Below, piece by piece: positions 1 to 64,000 of a stretch of DNA of 64,000 nt (its first letter is position 1; each line of letters opens with the position of its first letter). Position numbers and translations under genes: made by a program. Origin of the DNA: Octopus vulgaris (taxonomy: Eukaryota); NCBI GenBank assembly GCA_951406725.2, contig OX597822.1:6696001-6760000 (forward strand). Direction: 5' to 3'. The notes beneath the pieces were generated by a model. The model was not told the DNA's origin. It worked only from the letters and a program-made list of their open reading frames with translations, and did not search any database.

Positions 1-279
1 GTCACAGGGTCTTCTCATGTCAATCAATGAGAAGACTAACACTTTCGAATGTCACTACTTTTCAAACAATACTTAGTGTTGCTTCATGCTTTTAAATGAC
101 TTCTTAGCTTTGAAAAAACAAAACGAAACCGCTATTCGTGATTAATACGTCATTATCACGGTCATCATCATCATCATCATCAACAACAATAACAGCAACA
201 ACAACAGAAGCAACAGCAACAACTTCATCATCAACAACAACAGCGACAATAACAAATGCAATCTTCCATTCTATTATTA

Positions 280-655
280 TTAGGTCATCCTATAAACAAT
301 GCGGTTTTTTATACTTCGTTCATTTTTCAAAATTAAGATAAACAAAGTTTTTTTCAGCTAAAGTATACTCTACGTCATTTTCCTCATGCTCTTTCAACTA
401 TCTGGTGGTCTTGCAAAGACCCTCTTCCAAGATTCACTTGTCGAGCCGAAAAATACTCCTCCAGTACTGTTCTACAGAATTCATATTTTTTCCGTCCAAA
501 TGATTTTGAAGATTGTGGAATAAATGGTAATCAGATGGGGCAATGCTCGGCGAATATGATGGGTGGGGCATCGTTTCCCATTCAAACTGCTCCATCCTTT
601 GGGATGTCATCCTCGCTGTATGTGGGCAAGAATTATCCTGATTTAAGAACACATT
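280..655 (-). mobile_element. mariner transposon 3' fragment (transposase C-terminus + TIR)
   Basis: ORF 434-652 has QDNSCPH and PHPSYSPSIAPSDYHLF (mariner D2/D3 motifs); terminal TA|TTAGGTCATCC resembles the TIR of the mariner at 4222. Confidence 0.85.
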
Positions 656-663
656 TTAGTGCC

Positions 664-957
664 TAATTTAACACACTCACCGGTAACATTTCTAATAATT
701 TACTTGATTGATTGATTGATTCTAGTTTCAGCTCATGAGCTGTGGCCATGCTGGGGCACCGCCATTTACTTATTTATTTTTCTAAAGTTTTCGTTGCGTC
801 TTGCAACATTTTCAATAACTATTAGGTATGAAGGAAAATGTCAGCTGTCCAGAGTCAGCAGACTGACTAATGAAAAGGTTGCAAGATGCAACGAAAAAGA
901 AATAGTAAAATAAATAGGTAAATGAGTGGAAATTTTACCGGTGAGTGTGTTAAATTA
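664..957. mobile_element. MITE-like long inverted repeat with a SINE 3' fragment (706-762) inserted in the left arm
   Basis: taatttaacacactcaccggtaa (664) is the reverse complement of ttaccggtgagtgtgttaaatta (to 957); inner arms 763-814 / 871-924 also pair. Confidence 0.7.
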
Positions 958-3000
958 TAAGATACTAAAATAGAATGACTCTTCCCAGATACAACCAATT
1001 ACTATTGTTATCACATCTCCTTTCCCCAGGAAGTTTTTTTCTTTTTTATTCAGCACAACACATTGTAGTTTCCGATGTCTCGTCAGGTGGTCGTACTGAA
1101 TAATTACATCCCACATGATTTTGCAATCCTCACTCTCCCCGACACCTTCTGGGGTTTTCTCATACCACATCTTAGGTCTTTCTAGGCCGTGATTTGCATA
1201 GAGCTCCCAATGTATCACACTTGTCATATTTTCCTGTCTTTTGTAATCGTGTAGTGCCAATTCCGAGCATTCACTAACAATGTACCATACATTTTCACCA
1301 CTCTCAAACGCTTGTACTTCTTCTGCACATATAAGTGCTTCTGTCTCTATCTTCAGGTCACTTCTCCTCATCCTCAGCCACCGGTCTTCTGTAGCTCTCT
1401 TGGCGTTCGTATCTCTTGCAGACTGACCGTACATGTTTTTCTCCTTCCGTGCTGTTTCTTCTTTATTCATTCTTTTTCTCTATATATTTTTCTTTCTTTA
1501 CACAATTATCAATTTTGATGACGCGGACTTCCTCAGATACTTCAGCAATGGTTCCACGGTTTCTTTTTCACACCATCCTAAGTAGTTTTCCTCTGCTTCG
1601 ATACAATCTTAGCAACTGATCAAACCTTTCCTATCCTTTCTCTTCGAGAAGTACAGACTTTCGGTGTCACTCTTAGGGTGGAAGTCTTCGTGCACTGTCA
1701 ATTGTTCTTTCGTTTGCCATTTTATGATTCCAGCTCCATACCGAAATGATGCCATTGCCCATGTATTAACTGCTGGGATTTTATTCCACCCGATCAATTT
1801 TGAGTGCAACACTAATCTTTGTATTCAGAAATATTCCATTCTCAATTGTTCTTTCATATCCTTCTCAATTATATCTCCATTGTCTAGTATGCAAAGATAT
1901 TTGTAGTTTTAGATTTCAATTTGTTTAATAATTTCGCTGTTACGTTATTCTATCCCTATCAGGGGCTGAACCTTGCTTTTTTTTCAGGTACATTATACCA
2001 CACTTCTTGAATCCGAATTCTTTTCTAATGTCAGCAATAAAATAGTGGACCGTGTTCACGAACGTACTCACATGTGCCTCCTCCTTGCCACACAGCCTCA
2101 AATTATCCATGAAATAGAAGTGGTTGACTGTTTGATATCCCATGTTTATTTTCCTAAGTACCAAGGACAGAGAGGTCGTGCAGAGAACAATCCATCTTAT
2201 GCTCAGTGTGTCCAAGGTTTGTCCGTTGGATGTCAACTCAGTCTTCCACCTCACCATATTTCTTTTCAGAATACACGCTACATTCCTCGCAATACCAAAT
2301 AAATATAACATGATGACCCATGAATATAGAATCATATAAGCTCGGTGGTAATCAATCTAGGCCATTCCCAAATGTGTCCTCTTTCGTTTACAATCTTGCA
2401 TTACCGTTTTGTCTATCTTCGGTACCTTTGCATTCCCTCCTACAATCCTTTTGTTGCATCAGTAACATATCGGTCTCATCAAGAAAGTTTTACAGTTACT
2501 CTGCAATTCCTCCCGACAGTAACTTCCACATTAATGGGAGGCAAATGATTGGCTTGTAATTGTTGGCAGCATCTCCTTTTGATGCATCCTTCAGGCACAA
2601 CATTGTTCATCCTTTTTCCAACAAACCCAGGATTTCTTCTCCAACGATCAATGTTTCAAATTGCTCTGCGATCAGTTTATGTTTCCTACTGAACTTTTTG
2701 ATCTTGGATCTCTGTATACAATTAGGTCCTGATGCTTTCCAATTGCTTATGCTTTAGTAATATTTCTGATATTGTCTTCTGTGAAGTGAATAACCTCTTG
2801 CTGGGGATAAAAAGCTGCTTGTTCTGGCTGCACAGCCATGCAGCTGATGTATTGTATCATCATTAATTTCTTAATAAAATTTTTGTTGGTCGATTCTAAA
2901 CAATTCGATTTACCACTGTTGTTTAATCCGTTGCTCAAAGCTAGTTAGCTTCGCCTCTTTTTGGCAGGTATGCGCTGATTCAGTTCTTCAATTACAACAG
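958..3000 (-). mobile_element. degraded R4/Dong-like non-LTR retrotransposon (RT + CCHC + restriction-like endonuclease)
   Basis: broken minus-strand frames give [32 protein letters not shown] (YMDD region), NKIPAVNTWA..FRYGAGIIKW, DLKIETEALICA, IVSEC, VIHWEL, KIMWD. Confidence 0.85.
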
Positions 3001-3069
3001 CCAGACATTTTGTATCTACACCATGCTTCTACAATTTTTCAAATTTGCAATCATTCTTCAAGTCTCCTA

Positions 3070-3404
<335 letters not shown>

Positions 3405-4221
3405 TTCGAAAAGCTACCTTGCGTTCCCTGAAGATTACAAGATGGATAATACTGTCATTCGAAAATCAACCCACAAGTTCTTTAAAAAGTTAGTGGCAGA
3501 TAGGAGCATCAATGTTAATGCATTCTGGGTTTCGCGAGGAGAATGTAAACAGTCTTTTCTGGAAAACTTTCAAGTTTAGTATTACTGATTATTCACAATA
3601 ATTGTTGGCATGGCATTGAAATATATTAACATATATCTGTTCGGGAAATCATTTATTGGCAACTTTTGAGTCTGTAGTAACTGCACCTGTTCCAGATCTG
3701 TTTATGACAAAAAGAGGACTCTACACTCGCTCCTTCAGTGTTTGTGGGCAAATGACTTGTGGATTTATATTGATAAATAACTGTTATTAGTTGTAATTAC
3801 ACGTGGAAGCGTCTCAGCTTCTTACCGAATCAACTGCCAATGTTAGGTCCACAAACCTGTAGTGACCAATAAGTATAGATTGTCTTCTTTTTCTTTCGGA
3901 GGAGCCATTGTAGAAGCTGTCAAAAGTTTTGAGAATACTGCTTTACGCCGTTATTCATTTCATGATGGAGTACTTGAAGTGGACGATAAGAACAGCGATG
4001 CAGGCGCAGCCGTGGAATAAGTAATGTGAAATGGATTAGAGTGGGAGATTGGTGTGGCCAAATGACCCACAGTGACTATGCAGCTGCAGGCTCACGTCTG
4101 TTCAAGACAGTACATGCATTTGGTGTGAAAAAGTAAAGGTGTGGTGGATCCCTCAATTTATAGAACCTCTCCTACTAATTCATTCTGTAGTGTCTTTATT
4201 GTAATTTCTATCATTCATATA

Positions 4222-5506
4222 TCAGGTCATCCCATAAGTTCTGCCCAGCTTTTGAATAAAGAAAACAAGTGATCAAATATAATATTTAATTGAAATTTAA
4301 TCATCAATGTACTTTACCTGATTATCTATGACTTCCTTCCATCTATTTACAAGCTTTTAAATCCCATCAATATAAAACTCTTTTAGTAACAAAGCGAAGA
4401 ACTCTGAAATGTCAGTTTCGACCTCCTCCTGGCTTGCGAAAGTTATGTCCCCCAAATGATTCTGTAAGCTTCGAAACAAATGGTAGTCTGAAGGAGCAAG
4501 GTCGGGAGAATAAGGTGGATAAGAAAAATTTTCCCAACCAAGCTTTTCGATCTTCTGTGATGTGATATTTGCAGCGTGGGGTCACGCATTGTCTTGATGA
4601 AACATCACTCCTTTTCGATTCACTAAAGCGGGTCTTTTTTTCTTCAAAGCTTGGTTCAAACGCTCTAACTGATGACAGTAGACTTGAGCCTTGATCGTTA
4701 CATTATGTGGTAACACTTCAAAGTGAATTACTCCTTTGCAATCCCACCAGATAGAGAAAAGAGCTTTTTTCCCATGAAGTTCCCTTCTCGGTTGTGGTTG
4801 AGCTGTTTCCCTTTTACCAAGCCACTGTTTACGACGTTTACCATTTCGATAGAAGATCCATTCTTCGTCACCAGTCACAAGTCTATCCAAAAAGGCTGAA
4901 ATGAGTTCGCGAGAATGGAGAGAAGAGCAGATGTCAACTCGGGATTCGCAGTTGCTTTTCGACAATTCCTGAGGCACTCATTTTCCAAGTTTAGGAACTT
5001 TTCCAAGTTGTTGAAGATGACGATGAACAGCTGTGTGGTTTGAACTAAGCTTTATTTACCAATTCCTCAACTGATAATGCAGGATTTTCTTCATGTAATG
5101 CCTCAAGGAGCCTGTCATCAAACTCAACTGGTTGTCCTGTTTGATCTTCATCTTCAAGGCTGAAATCTCCACTTCTGAATCTTGCAAAACATCTTCTGCA
5201 AGTTTTTTCATTCAAGCATTCTTTCCCATTAACTTAGTGCATGTTTTGAGTCGCTTCAGGAGAGTTTCATTTTTGTACTCATAAAGACTTACGTGCCTTA
5301 AATGCTCTGTGGATACTTCCATGTTAGAAAGGGTTTTAATCAAAGACATTTTAATTCTATTATTCTGTAAAATAATATTTAATTATTTCAAATGTACATA
5401 CATGCATAAATATAATTTTTAATTCCATTAGACATTCTAAAATACTATTAAATTTCATTCAATTTTAGAAAAGGTAAAATCGGACAGAAATTATGGGATG
5501 ACCTGA
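4222..5506 (-). mobile_element. full-length mariner element, 1285 bp, TA TSD
   Basis: TIRs TCAGGTCATCCCATAAGTTCTG (4222) / CAGAAATTATGGGATGACCTGA (to 5506), TA on both sides. Confidence 0.93.
4297..5322 (-). pseudogene. mariner DD34D-type transposase, disrupted
   Basis: ATG at 5322 (MEVSTEHLRH), VTGDE, FHQDNA followed by in-frame TGA, YSPDLAPSDYHLF, stop TAA at 4297; frameshifts present. Confidence 0.88.
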
Positions 5507-6922
5507 TACATGATGTATCAGATTCTTGTTTGTTGTAATCCTACGTATTTCTAATTTTTTCCAATTCTTCAACCTCGTATGTACTTCAACAAGCAATATA
5601 TATTGATAATATATTACATTTTACATTATGGAAATAAAATAAGTTTTTTTAAAATTTCTTTCTTTATGTTGGCTTTGAAGTCTTTACAAAAGATTACTCA
5701 TAATTATTCTTATAAATGCATAATTTCCAGCAAATTCAAAATCGAATTACGTCTATATAACTCAGACTAAAAAAATGGGCTCCAGTATACCTTAACTCGT
5801 ATGTTTTCCTATTTTGGAGGTAGTGACCACACATTTACTTTGCATCCTCCCTGTATTCTCCCCGATTAAATTCAATTTTATTCTCTCTATTGTGCTTCTC
5901 ATTATCTCTAACTCTTGATATATTTAAAACCCTCACGTACATAATTGGATCTGTAATTAAAGAAAATTGTTTTTATTTATCATTATTTTATGACTGACCT
6001 TATTATTCTTGTCATGACTATTTCATAATGGCGTTCTATTTTTGCTAGATCCCCTCGTCCGCCACTCTGAATTATCTGTATAGCGTACGAATATCAGATT
6101 TATCGTTGCATATTAAAAATGCAATCATAACATATTCCATTTAATTTTCTGTGCTTCCTTGCTAATTTTATTCCAGTGTTTTAGAATGAGACTGTAATTA
6201 GTTATATACTTATATTATATCAATTACATCGATTTCTTTCTTTTCGTTTTTAGAACTATCTCTGAAACTCTTCTAATTTGCCATTTAATACATTCCTTTA
6301 TTTCAGGATGGTCAATTCTGTCTGATGCATTACATTTCGTTCTTGATCAAATCCTTCTATATCCAAACCAATAATTTTTGTCAGTTTTTACTTTTAACAG
6401 TTTACTCTGAAACAAATATCTTTAATGGTAGATTTCTGGAATGGTGCTTTACTTAAAGCAAATCATCCCTTAGTATATCACCATTTGCATACACTTTCGA
6501 ATAGTCAATACCCAAAATTTGAATTCTAAACTCATTGCAGATTTATCACCCGCAGTTCTCTTTTGTAGCTGTGTTGGGCTGTTAGTAAACTGTTGAAGAG
6601 TAATTGTCTCTCTGGTAAATACATTTCCTTAAAGAAACTGGGTTTGTTAATCTTACTATAACCCATAATAATGTTACTCTTGTAGGCCAAATTGTCAAAT
6701 GCTTGCTGAAAATAAGTTCAACATATTTATAGTGATTCCTTTAGCCAAGAATTTTATGATGTCCCATATCTCTTCCCACTGTAAAATCACATTTGCAACC
6801 TTTTATTTTTCTTTATGCCCTCTCATATTACCGTATTCATGGGGAATTTATATGTTCACCCCTACGCCACTATTTGACATAAGTTTTCTCAGGAAGATTG
6901 ATATAAATACATACATACATAA

Positions 6923-6967
<45 letters not shown>

Positions 6968-7710
6968 CATAAATATATGCATATCTATCTTTCTATCTAT
7001 CAATAGACATATATTTCCATATATTTGCCACCTCTACTGCTACCTCTCTTAGTACCCTCCTTCTTCTACTTGACCTATCTTTTCTCGCTTTACCATACCC
7101 CGTCTTAACACCACCAGTCCTTCCTCTAACACAGCTAGATCTCCACATTTAATCATTACACAATTCAATTTTTCTGCATTAAGATCTGAAATGTGAGATC
7201 TTCTCTACCCTGATGACGGAGACCCGTCTCAACCAATGTTGATTTTATCCATTTAGTCACATATTGTGTTGAACTAGATCTACCAACATTATTATGGATC
7301 ACCGAGCTCCCAGAAACAGCTGTTGAACTTTTAACACTTTTCTCCCCCACCCCTTTAATTTTCACTGTCGCTTGTACTCTGTCTAATTTGGACATATTAA
7401 TATAAATATCTATATATCTATAAATAAAAATTCATCATCCGAAAGTTTCCTCCTTTTGCTGTCCCTTGTTTTGCATATATACATTTAAAAAGTCTTTCGT
7501 ATTTTATGTATTTAATATATTTAATATTTTTGATGTTTCTAATTCGCTTATCCGCATAATTGTCTCTATAACCGCTTAACTCGATCCCTCTTATGGTCCT
7601 TCTTTACTTTGTGGTTGGATCCCCTGTAAAGTCATCTCAGCTTAAGTTTGAATCTTTTGAACACTACTAAGTGTTCTATACAGAGAATCTTTGGATCTCA
7701 TCTGTAAACT

Positions 7711-7711
7711 A

Positions 7712-7802
<91 letters not shown>

Positions 7803-7889
7803 GCTTGTGTGTGTGTATGTGTGTTTATTTGTGTGTATATTTATGTGTGTGTGTGTTTCTGTGTTTGTGTGTGTATATGTATGCGTGTA

Positions 7890-7948
<59 letters not shown>
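7711..7948. repeat. (TA)n then (TG)n microsatellite
   Basis: direct reading. Confidence 0.97.
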
Positions 7949-7952
<4 letters not shown>

Positions 7953-8199
7953 AGCTTTCACAGTTAGAAAATACCAATGAGACTTGGTATTTTGTAACAT
8001 TGATATTGGAGGAATGCATTAATATACAGTTTTTTTAGATACTAAATTACTATTTGCCACCTGTCTTTTCTTTTACCAACCTATTAATAAACTAATTACT
8101 CGCCAATCACTGTAATGAATATAAAAGAAAAATTACACGCATCCCCAAAATATATGGAGATGGTGCAGTGCTATGTTAGAAAACAGCATTGTTTGTGTT

Positions 8200-9480
8200 C
8201 ATCATGTGTAAAATGACAATAATTACTGTTTCTTGGACTCATCGGTGCCTAGTTCTTGGAAGAAGTGTCTTTCATATTTCTAATAGGCAACTTGATATTA
8301 CTTTCGGTTGTTTCGGAATTATTCCCTAGAATATCTCTATAATTATATAACATGTATACAAAAAGTCGGAATTCCATGGAATGCTGGCGTTTTCAGTTCC
8401 CAGATCTTTACTTCTAATGCAACTCCCATTCGATTCCTGTCATTTCATTATTCCTTTTCTTTTACTTTTTGCGGAAGTCGTCTTAGTAAGATATTCATTT
8501 TCCTCTCACCAACATCTCTCGCATTGCAGTTTCTCTATTTCGAGGTTTTCTAGTGATTCTTTTATCTCATTTTTACTTAGCTAAGCTTCTATGAAATATT
8601 CTTGGGTTTCTTTCGAACATTTTCTAATGTTTAAAGAAGATTCCATGCTGTTTTGCAAATCGCTTAATATGTTGCAAATTTTCTAAGATTTCTTGTTTTA
8701 ATCATTCCCTCTCACACACAACACGCACACTTTCTTTCATTCTTTCTCACCATCTCCATCTGTCTCTATCACTCGGTCTCCTACTTCTGGGGTTTCACTT
8801 TTTTATTTGCTTCCCAATCCAATATTTCAGTTTTCTTCCTGTACTTCATTCCGTATTGACAAATGTCTTTCTCTTTCAATGCATCTTCGGTTGAATTTTG
8901 TTTTATTATTTTTTGTTTTTGTTTTTACTTACCAAATATTTGCAAAACTAATTATTTGCGGGTAATATTTTAACATCATAACTAGAACAGTGGTTGAAAA
9001 ACAACTTAGAGTATGAGGAAATATATTATTTCAGTTTTTCGTATGGTTCAATTTGTATCTGAGTTCAAAGCGCAAGTACGAAAGCTTTGATAATATGTGA
9101 ATAATTCGTGTATTTGGCCGATGTAATCGAATAATCACTCCCCAAAATATGTAGTCTCCTATAATATTGCTCAATTTACTTGCTGACAACATATGACTAA
9201 ATGCTTCTCTTTTCATTGTTGGAAGAAATTCATCTTTGAAATATCTCTGAGAGCAGATTTCCTTTATAATTTACATTGATTTCTAAGATTTAGTTTATTT
9301 AGTCTATTGCTATATTGGGTAATAAATTTTACTGGCTAATCTTGTTCAATTCTGTTTTTACATAAAACGTATTAGCAATGACATTTTAAGTTTTAGTTCT
9401 TTTAAGCTCTCTTCCTGACCGTTGTTACGTAATATCGATTTTGGATTCCTTACAGAGATTACAGATGGTTAGTGCTTCTA
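8200..9480 (-). mobile_element. highly degraded R4-like retrotransposon, pre-RT region
   Basis: minus frame ..KMFERNPRIFHRSL.. and IWE resemble the conserved pre-RT block of R4/Dong ORFs; no intact ORF. Confidence 0.45.
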
Positions 9481-9781
9481 TTTTAAAATTCATCAACAAT
9501 TCTTGACTTTTTTCGTCTGCCTGCCTTTTACCGTTTAACCAAGGAGAGAAGGGCAGGACACTTGCTCCCGTCTAACTCCCAGTATCTCCGAGAAGAGTGA
9601 GGAAAAAGAAGCTCCCTCAAGCTGAAAACCTGACCCGAGTGCTCACAGCAGATTGAGCTCTGCTACGGGTAGCGAAGGACCAGATGGTGATGTTAAACTA
9701 GGCGGCGGATTAAGTTCATCGCACCAAAACGTGTATCAGGTCTTATCTGTATCACACTTGGGCTGTAGGCCTGTTGTTGTT

Positions 9782-10038
<257 letters not shown>

Positions 10039-10149
10039 CAAAATATGAAAGTAAACAAGATTCAATAATAACTTTTAAAAATAAATTGAAATAATAATAA
10101 TGATAGTAATAATGGTGATGGTGGTAATAATGATAATAATAATTTAGTC

Positions 10150-11030
10150 AGAAGTCCTGTCGGACGAGAGGAAGTATTAACAATGACAAATAGTTGTTAA
10201 AAACTCAAAATAATAATATCAATGATGATAATAATAATAATGAAAGGAAGCGGTTGGAATCTCTCTATACATCCAATGATGGTGTCACAATAATAACACT
10301 GGTAAATGCGCAACCTGACAATCGCTACCTCAAATAAGTGACAATGAAAGAATAAAATATTGTGAATGAAGGTGGTAATGAAACTGAAACTCTTGATGGT
10401 GACAGTCTTACACCCGGCAGGCTCAGAGATCGTGGCCCGACTCAAGCCTGTCTTTAACCAGCAAGGAACCAGCACACATGGCGTACATAGAACAAACAAA
10501 TCATTGCTGTGTGCATGGAGTTTTACTACTTGAGCAACCCCAAAATGGTGTTCATTTTCGGGGAAACTGATAACGTGTGTGTATGATCAATAGAGGGAAT
10601 GAGGATTGTTTCAACTCACGGTACAGAGATTATGTGATGAAGCTAGAACAATAAGAAACAGCCGTTGGTTCGCAGAAGTAGAGCTCGAAGCTATTTAAAG
10701 ATTAGAAAACAGCAGCAGAGGAAACGATGAAAATACAGTTTCTGCTGATAAACGTAATCTCATAGCAGGAAGCAGGGGTGGAATCTCTAATAAACCACTG
10801 GAAAAGAACAGTGATAGGTTGCTCGATGAGAGACATATAGCTGGTTTGGAAGAAGACAATAAAACTAATGGTGACATGACAGATGGGCAAAAGGCAATCT
10901 ACGACAGAATAAAAGCAGGGCTACGGAAGAATGACAGTGATAGTATTTGCATACTAAGAAGGGTTGATCGGTAGAAATTGAACTACGAAGCGAAAAATGT
11001 GAACGCAATTCTGATATACATATGAGGATT
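10150..11030 (+). mobile_element. 5' part of an R4/Dong-like retrotransposon ORF (N-terminal domain), degraded
   Basis: MEFYYLSNP and GLFQLTVQRLCDEARTIRNSRWFAEVELEAI match the R4-clade N-terminal EQRL.DQ.R.I....WLS..EL motif; embedded between (TAA)n tracts. Confidence 0.75.
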
Positions 11031-11074
11031 CTTTACTTTTGCATCAGTCCAATTTGTTAAGTGTATATGAAGAT

Positions 11075-11141
<67 letters not shown>

Positions 11142-11220
11142 GTAGTAGTAGTGGTAGTAGTAGTAATAATAATACTAATAATAATAATAATAGTAATAAT
11201 AATAATAATAATAATGATGA

Positions 11221-11251
<31 letters not shown>

Positions 11252-11260
11252 AATTATTAT

Positions 11261-11300
<40 letters not shown>

Positions 11301-11329
11301 ATTAGTATTAATATTATTATTATTATTAT

Positions 11330-11365
<36 letters not shown>

Positions 11366-11412
11366 CAGCAGCAGCAGCAGCAGCAGTAGCAGCAGCAGCA
11401 GCAGTAGTAGTG

Positions 11413-11478
<66 letters not shown>
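11075..11478. repeat. compound microsatellite (TAA)n/(TTA)n/(TAG)n/(CAG)n
   Basis: direct reading. Confidence 0.97.
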
Positions 11479-11830
11479 TTGCTTTGCTGACAGTGTCTCT
11501 GGGAAGATCTTCGAACATTTTGATTTTGGTCCGCAGCTCGGCCAGGGTCTTGCAGACAGACTGTTTGGTGTCTTTCTCAACCATGCCTCATGCATTATAA
11601 TCTTTTAGTTTACAATCAGTGAAGTTACAAGGCCATAAATTGGGCTGATGAAGTTGTAAAAATTCTCTGACTATCTTCGAGTGTATGACCAGGATCCAAA
11701 CGCACTGCCTCAAACATATGGCCTTCTGGCAGCAATCTGCTCCAACCAGAGTTTAACAATAGTCTCCATCAGTTTCACATTGCCGTCTGAAATGAGCCTA
11801 AGGCCCTGTTCATGGACGCGATGATTAATC
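11479..11830 (-). mobile_element. Tc1/mariner-superfamily transposase C-terminal fragment
   Basis: AARRPYV.., NFYNFISP.LWP.., VEKDTK..CKTLAELRTKIKMFEDLPRDTVSKA resemble the WPPNSPD..D.YVWG.VE C-terminus. Confidence 0.7.
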
Positions 11831-12206
11831 GCGGCGGCGGCGCAGCCAGAACGGTCTCTGTGTTGCCTCTTGCTGGCCACGGTGTCGTAGTCTTCGTTGC
11901 AACTGGCTATGTAAAGGTCTTACAGCCTTTATATTATACACAGAACATTGAGCAGCAATCATAAACTCAGCATTTCGATAACGACATCGGTTAACTCTCT
12001 TCCAATATTCAAATGCCTTCAGCAATTCAAGTCAGCTAAATTATTCTCACTTACAAATTTAAGTTTTCTACTCCCCAATGTCGTGGATTATTCCCTAATA
12101 CATCAACATGTTCCTGAATAAAAGTAGACAGAACATATCGTCGAATTTACCCCGACCACCTTGTATATGTACACACACCACACATGCACACACACACACA
12201 CATTCA

Positions 12207-12773
12207 TCTGGTAGCCGCATACCTATTTCTTTATTACCCACAAGGGGCTAAACACAGAGGGGACAAATAAGGACAGACATAGGTATTAAGTCGATTACAT
12301 CGACCCCAGTGCGTAACTGGTACTTAATTTATCGACCCAGAAAGGATGAAAGGCAAAGTCGACCTCGGCGGAATTTGAACTCAGCCGCATACCAGTCAAA
12401 TCTCACTGCTAGATGCATACATAATTTCAAGTGACTGATCAAGAACTGATGTTGCAAATAACCAGCAGGTTTGTTAAAAGTTAATTATTAGCGACAGAAG
12501 AAGTATGAATTCGAAAAGTCATTCTGTTAGTGCGACGTAACTTAGACGTATTGTAAGAGATGAATACTCTGTTATTTACCTCTAATCTGGACGCATGAGA
12601 CATATATGTATATATATAGCTGGCATACAAGAATCATCCGCTACAGCCGCAGGAATACTACTGATGTCGCTAATAATTATATTCTAATAATCCTGTTGAG
12701 ATCAGGGCATGAATAGTTACTCAAATTTCATATACCGTTATCCGTGAGATTTGACTGGTACGCAGCTGCCAGA
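12207..12773. mobile_element. non-autonomous TIR element whose left TIR is split by the SINE
   Basis: removing the SINE restores tctggtagccgcataccagtcaaatctcac, the near reverse complement of 12744-12773. Confidence 0.7.
12224..12382 (-). mobile_element. 5'-truncated tRNA-derived SINE with 11-bp TSD
   Basis: B box GAGTTCAAATTCC on minus strand; AGCCGCATACC duplicated at 12213-12223 and 12383-12393; same family as 17109-17320. Confidence 0.88.
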
Positions 12774-13149
12774 CATCTGCCACTGAAGAGATTAGGCACA
12801 TCGAAATCACGTGATCCTACAGTTTCGGCGCACGTAGTAGGCCAGCGATTTAAATATGCGTGCTTTTATACACCAGGCGTCCAAATGAGGGATAGTTCCC
12901 TGGTAAATATCCCAGTATTCGGTGTTCTGACAAAGCATCCACGTTAACTTAGATATAATGATTGGCTCCTGCAAATAATACTGCTACTTTGGCGAATACC
13001 ATTTTAACAACCCTGCTGGCTACTGACAACATCATTTCTTGAATATTTACTTAAATTCCATATACTTTTGGCAATGAAATTTGACTGACATACGGCTACA
13101 GGTTATATACTGCCTAGAACAAGTTTTCAAATATCTTCAAGAAACCTTC

Positions 13150-13460
13150 TGAGACATCTTCCAGATTACATGGTGGTACATTTCTGCTGAGCGACAATGA
13201 GTGTCTTAATTCCAGTAAACTTTCTGTTGCGTAGATAGGAGCTTGACTACCAAACACACCAATTACTACAAGAGCAATTGCCAACTTTATTTTGTAGGAT
13301 ATTTCCATCTCTCTGGCTATGGATGATGCACTCTTTAAGAAATTGTATTGCAATATCTATAATCTATCACTGTCTTTTCCTCCCTGTACAATCATATCTG
13401 GTTCTATTGCCTCAACAACACGCCACTCAATCGTACGGAAATCTCCTAAAGTCTTGTGAT
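13150..13460 (-). mobile_element. degraded RLE domain of an R4-like retrotransposon
   Basis: DFRTIEWRVVEAIEPDMIV..ALVVIGVFGS aligns by eye to the WDF.IQTD..IEARRPDIV..IPVVIGALG RLE motif. Confidence 0.6.
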
Positions 13461-13526
13461 CATTCACTATTATAACCTCTCTTTTCCGTTTATATTATTA
13501 TTTATTACTATGAACGTTGTCCTTGC

Positions 13527-13700
<174 letters not shown>

Positions 13701-13701
13701 C

Positions 13702-14065
13702 ATTCAGTAGTATATTTTTTATATCGTGCTTTCACTTCACTACCGATCATAGCTCTGTGTGCCTTGGGTATGTGCTGTGATTCGTTGTGATGCTCTGATG
13801 GTTATTGTATGGAAAGTGTTCTGCGTAGGATGTGTGCAGTGCCTAGTAGTGCAATTTTCTGTATGTTATATGTGTTTGTAAGTCCTGGTGTTTTTGTTAT
13901 GTATTTCTCTGAATATTTTTTTATCATGCCTAATGCACCTACTATGATAGGAATTGTTTCTGCTTTTAGATTCCACATTCTGGTTACCTCTATTTCCAGG
14001 TTTTTGTATTTTGAAAGTTTCTCCATGTCTTTTAGAGACACGTTGTCATCCGCTGGTATCGATAC
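13702..14065 (-). mobile_element. Dong/R4-like retrotransposon 3' end (RLE + 3' UTR) inside (TAA)n
   Basis: VSIPADDNVSLKDMEKLSKYKNLEIEVTRMWNLKAETIPIIVGALG..TAHILRRTLSIQ*; (TTA)n on both sides. Confidence 0.92.
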
Positions 14066-14098
<33 letters not shown>

Positions 14099-14190
14099 CA
14101 TTATTATTATTATTATTATCATTATTATTATTATCATTATTATTATTATTATTATCATTAATATTATTATCATTATTACATTATTTAATT

Positions 14191-14232
<42 letters not shown>

Positions 14233-14879
14233 AGAGCAGCAGGAGTAGCCGTTGTTGTGATAGTAGTAATATTTGCATAGCTTCAAATGAGTTTCCATGT
14301 CGCATTAATTACATATCTGAGAATGGTATTAAGTCTCATTTAGGCAAACATTATAACAAGTTATTCATGAATATACGATGAAATATGATTAAAACTAAAC
14401 AAACGGGAAAAAGTAAATGACAAAACTCTGCTTTCACTTACAAAGAAAATTGTTAATATAAATGAAAAAAAAATCCTCATTGAATAGTCCCAACACTTGC
14501 TTTTGTTTTTTTCAATAGTATCTTGTTTTGCATAATTTAGTTTCATTGGTTTGTTTCCTTTCCTGTCTAACTGTATCAATAACTACTGTAATATACTAAG
14601 TTTATGATTTGTTGACACAGTAAAAGTAAATTATAAAAACAATCACGTCTCAAACATTGAAATTCTAATTTGTTTGATATGAGGACAGATTTATGAAATT
14701 CGCTTCATTTCGAAATTAATGAAAATAACAACAACGGTAGTAAAGAATGGAAGGAAAATCATCGACAGTGATTGGTGAATAGATTTTAAATTGGTACGGG
14801 TACGCGCATGAGTGCCAGCAGTGTAAGAACAATGTTTCCTAGCCATATGGTCCAGGGTTCAGTTGACATATGCAGACAT

Positions 14880-15595
14880 TTTCATCGTCATAGTCTCGAA
14901 CACCAGAAACATAAACCTCATCGGCAAGAGCAAAACGTAAGCACAAAAAAAGTCAGTGGGTCTGCGGCTTGGCACCCAGAGAGGCAGGTTCATGCCATCC
15001 AACAACATGATGGTATGTTGGCCGGATGAGCGGTGAATTGCTTGGTGTGTGGCTCAGTGCGGATTACCAAATGAGGAAGAACTAGGATGATGTAACTAGT
15101 AGGATAGGCAATCTCACCCAAAAATTGGTGGAGTGAAAGCTGTGTCAGATATTTCGGGCAGACGAATGCATACATCGCCTTCGTTATATATTGACGCTTG
15201 ACCGCTGTGAGTTGCCCTCATTTACGTCTGCCCATACCGGAGAACGTGCTACTATACTTTCTGTGGAAACAACGCATTCTGCTGGCCAGGTGTTTCATTG
15301 GTGGTGTGGCAAGAATGGTGCAAGTGAACGGACTCACTCTAAGCATCCATCTGTAGATTGAAGGAAGATAATTGGGAAAAAGCACCTGCCCTAGTGATCA
15401 AATGGATCGCAGTTATGTGGAATCTGAACGAGCAGCCTTAGGTAGTCTCACTCTTTTTCAGGAACTTTTATTTCTTAGAATTTGTATTGTTTTCGTTTGT
15501 ATTTTTAGGGGTTTCTTATTTTGTAACTCTACATTATATTGTCTTATACCATCCCCATTGGATTCTGTGAACCATTAGTCGTAAATGAATAAAAC
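14880..15595 (+). mobile_element. Tx1/L1-like LINE ORF2 3' fragment, degraded
   Basis: NAYIAFVIY*RLTAVSCP..ENVLLYFLWK resembles the post-RT thumb of Tx1 elements; AATAAA near 15588. Confidence 0.6.
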
Positions 15596-15609
15596 GCTAT
15601 TATTGATGT

Positions 15610-15725
15610 TAAGGGGACGAGCAGGCACAATCTTTAGCTCATCCCGCGAAATGCTTAGCGGTATTTCGTCTGTCATCAAGTTCTGTGTTCTAGTATCTCT
15701 GAGGATGACTTTGCCTTTCATCTTC
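15610..15725 (+). mobile_element. tRNA-derived SINE fragment
   Basis: aaatgcttagcggtatttcgtctg..gactttgcctttcatc matches the 17109 family. Confidence 0.7.
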
Positions 15726-16092
15726 TTGCTGGTGGGGCCCACTTAGAATTTTCATAATGTCGAGTAGCCCATCCTGCTCAAAATGCCCTTGTTTAAGGGT
15801 TGTTTAAGGATGTTGAGCGAAGCACCCATGTTTCCAGAAGAATAATTCCTCTCAACACATGGCTATGATGCTCCCTACAACTTCTCTTGTGATCAGAAAT
15901 GCACATATCATCAGCCACCAGGGGCTTGTTCAACTGGTTACGGTCAAACAACTGACAAGCAAATCTGTGGTATTGAGCAGAATATTTGCTGTACCCCATC
16001 TTGTACCTACCAAGACGAGACAATGTGCATGATAACACTTCCAATCAGTTAAGATCAGAAGCTATGAGAGCCAATACCTAGTACTGGGTATT
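15726..16092 (-). repeat. unclassified interspersed repeat (possibly the 5' region of the Dong-like family)
   Basis: gtggtattgagcagaatatttgctgtaccccatc recurs at ~17544-17605 and, diverged, at ~62580-62780. Confidence 0.65.
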
Positions 16093-16111
16093 TATTATCA
16101 TTATTATTACT

Positions 16112-16147
<36 letters not shown>

Positions 16148-16149
<2 letters not shown>

Positions 16150-16935
16150 TCAGTAATCTTATTTTTATCACCTGCTTTTACTGCCTACCAAACGCAGCTC
16201 TGTGTGCCTTGGGTATGTGCTGTGGTTTGTTGTGACGTCCTTCTTGTTACTGTATTGAAATTGTTTTGCGTAGGATGTGTGTGGTGCCTAGTAGTGCTAT
16301 TTTCTCTATGTTATATATATATTCGTTTGTCCTGGTGCTTTACGTATTTGTCTGAATATTTTTTATCATACCTAATGCACCTACTATGATAGGAATTGTT
16401 TCTGTTTTTAGATTCCACATTCTGGTTACCTCTGTTTCCAGGTCTTTGTATTTTGAGAGTTTCTCCATTTCTTTTAGAGACACGTTGTCATCTGCCGGTA
16501 TTGATACATCAATTAGAAAGCATTTTTTTCTTCATGATGTCTGACAACTATATCTGGTCTGTTGGCCTTAATTTCTCTGCCTGTGTGTATCGGCATATCC
16601 CAGAGTATGGTTGCTTTCTCATTTTCTGTGACCTTTTATGGCGTGTGCCTATACTATCTTTTTTCTGTTGTTATTCCATAATGTTGGCATAGCTTCCAGT
16701 GTATGTAGGTTCCAACTCTGTCATGTCTGTGAATATATTCCTTCTTAGTCAAAACTGGGCAGCCAGAGACAATATGGTTTATTGTTTCTTGTCCATCTCC
16801 ACATATTCTGCAGTAACGTGTTATGTTTCTTTTCATTACATGGTTTTGGTAATTTCTAGTGGGGAGGCTTTGATATTGAACTGCAATTAAAAATCCTTCA
16901 GTCTCTTCTTTGCGTTTTGAGCTTCTCAGCTATTG
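16148..16935 (-). mobile_element. Dong/R4-like retrotransposon 3' end (CCHC + RLE + 3' UTR)
   Basis: ETEGFLIA, CRICGDGQETINHIVSGC, RHDRVGTYIHWKLC, ILWD, ANRPDIVV, IDVSIP; same family as 13702-14065; flanked by (CAT)n. Confidence 0.93.
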
Positions 16936-16969
16936 TTGGGATTTTGCTTTGTCTATTTCTTTTGCGTTT

Positions 16970-17018
<49 letters not shown>

Positions 17019-17108
17019 CCATCAGCAGCAGCTAAGGCATCAGCATCAGCAGCACAGCATCATCAGCATCAGCAGCAGCAGCAGCATCAGCATCTTCATT
17101 ATCATTAA

Positions 17109-17320
17109 GGTGGCATGCTGGCAGAATTGTTAGCATTCCGAGCAGAAAACTTAGTGGCATTTCGTCTGTCCTTATGTTCTGAGTTCCAATTTCGTCGAGG
17201 TCGACTTTGCCTATTGCCCTTTCGATGTCGATAAAATGAGTACCACTTGAGCACTGGCGTTGATGTAATGGACGAAACCCCTCCCCTGAAATTGCTGGTC
17301 TTGTTCCTAAACTTGAAATT
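17109..17320 (+). mobile_element. full-length tRNA-derived SINE
   Basis: GGTGGCATGCTGGCAGAATTG head, GAGTTCCAATTTC B-box-like motif, (TTA)n tail. Confidence 0.85.
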
Positions 17321-17324
17321 ATCA

Positions 17325-17398
<74 letters not shown>

Positions 17399-17404
<6 letters not shown>

Positions 17405-17606
17405 TAGTTTTATTTTTTATATCGTGCTTTCACTTCACTACCGAGCGCAGCTCTGTGTGCCTTGGGTATGTGCTGTGATTTGTTGTGTTGCTCTGATGGT
17501 TATTGTATGGAAAGTGTTCTGCGTAGGATGAGTGCAGTGCCTAGTGGTATTGAGCAGAATATTTGCTGTACCCCATCTTTTATACCAAGACGAAACAATG
17601 TATATA
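17399..17606 (-). mobile_element. short chimeric element: unclassified repeat joined to the Dong-like 3' end, inside (TAA)n
   Basis: 17399-17545 matches 13702-13846; 17544-17605 matches ~15967-16030. Confidence 0.8.
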
Positions 17607-17637
17607 ATAATTATTATTATTATTATTATTTTTATTA

Positions 17638-17719
<82 letters not shown>

Positions 17720-17749
17720 CATCATCATTATTATTATATTAGTATTGCA

Positions 17750-19980
17750 TAATTTCTGGATCTTTGAACAGGATTGTAATATTTTAAGTTGGCTGCTAAT
17801 TTGATAAGATTGATCGAATGTTTGATAGCATAAAATATCTAATAGGGAAAGAAACGCGAGTGATAATGTCCGTAATATGTTACACAATGCGCAACACGAC
17901 AATGGCATAGCTTGTTAATAACAATAAATGTTCATCAAAATATTCCAGAAAGTGTCTATGAAGATTTATTTCTACAACATCGAAAGCTCTGCGAGAAATT
18001 AACGATAAGGAACAGGGAAGATGTTTATCTATCTCAAGGACGTTTAACTGTGATTCGAAAATTTTCGGTTGTACTGAAGCCATTGAACTTGAAATATTAG
18101 GAGCAGAACCAGAAAATCTGATTAAATCTAATCATATTCATCCCCATGGTTGTTACTAATCTTAAAAAATTGGAATTAAAGCATTGGATGTAATATATAT
18201 GTCAATCAGTTCAAGATGACATCTATTTGTACGAGTAGCACAACATTGCATTAGAATGTTTTTAGTTATTTAACACAAGGCTTAATACAAGGGAATGATT
18301 GATATCAAAATTTTAGGTTGAAAAATCTGCAGAAAATTGCCGATCCTCATGACGTCATTGTGTAACAGGTAATTTTGGAACACTTATAGATCTTGTTCTA
18401 TATGTAAATATTGTGAATATTAGCACGCAGAAATTTGCACTTCCTGAAGAAAACTCGTCTTAGAATTTTGGAGAAAAATGTCATTTTTGGGCAATGTTCT
18501 AATCCACGATGTATGGTTGAGGAAGCTAAGACTGAGAATTTTGCGAGTATTTAGGAAATGCTGCTATGATCAGTGTAAAACTCAATAACGTTTATGGTGA
18601 AATGCAAATTAAGACTGACAACCAAGCAATTATAATGCCTCTTAAATTCTGATGGATTTGAATAAACCGAAATTTTGAAAATGTAATCTCAAACTAAAAT
18701 AATTTGATGGATTATTCATTGGAATTGTTGGGAAGTTTTACACATTATTGGAAACCGATAAGACGATAGATGGTGTGCGTGTTGTTGATGTGGAATGTAA
18801 TAAAAATATCATGGTTTGTTTGGTATGGACGTGATGAATACTGATAGGTCAACATTAACTCTTGTGACTGAAGCTCCGGGATAATTTTGGAGTATAAAAT
18901 GATTTAAGCATAACAATCTTCAGAAAGGAAATTAATATCAGGCGTGTTCTTTCAATCCAAGAATATTGTCAATAGACATTGAACCATTAGTCATAATGAT
19001 ATTGAAGAAACTAATTAAGAATGTTCTGTGAGCTGTTCCTATTCGTAAATGTGACTCTCCTATATTTGCTCTGACCAAGGCTGAGTGAAATTTTAGAATA
19101 TAAGGAGACTATAAAATATGTTAAAAGAAAGAATGTGTTCTGGTTTTTATCCAAGTACTGAATCGATCCATTAATGTCTTTCGAACATGAATTAGTTTCC
19201 TAAATTCAAATTAAAGGTGTATGATCAGATAGAAATGTCTAAAATACACTAATAGGTCCTTTTACAATAACAAAGGTGAACGTAGCTTCAATGGGAAATT
19301 AAAGCAGGCAACACCACGCGTCAGAGATCATTTGAACATGTTGATGTGGTACGGCATTTATACTGATATTATTTATGAAGATGAAATATTTATTGGTGTT
19401 AAAACTTTTGGAAATCTATACATCAAAGTAGATAAGATCATAAAAGTTTAGAATTATCAGACATGGTGATTAATTGCGATAAATGTGTTAGAGACTGATT
19501 AATTGTCTTCGGAGAATATAGACTAACAAAGGAAAATAATTCACCAGATCATTGTTCAGTAGTAAGAAGTATAGATGTAAAATCTACAAAAGGATAAGAA
19601 GTAGAGTCTTTTCTCTGACTTGTTAATTTTTCTGGAACTGGTATTGACCATTATTTAGACTGTATTCGCGCTTGCATCGTTTCGTGTACGTGGTGTCTCA
19701 TTTTCATTGAGAATACAACCACAAAATGTATTGGAGTACACCAATCTAATACAAGTATTTAAGTCAGTGATTCATCTATTTATGATGTCTTAAAAGAACT
19801 TAGCCATTGATGCAAATGAAAAGTCAATATCAGGAATAATTTCATAAAGATGGGCTAAACGAATTTGGGACAGGACACTGAAGTATGGAGAAAGGCACAC
19901 GGGCACGGCATGTTTGGGTTGGCATAATGTTTATATTGGTCTCAAGTCATAGGTCACTAGAATTTATTTGAAGCATTTGT
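17750..19980 (+). mobile_element. ancient Gypsy-like gag-pol relic
   Basis: scattered remnants in the expected order: Cys knuckle (~18330), GLFGMD (protease end, ~18815), YEDEIFI (RT YxDD, ~19375), DANEKSISGI (RNase H, ~19810); no open frame. Confidence 0.45.
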
Positions 19981-20159
19981 GGTTTGTCGAAATTAGTATC
20001 TACTCAATTGATGTGATGTTACAAATGACAGTATTTGAGAAGATAATTTCTTATGGAAAACGTTCACAAATGCTACCCGTTAATACTGAATTATATACTA
20101 ATAATGTTGCTTTTGATTAAAACTTATCGAGGTGATGATGGTATTTCATCTATTCTTTT

Positions 20160-20800
20160 ACTTGTTGCACATGAAAACGCAGTGTCCATGAGACGTTATA
20201 AGTTTGGTGAGGTGGATGCGGTTAATGCTTCGTCTAAACTGGGGAATGTTAATACCTGCAGAAAAGACAGGTGTACGGAAAAGATCCTAGTGAGCCAATG
20301 CTGCTGTGGATAGGGAAAAAGAGGGTTGAGGATGCTTGGTTGGGAAAGTATGCGAGTAACCTACTCTGAAGAAGAATGGCCATTATAGCAGCAATGGAAA
20401 AGGCAGAAAGAGAGGGTTATATGCCCTGGGGGCAGAAACTCGAGACTGAATATCTGTCAGTCGGATTCCTTCTCTCTGACTGTCAGGCAGCCTGTGACAG
20501 ATGTGGGTACAGTACTCTGTTTTGGGTCTCATGCAAGACTTGTGAAATTTCAGCAGGGTTCTTAACATTCTTTCGAATCAGAAGGGAAAAGCCAGTCTCG
20601 CTATGCAGTGGTAGCTTTATAAAGGATATGTTTTTCTGGGAGAATTCTTCGATGATAGTGACGCTTTGTTTTTGGATAAACTCAGTGGGCTCTAACTCAG
20701 CGGATCTCAGGTTTAGTGGTGTAAGTGTAGTTGATTTGAGTAGCGATCGAGTTTTATTATTATCATTGAAAGAGCCAAGGTTGACATGAAGAATTTCTCA
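20160..20800 (-). mobile_element. CR1/L2-group LINE 3' end, degraded
   Basis: MRPKTEYCTHI..DSQREGIRL, YNGHSSSE and FRRSINRIHLT resemble the CR1/L2 RT C-terminus. Confidence 0.7.
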
Positions 20801-20999
20801 ATTTCTCCGTTTGTAGCAAATAAAGTTATTAACTGCAAAAAATACAATTGAATAATATCAAAGAAAACACTTTAGTGTATTAAAAATATATTTATTATAT
20901 CAATTGTTTTTGCTTCTAAATTCATTTATGTCCTCAATAAATAAACTAATATTTTAAGATGGTATCTAAAGCAAGGAAAAGGTTATTGTTCTAACCCGT

Positions 21000-21590
21000 C
21001 TAAGATCATTGACTATTAAAGTTTTATATGATGAAGGGCAAAACGCCCCACGTCCAATAGACGGTGCTGAGTTGTCAAACATTTCAACCAAATTTTCTTA
21101 AAGCAACTTGTCCGACCGTCCCATAGGCTTCCCCTTTGAGAAACACTGATTTAACTTAAATTTGAGACACCAGCAAAAGAAGATATAAAGACAGACTTTC
21201 TTTCTATTCCAAAGAAAAACGATTTTATTCACACAAATATGCAACCGACGAGTTTAAAGTACCAGTAATGATAAGGCTGTTGACTGGGAGAACGCAAACA
21301 TGGTTTAAACAGTAAGCTTGGCAGGAAAGAAATGTGCCTTTAAGCAGTACAAAAACAACAAAAAATGGAAGATGCAGTTATATACAGGTTGACGGAAGAA
21401 AAGCAGGACAAAAACGACTTTATCGATCGCATTCTCACCTAGAATCGATTTTTGTAATTTTTCCAAGACTTATACACGCCCTGATACCGTCGGTATCTAC
21501 ATATCAAATTTGAGTGCAATCGGATGGAGGATGCCCGAGATCCGAGAAGACAGACCGATAGACAGACAGAACGAATTTTATATAAGTGAT
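21000..21590 (+). mobile_element. non-autonomous Helitron/Helentron-like repeat
   Basis: 21060-21244 is homologous to 63271-63439; the 3' part has aaatttgagtgcaatcgg..(GACA)n..ttttatata, typical of DINE/Lep1-like elements. Confidence 0.55.
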
Positions 21591-22750
21591 ATACAATGTG
21601 GTTCAATGGAAACATGAAATCGGCTCAAATTAGAAGCATTGAGGATCAATATTTGACCGTTAGGTGAGACATCGTAAATGAGTGAGAATGAAACGAAAAT
21701 ACCTGTCAGTGACTAAATAAACTTAAGTGATTAATATAAGGATATGTGGACATATTGTACACACCACATGTCACGTACATAGAACTGTCCGTAGTACATA
21801 ATCAATGTATGTTATTCGAAACCAGAAGAATTAAGATTTAAGTATGAAGAAGGAAGTGCTGGACTCCAGCACTGTGTTTAGAGAGATGTTTAAAAAAACT
21901 TTGCTGTTTGAAAGTATATAGCTTGAAATATCGAATATTAATCCGATGGAAATATTTCTGTCATCCAGAATCAAAGGGAATACTTGCAGACTGATTTCAT
22001 GTATTCAAATCGTTTTAAAATCATATTCACCAAGTAAAAACGTTCTACTAATGCAAATACATACTTCATCCATACAAATTAACGGAAAATCACTGATTCA
22101 AGAAAACATTTTAACCCATCTTTTGCAATGAGCTCAAAAATACAATCACAAACTAACGTGTCTTATAAAATGGTTATTCCCGATATTTACAATAGCGATG
22201 AAAACTAACGTTGATTTTGGGACCCGTAGTGATTGTTTAAGATTAATAATTTATATTCGCTCATGTAGATTCATTAAACACTGACACATATGTTGAGAAT
22301 GGGCAAATTGCAGAGTTAGTCACGTGCACATTAATAATCTGAACATTACTTTCAAAGGATGCGATGTAATAACTAATACAATTAGAAAATATAGAAGCAG
22401 TTCTTAAGTAAAATGAACAGAGCGAAAGTAATTCCTTACTTTGTGATATGAAACTATTGCTAAGCTAATAGTGTATGCATTTCGGAAAAAAAAGTTCAAT
22501 ATTCAACTCCGAGGAACCTGGTTCATAAATGAAAATAGATATATAGATAATAAATTTCTGAACGAGATATAAACACTAACTGCACGACAATATGAGGTAT
22601 ACTTGCCATCTCAACATGGCTAACCGCTAAGGGTGGGTGTTACTGTAGCTTGTAGCCCCAGGAGAACATCGTCTCCAGCTGGATTGAGGCACACTTTCTG
22701 TGTCCTTATGGTATTTGCAAAGGGAGGTCATGCCTCCCTCGTCAACCCAA

Positions 22751-22809
22751 GTGATACGCACGGACTGCAGTTTCTAGGTATTTACCTGTCTTCAGCATAC
22801 GTCAATCAC
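22751..22809 (-). ncRNA. type I hammerhead ribozyme
   Basis: exact reverse complement of 23074-23132. Confidence 0.85.
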
Positions 22810-23073
22810 CGGTTTTCGATGAAGGGAGTCCCAATGCAAATCATTATATATCGTTTTTCCAGTAACTTTTCGTTACAAGCTACAGTAACACCCACCCTTA
22901 GCGGTTGGCCATATTGAGATGGCAAGTATACTCCATATTGTCGTGCAGTTACTGCTTATATCTCGTTCAGAGATTTATTATTGCTTGCAGACAGTTTTTT
23001 GAGATCAGTGACGAAAAATTACTGGAAAAACCATATAAGGATTTGCATTGGGACTCCCTTTCATCGAAAACCG

Positions 23074-23132
23074 GTGATTGACGTATGCTGAAGACAGGTA
23101 AATACCTAGAAACTGCAGTCCGTGCGTATCAC
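23074..23132 (+). ncRNA. type I hammerhead ribozyme
   Basis: helix I GUGAU-ug-ACGUAUG/CGUGCGU-AUCAC, core CUGAAGA, helix II AGGU-aaau-ACCU, GAAA, palindromic helix III ACUGCAGU, GUC cleavage triplet at 23118-23120. Confidence 0.85.
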
Positions 23133-23414
23133 TTAGGTTGACGAGGGAGGGGTGACCTCCCTTTGAAAATACCATAAAGGCACATAAAGTGTGCCTAAAG
23201 CCAGCTGGAGACGATGTTCTCCTGGGGCTACAAGCTACAGTAACACCCACCCTTAGCGGTTAGCCATATTGAGATGGCAAGTATAACCTGATATATAGAT
23301 AGAAAAACAGAAATAACCTGTGTGTTTGTATCTGGGTATTTTTATATTTATGCAACTATATATGTATATATGCAGAGAGTGCAATTATGCAAGTAGATAT
23401 GTATGTGTTATGTA

Positions 23415-24330
23415 GTCAAACTCATTTGTACCCCGCCCTACCAGCTGAAATCAAATGGGCAGGCAGAATGATTCGTAGACACTGTTAAGGGGGGACTAAA
23501 AGAAGCAAGGAACGAGATAGATGTGACGAAGCGCTAATACAATTCTTCAGTGTGTACAGAATAATGTCCAATCTGAATACCAGTTCAAGTAAGTCACCTG
23601 CAAAGCTAATGATCGCTCGGAAGATAAAAATTTATCTTCGACAAATTTCCAAAGAAAAAATAGTATAGAGAAAATACAAAAAATCCAACAAAGTATTTCG
23701 ATGTCCAATTCATAATGTACAAGAAGTGTAAAAAAAGGTTGGGAGAACGGTATATTGACTAAGCGAATTGGAAACAGGATGTTTTTAATAAAAGGCCAAC
23801 GATGGGAGCATAAACGACACCTAAATCAATTAAAAACTAGATATAGGGAGGAAAGGAAGGAAATTCCAATGGAAGTGTTTTACGACATGTTCAATGTGCC
23901 AGCGCCAAAAGAGATTGGGTATAGAAGGAGTAGTAATAGAAAATGTAAACAAACTGAAAATTTGGAAATAATTCCTAAGCGAAAAGTAATTGAACTCTCT
24001 CGGGAATCAAAATCTCAAGAAGGGAGAGGTGTTGGAATGAAAAAATATGAATAAAGTAAAATAAATTTATTTTCATGCGTAAGTTGAAATCTCAAAAACG
24101 GAGATGTTGTGGCGAGAGTAGAAACATCTATTGCCAGAATGGTCTCACCGAAAGATTATAAATTGTAGCGGTCAGAGTGAGATAGAGACAGAGACGCCGT
24201 TAATTGCAGGAAATCGTAAGGTGTCGTTTGTCAGAATTTCGTTTGTTGGTTCGTGTATAATTCGTGGAGAGTTTGTTGGATTGTTACGTTGTTGTTGTCC
24301 TGCTTCGCTATATGTTTATTGTTACTACAC
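23415..24330 (+). mobile_element. Gypsy-like integrase C-terminus, PPT and probable 3' LTR
   Basis: TPPYQLKSNGQAE*FVDTVK, KSPAKLM, KRIGNRMF..RHLNQLK; PPT AAGAAGGGAGAGG followed by TGTT at 24030. Confidence 0.8.
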
Positions 24331-24798
24331 GGTTATAGTACAAAAAGTATCGTCATAAATATTGGCGATATGTATATGCAGGTTGCGAGGGTAAGTGAGA
24401 AAAACGTTATCATTAAGACAAAAATGTTATTTTTCACATATCACTGGGCCCCTACATCCTTAGGTCTGATAGAGATCTGACATATATATATGAGGAAGTG
24501 AACTTCGTGTAAAACGCCTATGGTATCTGGTTGTAGTGTTATACCAGGCCACGAGTTAAGATCACAACGTGGGTTCCAGTGGATCCGAGTCGGAAAATCC
24601 TAACACATTAGCTACCCACCTTCGTGGTTGAAAATACTACCCTCATAGACAATGGCATTGTTTGAACACCAAACACAAAGAGCCGGAAGAAATGGTGCCA
24701 CTCAAATTTGCTACATGTTTTAAAGAACTGAGAGATTAAAAGTGAAATACGACTCTCCTCGGTGTATGAACATAAAACGTAAAAGCCCAGAAGAAATA

Positions 24799-27289
24799 CA
24801 CTGGGCGACAAGATTAAATGTATTTTTCTCATGAATGCAAACTAACTTTTTTGGACTAATTTTTTCATGCTGATTTCAAATTTCAAAATTTCACTCCATT
24901 TGTGTAGGCATATGAGTGGCTGTGTGTTAAGTAGCTTGCTTACAAACCACATGGTTCCGGGTTCAGTCCCACTGCATGGTATCTTGGGCAAGTGTCTTCT
25001 ACTATAGCCTCGGGCTGACCAAAGCTTTGTGAATGGATTTGGTAGACGGAAACTGAAAGAAGCCTGTCGTATATATGTATATATATATGTATGTGTGTTT
25101 GTGTGTCTGTGTTTGTCTCCCCTCCCAACATAGCTTGATAACCGATGCTGGTGTGTTTATGTCCCCGTAACTTAGCGGTTCTGCACAAAAGACTGATAGA
25201 ATAAGTACAAAGGCTTACAAACAATAAGGTGCTCCAGCATGGCCACAGTCAAATGACTGAAACAAGTAAAAGAGTAGAGTATGCAGCACTATCTGTATTT
25301 CACTAGATACATGCAAATATTTACACAATTGTATATATGAATTCATTAACGTAATAAATAAGAACTTATTATTTTTAAAAAGTAAATGAGTTTATTGAGT
25401 AAGAAACCATCACTATCATTCTACAAAGAGAGAATACACAAAAAATGGGTCAGACAAAACAAAGTTGGAACAAGAGTTAGAAACATTCTGATTTGGATTT
25501 CCTGCTGTGTTCCTGATCTGGTTGATCACGGTAAAGTGTCCAGCCGCAGTCAGCCTGCATACTGTCATTGCAGACGCCTTGGTACCGTTTCTCCATAGCA
25601 CGAATATCCTGGTGGAATCTTTCACCATGTTCATCAGATGGGACAACCCATTGCTGAGTAACATTTCAGAAGGTTCTTGATGTCATACTTGTAGTCCATT
25701 GCCTTCTTGTTGCCCAAGAAATTCTCACAGATGCAACTGAAAGCATTCCAGGCAAGAATTTCCAGTTCATCCAGTGTTGTCTTGAATTCGACATCTTCTC
25801 TGATTTGGGACCCTACAAAGATACCTTCTTTCAACTTCCCCTGCGTGATTTTGGGAAGGTGTTCTACAATATACTCAAACCCTTTGTCATTTCTCTTTCC
25901 TAGTGTCTTTACAAACTCTTGCATCGGTCCAAGCTTTATCTGCAAAGGAGGCGATAGGACATTACATGGATCTAGAAGAGGTGTATTCTTGACGCTAGAC
26001 AGTCCTGGCTGGAATGATGTTCTAGTCTGCCAGTTTAATTCCGAATAATGCCAGTCATTTACTTGACTATCACACAGATGCAAGAAACCACAATATTTTG
26101 TAAAACCTGACAAAATTCCCATTAAAATTCCAATCAATTTTAAATATTCGCATGTTTTCCATGAGTGTATTTCTTAGGCGATGGCATGAAGTAAAAGTTC
26201 CATACCTTCATATGATTCATGTGCAACAGGAAGCGAGGGCTTCAAATTGCCATTATGGAGAAGTACAGATTTTAAATTCATATTGAAGAGTCGATAAACA
26301 GACACTACTCTGTGGGTCATTATTTTGTGATAAACATTCGGAAAGTCTAACGAGGTTACCGAAAGAGCAAAAGTGGGCTTTCAAAAGAAAAACACGTTTA
26401 TAGAACCACATTCCTCTGCCGAAAATAAATTATACAAACACCATGCTCTACCAGATGCTTCTCCTTCAGTCTTGATGCCAACAATTCTGCTTTATCTTTT
26501 GAGAAGGATAGGTCTCTGACAAGGTCATTCAGTTCAGCTTGGGAAAATTTCTGAAGTTCAAAGCTATCGTCCTCGGCCACGTAATCTACATCAGAAGCAC
26601 TATCGTGACAGTCAGCATCATCTTCTGATGTTTCAATATCATCATCTGGTAGAACTGGAATTGCCGGACTTCCATTATGAATCATGGAAGCTATTTGAGC
26701 AAGCTGAGCAGATAAAACGTGTTGCCCATAACTTCACCTGATTTCCAAGAGGACAGTCAAAGTAATGCTTATAAATCTTCCTCTGGTGTTATTGTACGCT
26801 TTTGAGTTTTTACAATAAATTGTGCACAGACATAACAAAACTCACCAGGACGATTTCTACACTGTCTTGACATTGTAAACACTGTAAAACAAGTAAGGAA
26901 ATAAATACACATGGTTGTATTGAATTTGAGATGATGAAACATTTCATCAGACCAATTATGACTGGACAATTTGAGATGTTGAAATATCTATTTCATCAGA
27001 CATAAGTTAATTGACTAATTTAAGACGATGAAAATATTGCATCTGAACTATGCAGCAATGAATAATGTAGTTTATTGTAAATGTATGTTTCCATAATGTA
27101 AATTAAATAAATGCATACACGTCATTAACAGGAATTTCTATATAATGCATGAGCTAAAAAACCAAAACTTTCTCATCTTGAAAACTGTACGTGATGTCAA
27201 AAAACTAATTGTATATTTGAAATCGGCATTAAAAAGTACATTAGGTACACCTTGACATATGTTTGATGAAAAATACCTGTTGACAAGTG
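24799..27289 (-). mobile_element. Chapaev3-like (CMC superfamily) DNA transposon, full-length but degraded, ATA TSD
   Basis: CRNRPGEFCYVC, FSQAELNDLVRDLSFSKDKAELLASRLKE, GFTKYC, PPLQIKLG, KLKEGIFVGSQIR, FLGN; termini ATA|CACTG ... AAGTG|ATA with imperfect subterminal IRs. Confidence 0.88.
24906..25279 (+). mobile_element. tRNA-derived CORE-like SINE inserted in the Chapaev3 element
   Basis: A box GTGGCTGTGTG, B box GGTTCAGTCCC, CORE-like CTTGGGCAAGT, 3' ATGACTGAAAC; same family at 53290 and 61905. Confidence 0.88.
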
Positions 27290-27472
27290 ATATCACAAAC
27301 TAACAATGATGACGATCCACGGCTTCAAATACAGTAAAAACAGCATTTGTAGTATGAGTACTTCCATATTCCTAGTGACGGTCACCGTCGTTGACGTCAA
27401 ATCGTCTTTGTCTTCTTGATCGTCTACTGTTATCACCATTGACGTCGTCGTATAATTAGTAGTGGTATACCG

Positions 27473-27690
27473 GTGGGGCGATGGCAGAATCCTTTGCACG
27501 TCGTACAAACTGCACACAGCAGAGGTTCTTCACGTTCGGAGTTCAAATTCAGCGGAAGTCAACATTGCCGTTCATTATTTAGGAGTCGGTAAAACAAGTA
27601 CCCGTCCAGCATTGGGTATTACGTAATCGCATTATCTCCTTCTGTGACATTGCTAGCCTTGTACCAAAAATTGAAATGATGATGATGCAA
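27473..27690 (+). mobile_element. diverged tRNA-derived SINE
   Basis: GAGTTCAAATTC B box, similarity to the 17109 family, (TGA)n tail. Confidence 0.7.
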
Positions 27691-29567
27691 AGTCGTATTG
27701 GCCTGATTACGTAGGAAGATACATATTGGCAAGAGTACCAATATCGGTATCATGGAGAGGGAGAGGCCTTCATGCATAGACCAATGCTAGAATCCATAAA
27801 AAATATGAAAAATGTGCAAAAAAGCATGTGCAAAATATAGCCACCATAGGCCGGCGGATGTCTTGTATATTTAAGTACATCCTATCCTATCTTTCTTTAT
27901 GTTTCCTCTGATTAAACAATCTGATGAGGGTTCTTTCCTTTTCAAGGCATTAGAATTCAACGATAGAGACTTTGACTGCTAGCTCCTACATGCTGAGCAA
28001 CCATGCAAAAACTTTTTCGTTTAAAAGCAAAAGCACGTAGATCGGGATATACAGAAGGAGACAAATGGTTTTTTACTGCCTTCTGCAATGTTTTGCTTTA
28101 TTACAAGCAATTGGCCCACGTCACTGGTGGAAAATTAACTCTCTACCTCTCAGACCAACTGATGAAAAGAAAACCAGAAAACAAAGAGATGAAATACATA
28201 TTTTCCTGTCATTATGTCCTGTAGTGATCTTTTCGTTACTGGTTGTAAACCAACGCAACTTCAGTACCCACGAAGTAAGCCTCTCCTACCATAAACAGTG
28301 TGTTTATTTGGTTGCGACATAAACACAGTAGAGTGTGATTTACAGGAAATTCAATTTCTTGAAGGTCAGGTGAGATTGAGATTTTGTAATTGTATATTAG
28401 ATATCATTATTGGCACATGTTTTGTAATATACGTTATAATCTTGTGTATTGTAGAATATTGGGAATGAAGTGCAGTATCAAATATAGGACAAGCCAAACG
28501 TATGGGACGATGTGGTTGTAGCGAAACTTAGGGTGTGTAGTACTTAGGTTATTTCATTTCTAACTTCCATATTCACCTCTGTCAACACTCAGAACTTTCT
28601 TCTTTTAATTCTATATTTCCAACCAGTTTCAAAAATTTAGAGCTTTAAATTAAGTACAAATATTTAATTAATATCATTCTCATACGAGTCTATTTTTTTA
28701 AAGCTGGTTTCTCTTTATCAAAGCTCACCAGTAATTTTATTTCATATATAAGCATATATGAAATAAAATTTATATTTTAGCCAACAGTGTGTCCTTCATT
28801 GACATTCGAATTATTTAGCAGACCACCAGCAAAATGTTCGGCTATGGTCATGCGATTAACATTAACTTTTATATATTCTGTATGACCTACTAGCAGTTAC
28901 CTGTGAAGCGGTGTCCTCAGCATACCGGATTTATTTCCATTAACATTTGGAAACATCTGTGTGCGAGAAAGTGTTAAAATAAACGCAATAAAATAAAAAT
29001 ATTTACCATGTTTTAAAGCATATACACCACACTTAACAATGGATAATGGTAGCCAAGATTCAGTAAATTAAATATTTCAAATACAGGCAGATAGCTATTC
29101 ACACATATAAAATCACACACAAACATGAGTCTGTACGTCTGGATGTGAGTATATATATTGATGATTGTGCGTGTCTTTGTGTGAATATATGCATGTGGTT
29201 GTGTTTGTGTGTGATTCGACAAAGCTTATCAACTCCAAATGCGATGAATGGAAGTTTGATGGAAAGAAGAAAGACGAATGCTGTAAAAAGGATTGAAAAT
29301 CCATGCAAAGATAAGTGAATCACAGCAGAAACATGTTAATCCTTTTTATAGAAATTCTACTTAGAATTGAAAACCGTTAATGATTATCACACAATGCTTA
29401 TTTACATTGCTGTATATTAAAATTCTCTCAGTACGCTCTCGGCAAAATCAGAGGAATAGGAATTATAAAACCAAAATGATTTCTAGTTTGGAGATTTAGA
29501 AAATTCTTCATACAATTAATTGAATATGAAAATGAAATTATTTGAAATAAAATAGTTTAAAATTCTA

Positions 29568-29626
29568 TTCACACATACATGCACGCACACATACTCACAC
29601 ACACATATATATACATACACTCACAC

Positions 29627-29669
<43 letters not shown>

Positions 29670-29737
29670 GATATATATAGATATACATACACATACACAA
29701 GCGCACAATCACACACATGTATATGTATACACACACT

Positions 29738-29769
<32 letters not shown>

Positions 29770-29792
29770 TACACTCACACACACAAGCACAT
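29568..29792. repeat. (CA)n/(TA)n microsatellite
   Basis: direct reading. Confidence 0.95.
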
Positions 29793-30152
29793 ATGCTGGG
29801 TCTAAAACATATGCTCCCATGGTTTTAAGAATTTCTTAAAGTTTGACTTAAGTAATAGCGGCAAGGCGATAAAAGATACGTATGAACGGAAATTCTCATG
29901 AGATTTACTGATTAATCAAAGAAATATATTGCTCAAAGTATTTATTTCGTAATAAATGAAAAGCTGAATGAAATTTTGCTTTATAAAATTGTTCTATACA
30001 ACATTGATTTTTCGCAAATACCTTAAAGTTTTATGTTCATTTTTTCCCTTTTGTTATGTGCAGTATTTTATATTCACTGTCGTTATACACGTATGTATAT
30101 TGACATGGCATGTGCTTGGGTAACACTGTATAACTGAATATATATATATATA

Positions 30153-30206
<54 letters not shown>

Positions 30207-30315
30207 ATGACGTCCCTTTCTCTACAGAAAATGATTCCATCAAAAAGCGTGGCAGTATATTAAAAAACCTTTACGGTTGAAATATAAACATCTTATAATT
30301 AAGGGTTTATTTATA

Positions 30316-30377
<62 letters not shown>

Positions 30378-30379
<2 letters not shown>

Positions 30380-30820
30380 TTTATAATTGGGGACTAGCAA
30401 AGATTTCCTTTACCTTCGAATTTAATATTTTTAATATTTAATTTTGTGAAGTCCCATGCTGATGAAGAAAATGTTCGGGTAAAGTATAAATTAAACATTC
30501 TTTGTACCGATCTAATTCCGAAACGCGTACATGGGTAATCTACAATCGATTGATTTTCGTTATTTTCCCTCTCTGCCTACGTGGATTGTTTTCGAGTACT
30601 TTGTTTTTTCCGGGAGTCTCTTTTTAAAGTAGAGGAAATAGCTAAGGTTCTTTGGCTGCTATTTCTAAATTTGGGCATGTAGTAAAGTAAATCTTTGCTG
30701 AACTCTATTATAAAGTATTACTTTAGTTTACCCCGAAATGGTCCTTTTTCATGCCGAATTCTATTTGTTGAAATTATTGATTACTAGTTAATTAATTAAT
30801 TTTACCCTTTGTTATTATTG

Positions 30821-30825
<5 letters not shown>
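30378..30825 (+). mobile_element. Penelope-type terminal remnant in (TA)n with an inverted 5' arm
   Basis: 30378-30415 is an imperfect inverse of 30681-30718; contains a hammerhead; (TA)n on both sides. Confidence 0.7.
30453..30535 (+). ncRNA. type I hammerhead ribozyme (long helix II)
   Basis: CCCAUG/CAUGGG helix I, CUGAUGA, AGAA..UUCC, GAAA-CGCG-UA (palindromic ACGCGU, GUA triplet). Confidence 0.8.
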
Positions 30826-30886
<61 letters not shown>

Positions 30887-31029
30887 CATACATATATATA
30901 TATACATATATATACACAGACATGACAAGTAAATAGACACCTCATATAACACCGTTTTATGTTTATTTTAGCTTGAGAGGGTTTATATTTTTTAATAATT
31001 GAGATTTTCATGTTTCACATTCTAAACGT

Positions 31030-32170
31030 GATTGCTTAATCATGCCACATACAAAAGAATCCATATTGTGGGTCAATCTGGAAGTGGATTTAGCGTACAT
31101 TCACAGAAAACCTCGGGATCCTGCTTTCTACAGTTAATAAATAGATTGTGCAATTCACTAGAGGGGGGAAGGAGTCCACATCACCTCACCTAGGTCGACC
31201 AGAGTCCTCTGACAAGACTCATCGCCTCGTTAAGAGGATAATCCTTATTGCAAGGCCTCTGACATAGCAGAAAAAGTTGATGTCAATCCGAGAGCAACTG
31301 TTGGGTAACTCCACAAACCTGGCTACTTTGGCAGGGCAGCAAGAAGGGTACCATTTCGACTAGCCAATATCCAGAGGAGAAAGGATTCGTTCAGGGAGAT
31401 GGTGGAGGAGCCAGTAGCATTTTGGGACACTGTCATATTCTGCGATGAGTCTAGATTTACTCTATTTTCTGATAGTGGTCCAGTGTGGGTCTGGAGACTC
31501 TTTGATCAAGAATTTGACGGGAACAGAGTGCAGCCAACAATGAAACACGGTAGTTATTCAGTGATATCTGGGAAGCAATTTGGAGCAATGAACGATCAGA
31601 GCTGATGGAGTTTGAAGCAAACATAAACTAAGACAAATACGTGTCCATATTATAGAAAGGACTCCTTCCAATGTTCTCCAGTGGTGAAGTTATTAAAAAC
31701 GACAATTTATTTATGGCAGATGGGGTTCTTTGTCACATAGCTAAACAATATTGGTTGCAAGAGGATGACGACATTAAATAGCTTCAATGGCGAAGCCAGT
31801 CACCAGATATGAACTCAATTTACACACACACACAAACACACACACACACACACATATGCACACACACACACACACACACACTCACACACATACACACTCA
31901 CACACACACATCAGATATCAACTCTATTGAACACCTCTGGGCCATAATGGACTGAATTCTTTATAAAAAGAAAAAAGGAAGCATCCTCAAAGCCTTTTGA
32001 GATTACTCCATGAAATTTCGCAAGAAATTCCTCAAGAAAATATTCGTCATCTGATCAGGAGCATGCTTAATAGAGTCCTTGCATCGAAAAATACAAAGAG
32101 CATGTCATCATATAATAATTAATAAAAAACTTGAATATATAATTTCAGATTTAAATAAATTATAACGGTG
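31030..32170 (+). mobile_element. degraded Tc1 (DD34E-type) element
   Basis: FWDTVIFCDESRF, VWVWR, PTMKHG, FMADG..CH, W.SQSPDMN / DINSIEHLW. Confidence 0.85.
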
Positions 32171-32208
32171 TATATTTACTTCTGTCGCACGCGCGTATAT
32201 ATATATAG

Positions 32209-32239
<31 letters not shown>

Positions 32240-32246
32240 AAGAGAT

Positions 32247-32291
<45 letters not shown>

Positions 32292-33435
32292 GATAGATAG
32301 ATAATTAGATAATAGCGTATTTTAACATCGGAAGCATGTAACGACTAGCTTTTTCTGACCCGTTCTTGTTTCGCACAAAAACATATTAAGCCTGATAATG
32401 ACATATAAGTATATGGGTGCAGATTCTCAACGATTTGTTAATTTAGATCGGACAGCATATTAAACTTATAAATTTGCATATGAATTGCCGAAGATAAGAT
32501 ATTTCTATTAATGACTGCTTAACTATTCATTTACAATGTTATTACACAATATTTCAGGTGCCGTGTGCTTAATTACTCAGAGAGTTAGCTAAATTATCTG
32601 AGGACACACCATGCTGGAACCACCACATTCAAATTTAACAACTTTGACGTCGACAGTATACTGCGCTTTGGTAATTGCCTCTCAATAAATTATTTAAACA
32701 TTGCATTACTTCTTCCTTCATAGCACTTTAGTCTTCACTAGGGATTGGTTTTGTTAATTCCCTTTTCATTCTACAAAGGTAAGGCGTCACACTGTATTGA
32801 AAGGAAAAGACCAATCAAGGGCGTAATCCAAGGTGTTCCGTTTCTTGTGTATTAGCTTATGGATGACAGATGGTGATACAATAAGTATTTGAAATGCTGT
32901 TATCTGATTCATATAAGACGTTGGTAAAAGTCTAGTTGAAAATTATAATAATTTTACAATCAGTTGTATATATGAAATACAATATCGCATCAAATAAGGT
33001 TCTTCTTGTTTTTTCTTTTTGTTTTACAATGGGTTTCCAACTTGATATTGTATATTCCTCGTTCTTTGTTTTATAAGTACAATATGCTTTGTATTAGGAA
33101 AATGCGTCGAAAGATAAGAGAAAAGATACTGTGCAATAACATACACCTTATAACTTCGTATATTCAAACAGATTCAAAACGATGTACCTTCTGCGATTCT
33201 CCAGGACCAAATGAGTCGATGTCTAATTCTGTTGAAGTAAATGAAAGACAAATCAACATTTCAATATTACTCATATCGGCTGTTCTTATCAGCTTAATAT
33301 CTGATACGGTCCCTATTTGGGGCCATCGATATTAAACTGATTTTTAGAACGAGGCGAAGTGTTAGGGGCTTGCTCCGCCTTTGCCACGGGTTGGCCTGGT
33401 ATTGCAGTGCTTCCAGGATTCAGCCCATCTCCCAC

Positions 33436-33581
33436 CCGCACTCTCCTACCCTGATGTAATCTCCAGGGATACAGGCATCCAGCAACAGGACCTCCGTAAT
33501 GCCATGATGGACCGTGAAGTCCGGCGTAGCATGGTAAATTCCATTGTCTCGACCATGGTCGAACAATGATGATGATGATGT
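33436..33581 (+). mobile_element. RTE-group LINE 3' end
   Basis: LSYPDVISRDTG..DLRNAMMDREV..*, (TGA)n tail. Confidence 0.7.
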
Positions 33582-33989
33582 AGATCAGTGGTTTGTAATT
33601 TCCCTGCAAGAGGATTTGGTTTCCTCATTGCAGAGTAGCGTAACGTGTTTAGTGTATATCATTAACATTGCTTCCACTAGTGAGCTTATATTATTTTATG
33701 CAATGTTAACTTAGTTCATCTTACTGGGTCGGACCGTTCATTGGTTAATAACATAACTATAAAAGCTGCTGAGTGACAATAATTCCGAATAAAATACCAA
33801 TATTTCAGCTACCAGTTCAGTAACCGACTGATTTGATTAACTGCAATTTTGCAATATAATTTCAATATCAATGAGAACAAGAATATGCGATTTTTATCCC
33901 TGAACAGAAATAGTGATTATAACAAATACATATAACCCCGGCCAGTCAGTAGCCAAAGAAACATATTTCAACTCAAACCAGCAATAACC

Positions 33990-34432
33990 CGCATGGTTCA
34001 TGGTCTCAAAAATTTGTCCTACGAAGAAAGGCTGAGGACGCTCGACCTTTATTCTCTTGAAAAACGCCGCGGCCATGGTGATCTCATTCTCGCCCACAAC
34101 ATCATAAGCGGGAAGTGTAACCTCTCGAAAGAGCTGTTCTTCGCTCCTGCTCCGGAGAGTCGGCTGCGGGGTCATTCCGAAAAGCTCTACCTGCGACGAT
34201 TTCATCTCAATCGAAGGAGAGGAGCTTTCTCCGTCCGGGTTGCGGATCCGTGGAACAAGCTGCCAGACGAGATGGTGAAGATGCCGACGACCGCTTTGTT
34301 CAAAGCCTCCCTGGACCTCAAGTGGCCTGAACTCTTTACATGAACACCACCCTGTACTTAACTCCATGTCCCCCTACATGGCCTTGCTATTTGCTTTTGA
34401 GCCAAATTAACTAACTAACTAACTAACTAACT
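33990..34432 (+). mobile_element. CR1 LINE 3' end, young and 5'-truncated
   Basis: GLKNLSYEERLRTLDLYSLEKRR..GDLI..RGHS.KL..FSVRVADPWNKLP; (CTAA)n tail. Confidence 0.93.
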
Positions 34433-37400
34433 TTGTTTTTAGTCCCAAATCTCTTGAATTCTACTATTCTACTATTTTTATCACCGGAGGATGAATTTAC
34501 ACAAATTTGTATACAACCTGGAGGAACAAATATAAACCAAAACTAAACACAAGATTAGTTCTAAAACTAGTCCCGTGAGTACCATTCTTTTCACTTGAGG
34601 AGCACACCGCTCCTTCTGATTTGTACTAAATACACTGAACTCTCTAACACCCACCCAGTTATAGCCACGCATTTCGGAATATATCGACACAAACCTTTTA
34701 TATATCAAGTCATTAATAACTGACGTACAGTGTATAATATTGTCCCACTGAAAATGGTCAATAATATTCTAAAACGCCACTGGGTAGAAACGAATCAATG
34801 CACTGATAAACGCTTGGTACACTCACCACAACGATTGTGTAAAAGCTAATGTCTACGGTAAAATCGCTGAAAAATTAGCGTCAGAATCTTTTTACAGATC
34901 TGTAAAACAGATCGAAAGCAAAATAATAGAAATCACAGGATCATTTCATTCTTTACACACGCACATGGCAACACTAGATGCCATACTTGTCAATGGAAGT
35001 ATTGCACCAACTGTCCCAACTCCAAAAAGTCAGGGGTCACTTCAACATCCTCATTGATATCGCTATGTGACCTGCTACTGCCTGCTACTGCTACTACTTT
35101 GGAAGCACCTTGTTTGGCACCACTATGTGACCTGCTTCCACCCAGCCCTACTGTTGCAAGGCAACTTTCACTGGCGCTACAGCAGCAACAACAACAACAA
35201 CAGTTTGCTACTGATATATATATATATACATATATATATACATATATATATATGTACATATATATACATACATATATAGTTGTATGTATATATACAGGTG
35301 CATATATATATCATTTTTAAAAATTGAATCAACAAGGAGTACGGTTGGACATTTATTTTCAATCACTACAATTGTCTCTACGCAACGCAGTTCTCCAGCG
35401 TGCAAGTACTTGATTATACAACCGTTTCCCTGAATTATGAGACCTAATTGTGATTCCTCAGGCGATATGTAAATATTGTCTCCGTAAGTTCAGATTCTTG
35501 TCTTCAAGAGTATCCGCCTTGTCTATCGTGGCCTGGAGCTAGTAGTAGCCACTGAGTTTATCAATGTGTATTTAGTGTGTGTGTGTGTGTGTGTGTGTAT
35601 GCGTGTGTCTGTGTGTGATTGTATGTTTCTTCTGTTTTTAGTCATTTAAATTCTTCCTCTGGAGAAGCTGGTTTGTTACAAAGATATTAAGCACCATCTT
35701 TGGAATGTGGATAACGGAAAGCATGTCGCATTTTAAATCTGAGAACCTCCCCCCCCCCACACACACACACATACACATACACACACCCAGGAACAGATCC
35801 CGTTCATTTACGAGACTAAATGTCGTGATAGTATTATTATTGTGATAGAAATTGAAAAGTTAATAAAAAGAATTGTTAACAAGATTAACAGAGACATTTT
35901 CTCTTCCAATTTCAAACGGAAAATCTGAAAGATTACGAATAACGTAGGTTTGCGGAAAAGCAGATTGAAACGCGTATCTCAAGTTAATGGGCTGCAAGGA
36001 ATTTAATTGCATTTATTACATCTTTTTTTTTTTATATGTCGAAGTAAAACCAGCAAGTTTTATTTTCATTTAAACCAGAAGTAAATTTAAATCCACAGGT
36101 GTGATTTACAAGTGGTTTATCCATTGACATTAATAATACGGATGTTAGATGGAAATATATTGAATTTAATGGCACCATCTTATCTCCTCGACTATTGCAG
36201 TTCTTCAAAATTATAAAGAATATAAACATCGATAAAGTCATGTGATCTTCAAAAATTGATTAATATTGATGACTACATATATAAATACCAGAGATCTTGA
36301 AAGTGCTACATGCAACGGTATTAAACCTTCTACTTGATAAACAATTCAGCATTATCTATAGTGATGTCAAGCCAATTTTCTTGAAGCTTATAGCATATTT
36401 CGATCAAAAGTAGTCGAGAGAAAAGTTCTGAACACTTGATATATCCATTATAATATTTGAAAGATATTGGCCACCTGTCACCCAAATCGACTTTAGTGCT
36501 AATCAACGTTGTAGTTCAATAATCTTTAAAATGATTAAGACAGATTTTGGATTGTGTGTTGCGCTAGTTTAAAGTTTACATCGGTTAAGAACTGCACTAG
36601 ACATTACAGGTCGAAACCCTTGTCGTAACATAGCAATGATTCAATATGTAATTTGCAAAAGGGATATATAAATGTTTCGTGATTCAAATTTAACGCAGGC
36701 TGATTTCCTTCTTTAGAATATGTTTAGGTCACATACTAGTAAATTTGTCTGCAAGCTTAATTAGACTATAAATCAATTTTTTTTGCCTCTGAATATATTT
36801 ATTATTCTAAATACTCATCGTCTCTGTATCACATAGATCGTTTGTAGATGTATGTCTTAGAAACAATTTCGACTGCTTAACCTTTTATCTTTCACAACAA
36901 CAATTAATCAAATTATATGTTATAGAGAATTGATGTGCTTTATACTAGCCAAGAAATAATTATAGTGTTTTATAATTTCCTGTAAGCAAGTCAAAAATTA
37001 ATTTGGAATATAGTAGGCGAAAACGTCAAAGAATATAGAGTACGAATTAGTTGCTCTGTTACTTTGTCCAGTAAACAAAATATATTCCCGAGCAGTAATG
37101 AAAATCACTGCAGTATAAAACCTTTTGAATTTAACAAATTTTAGATTAAACAACAAGGTGGCAAAGACCAAATGGTTAACTTCACAAGTCTTTGTATTCT
37201 GCTTCATGTTAGTTCCATTAAATTAAATTATGTAGATTATGTTTAACAACAATGTTACAGATTCTAAAGCAACAAAAGGTACCGCTGAATAAAACGATCC
37301 GAGATTATAACTCTGTGTTGTCCGATAACTTTTTCTTTCAGAAATAATCCATCCGGTGAGTGAGCCCACTCTTTGCGTCAAAAGCAGTATGTGAACGCGG

Positions 37401-37764
37401 TAATCATCCTTTTGACATCCATCCGCAGGTGAAACCAGAGGGCTTTCTCTTTATAATATCAAAAAGAGCAAGGAGCACCAAAAAGAAATATTAAAAATAT
37501 ATCAACAACCTACCACTCAAATGTAATACAATTTGTCTCGACAAAACTGGCAGTGAAACAACTTGTCCACTGGACTACAGTAAAAATACTTGTAAAAGGA
37601 TTCAAGTGGAAACGTAGTAAATCGTCAATGTACACTAACCAAGATAGGCACATCTTTTAAATAGGTTCATATGTGTGTGTGTGTTTGTGTTTGCGTGTGC
37701 GTGCGTGCGTGAGTGCATGTGCCAATGCGTGTGTACGAGAGTGCTGAACCGGACATCGCTAGAC

Positions 37765-37900
37765 TTATTTTCTATCCCCGCTTTTTTTTTCTCTTACACT
37801 TTACTGTCAAAGAGCGTAGGCTCGAAACGTAAAAGACTTTTCCAATCTTCTCGAGCGTTAAACTAATACACTTGCTTGTTGTTCCTACACCTGTCTCCTA
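37765..37900 (+). mobile_element. short repeat with a degenerate minimal hammerhead (37799-37835)
   Basis: GAGC-gtag-GCTC-GAAACGTA with CTTT/AAAG flanks; 5' core degenerate; resembles the 50165/53095 family. Confidence 0.55.
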
Positions 37901-37931
37901 TTATATATATATATACATATATATATAATAC

Positions 37932-37989
<58 letters not shown>

Positions 37990-38142
37990 GTATATATATA
38001 GTAAAGTCACTTGTCACATCGAAGTGGCCGTTGAATGTCACTATTAGTTTAGCCCCAGACAGATTCTCCGCCAGCTTGTTATTGGTGCATCCTTTATATA
38101 CATATATACAGTCTGTATATATATGTATGTATATATGTATGT

Positions 38143-38191
<49 letters not shown>

Positions 38192-38209
38192 ACACACACA
38201 CACACAGAG

Positions 38210-38285
<76 letters not shown>

Positions 38286-38550
38286 GAAGAGCGAGAAAGG
38301 AAGGAAGAATGAGAGAAAAGACGAGTGAGATGCATAAAACCAGGCATGTTCTTTGCTCTTGAATTAGGATTTTTCATTTTCCTTCACACTTTTCAGTATA
38401 ATAATCCTGCAGCTCTCTGAATGAGTATATATTTTCGAATCATTAAGATATGCTGACTGATATCTTGCTTATGCTATTACTATACATTTCTATTAGAAAC
38501 TGGTGAGCTGATACACAGGTGGGAGTTTAGTTTATACATATATATATATA

Positions 38551-38930
38551 CAAACATATAAGGGATGGCTATAATAGAACATCCGACTTACTAGAAAGAG
38601 CAGCTAAACTCCAAACCACTAATAGTTGTAATTCTGGTAATTACAGTGGTAAATAAATTTAATTTAATTTAATTTATTTACATAAGATTGCCGAAACTAT
38701 GCATAGTACAGAAAGGAAATGGTAAACGTTTTTATTTCTCTTTCCATTTCAGAATTACAACTATTAGTGGTTTGGAGTTTAGCTGCTCTTTCTAGTGAGT
38801 CGAATGTTCTATTATAGCCATCCCTTATATGTTTGAATGTATATTATATAGTCTATTGACTATCTTTTTCTTTCTCACTTGACCGCTGGTAGCGGAGAAT
38901 TTTTCTAGAATTTTTTGCTACCCTAAAATT
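38551..38930 (+). mobile_element. hairpin-type Penelope-like remnant in (TA)n
   Basis: 86-bp arms 38551-38636 / 38750-38835 (2 mismatches) plus ~95-nt unpaired tail; loop holds the 3' half of a hammerhead. Confidence 0.75.
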
Positions 38931-39199
38931 TATATATATATATATATATATTTAGTTTGCTTTTTATAGTTGTTGCGACTAAACTTTTCCAGGAAAGGTC
39001 GACAATATATCTAAAATCAAAAGTAGCAACAGGTGTGTGAATTTATATCTTTATATGTCGAATTTCCCAAAATATAAAAATATCGGATATACTGGAATCA
39101 GCACACAGTTTCAGAAAAAAAATTCGTGCGAAACAACATTTAGCCCTTTTCTTTCACTCCCTGAATCCATAAATTTGTTTTATCTTGCATTTCTTCCTT

Positions 39200-39430
39200 G
39201 TTTCAGCCATTCGATTGCAGCCATGCTAGGCCACTGCTCTGAAGAAAATTTGTGGAATGAATCTATTCAGAAATTATGATTTGTTTTGTTTTGTATTTTT
39301 GAGTTTGCACTTATTCTATCGGCTTCTTTGACCGAAGCGCTTAGTCACGTGATCGTAAACATACCAATACCTGTCATCTTGTAACGGTAGGAACAAACAG
39401 AGGCACGAAGACGCATTCACAAATACACAT
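39200..39430 (-). mobile_element. CORE-like SINE 3' half, diverged
   Basis: reverse-complement similarity to 25100-25270. Confidence 0.65.
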
Positions 39431-39988
39431 ACACGCAAACACACACAGACACATTTATATGTATGCATATGTATGCATGTATATATATATATATATAGGT
39501 TATGAGAGGTAATAGTGTCAATAAGACCGAAAGGTGTCAGGTAATGCTGAGTAAATGCTATGGATAGACCATAGTTAAGCTCCAGGTTCTGTGATTATGC
39601 GAATAAGGAGTCTAACGTAGGTCATATATCAGCATGTGTATATATAGAAAACCTTTTTTCAGAATGAGATAAAAAAAATTAATGTTTTCGATTTCACCTT
39701 ACAAATACATTCCCTACTTTTAGGTCACTTTAAATAAAACCCTCGATTCAAACTCTATACTTCGAATGACTAACTTTAAATTCTATTGCAATTTACAATG
39801 ACTAATTTTAAACATTATTAGAATTTACTCACAAGGTATTGGAATCTTATATGTATACCATTCTACCTAAATAATGGATCTACAAATGCAATATCACTTC
39901 ATATTTCACATCTATTTTCATTCCTCCACTTCAATCTCTATTTCGTATCTTATCTAAATTTACTATTGCTTAGCCATTTTCTCACACT

Positions 39989-40036
39989 GTCTCCGATGAA
40001 GGGATATAATAAATATCCTGGAAACAGCTATAAGAC
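39989..40036 (+). ncRNA. degenerate type I hammerhead at the end of a Penelope-like remnant (~39645-40090)
   Basis: GUCU/AGAC helix I, CCGAUGA core (one change), GGAUAU-aaua-AUAUCC helix II, GAAA-CAGCU-AUA. Confidence 0.6.
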
Positions 40037-40088
40037 CTATTTATAAATGTTCCAAAATCTTCACAGCCTTGTTATTTTATCTCATTCC

Positions 40089-40363
<275 letters not shown>

Positions 40364-40379
40364 CATGCAGGAAATAAAG

Positions 40380-40870
40380 AGACACCTTTCATTTTCAAAA
40401 TCTTTTATTTAACATGCAACACGAACAAATGGTAGGACTACATATAATGGTATTTAGTTGACTTTCCCTTTGCAGTTTTCAATACAGAAACTCTTTTTTG
40501 CATTGAACTGATGAACTTTGTGATTGTCTCTTGAGGAATTTCTGCCCACTTTTCACGTATCAATCAAAACTATTCCTCGAGTTTTTCGTATAGCTCTATT
40601 TAGTATGCTCCAAATATTTTCAATTGGGTCTATGTCAGGAGATTTTTTGATCCCATTTTCAGTCAACCATTGTTGATTCCTTTTCACTCTGTGGCATCGT
40701 AGATACAAAATAAACGTAAATGTTGATGGTATTTATACACACTGTAGTACTGCACCTAATAAATCAAGACAACCGCAGAAATATCAAAACCACAAACACT
40801 GTTAAATGATTACTTAATTTAACTTAGTGAGAATGTTAGAATCGTGAAAATCAACATTAAAATTGAAATT
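40380..40870 (-). mobile_element. Tc1-like fragment
   Basis: SPDIDPIENIWSIL and REKWAEIPQETITKFISSM on the minus strand. Confidence 0.7.
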
Positions 40871-41863
40871 TAAAATTCAGATATAGATATAATCTGATAT
40901 AGTAGTTACGCAGATAAATATTTTCTCAATATATCGTTCTATAAGTGGTGACGAATTAATAAATTTGAAAAGAATAAAAAAAACGAGTGGTTTCACACAC
41001 ACATACACACACACACACCACTCACACACACGCATACACGCACACATGAATATATATAATTTGGCACCATCTGAGTAAAAACCATATAGCGTGTTTTCCA
41101 AAGCTTCTCTCCGCGTATCGGCTACCATATGCTATCACACAGTAGGAATTCTTCTTTTACCGGATATACATGTGGAAATTCGTTGATATCCGTAGAATGC
41201 ATATAAAACAGTTCAAATACAAGATGCGGTGTACAGGCATTAATCCAAATCCTTTTAATTGTTTCTGCTGGTAACTACTGAATGCTTCTCGTATTGAACA
41301 CACTAGTACATTAAAATGATCCAAAGATAACTCTGTACCTGCACGTCTTCGGGTGCGTGACTTCAATAGTACTACTAAATCACCTGTAGTTTTTTATACT
41401 CATATTCTATTTTTAGCATGCCATTGATAAAGAGCAACATGGACACACAGAGATACAAATGATAAAAAATAACGAAAATAAAAATAAAAAAGTATAAAAT
41501 ATATATTAAACAGATCAAAATAACTTAATGGAAATAAAGATTCAAATATATAAAACGTAAAATAAACTTCGGACACAGAAATGTCCCTACTTTCATGAAG
41601 ATAGATGATCGGATTAAGATGTCGCAGTTATACAGAGCGGAAGAATTCCTTATGTCTTGTGTTTATAAGCGTTTTACTTGCAACGAAATCATTTGCGTAT
41701 AGTAAACGTGTTGCCACAAGGGGATACCAATGTGTCTGCCTGTACACTTAGAGTTATCTAATTATAAGCTTAAATTCGGTTGCCTTTAAGTCTCATCACA
41801 GTTGCCATACAAGTCACTATGAGATGCCTGCAATTTTTTACATATATATTCATTTACATTATT

Positions 41864-41930
<67 letters not shown>

Positions 41931-42754
41931 TAATATAGATACACACGTCTATGTACACACACATATACACACATAAAAACACAAACACACATGTTTATAG
42001 ATATATACATGCACACATTCGAACCCATGACTTACGTATACTCACACATATACATCTTATTGACCATTTCAATAGCTTCAGAGCAACAAGCTAAGAGGAT
42101 TAACTCGCACATACACATTCTCTTATTTTGCCCTAATCTACACACATTTCTATATATATATGATCAATCTAAAGATATTCACATTTTAGCTCTCATGAAT
42201 GTGCATCTCTAAATGTAAATCCACCAGTCATTTTCCAGTTATGCTCTTGGGTAAATTTTCTGTATATCTATTCATCCAGAGTTTAGAATATCCAAACAAA
42301 AGAACAATATAGGTACAGTGGAACCGTATTGGATTTGTTCGTTTAGACAGACACGTTTCTATACATGGGGATATCTCAATTTACATAAAATAATTCTACT
42401 CTGGTGATACAAGTGATATTCATTCTATAACTAGGTTCTAAAGTTATATATATTTCATTAACTCCTGATAAACGAATCTACTCCTTCCTTGGTTACTTTT
42501 CGTAAAAAAAAAATGTATACACACACACTCACCATTTCTCAGGGGATTATACAATTTAGGTAAAAAACAAAACTAAATGATATAAACATATTATTAAGGA
42601 TAATGAAAAATATAATTACATTTTTGAATAAATAAATGATTGATAAATTGATAAATGATGATTTAATTCTTTCTAAATTCCAGAAACGTGCTTTCAAGTC
42701 TGTGGTGTTTTATTATTCATGTAACCATTGCATAATATTATTTGTAGTGTTTAT

Positions 42755-43066
42755 TCAGTTGTTGTTTGTTTCTTCTCGAGCCATGTCTGGCTCATAATGA
42801 CCGGTTTCACGGTTTCCTTGCCATATAGGTCCCCCACTTGGACGGAACACCCGTCCGGCGCAGGTGAGCTGATATATACAGCAAGAAAGAGTGAGAGAAA
42901 TTTGTGGCGAAAGACTCAGCAGAGATTCGCCATTACCCTCTGTCAGAACCGCGCTGAGCTGAGGGATTTCGCTCATAAACACACGCATTGCCCAGTCTGA
43001 GATTCGAACTCGTGATCTCTTGACTGCGAATCCGCTGCTATAACCACTAGGCCATGTGCCTCCACT
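42755..43066 (-). mobile_element. full-length tRNA-derived SINE (third family)
   Basis: minus strand GTGGAGGCACATGGCCTAGTGG (A box)..GAGTTCGAATCTC (B box); (CAA)n tail. Confidence 0.88.
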
Positions 43067-43539
43067 GTGTTATTCCAGGCAAAGGTCGAATGCTTTTAAG
43101 AACGAAAGTGAAGCATATTCAGGAATTAGTTTGCATATGTGGTGGCAGAGGTTTCACGAGGTTTTGTTCTTCAACTACGTAATCTGACCAGCGAAAACAC
43201 AAGTAATTATTAGTGAGTGCGATATATGCGCGATATATTTGCGATATAGGGTGTGATATTTAAATTTCAACTAGCTGACATTTGGACTGTTAATACCAGT
43301 ATACTGAATGGATAACTGTAAGAAGGACTAAGACTTGGTGCATCCGATTCTACCGATACGTAGTCACGCAGCAAAAATAATATAAAACAAGATCGAAAAA
43401 CTTCTCCGTATAATATTTAGTAACTTATTATCATATCAGCGAACTCTTCTGTTTTGATTGTCTTCTATTACTTTCTGCATCTGTCTGTGTCTGCCTGCCT
43501 CTCCCTCTCTCTCTGTGGATATATGTATATATGTATATG

Positions 43540-43606
<67 letters not shown>

Positions 43607-43624
43607 AGAAAGTTGGTTTGTGAA

Positions 43625-44070
43625 ATTACGGATGCAAAAGTAAAAAAATGTGGTAGATCGAACTGTGCAACATGTCCAAACCTACTAGAAGGATCAGAAT
43701 TCCTCTTTAAAGAGGGACGGATATTCAAGATCAAATCTAACTTTATTTGTGCCTCTGAAAAACATAATTTATGTCATAAAATGCTCGGGCTGCCACCAAG
43801 ACTACGTGGGATCCACGGGACTATCACTCAGACGTAGATGCACACTGCATCGACAACAGATTGCATTCCCAGAATACAGAATGATACCTTTTAGTGAGCA
43901 CATTGAGAAATGCGCAAAGCAACTACTACCACAATTTTTAATCTTTCCATTTTACCAATGTGCTATCGGATCATCAACACAAATTAGACTAAACAAGGAA
44001 ACATTCTTCATTGAAAAGTACAAGCCCAGACTTAACCATGCCAACATACTGATACAAAGAAATTCACACC
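43625..44070 (+). pseudogene. Penelope-like Cys linker + GIY-YIG endonuclease fragment
   Basis: KCGRSNCATC, NIIYVIKCSGCHQDYVGST..R..H..E.FFIEKYKPRLN; near-identical to 48288-48733. Confidence 0.9.
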
Positions 44071-46702
44071 GAGGTATTGTTTGGCGTCTGTGGCCTTGTA
44101 AAAAATGTCTGTTTCTATTTTAAGGTTAATTTCTTTAATTAGTATATCCAAGAACGGGAGCTCCTTTTGGTTGTATTCCATTGTGAACTGTATATTTGGA
44201 TTTATGCTGTTCAATAGGTTTTTAAATTTTAGGAGTTTATCTGTGTTTTCATTCCAGAGTATGAAACAATCGTCTAAGAATCGTTTCCAATTCTCTTTTA
44301 TGTATTGAGAAAGGGGGTTTCCAAAGATTGATAAAGATTCCTGGTAAATGATTATTTCCATGTAGCCCATTGTTAGGTTCGCAATGACTGGTGCTGCCCT
44401 TGTACCCATAGCAATTCCGGATTTTTGACGGTAAAATGTATTGTCAAACATGAAGTGGTTATTATGTAGGATGAATTCAATTGATTTAGTAATGAATTCT
44501 TTACTGATCCTTTTTGGTATTTCTTCCGGAAATTGGTCCAGCCAGAACTGTATTGCCTCTAGTCCATAATTATGAGGTATACTGGTATATAAGTTAACTA
44601 CATCAAATGAAACCAGGATTGTTTCTGCCTTGGCTTTTTTTTGGAAGGTGGTTTAACATATCTAAGTCATCTCTGATATGGCTATCGATATGTTTAAGGA
44701 AGGGTTTCAGGAGGATGTCCATAAATAGACTTAGTCTGTGTGTTTCACAGGTTGGGCCAGCTACAATGGGTCGTAGTTTTAGGTCCCCCGGGTTAGGTTT
44801 GTGTATGTATGTCTTTGGTGATTTTTTAATGGTTTCATTTATAATTTGGCTTTTATGAGTTTTTGGCAGACCATAGAAAAGGCTAGATTTGCATTTAAAG
44901 TTTGTTAGAAAGTCAATCTCTTTGGTTGTTAGTTTCTTTTCATGGGTTTTAATTAGTGAAGTTTTCATTATTTTTTGTGGGGTGTAGTTGGTAATTTTTT
45001 CATAATGTAGGTCGTCATCAAGCAAGGAAATTACAAGATTTCTATAGTATGATGTATCCATTATTACAACTGCATTTCCCTTGTCTGCTTCCTTAATGGT
45101 TATATCCTCATCATTTTGAAGTTCCATTAGTTCTTTCCATTGTTTAGTGTTAAAATTTGAGTTAACTTTCTGTTTATGTATAGTATGGTAGGGAAAGTTC
45201 TCAATGTGGTTACAGAATTCATCAAGATCTGTATTTCCTCCTCTGTGTGGGATGTGTTCACTTTTGTTCTTGACTAGTGATTCATCTTCAGTATTGAAAC
45301 TGGTTGATGCTTCTGCCAGTCTTAATTTTCTGCAAAATTCTGTTATATTATCCTTGGTTTCATTTAGGTTGGCTCTGCGTGGAGTTGGTGTAAATTTGAG
45401 CCCTTTTGAGAGGATGTCAATTTTTATGTTAGAAAGAGGTTTGGTTGAAAGATTGATTATCTTCGGTTTTTCCTTATTACTAGGTTCCAGCCTGTGTCCT
45501 GGTGTCTCTGGTCCCTCGCTAAAAAATGTTGGGTGTAATTTTGTTTGTATGAGATGTCTGTGAGGTTGTGTGATATTGGGTCGGGGGAATGGTGGTATTG
45601 TTGCCCCCGATCGTTGTGTGTGTGTGGGAATCTATGGTTGTTTTTGTTTGTGGTGTGTGTAAAATTTCTGTATGTGAAATATTTTTGTTTCGAACTGCTT
45701 GTATGTGGGATGTTGCTTGACATAGTGTTTTTTTGCGTTTGTCTTGTGTTCAGTGGGGACCAGTAATTTTGGTTCATGGGATAGTAGCGACTTGTGTGTT
45801 GTGTATTTCTTATTCTAGTGTCGTTTTGTGCTGTATGGTGGTTGGGTCTGGTATTAGGATGTTGTTGGTGTGTTCTGTTTTTGGTGTAATTTATTTCATA
45901 GACTCGTCGTCTGTCAGCTAGTTCCCTGTTGGGTCTTGCGTGGTTTGCAAAGGTTGGTTGTGGGTGATTTCTGTTTTTAGTGTATGGAGGATAGTTGGGG
46001 GTTGTTCGTGGGTTGTTTGGTGTTTCTTTTTTATTTTTTATAATTTTCTTAAGGAAGGGATTATTTGTACCCAATTCATTTTTGATTGTTGAACTATATT
46101 TTTGGAAGAAATCGATGTTTTTCTCCCAGCGCAGGAGAGAATTTCTCTTCTTTTTCACAGGTATCGTTCCAATGATCTAATGTATTTTCGAGGGGTTGTC
46201 CCTCGGTATGTTTTTGTATTATATTGTGCATCTCCTCGTCGATGCTTTTAAATTTTTCCTCATTTGTGGAGGCCCTTAGTCTTAGAAGCTCTATTTCTGA
46301 TCTTAAATTGAACAGAGCTGACTTTTCCCTAATAGTTCTCTGTCCGTCAGGTTCGTTAGGGATTAATTTTATCTGGAATTTGCGTGGAAGGATAATTGGT
46401 GTTGAGTTCATACATCCCACGTATATATCTGTTTTGTTGGAATTTTTTATCATGTTCCAGAAGGCGAGTTTTCTATTGTGCAGGTTTGTATTCCAAATGT
46501 TTCCTATTTTTCTTTTTGCTGGGTTAATTTGGGTGCGTATGATGTCCTGCTGTGTTTCATTTGGTGTGTGTTTTTTATTTTTGGATTTGTTGATGAAAAT
46601 TGAATTTAGTGTTGTGTATAACAGTTGCAGATCCTTACTAACCTGGTCAGTGTAGCGAGTTGTATCTTCACTGCTTTTACTTTCCCGGGCGATTAGGTTT
46701 GA
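44071..46702 (-). pseudogene. Penelope-like ORF N-terminus + RT, frameshifted, 3'-truncated
   Basis: ILSKGLKFTPTP, IKEADKGNAVVIMD, FYGLPKTHK, LRPIVAG, SFDVVNLYTSI, GIAMGTRAAP, RFLDD, LPFLD. Confidence 0.92.
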
Positions 46703-46918
46703 AAAGCTAAACGCGAAACCGGTCTTTCTTCTAAACTATGTCATTGTAAGGAAAAACAAAATTTTAATATTCTTCAGATATATTGACGCAAATATATATA
46801 TATTTTTAACATTTAAGCCTTCTGTAGTTTTTTCACTTTTTACTATTTTCTATATATTCAACCACGTGTTTTCACAAACCAACTTTCTTATCTATATATT
46901 AAACACGTGAGACCGAAA

Positions 46919-48756
46919 ATGCCACAGAAGACCAACACCTCGGATAAAACTACAAATGAGGACATACTCAAAGAACTGAAAAGTATCAATACACAGCTCA
47001 TTACCCTGAACAACAAAATCGAGGAATCAAACCTACTCGCCCGGGAAAGTAAAAGCAGTGAAGATACAACTCGCTACACTGACCAGGATAGTAAGGATCT
47101 GCAACTGTTATACACAACACTAAATTCAATTTTCATCAACAAATCCAAAAATAAAACTACGACTCATTGTAGCTGGCCCAACCTGTGAAACACACAGACT
47201 AAGTCTATTTATGGACATCCTCCTGAAACCCTTCCTTAAACATATCGATAGCCATATCAGAGATGACTTAGATATGTTAAACCACCTTCCAAAAAAAGCC
47301 AAGGCAGAAACAATCCTGGTTTCATTTGATGTAGTTAACTTATATACCAGTATACCTCATAATTATGGACTAGAGGCAATACAGTTCTGGCTGGACCAAT
47401 TTCCGGAAGAAATACCAAAAAGGATCAGTAAAGAATTCATTACTAAATCAATTGAATTCATCCTACATAATAACCACTTCATGTTTGACAATACATTTTA
47501 CCGTCAAAAATCCGGAATTGCTATGGGTACAAGGGCAGCACCAGTCATTGCGAACCTAACAATGGGCTACATGGAAATAATCATTTACCAGGAATCTTTA
47601 TCAATCTTTGGAAACCCCCTTTCTCAATACATAAAAGAGAATTGGAAACGATTCTTAGACGATTGTTTCATACTCTGGAATGAAAACACAGATAAACTCC
47701 TAAAATTTAAAAACCTATTGAACAGCATAAATCCAAATATACAGTTCACAATGGAATACAACCAAAAGGAGCTCCCGTTCTTGGATATACTAATTAAAAA
47801 TATTAACCTTAAAATAGAAACAGACATTTTTTACAAAGCCACAGACGCCAAACAATACCTTCTTTTTAATTCATGCCACCCAAGACACACTAAAACAAAC
47901 ATCCCCTTCAACCTTGCAAGAAGGATATGCACAATAGTGTCAGAACAAAATACCTGGAACTTTAGACTGCAAGAACTCAAAAACACCCTGATTGACAGAT
48001 ATTACCCAGCTCAACTCATAGAGGATGGGATCAGACGTGCAACAGAAATCAACATAGAAACTTTAAGAAAAGTTCAACACAACAACACACCTTCCCCGAA
48101 AATACTACCTTACATATCTACATACAACCCCAGAAACAAAGAAGCCTTCACCATCATCACCCAGAATTTACCAATACGTCATAAGGACCCCAAATTAAAG
48201 GAAATTCTAAACACACCAAATCATTAAAAGCTACAAACAACCTAAATCACTTAAAAAGATTCTCACAAAGGCAAAATTTTTTTCTGGAATTACGGATGCA
48301 AAAGTAAAAAAATGTGGTAGATCGAACTATGCAACAGGTCCAAACCTACTAGAAGAATCAGAATTCCTCCTTAAAGAGGGTGAGAAATTCAAGATTAAAT
48401 CTAACTTTACTTGTGCCTCTGAAAACATAATTTATGTCATAAAATGCTCGGGCTGCCACCAAGACTACGTGGGATCCACGGGACTATCACTCAGACGTAG
48501 ATGCACACTGCATCGACAACAGATTGCATTCCCAGAATACAGAATGATACCTTTTAGTGAGCACATTGAGAAATGCGCAAAGCAACTACTACCACAATTT
48601 TTAATCTTTCCATTTTACCAATGTGCTATCGGATCATCAACACAAATTAGACTAAACTAGGAAACATTCTTCATTGAAAAGTACAGGCCCAGACTTAACC
48701 ATGCCAACATACTGATACAGAGAAATTCACACCAAGGGAAAGGAAAAATAATTTAA
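46919..48756 (+). pseudogene. Penelope-like RT + GIY-YIG ORF with ~1.8 kb internal deletion and stops
   Basis: ATG 46919 (MPQKTNT), deletion junction ~47155, 338-aa RT ORF 47211-48227, GIY-YIG to TAA at 48756. Confidence 0.92.
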
Positions 48757-48865
48757 GCGATTATCTCCCTTACACCGGAAGAAATCACTCATTACCTCCC
48801 CTTATTTAGAACTCTTTTAAACATAAACATAACGATAACTCTATTCAACATAAACATAACGTCGT

Positions 48866-48904
48866 AAGAAATTTGAAATGCTAAACGCGAAACCGGTCTT
48901 TCTT
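48866..48904 (+). ncRNA. degenerate minimal hammerhead in the Penelope pLTR
   Basis: AAGAAA/UUUCUU helix I, GC-uaaac-GC, GAAA-CCGG-UC; 5' core non-canonical (UUGAAA); 3' half repeated at 46706-46730. Confidence 0.55.
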
Positions 48905-49018
48905 CTAAACTATGTCATTGTAAGGAAAAAAAAATTTAATATTCTTCAGACATATTGACGCAAATATATATATTTTTTAACCTTTAAGCCTTCTGTAGTT
49001 TTTTCACTTTTTACTACT

Positions 49019-49075
<57 letters not shown>

Positions 49076-50020
49076 CTTGAATATCTGGTGAATACGGAGG
49101 GTGGGGTAACACATCCCAGCCGAGCTGCAGCAACTTTTGTCTGGTTCCAAAAGAAACGTGCGGTCTTGCATTCTCATGTTGGAAAACAACACCCTTCCTG
49201 TTGGCCAATTCTTGACGTTTCTTTTGAATTACTGTTTTTAACTAGTCCAGTTTTGTGCAGTATTTCTCAGAATTAATTGTCTGATTACTTGGGGGGAGCT
49301 CATAGTACAGAATTCCTTTCCAATACCACCAGACACAAAGCAAGACTTTTTCACGGTGAAGAAACCGCTTTTGGGGTGGCTAAGGGTGGCTCGTGTCACT
49401 TACTCCAGGATTACTTTCTCTGAACATTTCGGCAGATAATCCATTTCTCATCACCTGTCACAATTTGCTTTAAAAAAGGCGCATTTTCATTCCGTTTATA
49501 AAGCGAATCACAGATGGAAATACCTCCGAAAGTTTCTTTTCATTCAACTCATGTGGTATCCAAACATTGTAGAGATTTGTGTACCAGGTGCTCATGAACA
49601 ACGGATTTTTATAGGTTGAGGCTTTCTGCGAATTCTCGGGTTGTGCAATGTGGGTTATTCTCAATTAATGAATTGATTTGGTCATCATCTGTAGTGGATG
49701 GTCTCCCTGATCACTCTTAATCAAGAAGGCTACAATATCCAGCTTGGAACGTTGCGAACCGCTTCCGTGCAGTTCTTTCGGATAAAGAAACATCACCGTA
49801 AGCTGCGCATATTTCTTTGGTTGCTTGTGAGGCATTTTATACTTTACGGAAAAAGAAAAGCATCAAGTGCCGAAAATGAACTTTCTTATCCCCCTTTTTA
49901 ATCAGTTACAGAATTAACACAGGTTATAGGCAGATAAACCTTCTTTCACGAAAAGATAGCTTAATCTGTGCTCTAATTGGAGGTGTAGTCAATTCCTATT
50001 TTATGGACTCAACTATGTTC
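49076..50020 (-). mobile_element. mariner element, 3'-truncated and degraded
   Basis: WIPHEL, VTGDEKW, NRKGVVFQHENARPH..WDVLPHPPYSPDI. Confidence 0.88.
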
Positions 50021-50078
50021 TAAGAGATGGTGGGGGTACAAACACAGACACAGACACATACAGACACACATATATATT

Positions 50079-50112
<34 letters not shown>

Positions 50113-50255
50113 AATATATATAGATATATACACACATATATATACATTTATATATATATATATTTTTTAATCCAAACGGGAAAACAAAAAAACAACAACA
50201 GTGGAACAATTACAGTATTATTATTAATAGGCGCTCAGGAAATGGAAGCAGGAAG

Positions 50256-50290
50256 GTATGACGTTTCGAGCGGAGCTCTTCGTTTGAAAC
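50256..50290 (-). ncRNA. minimal hammerhead, core mutated
   Basis: minus strand GUUU-CAAACGA-A-GAGC-ucc-GCUC-GAAACGUC-AUAC. Confidence 0.6.
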
Positions 50291-53045
50291 ATAAAGAAAG
50301 AAGAGAGAGGAAAGAAAGATCCCAAAGCGGGCAACAGGAGATGGAGAAAAAAACGACTGGTGTCTACGAAGTACACATGGTGAAAGGCGGAAGTTTACGA
50401 TAACAAGAGCAAAGTAGGTTTTTAAAGCCAAAAGAGTGGAGACAGGGTTGGTAACGCAACAGATGTGTGTGTATGTGTGAGTGTGTGCGTGTGCGTGTGT
50501 GTATGTGTGTGTGAGGCGAGATAAAAAACAAAAAATATATGTATGTGTTAGTGTGTGCGTCTGTGTGTAGGCGTGTGAGGTAGGGCGAGACAGTAGTAGG
50601 CATAGCAGACAGTGATCAGTAGTAAGAAAATGAAGGAAGGAGGAAGGGAGGGAGGGGAAGGGGTGGGGGCGTATGTAGCGTGCCAGCGTGTGTTGAGTAG
50701 TAGTGTGTGTGTGTCCAGTGTCGTGGTAGTATTAATGGCGAGTAGATTGAATGTGTGTAAGGGTAATGTATATATTTAAGCAATGTGTGTGTGTGAGTGG
50801 GTGTGTATATGTGTGCGCGTGTGTGTAACAAAAAGGGGGGGGTTAAGGAAAAAGGACTCCAGCTGGGGGGAAGATGGAAGAGTGGTCCCGCGGAGACGGG
50901 CGTGGGAGAACCCAACGACAAGCGACGGTCCCAGGAACGAGCGGGAAGTCTCGTCGGGTCCAAGAGCGAGGTGCATGCAGCGCGTATGCGTGCGCGAACC
51001 GGCGCAAGCGCGTGTGTGCGCGCGCCTGCGAGTATGCGCGTAAGTATGTATGTGTGTGGATGTGTGAGTGTGTCTGTGTGTATGTCTGGGTGTCAGTGTG
51101 TCCGGTGAATGTATCCGTGTGTGTGTGTGTGTGTATGTGTATGAGTGTGTATGTATGTACGTGTGGGTGTGTGGAAGTGTGTGTATGTGCATGTGTGTGC
51201 GCGTACATACAGGTGTGTGAGTGAGTGTGTGTGTGTATGTATGTGTGAGTGTGTATGTATGTGTGTGTAGGATGCATGTATGTGTATGGGTGTATGTATG
51301 TGTGTGTGTATGTATGTATGTGTACGTGCGTGTGTGTGTGTGTATGCGTGTAGGTGTGCGCGTGTGCATGCATGCATGCATGTGCGTATGTGTGTGTGTG
51401 TGCATGTGTGTGGGTATATATGTATGTGCGTACATGTGTGTGTGTGTATGCATGTGTGTGTATGTAGGTGTGTAGGCGTGTGTTTATAGGTGTATGTATG
51501 TAAGTATGTATGGGTGTGTCCGTGTATGTGTGTATGTATGTGTGTGTATGTAGCGTGTGGGCGTGTGTGTATAGGTGTATGTATGTATGTCTGGGTGTGT
51601 CTGTGCATGTTTGTGTGTGTGTGTGTATGCATGTGTATGTAGGTGTGTGTGTACGTGTGTAATGTATGTGTGTATGCGTGTGTGTGCGTGTGTATGCGTG
51701 CGTGTGTGTATGTAGGTGCGTATGTATGTGTGTGGGAGTGTAGGTGTGTGTGTGCGTGTGCGTGTTTATGTTGGTGTGTGCGTATGTGAGTGTGAGTGTA
51801 TGGGTGTTTGTCATGCATGTGTGTGCGCGTGCAGGCGAGTGTGTGTGTAAGTATGTGTGTGTGTATGTTTGTGTGAGTGTGTATGTGTGTATGTCTGTGT
51901 GTATGTATGTGCGTATAGGAGTATGTCGGTATGTGTGTGTATGTGTATGGGTGTATGTATGTATGCGTGTGTGTGTGCATGTGTATGTGTGTGTGTTTAT
52001 GTATGTGTGTGTGTGTGTGTAGGCGTGTGTGTGTAAATGTATGTATGTATGGGTGTGTGTCTGTGTGTGTTTGTGTGTGTGTGTAGGTAGGTGTGTGTGT
52101 CTGAGTGAGGGTATGGCTGTGTAGGTGTGTGTGTGTATGAATGTAAGTGTGTGTGTGTACAAGTGTAATGTATGTATGTAGGTGTGTGTGTGTGTGTATG
52201 TGTACGTGTGCGTGTGTATGTGTGTGTGTGTATGCGTGTGAGTGTGAGTGTATGGGTGTATGTCTGTGTGTGTGTGTGTATGTCTGAAGTAGGTATGTGT
52301 GTGTATGTATGTATGTGTGTGTGTGTGCGGGTATGTGTGTGTGTGTGTGTATGTGTGTGTGAGTAGGTGTGCGTGTATGTATGTGGGTAGGGATGCATGC
52401 GAGTGTGTGGGTATGTATGCATACATACGCACGCACACACCCGAAGCAAGCTCACACACACGAAGCGCGCTCACGCACACAACACACAAGCAATACAACG
52501 CAAGCCAAAGGGGCCGACCAAGCCCCCAGCGCGCGTCAAGGCGCGCGAGCGCAAAGGCCCTCGAACGCCCCGCTACGCGGGAACCGAGGATCCATCAGCC
52601 AAAACCGGAAAGCGGAAAAGAGGGGGGGCGGCTGCCTGGATGCAAAAAGGTGTATGTGTGTGTGCATTCAGTGTAAGGGTGTGCATATGTGGGTATGTAT
52701 GTATGTGTGTGCCTACATGTATGTGTGCATGTGTGTGTGTGTGAAGTAGGTACGTGCGGTGTGTGTGTGTGAGTGTGTGTGTATGTATGTGCGTATGTAT
52801 GTGTGTATGTATGTGTGTATGTATGTCTGTGTGTGTGTGTGTGTGCGTAAGTATGTATGTGTGTGGTGTGTGTGTATGGGTATGGGTGTATGTATGTATG
52901 TGTGCGTGTGCATGTGTATAAGTATATGTGTGTGTGCGTATGTGTGTGTATGTGTATGTGTGTGTGTTTATGTATGTGTGTATGTATGTGTGTAGGCGTG
53001 TGTGTGTAGATGTATGTATGTATGGGTCTGTGTCTGTGTGTGTTT

Positions 53046-53088
<43 letters not shown>

Positions 53089-53192
53089 TATATAGTTAAT
53101 CCAAACAAGAAAACACAAAAAAACACAACAGCGCGAGGACGTGGAACAAATATAGTATTATTGGACGCTCAGGAAAGAAGGGAAGAAGGAGG

Positions 53193-53227
53193 GTTTAACG
53201 TTTCGAGCGGAGCTCTTCGTCAGAAAC
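53193..53227 (-). ncRNA. minimal type I hammerhead ribozyme
   Basis: minus strand GUUU-CUGACGA-A-GAGC-ucc-GCUC-GAAA-CGUU-AAAC; loopless palindromic helix III typical of dimer-active Penelope hammerheads. Confidence 0.75.
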
Positions 53228-53274
53228 ATAGGGGAAGGAAAAATCCAGAGAAGGGAAGACAGAGGAATTGGATC

Positions 53275-53307
<33 letters not shown>

Positions 53308-53310
<3 letters not shown>

Positions 53311-53472
53311 GACGGGCTTCTTTCAGTTTCCGTATACAAAATCCACTCACAAGGCTCTGGTCAGCCAGAGGCTATAGTAGAAGACACTTGCCCAAGGTGC
53401 TACGCAATAGCACTGAACTCGGAGTCTCGTGGTTGGTAAGCAATCTAGTTACCACACAGCCACTCCTGTGCC

Positions 53473-53475
<3 letters not shown>
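53308..53475 (-). mobile_element. CORE-like SINE 5' half
   Basis: reverse-complement match to 24906-25070. Confidence 0.85.
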
Positions 53476-53553
<78 letters not shown>

Positions 53554-53811
53554 CGGAGATGTACTACATAGTAAGTGACTTGATCTGAAATCGTCTGCTG
53601 AAACAAAAACAGGGGCACTCTGGAAGGTGTTTATAAGACATTTAAAAACACACAAAAACCGTTAGATTTACTTCAACATTTAAATTCAACATTTCCTTTG
53701 CCTGTGACGCTACAGAAAGCTAAAGTTTTCCAGTGGCACTGTGCAAATAGATACATACACACATGTACACATTCGTGCCCATGTCTCTATATCTGTGTGT
53801 AAGTATGTATG

Positions 53812-53886
<75 letters not shown>

Positions 53887-54429
53887 GTGTATGTGTGTGT
53901 AATGCATTCACTTTTTGCATAGTGCTACCGGAAAAAATTAGCTTTGTGTAGCGGAAAAGCCTGCTGTCATAATGTTCGCATCATTATGTGAAGTTACAGA
54001 CGATAATAGGATTCGACAGTTTATGTCTTCCACCGAATAGTGTCACCTGGGTCTTAATTGGATCGTATGAAATGCTGTTGAGATGGAAGAACGTTGGAAA
54101 TGAAATAGATTGAAGATACAGTGCAGGACATGCAAAAGAATTATGAAAGACAGAGAATAGGAGCGTCGCCAGAAATATGAAATTTAAGCAGATTTGGCAA
54201 GCAGAAAAAGGTTGGTTGTTCTTTAGGAAACCTGTGTCTATCAGCGCAACAAAATAAGGTATGTGTCAGAAGTTCTAACTGAAACCAGCAGCAACGGCTC
54301 TCTTTGCTGCATGTTAAGGGTTTTTATAGCTGAATCTACCATCGTTTGAAGATAATGAATATGGTGAGAGAGAAACTGCATTTTTGGTCGATCTTCTGAT
54401 AATATCCATAGAGTTTGAAACCACTGGAA

Positions 54430-54539
54430 GGAGCGAAAGGTGATGAAATCATTGTGAACACCAGCTGAGAGTCGATGAAAGGCATGCATTCGCAGGGACT
54501 GTACTACTACTACTACTACTACTACTACTAATACTGCTG

Positions 54540-54605
<66 letters not shown>

Positions 54606-54760
54606 TCAACCCTCCAGTTCGTGACCAGAGCTTTGTCCTGCGCTGCAAGTATAATACTGCAAGTATAATCATGTAGTCCCTTCTTGCGTAATTTTTCTTC
54701 ATGTCCTCCTTGTACTCGTTCCATTGTTTTCCATTTTTCCTTTGCTCTCAATACTACCAA
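54430..54760 (-). mobile_element. R4-like retrotransposon fragment split by (CTA)n
   Basis: KKGLHD..IILAAQDKALVTNW matches the pre-CCHC I.AAQDQAL.TN motif. Confidence 0.6.
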
Positions 54761-54768
54761 CTACTGAA

Positions 54769-54812
<44 letters not shown>

Positions 54813-55297
54813 CGATGGTAGTGATGATAATAATAATAATAATAAATGCCCTGATACAGTGCCATTCACTGACTCTCGTGTGTCAATTCACTGGCTTTAG
54901 AATGTCCAGAAGAACTGTTAGGAAAGGTCTATCCCCTTGACACGGCCTGAATAATCAAGAAAGCATGAAATAGAATGATACCGTAGGCTGCAGGTTGTAA
55001 GCCCACTACGCATGCAAAACTCAAAGAGCTCCAACAAAACCTTCGATAAAGAGATAATAATAATAATGATAATAATAATAACTTTAACCCCTATATGTAT
55101 ATATAATCACCCCCTCCCTCGAATTCAGTCCTCGCTCTCACTTCCTCTCGCTCCCTCTTCTCCCTACACAAAATGGTAGCTGGATGTTAAATATTGTGGA
55201 GGGAGACCCTGTGAGACCCCGTGAGACAATCATTTCTCACGGAATTGACCGGGGTAAATTATATCAGGATCTCTGAGAATTAAAATATGATAACTAT

Positions 55298-55298
55298 T

Positions 55299-55355
<57 letters not shown>

Positions 55356-55359
55356 CACA

Positions 55360-55393
<34 letters not shown>

Positions 55394-55441
55394 TATTACA
55401 TGCATACATAAAAACGCACGCATACCCCCCTGATATATATT

Positions 55442-55473
<32 letters not shown>

Positions 55474-55602
55474 TGTATGTATGTATGTATATATGTATGT
55501 GTACATGTATGTATGTATGTATGTGTGTATGTGTGTATGTATGTATGTATGTATGTATGTATGTATGTATGTACGTATGTATGTATGTATGTATATATAT
55601 AC
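55298..55602. repeat. (CA)n and (TATG)n microsatellites
   Basis: direct reading. Confidence 0.97.
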
Positions 55603-56622
55603 ACCTAGGACTCGGATCATTCATAAAGGAAATCCATTCGTCGAAAGTATAATTGCTAGGAAAGGAATTGGTTGAAAAATCTATGATCGTAAAACCTTCG
55701 TAGGAATGCATATTCATAGAAAATTAGAGAAATACATAAAAACCAAAAGCCAACTGATTTTTAGTGATAAGAACGAAATTATATTTTAGATGAGATTTAT
55801 TTTCAATTTCTTTTCAAATTATTTTCGCGTTAGAAAATGAAGTAGACTTCATTTTCAGTAAAAATACGCCGAAATCTAATCTCAATTAACTTTCTGAAAC
55901 AACCTATAGTAAATTTAAAATTACTAATTATTTTGAAGAAAAAATGAAAGCAGTGTTTGAATGTTGTTATTACCATTGATTGTTTCGTCACCTGTTATCA
56001 GCTCGAAACGGATCACGCCAACACAGTCCCGTCAGACACTAAACAGCACTTTTCTTAGACAGATGTCTCTTTTTGGATTGTTTTGGGTAAGCGTTTAACA
56101 ATATCTTAAATGATCCATTTTCCATCATTTGTCAGGATCTGTCCATAATTGCAGATGTCCACACCTATTGAGATTTTGTCTTTCAACTTATAATCATTGA
56201 ATTTTATAAAATGTGACGCCATTTCAAACTCATACAGTTAAGAAGTAATTGCTCAACGACCTCTCTTTAATTTCTCAGCATATTCTGTACACATAACCGC
56301 GATATTTTTATAAGAAGCGGAGAAGAGTAATTCTACCTTATGCTATGCAAAACTACCTTCCCGTAGAGCCCCAATTACTCGTTCAATCTTTGCAAAATTC
56401 TCCAAGTAGTACTTTCATTTAAACAAACTTTTCCACAAACACCATGCATATTTTGGATTGTTTTTGCCGTATTACTGTCAATCTAAAGTCATAAAGCAAC
56501 ATATGTCCTAAATGCCCCGTGAACACGACCGATTTTAGGATAGTCAACGCAGTAAGTGAAATGGATGATTCCTAATATGAGATGAAGTTAAAATATATAA
56601 CTGCACGAAGTCACATACATAC

Positions 56623-56653
<31 letters not shown>

Positions 56654-56670
56654 CATACTTACATACATAC

Positions 56671-57185
56671 AGTATGGCCATTGCACGAAGCTTAACTGTT
56701 ACTGGTGCTGTGATCGAATGTGACTTTTTAGCCCAGCTAAAGATCTACAATGTCTTGTACAAAATTGGCAACTAAAACCTTTACCGGTAATAGCCGGCTG
56801 TCGTTGTAACTGGGCTTCATGTACCTTTGCATGTCGTTTAAGGCTTCCTGCCGAATTAGACTCTCTTCCACATGCCCGACAGATATGATTAGTATGGTGC
56901 GTTACACCACCATCAGTGACCAGGTTGTCACTCATCTGTCTCGCTTTATGACTACGAAGATGACTCATGAGTCCAGCTTTACTGAGGCAGAGTCTTGCAC
57001 AGAGATCGCATGTCAGCATCAAAGGAAGACCCTTCCCATATGGAAGTGTAACAGCGGTGCCCTTCCTGACATCCCTCCTTACTTTCTCATGTGCAACTCG
57101 AGATTTCTCAAAAGTGGCTGTCCCCTCATGCACAATCCTTCTCCACCTGCTACGATCAATAGCTATGCTTGCATCTCTCCTGAAA
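56671..57185 (-). mobile_element. RTE (BovB-like) LINE 3' end encoding three C2H2 fingers
   Basis: AIDRSRWRRIVHEG..FE (RTE C-terminal motif), then CDLC..H..H, CRAC..H...H, CQFC..H; 3' end runs into a (TATG)n tail. Confidence 0.85.
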
Positions 57186-57202
57186 CATACATACATACAT
57201 AC

Positions 57203-57755
57203 ATGGCGGCTGCCCTCTCATTATCGAGGATGGCCATTGCACGAAGCTTAATCAATGCTGTTATCGCTCAATGCCTGTGCAAGAAGATTGTTTTTTAAAG
57301 TGAGGAAAGGCTGTGCACTGAGTCAATCCCACTCACTAAGGAACACCAGCCATAATCAGAAAAGAAGAACGAGTCAACATCATCGATAACCACTGAGCCG
57401 CAGATTTTATGTCGGAGATATCCCAGTTACCTGAGTTACCTTCTCCTAGAAGGATGCCCTAAGGCAAGGAGTCCTTCATTCCCAATGGTTTAACTGCGCG
57501 ATCGGGTATTCAGTCCGATTATTTCTACGTCCCCGCGCATGATACAGCCTTAAGACATTTATTGGATGGCCATTGACTCTCAAGAGTTCCTCTGCTCTTT
57601 GACGGGTTTTGTTTTTCATCCCGCAGGGTGTCCAATAAACACCCTCCTCACCAAGCAAGCTTGGTGGGGTTGCCGGTTTAGTCGCCGACAGCCCGACCAT
57701 TCAACAGTTTGTACTGGGTTACATGTTACCAGTAGCACTCGAAAGTGACCTGACA
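57203..57755 (-). mobile_element. non-coding RTE-derived short element sharing the 3' end of the adjacent LINE
   Basis: tggccattgcacgaagcttaa shared (56675 and 57231); (TACA)n on both sides; no ORF. Confidence 0.7.
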
Positions 57756-57779
57756 TAACATACATACATACAGCTCCTT

Positions 57780-58942
57780 GAGCAACGCTTTTTGTCTGAT
57801 AACCTAAAATGCATGCCGAAAGAAGTCGCACAAGTCTATTGCAACGTATCATCAGATAAAAACACCAGCCTATACGAGCAGAAGACTATGCATGGATATG
57901 TTAATAGAAAGCTCCGTAATGATCATCAGAGCAGTTTATCATGGACCAATAGCCGGATTACTACCTCTCACTTTGATGGGTATGCGTTTGTAATCCGGGA
58001 ACAGGAAATATCAACCAAATACTTGATATACAAAAGGGATAGCGATGCAGGAAAAGCTATGAAATGTGACAAGCGATGCAGGCTTTTTGGAGTTTACGCT
58101 GAAGATATCACCCACACGATAAGCAGTTGTCCGAAAATGTCAACACGTTATAATCTGCCGATGAGACAGACGTTGTAGATAGGACACTGTATAATGAAAT
58201 CCGTCAGAAGGATAATCTCGGTGACAAAGAATTAAGAACCCACAACATGGTAGAAACCATAGCCACTTATAATACCAAGGAATTCTGGTGGAATGTACCA
58301 GTGAAAACCTCAACAAAATATAATCACAACAGTCCTGATATAATGATTTGAGACAGAAAAGAGAAACTGTGGACTGATGTAGAAATTAGCTGCCCAGCGG
58401 ATGTTAACATAAAACTGAAAATCAGTGAAAAGTAGAACTCCTGTGCTGAACTATCGAGGAAACTGCAGTTACTCTATACAGATTACAAGTTCAGGTTTAT
58501 ACCTGTAATTATTGAAGCCCTGGGATATGTAACACACTGCCTAAATACTACACTTGAGAAATTAGGCTTCTCAAAACCAGAAAGGAGACAGCTAGTTCGA
58601 AGACTCTAGATCCAATCCATCACTGGAACTGTAAAAATCTATAAAACTTTCCAGAAGTTTACCGTTTAAATAAATATGAGCATGCTTAGATATACATAAA
58701 CCATACAAATCTGCACATACATACACACACACATATACATACATACATACATACATACATACATACATACATACATACATACATACATACATACATACAT
58801 ACATACATAGAAACAAAAATACACTGTTTTTGATGTTGAAATTCCAATGTAACCTTCAATCTAGGTTTAGAAACCGGTTCTTTCTCTATTGTCAAGAAAT
58901 CTTGAAATAAACTGAATGATGACCTACCTACCTAACTACCTA
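57780..58942 (+). mobile_element. second RLE-type (R4-like) retrotransposon family, 3' end, in (TACA)n
   Basis: HGY, GYAFVIREQEISTKY, CRLF..EDITHTISSC, FWWN, HNSPDIM, VEISCP, IPVIIEALG; 3' UTR then (CCTA)n(CATA)n. Confidence 0.88.
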
Positions 58943-59172
58943 CATACATACATACATACATACACACACATACATACATACACACACACATACATACATA
59001 CATACATACATACATACATACATACATACATACATACATAGAAACAAAAATACACTGTTTTTGATGTTGAAATTCCAATGTAACCTTCAATCTAGGTTTA
59101 GAAACCGGTTCTTTCTCTATTGGCAAGAAATCTTGAAATAAACTGAATGATGACCTACCTACCTAACTACCT
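58810..59172 (+). repeat. tandem duplication of the ~130-bp 3' terminal segment
   Basis: 58810-58941 vs 59041-59172 differ at about one position; separated by (CATA)n. Confidence 0.92.
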
Positions 59173-59233
59173 ACATACATACATACATACATACATACAT
59201 ACATACATACATACATACATACATACATACATA

Positions 59234-59550
59234 CAGATTACACGTTCAGGTTTATACGTGTAATTATTCGTACAGTGGGATATGCAACATACTGCCTAAA
59301 TGCCAATCTTGAGAAATTAGGCTTCTGAAAGACAGAAAGGAGAAAGGTTGATTTGGAGACTACAGATCCATGCCATCACTGGAACTGTAAAAGTCTGTAA
59401 AACTTTGCAGAGGTTTATCATTTAAGTATATGTAAGCATGTCTAGAGATGGAAGCATGTGTATGGGAATACGTAATTAACACAAAGCACACAAATCTGCA
59501 CTTATATACACATACATACAAAAATACCCTGCTGATGTTGAAATTCCAAT
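59234..59550 (+). mobile_element. diverged 5'-truncated copy of the 57780 family
   Basis: homologous to 58479-58848. Confidence 0.85.
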
Positions 59551-60191
59551 ACATACGAACATACATGCATACATACATACATACATATATGCATTGTGCA
59601 TTTGTTTTCGAGTACTAGGTGTTGTGTGTAAAAAACATCCTGACGAGGGGAGTGTCAATTCCAAATATATGATATGTTTAATAGATGAACATTTTTGTAG
59701 TTTTGTAAATTTGTATATTTATCTTCTCTGTATCTTTCTCTGTATTTTTTCTCTGCCATTTTAATACGTCATTATAATATGTCTTTGTATGTTTTATTAC
59801 CCAAAACTTTTCATTTAACAAATTTATACAAAATGTTTTACGATTTTAAGCGTACATTCAATATGTTATATATGCAACATTGATTCTTATATATTTATAT
59901 GTTTTTATATGATGTTTATATATTTATGTATTACTATACTTTTAAACGTTGGTCTTTATATCTGTTCTATAGATATAAATGAATATATGAATATATATAT
60001 ATGTGATTGATCTTTCTGTGGATTTTGTAATGTTCATTTAGTTGCTGCTCACATTGCCTTCCCTCGGATTAATAAGTGTATACAGCTCATTTGAGCACTA
60101 CTATTCCTCTCTGTTATATGTTTTGAGTGTTGTTGTCACTAGCGATCTCAAGATGTAACTTTGTATTTTGTACATATATACATATACATAC

Positions 60192-60224
<33 letters not shown>

Positions 60225-60228
<4 letters not shown>

Positions 60229-60488
60229 CAATAATATGTTACATTACTCGATAGTCAAGATAAAACTCTGAGTTTCAGATGCCGAAGTGGGAATCCACGA
60301 CATCTCTTCGGTTATCTGGCTATTATAGCCAGATAACCGAAGAGATGTCGTGGATTCCTACTTCGGCATCTGAAACTCAGAGTTTTATCTTGACTATCGA
60401 GTAATGTAACATATTATTGTATAGATAAATTTCCTCTATTTACATAATATTGAGATCTCTTTCTTTCTTTTGTTATCTTACCGTTCTA

Positions 60489-60492
<4 letters not shown>
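60225..60492 (+). mobile_element. near-perfect 199-bp palindrome plus tail in (TA)n
   Basis: arms 60225-60323 / 60325-60423, 1 mismatch, centre at 60324; 68-nt tail. Confidence 0.9.
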
Positions 60493-60533
<41 letters not shown>

Positions 60534-60669
60534 TTTTGATATGGTAGATGAGTTCAGCAAAAATTTAGATTCAGATGAATATGGTACTGAAGTTGAGGCA
60601 CCAGCATTTAGTACGGTATTGTCCATACAATAATACCGTACTAAAATCACATAGTAACGTGATTAATAT

Positions 60670-61103
60670 AAAAATAAGCAACAAGTTTATCGAAAGGTAA
60701 TTCAGCGCGATTGTTTCATGCTACTCCATTTAATTGAACAATGCAATCATTGCATCAATTTAAAATGCAGAGCAATCCTCAGCTGCACAAAGTCATTGAA
60801 TTTAACTAAATCAGAACACAAGAACACCTTAGTATAGTTATACCTAAAATCTCCAAGAAGTTAAGGAGATAGACAAGGAACATGCTGTCCCCACTCCAGC
60901 ATATCTCCTTAACATCTTGAACATTTTAGGTATAAGCATAGTAATGTGTCCATCTGTTCTAATTTAATTAAATTCTATGTTTTTGTGCAGCTGAGGATTG
61001 CTCTGCATTTTAAATTGATGTAATGATTGCATTTCTTAATTAAATAGAGTTGCTTGAAACGATCGTACTGCATTACATCTGGATATCCTTGTTGCTTATT
61101 TTG
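60670..61103. mobile_element. long imperfect hairpin element with a hammerhead in each arm
   Basis: arms ~60670-60870 / 60901-61103. Confidence 0.8.
60985..61073 (+). ncRNA. type I hammerhead ribozyme (long helix II)
   Basis: GUGCAG/CUGCAU helix I, CUGAGGA, ..GAAA-CGAUCG-UA (palindromic ACGAUCGU, GUA triplet); degenerate inverted copy at 60700-60788. Confidence 0.75.
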
Positions 61104-61107
61104 AGTA

Positions 61108-61191
<84 letters not shown>

Positions 61192-61902
61192 TGTGAGTGT
61201 GTGTGTATCTGTGTATGTACATCATGGCAGGACTGCCACACCAGCATATAAAGATCAATTTGTATATTCTTTATGAAAGACGAGGTTAAATACTACAAGG
61301 ATAGGCAAAACCATAACATTACTTCGCAAACTTCCTTGAAAATGTTTCTAATTTCTCTTTTACATTAACCTATATCTAAACTATTTGTTGAGCGCTATTC
61401 AACTTTTTCTAACTGGTTTTTATTAAAATACACAATAAATATATAAAACTAATACATCAAATAACTGTCTCATATATGTTTAAAAATATATATATCTTAT
61501 TAATTATGGCTCGAAGCAAAATTTAGATTGAAATGAATTTAATACATTTCAATTTTCTTCAATTTACATTGTTCTTCATATTTTGTATTTTAGATTTTTA
61601 TACCATAATTATCTCCTATTTTTCTCATTTCTGCCGATTCCGTTCTTTTGTTGCCCATATACTACTGCTTTCGCTGAACGTCTTTGAACTTAACTTAGCA
61701 ATTTTTTTTCAATATAATATTACATGATCCATTTTTGAATAAACGTCTGAATTCTTATTACTGTGTGGTAGATAGATTCCTTTTACCGACTAATGATTTA
61801 GAATTAAGGAAAACGTGCTTATTTGATCTGATGGACTCATATCTATAAAATAAACCGCACTTATGCTCTAAAAACATAAATATCCAGTTAGAAAAATATA
61901 TG

Positions 61903-62066
61903 CGTAGGAGTGGCTTTGTGGTATGTAGCTTGCTTACGAACTACATGGTCTCAGGTTCAGTCCCACAGCGTGGCACCTTGGGCAAGAGCCTTCTACTATA
62001 GCCTCAGACCGACCAAAGCCTTGTGAGTGGATTTGGTAGACGAAAACTGAAAGAAGCCCTTCGTAT

Positions 62067-62119
<53 letters not shown>

Positions 62120-62337
62120 TGTGTGTGTATACGTTTTTGTGTCTGTGTTTGTGCCCCCAACATCGCTTGACGGCCAATGCTGATGTGTTTACTTACCCCG
62201 TAACTTAACGGTTCGGCACAATGACCTATATAGTAAGTAATAAGCTTACAAAGAATAGGTCCTGGGGTCGATTCGCTCGACTAAAGGCGGTGCTCCAGCA
62301 TGGCCACAGTCAAATAACTGGAACAGGTAAATGAATA
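61903..62337 (+). mobile_element. full-length CORE-like tRNA SINE
   Basis: same family as 24906-25279. Confidence 0.9.
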
Positions 62338-63270
62338 GCATAGGTACTGTTCTGTAAATTACTTATTAGAACATAAATCGCATGCCTGCTTCTCTGCTGC
62401 AGTATATATACTTCAGAGGTAACCCCTAGTTGTCACACTGTGTTAAACTTTCACTGACCAAAACACTTCAGTCAATTGGCAGTTAATGACCGGCAAATCA
62501 CTATGTGTAATATGACTTATATCTTTGGGTAGCATCTACTATTTCCTATTTGATTACCACTAGAAAGTATGAAAAATGGCTGATAGTTCCTTCAAGCATT
62601 GCCCTTGTTCAAGCCCTAAAGAATCTCTCATGACCATGATGCCTCTCCACCCCGCATCCCATCTACTGCTCATGATCAGGGATGCACATGTTTCAACTAA
62701 GGAACATGCTGGAGAGGTTAGGGTCTAGCAAATCTGTGGTGGGTTTGAGCAGAATATTTGGTATAAAGATATTTCTGTTGCAGGAACTAAGCACTTCATC
62801 TTTGAAATGTAATTGAAAACAGAACTGTTTCAAAACAATGATGTCCAGGCAAGGAGAGCAAAATTTGAAGGGAACAGTAGTCATTTTCTTTGATGTCTAG
62901 ATAGAAGCAAAACGGAAATAATACTCACCAAATAAAATTTTTCTTACACAGTGTTATTGATGAACACATCAAAAGACCGGTTAAGGGTTATTTCTCCTGT
63001 CTGTTCTCTGTAGTTGTATTAAGTGGTTCCTCTTGTAGCAGACCCACTTTAACAATACCACACACATGACACTTATTTCGACATTACTGGCGTGTAATAT
63101 TCAGTGATTTAGGAAGAACACCAGAATAATGCAATAGACATCAATCTTCCACTTCTCAGATGTAATCCACATGTTTCTGGCAGGATGAGCTCAGTTAAAG
63201 CTGTAAGGGACAACAACTGCATCAATTTCGCCATCAGATCCATTAAAACCCACTAATTTATATATATATG

Positions 63271-63573
<303 letters not shown>

Positions 63574-64000
63574 CATACATACATAAATATACATATATAT
63601 GTATATAATCCCACCGCACAAAAATAAAGAAGGAAAAATAACGAAGCCAAAATATACAGAGGACGAGGTACAAATGTGAACTCTGTATTACTGAAAGATT
63701 AAACATTATATAATCAAATTGGTGTGAAGCTGGCTCGCACCTCTCTCCAGAATTATAATGCATAAATATCGAGTAAAACCAATGTTTGCAAGGGCAGTCA
63801 GCATCGGAAAATTTACTTAATATCGCAGAGTTGTGTAGACGGACAATAATGAAAGTCTCTTTTAAGCATAGCTTGCATTTGCCTATCTTTGTATTATAAG
63901 GTTGAGCTTCTTTTATAATGGATCAAGCCATTGTATATTGTATGTTTTGTGATTTAAGATCATGTATGTGTGTGGTTAATGATGTGGAGAATTTGTACTT

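Follow-up and report, generated by a model that had tools for sequence, protein, structure and literature searches.

A GC-rich patch in an Octopus vulgaris Penelope-like retrotransposon is one arm of a family-wide inverted repeat and a candidate scar of ancestral ADAR editing

Results

Host element and neighbouring repeats

The window, i.e. the whole 64 000 nt stretch of Octopus vulgaris DNA analysed herein, harbours a truncated copy of a Penelope-like retrotransposon, the constituents of which are listed in Table 1. The ORF of this element falls outside of the window, and it is from fuller sibling copies, which run on into a same-strand ORF encoding a reverse transcriptase (RT) and a GIY-YIG endonuclease (EN), that its identity can be read. 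For the product of one such ORF (P0001, from L068), the matches to RVT_1 (E 8.5e-4) and GIY-YIG (E 0.011) are both weak and under the Pfam cut-offs; the motifs YIDD and LIYCIKC..C...YVGQT are present, and some of its 20 relatives carry PF00078 and PF01541. The sibling copies accordingly display an RT together with a GIY-YIG domain at the C-terminus in one ORF, which is the arrangement of EN+ Penelope-like elements. The sequence CSRSRCNTC in P0001 forms a C-X4-C-X2-C linker, matching the zinc-finger-like CX2-5CxxC linker between RT and EN that is given as typical of Neptune and Nematis elements in the available text of PMC8557442. A partial-tandem, pseudo-LTR arrangement is seen in L068 and L074, where another 3′ UTR lies immediately upstream of the ORF.

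Table 1. Position and basis of the features assigned to the Penelope-like copy and its immediate surroundings (window coordinates)
Feature	Position	Strand	Basis
Penelope-like retrotransposon, 5′-truncated copy, 3′ UTR only	50168–52930 (end approximate)	−	Colinear with L063, 93–94 %
Minimal hammerhead-ribozyme-like motif, element 3′ end	50256–50292	−	Sequence; core broken (CAAACGA)
Arm 1 of long-range inverted repeat (contains the 50855–51040 island)	50873–51055	−	Aligned to reverse complement of arm 2
Inter-arm spacer, microsatellite-like, (CA)n/(CATA)n	51056–52416	−	Tandem repeat 51044–52385
Non-duplex internal paralogue of block 51001–51051, A-rich state retained	51808–51858	−	In-arm versus out-of-arm comparison
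Arm 2 of inverted repeat (island 2)	52417–52596	−	Best duplex partner of arm 1, three subfamilies
~170 nt insertion, 3′ end of sister (outgroup-type) Penelope family	53097–53267	−	96.5 % to end of L201

The motif at the 3′ end of the element shares descriptor features with the minimal hammerhead motif of Penelope-like elements, as set out in the accessible part of PMC4209133, and has an extra base after A9 and a palindromic ACGU. Its commonest core within the family is CCGACGA (U4 replaced by C) and not CUGANGA, with 165 instances of CCGACGA versus 8 of CTGACGA in fetched loci that were not de-duplicated, and an Rfam scan of 49000–55000 returned no match above the gathering score, hammerhead included. 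The spacer between the arms varies from ~0.3 to 1.6 kb amongst the 25 copies with both arms. A reading of 50165–53275 as a single element with terminal repeats was rejected, as a short insertion, distinct from the element, occupies 53097–53267 and has its own hammerhead-like core, CUGACGA, at 53193–53229; this insertion has 857 first-look candidates, and 29 other fetched copies mostly end within ~30 nt of it. The 5′ end of the window copy (52771–53047) resembles a block within the spacer of L068 and L063 (88–91 %), and a template jump or a duplication may thus have taken place where the copy is truncated.

Two GIY-YIG codon patterns have 1520 and 359 matches genome-wide, and many Penelope-like families coexist in this genome, several of them with (CA)n UTRs that lack the islands. 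Other repeats are also found in the window. The arms of a 581 nt inverted repeat (99 %; 44061–44641 and 47291–47871) overlap RT-coding frames, with ORFs at 44603–45127 (−) and 47211–48227 (+), an RVT_1 match of E 1.8e-7 and an FLDD motif, and probably represent two inverted copies of a different young Penelope-like element. A 229 nt inverted repeat, with 95 % complementary arms 230 nt apart (22598–22826 and 23057–23285), is possibly a MITE-like element, and a tandem repeat at 58715–59235 has a period of 231, 2.3 copies and 95 % matches.

Predicted pairing of the two GC-rich islands

On the plus strand, the island at 50855–51040 consists of 12 % T, 26 % C and 41 % G, with 27 CpG in 186 nt, whilst the TG-rich tract that separates it from a second island has 41 % T and 5 % C; along the element as a whole, C/(T+C) ranges from 0.02 to 0.91. 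The T-poor, C-rich composition of one strand, which formed the basis of the original prediction, is thus real, and the motifs quoted there can be located at 50882–50961 and 51001–51032, with CATGCATGCATG, from a weaker patch at 51355–51390, found at 51367. The further expectation that T+C would stay constant as T/C swings is borne out for the swing, but only roughly for the constancy (21–52 per 100 nt, mean 42).

Although originally described as independent of the other, the island at 50855–51040 is the inverted-repeat partner of 52417–52596. The repeat is ~185 bp long, its two islands lie 1.4 kb apart, and rather than occupying separate duplex regions, as had been proposed, both are predicted to pair as one duplex. 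Alignment of arm 1 with the reverse complement of arm 2, using a scoring scheme that gave no advantage to G·U, yields 187 columns with 111 Watson–Crick pairs, 24 G·U, 6 A×C, 35 other combinations and 11 gaps, and has a score of 84.5 that was reached by none of 500 shuffles (mean 32.6). In each of the subfamilies A1, A3 and B, which are about 72–100 % alike over the islands, no other part of the element is predicted to pair with arm 1 as well as arm 2 does (−101 to −104 kcal/mol, versus a median of −31 to −37). Global folds contain 74–109 arm–arm pairs in L308, L213 and L224, from older subfamilies, but for the window copy and L216 the numbers are only 33 and 37, respectively. From these calculations the arms are predicted to form an RNA duplex in the element transcript.

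A local conserved RNA domain within island 1 alone was also considered and rejected, as its z-scores range from −0.6 to +1.7 (−1.7 for 50828–51045) and its folds differ by subfamily. Arm-specific compensatory covariation was not found: when arms are exchanged between subfamilies, pairing is as good as in the native combinations (89 and 94 versus 86 and 98 of 144 columns), and pairing is retained in 3 of 8 double changes in the arms. A maintained function of the duplex is therefore not supported.

Conservation across copies

A DNA search of the genome assembly (2.8 Gb, and rich in microsatellites) produced 870 first-look candidates, the 40 scored ones being 97–100 % identical. So as to avoid a bias towards island-like copies, a 27-mer from the flank, which has 647 matches, was used instead, and the first 30 of these formed a sample blind to the island. 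Island 1 is spanned by 27 of these, the remaining three being truncated, and all 27 are C-rich: each of the 49 C columns has C as the majority residue, and T occupies just 12 of 1319 cells. The weaker patch at 50560–50620, pointed out in the original prediction, behaves likewise, with eight of eight C columns having a majority of C in 29 copies, and the (CATG)3 run is present in 9 of 13 other copies.

It is against this background that the original prediction, in which this one copy underwent recent hyper-editing, in distinct patches, ahead of its insertion, has to be judged. What speaks for it is the composition itself, with its one-strand T-poor, C-rich bias and many CpGs. Set against its 29 closest copies, however, the window copy displays no private T>C on the plus strand, and hence neither hypermutation relative to family members nor the private A>G cluster expected of an ADAR-hyperedited copy. 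The proposed comparison with unedited family members found no unedited copy: all 74 purine-degenerate pattern matches to island 1 carry ≤1 G>A, as does each of the 100 listed of 291 island-2 matches, a motif with its A residues restored has no matches with three mismatches allowed, and a three-letter (G=A) search of the fetched loci for the unique part in unedited form found none. The C residues of the window copy recur in contigs from runs that bear the labels organism A, B, C and D, the contigs of organism C having a single C>T site at roughly half depth. Private A>G clusters are present in none of 70 aligned island-1 copies, which have at most two private A>G, nor do five regions of young copies (15–72 copies each) contain such a cluster as would betray ongoing editing. 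Recent, copy-specific editing is consequently rejected, and we give it virtually no credence, as the C-rich state is fixed across the family. The intact CpGs, offered as a sign of recency, do not date the event, since CpG decay is weak in this family (14 private transitions at 56 CpG sites versus 12 at 74 other C/G sites). The GC-rich patch is an arm of an inverted repeat common to hundreds of retrotransposon copies.

Origin and substitution pattern of the arms

Searches anchored on the ORF and on the islands allow the subfamilies to be arranged as a ladder. In the ORF tree, for which 26 rows were kept (L311, L328 and L322 being left out), group A, to which the window copy belongs, is nested within a grade B, with A+B support of 100/100; the outgroup, or C-type, copies are placed outside of A+B and are paraphyletic below it, with weaker support of 84–87. 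These C-type copies harbour arm 1 only: none of 12 loci has a match to arm 2, and a single distant partner is absent from all 8 loci searched for one. Family D is without both arms. The reverse complement of arm 2 can be aligned with the arm of C-type copies (an alignment from which the arm 2 row of L304 was removed), which argues that arm 2 arose as an inverted duplicate of the ancestor of arm 1. In the outgroup-type L261–L290, the arm-1 precursor is a ~60 nt G/U-rich patch in the CA tract, and can pair with neighbouring CA repeats. Pattern searches found no intermediate with a perfect, unedited arm 2, and as such a burst of changes is indistinguishable from quick stepwise change.

Substitutions were polarised with the C-type state as start and the B arms as derived, such that the ancestor is approximated by living C-type copies; as initial arm counts for the B rows included ends beyond the arms, inflating A×C, trimmed counts were used. 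On the RNA strand, A>G is found at 32 of 69 sites in the arms versus 15 of 283 outside (46 versus 5 %, p 2e-15). This outside control is partly coding sequence from single copies; by part, A>G is seen at 10/135 sites in the flank, which is the value for non-coding flank alone, at 0/26 in the 3′ end and at 5/122 in the ORF. Other transitions do not differ significantly between inside and outside, as is the case for T>C (14/69 versus 44/289), G>A (3/51 versus 10/160) and C>T (6/51 versus 52/426). The excess persists when only single-arm changes are counted (19/59 versus 15/283, p 6e-8), and recurs in 16 of 16 independent pairwise alignments with symmetric scoring, where 32–41 of 72–77 A residues are changed to G, and 2–4 of 54–58 G residues to A. 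The counts therefore reveal an RNA-strand excess of A>G that is limited to the predicted duplex and affects both arms.

Parsimony places 29 A>G of 72 A residues on the A+B stem, where arm 2 first appears, with 10/32 and 19/40 on the RNA strand of the respective arms. Later branches each have 0–4 A>G and are dominated by T>C (14 and 11), and the arms are still evolving fast, with 43 changes in the arms on the A stem. Along the ladder, G·U pairs fall from 28 to 12, G–C pairs rise from 43 to 49 and mismatches increase from 24 to 40. Independent polarity is provided by the paralogue at 51808–51858, which lies outside of the duplex and keeps A: in the in-arm block at 51001–51051, 10 of 45 sites are different, with 4 of the 15 A residues changed to G, and in out-of-arm paralogues 0–1 sites are.

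Not every C in the island can be traced to such changes. When 33 island C residues at 50857–50989 are compared with the outgroup on the element strand, 12 correspond to A (equivalent to T>C on the plus strand), 11 to G, i.e. the ancestral state, 6 to T and 3 to gaps, with 1 unassigned. The T>C origin originally put forward thus stands for about a third of the traceable C residues, but not for the others; GGTCC at 50957–50961, for example, which was thought to derive from a T run, has an ancestral G where no T run ever existed. Nor is A>G nearly exclusive on the A+B stem, forming 29 of 91 changes on a branch that also experienced ordinary evolution. Values for A>T (12/69 versus 16/283), A>C (7/69 versus 8/283) and G>T (8/51 versus 7/160) are raised in the arms as well, which may partly be alignment error near indels. 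With regard to sequence context, the neighbour preference that had been suggested as a test of ADAR is not shown: A>G occurs at 3/7 sites after G versus 24/57 otherwise (p 1.0; 3/6 in another count), with only 6–7 sites having a 5′ G, and at 19/25 sites after U or A versus 15/27 after C or G (p 0.15).

Discussion

The explanation that we favour, with a probability of roughly 55 %, is that the island is a fixed scar of ADAR editing of the predicted duplex, reverse-transcribed into an ancestral founder element. An inverted duplication would have created a near-perfect duplex in the element transcript, in which ADAR would then have turned ~40–50 % of the A residues into inosine, in one or a few rounds. 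Editing has a ceiling of about half of the A residues in perfect duplexes. The reverse transcriptase of the element would itself have copied these inosines into DNA as G, in an element whose activity persisted since its ORF was spared, and later U>C changes would have turned many of the G·U wobbles into G–C whilst mismatches also built up, leaving islands rich in GC and CpG. ADAR editing of a new duplex would account for the strand, for the involvement of both arms, for the confinement to the duplex and for the timing of the changes. With respect to the chemistry, therefore, the original prediction is likely right for an ancestral event, as A>G is raised in both arms, but not for a recent and copy-specific one. 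Against ADAR, 5′-G avoidance, which is reported across animals as its main signature in the available texts of PMC5625713 and PMC3113232, is not seen in 7 sites, and there is an elevation of A>T, A>C and G>T that is unexpected from pure editing.

Two further accounts of the same pattern have to be weighed. Selection, rather than captured editing, might have fashioned the arms if variants with fewer A residues, or a broken duplex, escaped ADAR, RNAi or dsRNA sensing, such that ordinary mutations of A were fixed fast, with G favoured as it still pairs. This would sit well with the loss of A by all routes (of 64, 27 to G, 10 to T and 6 to C), with the want of a neighbour preference and the growing number of mismatches along the ladder, and with the higher frequency of U>C where the facing residue is G (16/34) than where it is A (4/22; p 0.045). 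It would, however, require ~47 separate A substitutions on a branch with an ORF change of only 0.053 per site, and, although changing the U partner breaks pairs equally, T>C remains at background; the equivalence of swapped and native arms, moreover, makes a fine-tuned structure not evident. By our reasoning, purifying selection alone should not be able to lift a rate above background. On balance, selection seems a rather unlikely source of the pattern.

Quite improbable, in our view, is an error in the polarity or mechanism itself, whereby an older GC-rich duplex lost arm 2 in the C-type and drifted by C>T and G>A, or a hairpin bias of reverse transcription or DNA repair acted without ADAR. 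The weak support of the C-type branches and the armless family D leave room for this, as do 8–11 columns where the arms agree against C, and which could be changes on the C branch. Five of the arm-1 A>G changes are nonetheless unambiguous under any root, and the arm-2 branch has 14 changes of U·G type versus 2 of G·U type, which ought not to be expected if both arms had decayed by C>T. That A is ancestral is additionally shown by the internal paralogue and by the origin from CA repeats, and the C-type copies form a paraphyletic group below A+B.

Returning to ancestral ADAR editing, several known systems display partial similarity. Retroviral hypermutation by ADAR, as described in the accessible portion of PMC8586724 for RAV-1, avian leukosis virus and HTLV-2/STLV-3, shares the carriage of RNA-strand A>G into DNA by reverse transcription; those cases are single hypermutated molecules, whereas here there is a founder lineage with hundreds of copies, mixed changes and no demonstrated 5′-G avoidance. 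In the part of PMC5625713 that is available, octopus tops Table 1 of that study in hyper-editing events, and a lizard Penelope element is heavily edited. The hyper-editing of repeat-derived dsRNA described therein likewise involves inverted repeats within about 2 kb, long duplexes and both arms, but is a transient editing of RNA in animal transcriptomes, whilst the present trace lies in genomic DNA. The APOBEC editing of LTR retrotransposons (PMC4866542 and PMC2873906, from the text available for each) also leaves deaminase scars in genomic copies, as strand-biased clusters relative to their relatives; these are G>A, vertebrate-specific and copy-specific, in contrast to the A>G changes observed here, which are confined to the predicted duplex and fixed in the lineage.

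With regard to the element itself, Neptune- and Nematis-type EN+ Penelope-like elements, as portrayed in the obtainable text of PMC8557442 and PMC4209133, have in common with this family a single RT ORF with C-terminal GIY-YIG, the C-X4-C-X2-C linker, copies in tandem and flanks of (TA)n; their minimal 3′ hammerhead motif has a candidate counterpart here in the hammerhead-like motif. What sets the present family apart is a ~3 kb (CA)n UTR holding a fixed, long-range, A-poor inverted repeat, for which no counterpart was found in those descriptions. Similarly, no report of a lineage-fixed ADAR scar in a Penelope element was found in the literature listings searched, which covered mainly openly accessible papers.

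Captured ADAR edits are usually known as dead-end hypermutated copies. Here, the subfamily series presents states from before the duplex (arm 1 only), just after it (A-poor and rich in G·U) and later (rich in G–C). Whether editing has acted as a heritable mutator, with ADAR-edited RNA founding a lineage of hundreds of copies in several related organisms, and a ratchet from A–U through G·U to G–C building islands rich in GC and CpG from a CA microsatellite, is a proposition that we regard as evenly balanced. For genome scans, a T>C island on one strand may be an old and fixed family trait, and older subfamilies should be compared besides the nearest copies. If editing is indeed the cause, the same A>G asymmetry would be predicted in other young inverted repeats inside retroelements, and RNA editing would here have steered the long-term sequence evolution of a transposon.
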